The notes under the pieces are model-generated. The model ran no database searches and was not told the origin of the DNA. It saw only the letters and a list, made by a program, of their open reading frames with translations. Made by a program: the position numbers and the translations under genes. 18,443 nucleotides of DNA from Naegleria gruberi (taxonomy: Eukaryota): NCBI GenBank assembly GCA_000004985.1, contig GG738963.1; one strand, given 5' to 3'. Positions within the stretch are counted from its first letter, which is position 1. Every line of letters begins with the position of its first letter. Of this stretch, positions 1-18,443 are shown piece after piece.

Positions 1-8
1 GTATATCA

Positions 9-1370
9 TCAAGTTAGTAAAATTTCTACATCTGAAAACCATTGAGAATTATTTAACAATCTTGCAAAAAGTCTTTCCTTATTGATTTCTGTTGTTTGAA
101 TAGCACATAAATGCCATCCAGCACAATAAATATCATTAATTCCAAATAAGTTTTTAGAAACAAGCCATGGCGTTCCATTACCTGCATGGACTATTCTATT
201 CTTACACACAGTTCCTGTACTTCCAGTAAATCTACCAACTATAAGAATATGACTTTCTGTAAGAAGAGCAGTATAAGTAGATCCACATCCAATCCGCAAC
301 ACTCTTGAATGATACATTGTTGGTGGAATAATTTCAACAAATTGTCTAACAATATTCGATTGATCTGGAAGCATTCCACATTGAGAATATTGATTGATTC
401 CCATTGCATAAACTTTTCCATCTTGTGTGAGAACGACACAGTGATCAAATCCGCTTTCCAATTGTATGATTTGTGATTTGTTTTCAAAGGTTGTTTCCCT
501 ATATTTAAATCCTTGGTTGTGAGAAATAATCATGGCCAAAATGTAAATCTTATTATCATTTGTGACTACAGCATATTTTGATAGAAATCTCACATTATTC
601 AGTTGACCTACCAAATCGCCGATCTCTGCTTTACCAATACAACCATCCTTCTCCACCAATAGTTCATACTCATCTTGCTTCCTAGTGAGAATATAGGCAC
701 AATCTCCAGTACAACCTCGAGATATGTCAATAATTTCCTTCTCACTTTCCTTACAAAAATCAATTACTTGCACAAGATTTCTCTCATGATTATACACTAC
801 AATAGTCATATCCTTGAAAATGAAATAAAAATACGTTTGATTTGATCCAATCATTATCAAATTTCTCTTTTCGAATCCATTTCTCTCCAAAACTCTGAAA
901 TTTTTCATTGTAAAATCATGTGTTTCAAACTTTGAAGTCCTATACATCTTTACATTCTTCTCCAAATCAATAAATAATTGACAATTTCCCGAACTAACAA
1001 CTTGCACAATAGGACTCGACAATTCAGCAAATTCACTCAGATATGAAACATTCGGAACATAATCCTCTCTCATTAAATTATTATTATCATTATTATTCTC
1101 ATCAATTGAATTCTTTTCCAATGATCCACCCACTATCTGCTTCATCAACGTTCCAAACAACTTCAATGTATTTGCATCATCGTGATCATCATACATATCA
1201 CGTTGACTGCTTTTTGTATGTAAATCTATTCGGTGCCAATCCTTAAAGTGACTCGTTGCAAAATAACCGAAATATGAACCCATCACTAGTAAATTATTGG
1301 GAAATCTCTCGTAATGAAAATGCTGCTCCGAAGGATTGGATCTAATAATACTAGATGAACTTTGACCCAT
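9..1370 (-). CDS. RCC1-like repeat (beta-propeller) protein with an N-terminal myristoylation motif. Single exon, complete, 453 aa.
   Basis: Uninterrupted minus-strand ORF from ATG (1368-1370, A-rich context aataataaaaaATGG) to TGA (9-11). The N-terminus MGQSSSS fits the N-myristoylation consensus M-G-x-x-x-S. The C-terminal half carries RCC1-type blades: GFDHCVVLTQDGKVYAMGINQYSQCG, IGCGSTYTALLTESHILIVG, YCAGWHLCAIQ. Weaker blades lie upstream. There is an Asn-rich tract ENNNDNNN. Diverse composition and codon usage match the other genes. Confidence 0.55.
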   Translation of the reverse strand: MGQSSSSIIRSNPSEQHFHYERFPNNLLVMGSYFGYFATSHFKDWHRIDLHTKSSQRDMYDDHDDANTLKLFGTLMKQIVGGSLEKNSIDENNNDNNNLMREDYVPNVSYLSEFAELSSPIVQVVSSGNCQLFIDLEKNVKMYRTSKFETHDFTMKNFRVLERNGFEKRNLIMIGSNQTYFYFIFKDMTIVVYNHERNLVQVIDFCKESEKEIIDISRGCTGDCAYILTRKQDEYELLVEKDGCIGKAEIGDLVGQLNNVRFLSKYAVVTNDNKIYILAMIISHNQGFKYRETTFENKSQIIQLESGFDHCVVLTQDGKVYAMGINQYSQCGMLPDQSNIVRQFVEIIPPTMYHSRVLRIGCGSTYTALLTESHILIVGRFTGSTGTVCKNRIVHAGNGTPWLVSKNLFGINDIYCAGWHLCAIQTTEINKERLFARLLNNSQWFSDVEILLT

Positions 1371-2615
1371 TTTTTATTATTCTTGTAAAGTGGATGACCA
1401 ATCTTTTTGCGCCATTTTTTTAATGTAATAATATGAGAATTTCATCATTGTTTGGCTTGATGGGAAGAAATATTTCATCATCAACTATACAATTCCCAAG
1501 TTTGTATAATGATTTATTAAATTCTAATGCAATCATTAGTACAACACCTTCTATTGGAAGTGGTTTTAGAGAGCCATTTCAGTTGAGATTGTCCTCTAAG
1601 GGTTCTCTGGAAATTTATGGAACTGGTACATTGAGTACCGGCTTTGTTTAACATCGAATCCTATTTATTGGTACTGCTCCTTTTCGTTTCCTTATGCAAA
1701 ATAATGGTGATGCCATTCTCTATGGAAAGGGTGAATCAATTTTTAATAGAACTTCTACAAGATTAGTTGAAATACTTGGACTGGGGAACATTGTGACGAT
1801 TATTCATGTTTTGGCTATTGTTATGGATTATACTAGATAAGAGTGTTTGTTCTGGAAGACGTGTTACTGTATTACTGGATATTCAGTAAGATCATGTTCA
1901 GATTATTAGTGTAATCGAATTCTCTATTCTGAAACAACCAATACATAGCTCTGTAGTGGAAAAGGTTCTTGTGACTGATTCTCTTGTTCTGGACACGTTT
2001 TTTGTCTTGGTCCAGATCATTGTGGATGCTTTAATACTGCAATATATTGAACTATTCTCTTGCAATTAATAGGATGAGGAAGAAAATTGTGGAGTGGAAG
2101 AGGATGTTCTCTTGCAAGTGTAGATTTAACTTCATATCTTGTACTTGGCTTCGTGGATCTTGTTGTTCAATAGTACTGCTGCTTGCTTGTTGTTACATCT
2201 CCTTCCTTATCATTTTCAATTAATGTTATTTATTGGTTATTTTAATTAATATTACGAAGACTGAACACTATTGAGCCAGGCACCTATACGTATATTGTTT
2301 CAATTTCGTACACTGTTTGCATTCTGACATTTAGTGTAATGGATTAGTTGCATAGTCGTTCTTGGATCATAAAAATAAGAAGTGGAAGAAGAATTCATTC
2401 CTCTGTCTTTTGAAGGAAACATTCAGAACTCAAAACAGAGAAACCAAACGAAATACAAGTAACCAAGCAAAGTGTTTCTGATTGTTTTGATTTATTGGTG
2501 ATACCTTTTCAAGATTCATTCACACTCCAGAATTTAGAATCTACAAGAAGGCAAAAGATCTTCAGAATATACTAGTAGAACGAGCTACTATTGTTTATGG
2601 TATTTAATAAATTCA

Positions 2616-2879
2616 TCAATCTTGGGGTTGTTTTTCAACAAAGGCGCTTGCTAACAATTCTTTCTCTGAATCAATTCTCTTCAAAAGTTTGAATGGTTCA
2701 GATACACTGAAGCGAGAATAGGTATCCAACAAGTTATACAATAATTCCATTTCCAAGTCATTGACAACCTTGATCACATCACTCAATTTGTCAGAAGAAG
2801 GCAAAGTTGGGGTGGAATCAACAATTTCCAATTGATAAAGATAAGCCTTCTTGGTATTTGCTGAAACGTTTACAGCCAT
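2616..2879 (-). CDS. Hypothetical small acidic protein (87 aa).
   Basis: ATG-to-TGA ORF with non-low-complexity, probably helical, acidic composition (MAVNVSANTKKAYLYQLEIVDSTPTLPSSDKLSDVIKVV...). I recognise no domain. An out-of-frame ATG lies 14 nt upstream and the start context is weak. ORFs of this length arise by chance a few times in an AT-rich window of this size. Confidence 0.25.
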   Translation of the reverse strand: MAVNVSANTKKAYLYQLEIVDSTPTLPSSDKLSDVIKVVNDLEMELLYNLLDTYSRFSVSEPFKLLKRIDSEKELLASAFVEKQPQD

Positions 2880-3195
2880 TGAGGATGAATCATTTAAATA
2901 AATAGAATTCCATCTAGAATATTCCTGCTTAAAGTCATGGTATCATTAAATTGTGGAAATAGTCCTAACTCCCACCCAATTAGTCCCACCCTTATTTAAC
3001 CTTTTTTACGCTCTCAATGATTCTTGGTAAGTTTTCATTGAAGTGAGGTTTCAGATGTCATCGAATGTTATCTTTATTTATTTTAATTTCAGTTTAGTTT
3101 ATCCCATCTTATTCGAATCTCCTATTTTTTTTCTTATCTTTACTATAAGTTTTTATAAGAGCCATATTTATTCTCGGGTTGACCTGCTAATAAAG

Positions 3196-3405
3196 ATTTA
3201 TATCCATTATGAAAATCAAAAAGAAAAACAGCCACAAGAAAACAACTTGACTGAGAAATCATTGTATGGTGCTATATTTTCAGTACTTGAATCANAGCAT
3301 CAAATGGACCTGTTCAAAGCATATTGTAAAGCAGAATTTTCTTTGGAGAATTTGTACTTGTTCTTAAATATCTACCATTTGAAAAAACGAAACAAGTGGC
3401 TGTTA
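3196..3405 (+). CDS. Regulator of G-protein signalling (RGS-box) protein, partial exon truncated by the N-run. 5' boundary and phase uncertain.
   Basis: The translation SLYGAIFSVLESxHQMDLFKAYCKAEFSLENLYLFLNIYHLKK matches the start of the RGS box (F..FL..EFSEENL.FW core). The ORF-track N-terminus before ~3150 (MRFQMSSNVIFIYFNFSLVYPILF...) is hydrophobic junk from a T-rich polypyrimidine tract ending in AG acceptor candidates (3146-3151 tataag, 3190-3195 aataaag). The true exon most likely begins at one of these. The ATG at 3209 is out of frame. The exon runs into the gap at 3406. Confidence 0.5.
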
Positions 3406-6400
3406 NNNNNNNNNNNNNNNNNNNNNNNNNNNNNNNNNNNNNNNNNNNNNNNNNNNNNNNNNNNNNNNNNNNNNNNNNNNNNNNNNNNNNNNNNNNNNNN
3501 NNNNNNNNNNNNNNNNNNNNNNNNNNNNNNNNNNNNNNNNNNNNNNNNNNNNNNNNNNNNNNNNNNNNNNNNNNNNNNNNNNNNNNNNNNNNNNNNNNNN
3601 NNNNNNNNNNNNNNNNNNNNNNNNNNNNNNNNNNNNNNNNNNNNNNNNNNNNNNNNNNNNNNNNNNNNNNNNNNNNNNNNNNNNNNNNNNNNNNNNNNNN
3701 NNNNNNNNNNNNNNNNNNNNNNNNNNNNNNNNNNNNNNNNNNNNNNNNNNNNNNNNNNNNNNNNNNNNNNNNNNNNNNNNNNNNNNNNNNNNNNNNNNNN
3801 NNNNNNNNNNNNNNNNNNNNNNNNNNNNNNNNNNNNNNNNNNNNNNNNNNNNNNNNNNNNNNNNNNNNNNNNNNNNNNNNNNNNNNNNNNNNNNNNNNNN
3901 NNNNNNNNNNNNNNNNNNNNNNNNNNNNNNNNNNNNNNNNNNNNNNNNNNNNNNNNNNNNNNNNNNNNNNNNNNNNNNNNNNNNNNNNNNNNNNNNNNNN
4001 NNNNNNNNNNNNNNNNNNNNNNNNNNNNNNNNNNNNNNNNNNNNNNNNNNNNNNNNNNNNNNNNNNNNNNNNNNNNNNNNNNNNNNNNNNNNNNNNNNNN
4101 NNNNNNNNNNNNNNNNNNNNNNNNNNNNNNNNNNNNNNNNNNNNNNNNNNNNNNNNNNNNNNNNNNNNNNNNNNNNNNNNNNNNNNNNNNNNNNNNNNNN
4201 NNNNNNNNNNNNNNNNNNNNNNNNNNNNNNNNNNNNNNNNNNNNNNNNNNNNNNNNNNNNNNNNNNNNNNNNNNNNNNNNNNNNNNNNNNNNNNNNNNNN
4301 NNNNNNNNNNNNNNNNNNNNNNNNNNNNNNNNNNNNNNNNNNNNNNNNNNNNNNNNNNNNNNNNNNNNNNNNNNNNNNNNNNNNNNNNNNNNNNNNNNNN
4401 NNNNNNNNNNNNNNNNNNNNNNNNNNNNNNNNNNNNNNNNNNNNNNNNNNNNNNNNNNNNNNNNNNNNNNNNNNNNNNNNNNNNNNNNNNNNNNNNNNNN
4501 NNNNNNNNNNNNNNNNNNNNNNNNNNNNNNNNNNNNNNNNNNNNNNNNNNNNNNNNNNNNNNNNNNNNNNNNNNNNNNNNNNNNNNNNNNNNNNNNNNNN
4601 NNNNNNNNNNNNNNNNNNNNNNNNNNNNNNNNNNNNNNNNNNNNNNNNNNNNNNNNNNNNNNNNNNNNNNNNNNNNNNNNNNNNNNNNNNNNNNNNNNNN
4701 NNNNNNNNNNNNNNNNNNNNNNNNNNNNNNNNNNNNNNNNNNNNNNNNNNNNNNNNNNNNNNNNNNNNNNNNNNNNNNNNNNNNNNNNNNNNNNNNNNNN
4801 NNNNNNNNNNNNNNNNNNNNNNNNNNNNNNNNNNNNNNNNNNNNNNNNNNNNNNNNNNNNNNNNNNNNNNNNNNNNNNNNNNNNNNNNNNNNNNNNNNNN
4901 NNNNNNNNNNNNNNNNNNNNNNNNNNNNNNNNNNNNNNNNNNNNNNNNNNNNNNNNNNNNNNNNNNNNNNNNNNNNNNNNNNNNNNNNNNNNNNNNNNNN
5001 NNNNNNNNNNNNNNNNNNNNNNNNNNNNNNNNNNNNNNNNNNNNNNNNNNNNNNNNNNNNNNNNNNNNNNNNNNNNNNNNNNNNNNNNNNNNNNNNNNNN
5101 NNNNNNNNNNNNNNNNNNNNNNNNNNNNNNNNNNNNNNNNNNNNNNNNNNNNNNNNNNNNNNNNNNNNNNNNNNNNNNNNNNNNNNNNNNNNNNNNNNNN
5201 NNNNNNNNNNNNNNNNNNNNNNNNNNNNNNNNNNNNNNNNNNNNNNNNNNNNNNNNNNNNNNNNNNNNNNNNNNNNNNNNNNNNNNNNNNNNNNNNNNNN
5301 NNNNNNNNNNNNNNNNNNNNNNNNNNNNNNNNNNNNNNNNNNNNNNNNNNNNNNNNNNNNNNNNNNNNNNNNNNNNNNNNNNNNNNNNNNNNNNNNNNNN
5401 NNNNNNNNNNNNNNNNNNNNNNNNNNNNNNNNNNNNNNNNNNNNNNNNNNNNNNNNNNNNNNNNNNNNNNNNNNNNNNNNNNNNNNNNNNNNNNNNNNNN
5501 NNNNNNNNNNNNNNNNNNNNNNNNNNNNNNNNNNNNNNNNNNNNNNNNNNNNNNNNNNNNNNNNNNNNNNNNNNNNNNNNNNNNNNNNNNNNNNNNNNNN
5601 NNNNNNNNNNNNNNNNNNNNNNNNNNNNNNNNNNNNNNNNNNNNNNNNNNNNNNNNNNNNNNNNNNNNNNNNNNNNNNNNNNNNNNNNNNNNNNNNNNNN
5701 NNNNNNNNNNNNNNNNNNNNNNNNNNNNNNNNNNNNNNNNNNNNNNNNNNNNNNNNNNNNNNNNNNNNNNNNNNNNNNNNNNNNNNNNNNNNNNNNNNNN
5801 NNNNNNNNNNNNNNNNNNNNNNNNNNNNNNNNNNNNNNNNNNNNNNNNNNNNNNNNNNNNNNNNNNNNNNNNNNNNNNNNNNNNNNNNNNNNNNNNNNNN
5901 NNNNNNNNNNNNNNNNNNNNNNNNNNNNNNNNNNNNNNNNNNNNNNNNNNNNNNNNNNNNNNNNNNNNNNNNNNNNNNNNNNNNNNNNNNNNNNNNNNNN
6001 NNNNNNNNNNNNNNNNNNNNNNNNNNNNNNNNNNNNNNNNNNNNNNNNNNNNNNNNNNNNNNNNNNNNNNNNNNNNNNNNNNNNNNNNNNNNNNNNNNNN
6101 NNNNNNNNNNNNNNNNNNNNNNNNNNNNNNNNNNNNNNNNNNNNNNNNNNNNNNNNNNNNNNNNNNNNNNNNNNNNNNNNNNNNNNNNNNNNNNNNNNNN
6201 NNNNNNNNNNNNNNNNNNNNNNNNNNNNNNNNNNNNNNNNNNNNNNNNNNNNNNNNNNNNNNNNNNNNNNNNNNNNNNNNNNNNNNNNNNNNNNNNNNNN
6301 NNNNNNNNNNNNNNNNNNNNNNNNNNNNNNNNNNNNNNNNNNNNNNNNNNNNNNNNNNNNNNNNNNNNNNNNNNNNNNNNNNNNNNNNNNNNNNNNNNNN

Positions 6401-6494
6401 NNNNNNNNNNNNNNNNNNNNNNNNNNNNNNNNNNNNNNNNNNNNNNNNNNNNNNNNNNNNNNNNNNNNNNNNNNNNNNNNNNNNNNNNNNNNNN
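3406..6494. other. N-run (3089 nt): assembly gap or masked sequence.
   Basis: Uninterrupted run of n. The non-round length suggests an estimated scaffold gap or deliberate masking. An isolated n at 3295 lies 110 nt upstream, consistent with low-quality contig ends. Confidence 0.95.
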
Positions 6495-6767
6495 GGCAAT
6501 TGTATTGCATGTGAAGCAAAGAAGAATAATGAAACAAGCAATCGTTAGAAGAAATAGTTCAGTAGAAATCAAGGAGGTGGAATATCGTTTGTGAGGAGTT
6601 GATGTTGTTGGCATGTTTTGAAGTTTTTTTAGTTGGTGTGTGGATTGAGTCCAACCAGCTTAAAATCTGGATTTCATGCCTCACTGTTTGATGCCATATT
6701 GTGTTGAAATGTGACATGAAAGAAATCAAGGTATTTCCCAAATTCCTCTTAAGGGCTCCATGTTCAC

Positions 6768-6773
6768 AATAAA
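6768..6773 (+). promoter_or_regulatory. Candidate poly(A) signal AATAAA downstream of the gap-1 (RGS) gene.
   Basis: Canonical hexamer about 175 nt after the TGA at 6592-6594 that closes the post-gap reading frame. The link to the RGS gene is unproven. Confidence 0.2.
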
Positions 6774-7255
6774 ATCAACAGAAATGTTGCAATTTCAGAC
6801 AAGTGTAAAGAATTAATACAAAATCGAATAGAATTTACAACTGGCTACTGAACTACTTATTCTTTAATATTTCCTTGGCTAACAAGACGCTAGTCTTCCA
6901 GCTTCACGACAAGGATATGTTTTACACCTATTGATGACCGTTAAAATTAAACTGTAATACCTGCAATGTTTAAATTATTTCAAAAGTTGGCGCCAATTTC
7001 TAAATTAATCCATCTCCATTAGCTCTACAGTCATAAACATGTACGGTTTTCTTAGCGATGCGAAATCTATCCGAATTGACCTTAATTTTCATTTACTGTA
7101 CGTCCTTGCTTTGAAAAATAGCGCACGCACCTTGTAACCATTAGCCAACATTCCAGCTAACGATTCTGGACAAGTGTGTTCTTGGTAAATTACTTCAAAT
7201 AGAGCAATTAATAATTCCGAATTGAAGAAAACAAAAACAAACAAAAATTCAAAAC

Positions 7256-7403
7256 ATGTCCAACACCATTACCACTCAAACTCTTATTTATTCCTCCTAT
7301 CCGGAAGGACTCGTCAAGGAATCTGATTTTACCTACAATGCAGCACTTGAAATTGATTCCACCTTGCAAGCAGATGAAATTCTTGTTGAATTGTTGCATT
7401 TGA
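7256..7403 (+). CDS. PTGR1-like: Prostaglandin reductase 1 / LTB4 12-hydroxydehydrogenase / zeta-crystallin family NADP-dependent alkenal-enone reductase, exon 1 (ends in phase 1).
   Basis: ATG in an A-rich context (caaaaattcaaaacATG). The translation MSNTITTQTLIYSSYPEGLVKESDFTYNAALEIDSTLQADEILVELLHL aligns to the PTGR1 N-terminus (...[36 protein letters not shown]). A GTAAGT donor lies at 7404. Confidence 0.8.
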
Positions 7404-7496
7404 GTAAGTTGTTGCAATCATGACCATCAATTGACCATCATCATTAACTTCAACTGTTTTTATTCATCAACATATTCTTTATAATAATTGCAATAG
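7404..7496 (+). other. Spliceosomal intron (93 nt, phase 1) of the PTGR1-like gene.
   Basis: It starts with GTAAGT and ends with aataattgcaatAG. Splicing joins a(7403) to gt(7497-7498) to make Ser. This restores the conserved family motif HLS-VDPYMR in frame with the long downstream ORF. Confidence 0.8.
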
Positions 7497-8404
7497 GTGT
7501 TGATCCATACATGAGAGGAAGAATGTCAAAGAATGTTCCAAAAGGATATTTCCCAGCTTTCGAAATTGGTAAACCAATCAATGGTGGAGGTGTTGCCAAA
7601 GTATTGAAATCCAATCATGAAAACTTCAAGGAAGGTGATGTCTTGTTGGGTTATTTCGATTGGCAAAAGATTCAGAAGGTCAAGATTTCTGGAGAAGCCT
7701 TCTTAAAGAACTATGTCAAGATAGATGCTAGTATTCCACTTCCATTGTCTTATTATCTTGGTGTTTTGGGAATGCCTGGAATGACTGCTTATTTTGGATT
7801 CTTGGATATTTGTCAACCAAAGGAAGGTGAAGTTGTAGTTGTTTCAGCTGCTTCTGGAGCTGTTGGTTCACTTGTTGGTCAACTTGCCAAGATTAAGGGA
7901 TGCAAGGTTATTGGTATTTCTGGATCCACTGAAAATGTTCAACATCTCAAGGATTTAGGTTTCGACGAAATTATCAATTATAAGGATTTCAATAACGATA
8001 CAAATGCCTTAAAGGAAGCTATTGAAAAGGCAGCTCTTCCAAAGACTGGAGTTGATTGCTACTTTGATAATGTTGGTGGATTTGTCTTGGATGCAGTAAC
8101 CTTGTCCATGAACAGATACGGAAGAATTTCTTGTTGTGGATCAATTAGTGAATACAATGGACAAAAGGATTTGGGACCAAGATTAAACTCTGTCTACGTA
8201 GTCAGAGAATTAAAGATTCAAGGTTTCATTGTTGGATCCTTCTACCATAGATTGGATGAAGGAGTCAAAGCCATGACGAAATGGGTCCTTGAAGGAAAGT
8301 TGAAAGTTTTGGAGAGTAAGGTAGCAGGACTGGAAAATATTCCAAAAGCTTTGATCAAACTCTTTACAGGAGATAAGGTCGGAAAGATGATCATTGATGT
8401 TTAA
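7497..8404 (+). CDS. PTGR1-like: PTGR1-like reductase, exon 2 to TAA stop. Whole protein about 351 aa.
   Basis: Family landmarks: VDPYMRGRM, GMPGMTAYFGFLDICQPKEGEVVVVSAASGAVGSLVGQLAKIKGCKVIGISGS (Rossmann-type NADP site, compare human [23 protein letters not shown]), CYFDNVGG, and a C-terminus KWVLEGKL...GKMIIDV that parallels human KWVLEGKIQY...GKTIVKA. Stop TAA at 8402-8404. Confidence 0.88.
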
Positions 8405-8583
8405 GCAGTTTATTAATTGTAGAGTAGTCCTATGTGTGTAAATATTTGAGAAATATAAAGTCATTCTTATTATTTGAAAATCAACTTTCCTATTTCGAGA
8501 TACAAGATCAATTCTATCCTGAGTCCTTAGAATGAGAATGTCATCAAGTCAAATGTCAAAATTGCAAACAAATCAAAGAAAAA

Positions 8584-8736
8584 ATGGTCTTTACATCTAC
8601 CTTTCCACCCTGCGAGTTGATAGAAAATACACCAATCTCTCACATCATTATTGAAAAATGTAAAGAACATGGTGATCGTATTGCTCTCGTTGATGGATCA
8701 GTATCGGAAGATAACAAGAATCAATATTCCACATTA
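8584..8736 (+). CDS. 4CL-like: 4-coumarate-CoA ligase-like / firefly-luciferase-family (ANL) acyl-CoA synthetase, N-terminal segment in frame 1, before a +1 frameshift.
   Basis: MVFTSTFPPCELIENTPISHIIIEKCKEHGDRIALVDGSVSEDNKNQYS aligns to 4CL N-termini ([45 protein letters not shown]). The frame then hits TAG at 8764 while the homologous sequence continues in the +1 frame from 8738. Confidence 0.75.
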
Positions 8737-8737
8737 A

Positions 8738-9620
8738 CATTCTCAACTTGCTTCCCTGATCATTAGAGTGGGAAATAATCTTCATGATGAATACCATTTG
8801 AAAAAGAATGACATGATTGCTGTCATGTTACCAAATCTTCCACTTTTCCCTGTTCTCTTCCACGGAATTAGTTATGTCGGAGGAATTGTGACAACCTTGA
8901 ATCCATTGTACAGTTATGAAGAGATTCAAAGTCAGTTGGCTGATAGTGGGGCCATCATGATGATCACTTCAAAGGATTTTCTTGAAAAGGCCCAAAAAAG
9001 CATTGAAAATACGAAAGTTAAACAATTATTTGTATTGGACTTGAAGGATGAGATTGTGGAAAATGTGTTAAAAGTGGAAGAAACATTATTGAAAGAATCT
9101 GTCAGAACAGAAATGATCAATACTGTTTCATTCAATACAAAGGAAGATGTTTTTGCAGTTCCATACAGTTCTGGAACTGTTGGCTTATGCAAGGGAGTTT
9201 GTTTGACTCATTTCAATACACTCAGTAATATTTTACAATTCAGATGTTCAGTAGAGAAGATTTCCTCTGGGGATTGTACTATTGCTGTGTTGCCATTCTT
9301 TCATATTTATGGATTGACTCTTATTTGCAATGCAGCTCTCTATGAGGGAGCCAAGGTTGTAACAATGGCAAGATTTGATTTGGAAACGTTTTTGAGGAAT
9401 ATTCAAACTCATCAAGTGACTAGAATTCACCTTGTTCCACCAATAATGATTGCTCTCGCCAAGCACCCATTGATTGAAAAGTATAATCTCACCTCAATCA
9501 AGACACTCGTGTCTGCAGCTGCTCCATTATCTGCAGAGGTTGCAAGTATGGTCAGTAAGAGATTGAATGTTATTGTAAAACAGGGATATGGACTTACTGA
9601 AACAGGACCAGTTTGTTGTG
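8738..9620 (+). CDS. 4CL-like: 4CL-like acyl-CoA synthetase, central segment (frame +1 relative to the N-terminal segment) up to the splice donor.
   Basis: (H)SQLASLIIRVGNNLHDEYHLKKNDMIAVMLPNLPLFPVLFHGISYVGGIVTTLNPLYSYEEI matches 4CL [32 protein letters not shown]...ANP. The AMP-binding P-loop is VPYSSGTVGLCKGV (9158-9196). Other landmarks are LPFFHIYGL, VPPIMIALAKHP and GYGLTETGPV. The exon ends at g9620 (phase 1) before the GTAGGT donor. Confidence 0.85.
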
Positions 9621-9658
9621 GTAGGTTTTTATTGAGCTTGTGATTACAATTAATTCAG
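9621..9658 (+). other. Spliceosomal intron (38 nt, phase 1) in the 4CL-like gene.
   Basis: GTAGGTTTTTATTGAGCTTGTGATTACAATTAATTCAG. Removing it joins g(9620)+ta(9659-9660) to give Val. It links ...TETGPVCC to VCPDDNVKVGSVGLLLP, which aligns with luciferase ITPEGDDKPGAVGKVVP. Without it the frame ends at TGA 9641-9643. No other GT..AG pair restores the frame. Confidence 0.75.
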
Positions 9659-10221
9659 TATGTCCTGATGATAATGTAAAGGTTGGATCTGTTGGATTGT
9701 TACTTCCACTCACCGATTTGAAAATACTCGATTTGGAAACAGAAGAAGAAATTACACAAGTTGGAAAACAAGGTGAATTATGTTTTAGTGGACCACAAAT
9801 GATGAAAGGGTATTTAAATAATGAGGAAGCAACAAAATATACTTTAAGAAATGGCTTTATTCATACAGGAGATGTGGGATATATTGATAGTGATGGATTC
9901 TTATACATTGTGGATAGAGTTAAGGAATTGATCAAATATAATGGATATCAAGTACCTCCTGCTGAACTAGAAGGAATCCTACTGAAACATCCTAAAATTC
10001 TGGATGCTGCTGTAATTGGTATACAGGACGAAACTGTGGGTGAATTACCAAAGGCATTTGTAGTTATGAGACCAAATGAAACTCTCTCAGAGGATGAGGT
10101 CATGAATTTCGTGGCAGAGCATGTCTCTCCACAAAGAAGAGTAAGGTTGGTTGAATTCGTAAAAGAAATTCCAAAATCTTCGAGTGGCAAAATATTGAGA
10201 AGATTATTGAGACAACGTTAG
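9659..10221 (+). CDS. 4CL-like: 4CL-like acyl-CoA synthetase, C-terminal exon to TAG stop. Reconstructed protein about 530 aa.
   Basis: GELCFSGPQMMKGYLNNEEAT, HTGDVGYIDSDGFLYIVDRVKELIKYNGYQVPPAELEGILLKHP and SSGKILRRLLRQR match the conserved ANL C-terminal domain ([53 protein letters not shown]). Stop TAG at 10219-10221. Confidence 0.88.
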
Positions 10222-10423
10222 AAGGATTGATTACAAAATTCAATATACACAAATTTGTGATTCGGTTTTTGAATTTTTCATCTATGAATCAAAGATGATT
10301 AACCACCAATTTCCACAGTATTACTTTCGTTTAGTAATAAGTACGCTCAACTATTGAAAACTATTTCAAAGAAGATTGTTTGCGAACTTTCACATTAGTT
10401 TTCCCTTGTGTATTGTCCATGCT

Positions 10424-10429
10424 AATAAA
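10424..10429 (+). promoter_or_regulatory. Candidate poly(A) signal AATAAA for the 4CL-like gene.
   Basis: Canonical hexamer about 200 nt downstream of the TAG stop, before the next gene's start region. Confidence 0.3.
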
Positions 10430-10611
10430 AAATTTACCCATTTTTGCCTGATGCATTTGCAATCTTGGAATTTTTTTATTGTTTTGTAATTAAAATAAGT
10501 GAAGAGGCCCAAACTAATCTTCCATAAAAGTGTTGCTTCCAAAATAAGAATTCGTTTAGACAACATTTTCACACGCAAACACAACTTAAAAGCACGACAA
10601 AACTTTAAAAA

Positions 10612-10759
10612 ATGCAACATTTACTCAAAGTCACTGTTGTGAAATGCACCTACCTGCCAAAAGTCGATTTGTTTGGCTCTTGTGATGCCTACGTTCAGTT
10701 GTGGGTCTCACACTCGGATCCAAACAAGTTTAAACTAACACAGACTGATGATTCTGAGG
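10612..10759 (+). CDS. C2 (Ca2+/phospholipid-binding) domain protein, N-terminal fragment truncated by the N-run.
   Basis: ATG in an A-rich context (aaactttaaaaaATG). MQHLLKVTVVKCTYLPKVDLFGSCDAYVQLWVSHSDPNKFKLTQT fits the first beta-strands of a C2 domain (L.V.V..A..L...D..G.SDPYV.L pattern). Compare the Rsp5/Nedd4 and plant PLD-alpha N-terminal C2 domains. Confidence 0.6.
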
Positions 10760-13700
10760 NNNNNNNNNNNNNNNNNNNNNNNNNNNNNNNNNNNNNNNNN
10801 NNNNNNNNNNNNNNNNNNNNNNNNNNNNNNNNNNNNNNNNNNNNNNNNNNNNNNNNNNNNNNNNNNNNNNNNNNNNNNNNNNNNNNNNNNNNNNNNNNNN
10901 NNNNNNNNNNNNNNNNNNNNNNNNNNNNNNNNNNNNNNNNNNNNNNNNNNNNNNNNNNNNNNNNNNNNNNNNNNNNNNNNNNNNNNNNNNNNNNNNNNNN
11001 NNNNNNNNNNNNNNNNNNNNNNNNNNNNNNNNNNNNNNNNNNNNNNNNNNNNNNNNNNNNNNNNNNNNNNNNNNNNNNNNNNNNNNNNNNNNNNNNNNNN
11101 NNNNNNNNNNNNNNNNNNNNNNNNNNNNNNNNNNNNNNNNNNNNNNNNNNNNNNNNNNNNNNNNNNNNNNNNNNNNNNNNNNNNNNNNNNNNNNNNNNNN
11201 NNNNNNNNNNNNNNNNNNNNNNNNNNNNNNNNNNNNNNNNNNNNNNNNNNNNNNNNNNNNNNNNNNNNNNNNNNNNNNNNNNNNNNNNNNNNNNNNNNNN
11301 NNNNNNNNNNNNNNNNNNNNNNNNNNNNNNNNNNNNNNNNNNNNNNNNNNNNNNNNNNNNNNNNNNNNNNNNNNNNNNNNNNNNNNNNNNNNNNNNNNNN
11401 NNNNNNNNNNNNNNNNNNNNNNNNNNNNNNNNNNNNNNNNNNNNNNNNNNNNNNNNNNNNNNNNNNNNNNNNNNNNNNNNNNNNNNNNNNNNNNNNNNNN
11501 NNNNNNNNNNNNNNNNNNNNNNNNNNNNNNNNNNNNNNNNNNNNNNNNNNNNNNNNNNNNNNNNNNNNNNNNNNNNNNNNNNNNNNNNNNNNNNNNNNNN
11601 NNNNNNNNNNNNNNNNNNNNNNNNNNNNNNNNNNNNNNNNNNNNNNNNNNNNNNNNNNNNNNNNNNNNNNNNNNNNNNNNNNNNNNNNNNNNNNNNNNNN
11701 NNNNNNNNNNNNNNNNNNNNNNNNNNNNNNNNNNNNNNNNNNNNNNNNNNNNNNNNNNNNNNNNNNNNNNNNNNNNNNNNNNNNNNNNNNNNNNNNNNNN
11801 NNNNNNNNNNNNNNNNNNNNNNNNNNNNNNNNNNNNNNNNNNNNNNNNNNNNNNNNNNNNNNNNNNNNNNNNNNNNNNNNNNNNNNNNNNNNNNNNNNNN
11901 NNNNNNNNNNNNNNNNNNNNNNNNNNNNNNNNNNNNNNNNNNNNNNNNNNNNNNNNNNNNNNNNNNNNNNNNNNNNNNNNNNNNNNNNNNNNNNNNNNNN
12001 NNNNNNNNNNNNNNNNNNNNNNNNNNNNNNNNNNNNNNNNNNNNNNNNNNNNNNNNNNNNNNNNNNNNNNNNNNNNNNNNNNNNNNNNNNNNNNNNNNNN
12101 NNNNNNNNNNNNNNNNNNNNNNNNNNNNNNNNNNNNNNNNNNNNNNNNNNNNNNNNNNNNNNNNNNNNNNNNNNNNNNNNNNNNNNNNNNNNNNNNNNNN
12201 NNNNNNNNNNNNNNNNNNNNNNNNNNNNNNNNNNNNNNNNNNNNNNNNNNNNNNNNNNNNNNNNNNNNNNNNNNNNNNNNNNNNNNNNNNNNNNNNNNNN
12301 NNNNNNNNNNNNNNNNNNNNNNNNNNNNNNNNNNNNNNNNNNNNNNNNNNNNNNNNNNNNNNNNNNNNNNNNNNNNNNNNNNNNNNNNNNNNNNNNNNNN
12401 NNNNNNNNNNNNNNNNNNNNNNNNNNNNNNNNNNNNNNNNNNNNNNNNNNNNNNNNNNNNNNNNNNNNNNNNNNNNNNNNNNNNNNNNNNNNNNNNNNNN
12501 NNNNNNNNNNNNNNNNNNNNNNNNNNNNNNNNNNNNNNNNNNNNNNNNNNNNNNNNNNNNNNNNNNNNNNNNNNNNNNNNNNNNNNNNNNNNNNNNNNNN
12601 NNNNNNNNNNNNNNNNNNNNNNNNNNNNNNNNNNNNNNNNNNNNNNNNNNNNNNNNNNNNNNNNNNNNNNNNNNNNNNNNNNNNNNNNNNNNNNNNNNNN
12701 NNNNNNNNNNNNNNNNNNNNNNNNNNNNNNNNNNNNNNNNNNNNNNNNNNNNNNNNNNNNNNNNNNNNNNNNNNNNNNNNNNNNNNNNNNNNNNNNNNNN
12801 NNNNNNNNNNNNNNNNNNNNNNNNNNNNNNNNNNNNNNNNNNNNNNNNNNNNNNNNNNNNNNNNNNNNNNNNNNNNNNNNNNNNNNNNNNNNNNNNNNNN
12901 NNNNNNNNNNNNNNNNNNNNNNNNNNNNNNNNNNNNNNNNNNNNNNNNNNNNNNNNNNNNNNNNNNNNNNNNNNNNNNNNNNNNNNNNNNNNNNNNNNNN
13001 NNNNNNNNNNNNNNNNNNNNNNNNNNNNNNNNNNNNNNNNNNNNNNNNNNNNNNNNNNNNNNNNNNNNNNNNNNNNNNNNNNNNNNNNNNNNNNNNNNNN
13101 NNNNNNNNNNNNNNNNNNNNNNNNNNNNNNNNNNNNNNNNNNNNNNNNNNNNNNNNNNNNNNNNNNNNNNNNNNNNNNNNNNNNNNNNNNNNNNNNNNNN
13201 NNNNNNNNNNNNNNNNNNNNNNNNNNNNNNNNNNNNNNNNNNNNNNNNNNNNNNNNNNNNNNNNNNNNNNNNNNNNNNNNNNNNNNNNNNNNNNNNNNNN
13301 NNNNNNNNNNNNNNNNNNNNNNNNNNNNNNNNNNNNNNNNNNNNNNNNNNNNNNNNNNNNNNNNNNNNNNNNNNNNNNNNNNNNNNNNNNNNNNNNNNNN
13401 NNNNNNNNNNNNNNNNNNNNNNNNNNNNNNNNNNNNNNNNNNNNNNNNNNNNNNNNNNNNNNNNNNNNNNNNNNNNNNNNNNNNNNNNNNNNNNNNNNNN
13501 NNNNNNNNNNNNNNNNNNNNNNNNNNNNNNNNNNNNNNNNNNNNNNNNNNNNNNNNNNNNNNNNNNNNNNNNNNNNNNNNNNNNNNNNNNNNNNNNNNNN
13601 NNNNNNNNNNNNNNNNNNNNNNNNNNNNNNNNNNNNNNNNNNNNNNNNNNNNNNNNNNNNNNNNNNNNNNNNNNNNNNNNNNNNNNNNNNNNNNNNNNNN

Positions 13701-14065
13701 NNNNNNNNNNNNNNNNNNNNNNNNNNNNNNNNNNNNNNNNNNNNNNNNNNNNNNNNNNNNNNNNNNNNNNNNNNNNNNNNNNNNNNNNNNNNNNNNNNNN
13801 NNNNNNNNNNNNNNNNNNNNNNNNNNNNNNNNNNNNNNNNNNNNNNNNNNNNNNNNNNNNNNNNNNNNNNNNNNNNNNNNNNNNNNNNNNNNNNNNNNNN
13901 NNNNNNNNNNNNNNNNNNNNNNNNNNNNNNNNNNNNNNNNNNNNNNNNNNNNNNNNNNNNNNNNNNNNNNNNNNNNNNNNNNNNNNNNNNNNNNNNNNNN
14001 NNNNNNNNNNNNNNNNNNNNNNNNNNNNNNNNNNNNNNNNNNNNNNNNNNNNNNNNNNNNNNNNN
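10760..14065. other. N-run (3306 nt): assembly gap or masked sequence.
   Basis: Uninterrupted n. An isolated n at 14110 lies 45 nt past its right edge. Confidence 0.95.
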
Positions 14066-14119
14066 CCGTTCTATACATCACGTATGTCATACAGAATGAG
14101 TTTCAATATNTAATATTGT

Positions 14120-17100
14120 GAACTGACTCTGTTGGATACCATCTCTATAAATATAACAATATGAAAAGTGTCAACATTCAATTTCACATGCATGTTACTA
14201 TGTAGAGTCATCATTATATCATCTAAATAGGTTGTATTTCAAGTTTCAGTCACATTGACTGTCTAGATATTGAGATGTGAATACTAAGGCTGATGAAATG
14301 GTACCTTCACTGATTATTGACATGAACATTACAATTGATCATATGATTCTTGTATAAGTATTTCATTATTCAGTAATTGTGATATGATGGTAAAATTTAA
14401 TTTTGGAATTAAGATTCTTCCTAATTGATTACCTTAGATGTTCCTTAGTTGAGTTAAAGATATTTAGCCATGAATATGAAACTTTCTCAGATTGTTCTCC
14501 TCATCAAGCGGAGTGTATTCATACTTGATACTTGTATGATATATTGTAAATTGACTGAGATGGAGTATATTCTATATATTGAATTGTGACATTTTGAAAG
14601 ATTGTTATTATTATCATATTGAATTCAATTCTAACACTATGAAATTGATACCAGATGTATAATAGTGTGATTAAATGTATCTGGTAAAGTTACATGATGG
14701 TTGGATGTACTTTCGTTGAGATAGAGCGTACACTTGGATATAATCACTCTTAACATTGAACATTTACTGATTGACTGAATGTAAGTTTCATGAATTGTTT
14801 CAAAACGTATATAGATGCATATAAATGCTTTGGGTTGGGTTTTGGGAGACTGTAGGGTAAATCCATTACCCAAATTTAGTTGTCCAATTATTGAAAATTG
14901 ACTTTTACCAATATCATACTAGACGTTGTGCACTATATAATAAAAAAGAAATGGAATTTTAATTCACTGTACTTACTCAGAAAATCAACTCTGAAAAGTA
15001 GTGTTTAACTTTTATTTTTCATTTCCTAGTAACAAGTATGACTTGGAACACAATCATTTCAAATATGATAGATATACATATGAGTTGACTATAATCACAA
15101 AAATATTAGATAAATATAAAGTCTAGAAAAAGTTATAAGGCACTGCCTAAAACATAAAGATTTTTAACCTGTTGGGTCTGAAATTTCCAAGTTGAGTTGG
15201 AATGTAAATTTGAATATATTGTAGATATATAGATGAATAGATGATATTTTCAATAAATCATGTTGAATCAATATATATAAAAAGTTACATCTTGTCTAAA
15301 AATTAACTTTTCAACATTTATTGTACTATAATATGAATGTTATTAGAATCGTCACCAATCTCATATATATGATGTATAATGATGATATCTACCTTTTAGA
15401 AGTGTTTGAAATATAATATATAATATCCTTAGTATACTGTACTCATTCTACCTCAATTGACCAAGATATTGAGCTATACTATGGAAACACTATACCAATT
15501 TATTAAACTTGTTTATATTGTAGTAAATATCAAATATAATCATATATAATTGAAATAATCATTATTGGACCCATATTCAGACTGTAGGAAGTCAACTTGT
15601 GTGAAAATGACAATATTGGTAATTGAAGGATGAATATCTTACATGACTTAATTCCACTCATTCATACATGTCTAATTATCATGTATTATGATATTCAATT
15701 GAAATAATTGAAATCTATCATATATATAGGGAGATAACCAATTAGGATGAGAGAAGGGGAAATTACGCTCACTATTTACCAGGTAAACACTTTCAATAAG
15801 GACCTATATATTTTATTTGATAATATCGTTTAACTATATATATTATCGATAAATAATTGGTTTCATGATTTTAAATTCTATATTTCCAATTTGGGAAATG
15901 TTGCAATGTCTAATCTCAATAGAAATATTTCCATAATACCAATTATTGATTATATATCATGAAACTGATATTATAGACTCTAATTCATGTAAATATGAAT
16001 ATATGACTGAAATATTTGATTTTTGACATTTCTTAATGGCATGGGTAGTTCACTAAGGTAGTAACTTTGCCATATGACAACTATCTAAGATGATATTGAA
16101 ATCATTCCAAAATTGATTCTATGAGAGTATTTGATGATTATAACATGATAATATTGAATTGGTATTGATTCTTACCATTTATGACATGTAGGAATGTTAC
16201 CTTTGATCAATAGGATCAGTAACTTGACAGATATCCCATTTATAAAGATATTGATTTATATCACTCAGAAACGTTACCAATATCATTTATAAGAGTAGTG
16301 GTATGATATACTATCTTTTTGCACATCTTGATATTGACTTGTCATATTGTCATGAGTAGTCACCGACATGGCTAAATGACATGAATATTGAATGATGTCC
16401 AAATGATATGAAATTGATAGGAACCTCATTATATGATGTTAATAACATACTGTATCAATTTGGTAATGAATCTCATTATCCTTAGGGTTCTTCCGTATTG
16501 AGGTACCTTAATTGACTATCTCAATATTTAATATGAGATATGATATTTATTTCAATTCTATCATGTTATATATGTAATTTGAAGCATTTTGATATCAGTT
16601 TTGATATTTAAATATGATTTATTAGATGTCATATATAGCAACTCTTAGTTTTTCAAAATTGACTTTGAGATTCCCTTATGGACCAAATATATATGATCAA
16701 TTGATGAAACTAATATGAATCGACTAGATTTTCAATTGTGAACACAATGGTATCAATAGTTATATGATTCATGATAGTTTAAAATTGACTTGGTCATCTA
16801 AGGATAGGTCATTAAGGTTTGAATGAATTGATATGAAAGTCAATACCAATTATTGATATTCCATGATTAATTGATCTATATAACACATTATAATTGAAAG
16901 ATTTGTAAATTAATATGATTTCATTATCTTGACATTCATAATTCTCATGATTACACTCCTGACATGTTGAATGAGTTCAAATTGTGATGAAACTGATACA
17001 GTGGTGTTTATTAATCATTAGTAAGGTACTGTATCAATTTCATGATGATCTGTATAGTGGATGTCATTGTCACATCCCTGTAGGTATCAAGTGGATCAGC

Positions 17101-18443
17101 CATGTACCATGTATGATATGGATGAATGTCTAAATGATATTAATGTATTTAATTATGATGTATAGATGTATTGGAAGTGAATTGAAGTGGTATAGATTTC
17201 TATCTTCAATGTTAGTATAGGTCAGTTGACAAGTTGAATAGTAAATTTCTTGAAATGATACCAAAGTATTTGAAATTGATATATATTGTTATTAACATGA
17301 TTTATAAGGTGATATATTGATTTGAAATGATTTTGAAATGTTTTCATTGATATTCTAATTGTCTAATTTATTATATGAAATTAACTTATATCTGTGGTCA
17401 GGTTCTCGGCGCATTTTTGTGATGCTCCCAAAAAACATGGAATGCTCCCAAAGCTGATTTACCTGTAGGGGTAATTGGATGCGCCAATAACACCGATTTA
17501 TTACTTAAGCAAATTCACTCAACTTCAACAAAGCATATCTCAATAACAACACTGGATGTTAGAGAAACATACCGTATGGTCATTATTAATTATGTTAACA
17601 ATCATAATATCAAGTTTGTTACGGATTTGGCTCTTTACTTATCGAGAAAAGTGATTTCAAAATTTTCATATGTGGTAGTAAGACGAGCATGTTTTCTTGG
17701 TTAATACAAATAACTGATATTCAATAAAACAGAATCTTGTAGAAAACATCAATTAGAACAAGAATAATAAATAATATTTTTATTTCACTAAGTATTAAAT
17801 TTAATATTTCCTTTTTTGTAAGGAGCATTGCAAAAATACGGGAAAAACATTTCCACAGATATAAGTCATTATAATTATGTAATATTATGTTATAATATGA
17901 TTATATATTCAATTTGGAGTATATTGATATATAATATATTGATTTATAATGAGTATTTATTGAGATAATGAATTAAGATGAATAAAAGTCAAAATGTTGG
18001 GTCTGACCTTAGTCGTGGGTTTGGGTTTGGTTAGGATTCAGAGTTGATTTATTTGGGTTATTTAAGAGATTACTTTGTGAAGATTCATATCATTGATTAT
18101 ATTTCTTATCATCTTTTAATGATGTTAATTTGATGGTTTCATTTCTTGTATTGATAGATATTTAAAGGTCAGGTCAGTACTAACTTTTGAATTATGGACT
18201 TTGAGAAGTCAAATGTTTGGGACGTGAATCTACTCATTAGATTGAATAGGTATTGCTAATAAAGGAACATTTCATTGATTTATTGATTATAACGGTCAAA
18301 TTGAGTTGAATGGAAGTGAATCTAATGTTGATTCATCGTGGATGGGTAGTTTCGCCACGAAGTGGTGCAACTACCAACCTTTGTAGATTGAATCAGGTTG
18401 ATTTGCATGCAATATGAATAAGTAACATTATCAAGAGTGATTA
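14120..18443. repeat. ORF-free, very AT-rich, low-complexity block, probably satellite-like or a transposable-element relic.
   Basis: No ORF of 80 aa or more on any frame in 4.3 kb. The longest, 78 aa on the minus strand, is low-complexity. This contrasts with a gene every 1-2 kb to the left. The sequence is dominated by the words TGATAT, ATTGAA, ATATGA and GAAATTGAT, with only short imperfect repeats. A 14-mer tactgtatcaattt recurs at 16448 and 17028. No clean tandem period is visible by eye. Confidence 0.5.

Follow-up and report, generated by a model that had tools for sequence, protein, structure and literature searches.

The locus analyzed here raises the question of why the gene of a conserved acyl-CoA synthetase is divided between two reading frames. 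The window, that is, the whole stretch of DNA under study (18,443 nt), is a complete draft scaffold of Naegleria gruberi NEG-M, approximately 35% of which consists of N. Direct translation of frame 1 from the ATG at 8584 yielded a product of 60 amino acids ending in ...NQYSTLTFSTCFPDH at a stop codon, while frame 2 was found open from 8738, where it reads HSQLASLIIRVGNNLHDEYHLKKNDMIAV..., in agreement with the positions given in the preliminary description of this DNA (TAG at 8764; frame 2 open from 8738). The features that define the break are the following:

8584..8743, + strand: start of the acyl-CoA synthetase coding sequence, in frame 1 (M1-F53, then the first base of codon 54).
8735..8737, + strand: TAA in frame 2, the 5' limit of the zone in which the frame switch may lie.
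8744..9620, + strand: frame-2 portion of the coding sequence, extending from Q55 to the first base of an intron-split codon.
8764..8766, + strand: premature TAG in frame 1, reached after six out-of-frame codons (TCFPDH, then stop).

The deposited sequence does contain the frame break. Read as deposited, translation from ATG 8584 would quit the true frame after F53 and end at TAG 8764, and the remaining 479 codons would sit in the +1 frame.

The repaired protein, in which the two parts are rejoined as described below, matched the AMP-binding domain PF00501 from residue 24 (E = 1.8e-81; 274.4 bits, cut-off 29.9) and the AMP-binding_C domain PF13193 (65.4 bits, cut-off 24.5), aligned over residues 2-532 with 4-coumarate-CoA ligase structures (E = 7e-105), and matched Naegleria homologs from MVF... 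onward. Homology to the ANL superfamily, said earlier to be continuous across the switch from frame 1 to frame 2, is indeed unbroken, with Pfam, the 4CL structures and the Naegleria homologs all matching on both sides. Of the core motifs, GYGLTE, HTGDVGY, DRVKELIKYNGYQV and SSSGKILRR are present. On these grounds the gene is predicted to encode a 4CL-like acyl-CoA synthetase of the ANL superfamily; the scores of luciferase-like and fatty-acyl-CoA synthetases come close behind that of 4CL2. The product shares with Nicotiana 4CL2 (PDB 5U95/5BSM) and with 4CL-like synthetases the same AMP-binding and AMP-binding_C domains, a full-length alignment, GYGLTE, TGD, the hinge Asp and the Lys of the C-terminal SGK motif, and it departs from these enzymes in its P-loop (window 9166-9195, residues 196-205), which reads SSGTVGLCKG instead of SSGTTGLPKG (consensus [ST]SG[ST][TS]GxPKG). 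The Val in this loop occurs in 0 of 117 homologs, the second Thr of the motif being Thr in 116 of them and Ser in one, and its codons are the same in the environmental contig introduced below. A Gly-to-Asn change at residue 76 is similarly rare (Gly in 116 homologs, Lys in one). Apart from the single lesion, the rest of the gene is as intact as had been proposed, its catalytic motifs (GYGLTE, TGD, hinge, SGK) being kept. A paralog in the N. gruberi genome, P0004, is 59% identical to the repaired protein by pairwise alignment, and the window synthetase branches outside the group formed by P0002, P0003 and P0004. The Willaertia homolog (49-51% identity) is about as close as the best matches outside Heterolobosea, which are bacterial 4CL-family proteins from Chloroflexi, Actinomycetota and Anaerolineae (48-49% identity). 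Synteny is not conserved in N. fowleri, where the gene upstream is Raptor.

The nature of the lesion was delineated from residue spacing. In all 117 homologs aligned, exactly 17 ungapped residues lie opposite LTFSQLASLIIRVGNNL, and the only join that reproduces this spacing is that of TLTFS from frame 1 to QLAS from frame 2. Frame 1 supplies T-L-T-F, with TTC at 8740-8742, and frame 2 supplies Q-L-A-S, with CAA at 8744-8746; since only T8743 stands between TTC and CAA where a whole codon is needed, two bases are missing. In line with this, the Naegleria and Willaertia homologs read (S/T)-L-(T/S)-(F/Y)-x-Q-(M/I/L)-A... at the junction, and insertion of CA after 8743 yielded a clean open reading frame of 533 amino acids. 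The deposited bases at 8740-8749 read TTCTCAACTT, without CA; the CA-bearing allele reads TTCTCACAACTT. The site may be described as follows:

8743..8744, + strand: lesion site, CA absent between T8743 and C8744, as indicated by blastn of environmental contig L001, by N. fowleri, by the 117 homologs and by repair of the open reading frame.

The zone proposed earlier for the switch (8734-8743) was thus the right one, with the lesion now refined to its 3' edge at 8743/8744, and the N-terminal codons, with which homologs align, do belong to the protein but number 54 (M1-S54) rather than 51.

An independent view of the junction was obtained when the first 145 residues of the repaired protein were used as a query: this retrieved a protein, P0121, with 100% identity at 100% coverage. 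P0121 is encoded on L001, a metagenome contig of 1675 nt from ENA (ERZ929261 / ERR1078381 / PRJEB11402) that is approximately 98% identical to the window and aligns to positions 7931-9229 with 22 mismatches. Its residues 1-53 are 100% identical to the frame-1 part of the window gene, and its open reading frame crosses the junction without interruption (MVF...TLTFSQLAS...). Where L001 reads TTC TCA CAA CTT, the window reads TTC T--CAA CTT; blastn aligned ACATTCTCACAACTT of the contig with ACATTCT--CAACTT of the window or, in a longer view, ACATTCTCACAACTTGCT with ACATTCT--CAACTTGCT. In N. fowleri, the junction is CTC ACC TTC TCC CAA ATG and lies within exon 1, the first intron coming only after ...NNLVDLYQ. 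As both L001 and N. fowleri encode the junction in a single frame, the ancestral state was TTC TCN CAA. The deposited scaffold is without a CA in codons 54/55 of the synthetase, where the intact sequence is ACA TTC TCA CAA CTT GCT (T F S Q L A).

L001 itself derives from a different strain and not from a re-assembly of NEG-M, because the intergenic spacer, the oxidoreductase and the synthetase all differ between contig and window. The contig carries lesions of its own. At L001:1231 (equivalent to window 9156-9165), within the same synthetase gene, a 10-nt deletion (CAGTTCCATA) is flanked by CAGTTC direct repeats, and beyond the equivalent of window position 9229 the contig continues (L001:1295-1675) into unrelated sequence that has no match in the window and holds a convergent open reading frame for a small membrane-type protein. 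The contig may be an assembly chimera or a duplicate cut short, or that strain may truly have a rearrangement or a pseudogene here. A homolog search with the middle of the synthetase joined to the 3' open reading frame of L001 brought up no additional near-identical fragment and nothing by which to identify that frame, and scanning of JGI metagenome contigs, by exact DNA pattern or guided by protein, yielded no further copy of the junction. Exact-product look-ups of five open reading frames of the window and of the public protein P0001, described below, gave no match, and a literature search for PRJEB11402 found no mention of the project.

Comparison of the two strains also provided a measure of the constraint acting on the gene, for which the intact neighbor upstream served as context and control:

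7256-7403 and 7497-8404, + strand: exons of an intact zinc-type/ADH_N_2 oxidoreductase, separated by a 93-nt GTAAGT..AG intron (7404-7496).

The 179-nt intergenic spacer differs between window and L001 by 8 substitutions and 4 indels. The 8 differences in the oxidoreductase are synonymous without exception, and those in the synthetase comprise 5 synonymous changes and 1 non-synonymous change (P = 0.002), giving 13 synonymous changes to 1 non-synonymous for both genes pooled (P = 1.5e-8), where the P values assume that about 21% of random changes are synonymous. Before the break, both synthetase differences are synonymous and hit the third codon position as read in frame 1; past it, third codon positions of frame 2 account for 3 synonymous changes, and a second position for the single non-synonymous one, V to A at 9102. 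At columns conserved in at least 95% of homologs, the window protein deviates in 11 of 133, compared to 10 for N. fowleri, 9 for Willaertia and 6 for P0004, and its identity to a bacterial outgroup (51%) is not below that of the paralogs (48-50%). Substitutions at 13:1, each in the expected frame, argue that the gene was constrained until very recently. Thus, purifying selection acted on the gene until very recently, any inactivation is very recent, and the first 54 codons are genuinely coding. An old, decayed pseudogene was rejected, given one lesion in 1.6 kb, a 5:1 excess of synonymous changes, and deviations at conserved columns like those of Naegleria homologs.

Further downstream, the coding sequence changes frame a second time (9620-9660, frame 2 to frame 1), in this case because of a spliceosomal GT..AG intron of 38 nt:

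9621..9658, + strand: 38-nt GT..AG intron of the synthetase gene (GTAGGT...TTAATTCAG), boundaries checked.
9659..10221, + strand: last synthetase exon including the stop codon, encoding the AMP-binding_C domain and the SGKILRR lysine motif.

The public model of the gene reads ...GPVCCVCPDDNVK (GPVCC-V-CPDD) across this intron. The corresponding protein, P0001, is annotated as 'predicted protein [Naegleria gruberi]', has 456 amino acids, all of them identical to the window translation (100%), and starts at the internal Met of MIAVMLPN, encoded by ATG 8813 (model 8813-10221). Since P0001 begins past the break, the annotation pipeline sidestepped the frame break and truncated the protein. The real product is almost certainly a 533-residue 4CL-like acyl-CoA synthetase starting at ATG 8584.

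Several explanations of the break fared poorly. The preliminary description had considered a single-base indel, and removal of any one base in 8737-8746 does reopen the frame; a single extra base in the deposited sequence would, however, leave the native protein one residue shorter here than its homologs, and it is highly improbable, given that no gap interrupts this 17-residue strand-helix segment in any of the 117 homologs and that L001 differs from the window by exactly two added bases, CA (TCACAA against TCAA), and not by the loss of one. That an unconventional or tiny intron should lie in the overlap, or that the first 54 codons should fall outside the gene as the public model implies, finds some encouragement in the very short 38-nt intron of the same gene and in the start of P0001 at Met 8813. 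The interval 8738-8766 nevertheless contains no GT, and its sole AG is at 8765-8766; at the junction, both L001 and N. fowleri run colinear with the window as exon sequence, and the 54 N-terminal codons have their homologs in every relative and, read in frame 1, change synonymously. We regard such an intron or exclusion of the 5' end as having next to no chance of being correct, and the earlier statement that no intron accounts for the switch stands. A longer candidate intron from GT 8701 to AG 8766 was discarded, as its 66 nt would leave the frame unchanged. Programmed recoding, whether by a -2 slip, a +1 slip, transcriptional slippage or insertional RNA editing, would be compatible with the intactness of the rest of the gene, and on U_UCU_CAA a P-site tRNA-Ser could in principle move from UCA (8743-8745) to UCU (8741-8743) with cognate re-pairing, thereby regenerating F-S-Q. 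Against this, the F-S-Q junction is encoded in one frame in both L001 and N. fowleri, such that the recoding site is not conserved, and the shift point UUC UCA ACU is without a known slippery heptamer, a rare-codon or stop context, or a homopolymer run. The downstream 120 nt folded no better than shuffled sequences (z = -0.83), revealing no stimulatory RNA structure, and a full-text literature search on Naegleria gruberi and frameshifting, judged mostly by title, gave none on programmed frameshifting among the titles listed, the N. gruberi frameshift papers looked into being concerned with assembly or transcript errors. The -2 slip is a by-product of the TCTCA context with nothing in its support. 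Recoding of any of these kinds is accordingly very unlikely, and a conserved programmed frameshift may be considered effectively excluded by the single-frame relatives; the low weight that it had been given at the outset was right, as L001 and N. fowleri need no shift. Programmed frameshifting is known as a +1 event in antizyme, prfB and Euplotes genes and as a -2 event in arterivirus nsp2TF. The present locus resembles these systems in formal outcome only, namely in two overlapping frames that each hold part of one protein; unlike them, it presents no conservation, no stop or rare-codon context, no slippery motif and no downstream structure. A Euplotes-like shift at the stop codon (CAT TAG A) was likewise dismissed: it would swap the conserved QLASLII for TCFPDH, and the genome is not nanochromosomal. 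That NEG-M DNA should truly be without CA and the full-length enzyme still be made, through a -2 slip of tRNA-Ser or a 2-nt repair of the transcript, strikes us as exceedingly far-fetched; if true, recoding would have arisen anew in a metabolic gene of a cellular organism, with NQYSTLTFSQLASLIIR as the trans-frame tryptic peptide.

The quality of the scaffold bears on what remains. The NEG-M genome was Sanger-sequenced (40.9 Mb, 35% GC; PMC9928731, Table 1). The scaffold is interrupted by two N gaps of approximately 3.1-3.3 kb each (3406-6494 and 10760-14065) and contains two isolated N calls, one at 3295 (111 nt ahead of the first gap) and one at 14110 (45 nt beyond the second). The position of these calls beside the gaps suggests that low-quality read ends were retained in the consensus, and the gaps, the isolated Ns and the Sanger origin are marks of low coverage. 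With respect to its other contents, the 4.4-kb contig at 14066-18443 (25-30% GC) has no stop-free stretch exceeding 93 codons in any frame and one small tandem repeat only, making it a long, non-coding-looking stretch that is unusual for a gene-dense genome. The segment 1424-3294 displays positive GC skew on the + strand and many short stop-free stretches without clear gene structure, and an RGS-like motif (DLFKAYCKAEFSLENL) is found at about 3300-3400, entering the first gap.

Two explanations thus carry most of the weight, all others together being improbable. The one towards which we lean, by a modest preference, is that the CA dropped out by error, in base calling or in the consensus, where coverage of the Sanger draft was poor. 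The gap-rich scaffold with its N calls, the presence of a single lesion and the strong signature of constraint speak for it. Under this error, the living amoeba would carry an intact gene for the 533-residue enzyme. The break itself is a plain, non-programmed indel for which no recoding signal, intron or editing need be invoked. The alternative is a real 2-bp deletion of CA in NEG-M, arisen very recently by slippage, possibly heterozygous in a polyploid or heterozygous genome or else acquired during decades of axenic culture, which would inactivate an allele partly redundant with P0004. We hold this to be a substantial possibility, although one that falls somewhat short of even. A 2-nt loss within a CACA micro-repeat is also just what replication slippage yields; the paralog P0004 resides in the same genome; L001 bears in the same gene its independent 10-nt deletion between CAGTTC repeats and a 3' end that is truncated and diverges after 9229; and the atypical P-loop SSGTVG, with its T-to-V change, is common to both strains. 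The lesions of L001, together with P0004, make a real loss-of-function allele plausible, and from the former the paralog could be dispensable in the N. gruberi complex. Weighing against a real deletion are the 5:1 (pooled, 13:1) excess of synonymous changes, the absence of a second lesion in 1.6 kb and the normal evolutionary rate, signs of constraint by which any inactivation must be extremely recent. Two independent and equally recent inactivations in two strains would moreover be a coincidence, and the scaffold shows signs of low quality. An error, already the preferred reading in the preliminary description, still leads as the more probable one, a real recent or heterozygous deletion in NEG-M being somewhat less probable.

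Draft genomes of protists have shown frameshifts before, as artefacts or as strain polymorphisms, for example in the Ndc80 genes of Naegleria clarki and Creneidae, where read mapping resolved them (bioRxiv 10.64898/2026.08.18.745565). The same preprint cites deep RNA-seq of N. gruberi NEG-M (Kennard et al. 2025; about 829 million paired reads of 75 bp). As in those cases, a conserved gene is split here between two frames, the model is truncated or missing and the homologs are continuous; unlike in those cases, the correction comes from a near-identical environmental contig and from homolog spacing, and not from the strain's own reads. The frame break is biologically ordinary, a known kind of discrepancy with nothing mechanistically new. 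Its practical outcome is one of annotation, namely a corrected model of the gene encoding 533 amino acids, in place of a deposited model with which 77 N-terminal-domain residues go missing from comparative or metabolic analyses. Should the deletion prove real, the locus would be a further case of a paralogous metabolic gene that has only lately acquired a loss-of-function allele, in an amoeba strain long kept in culture.
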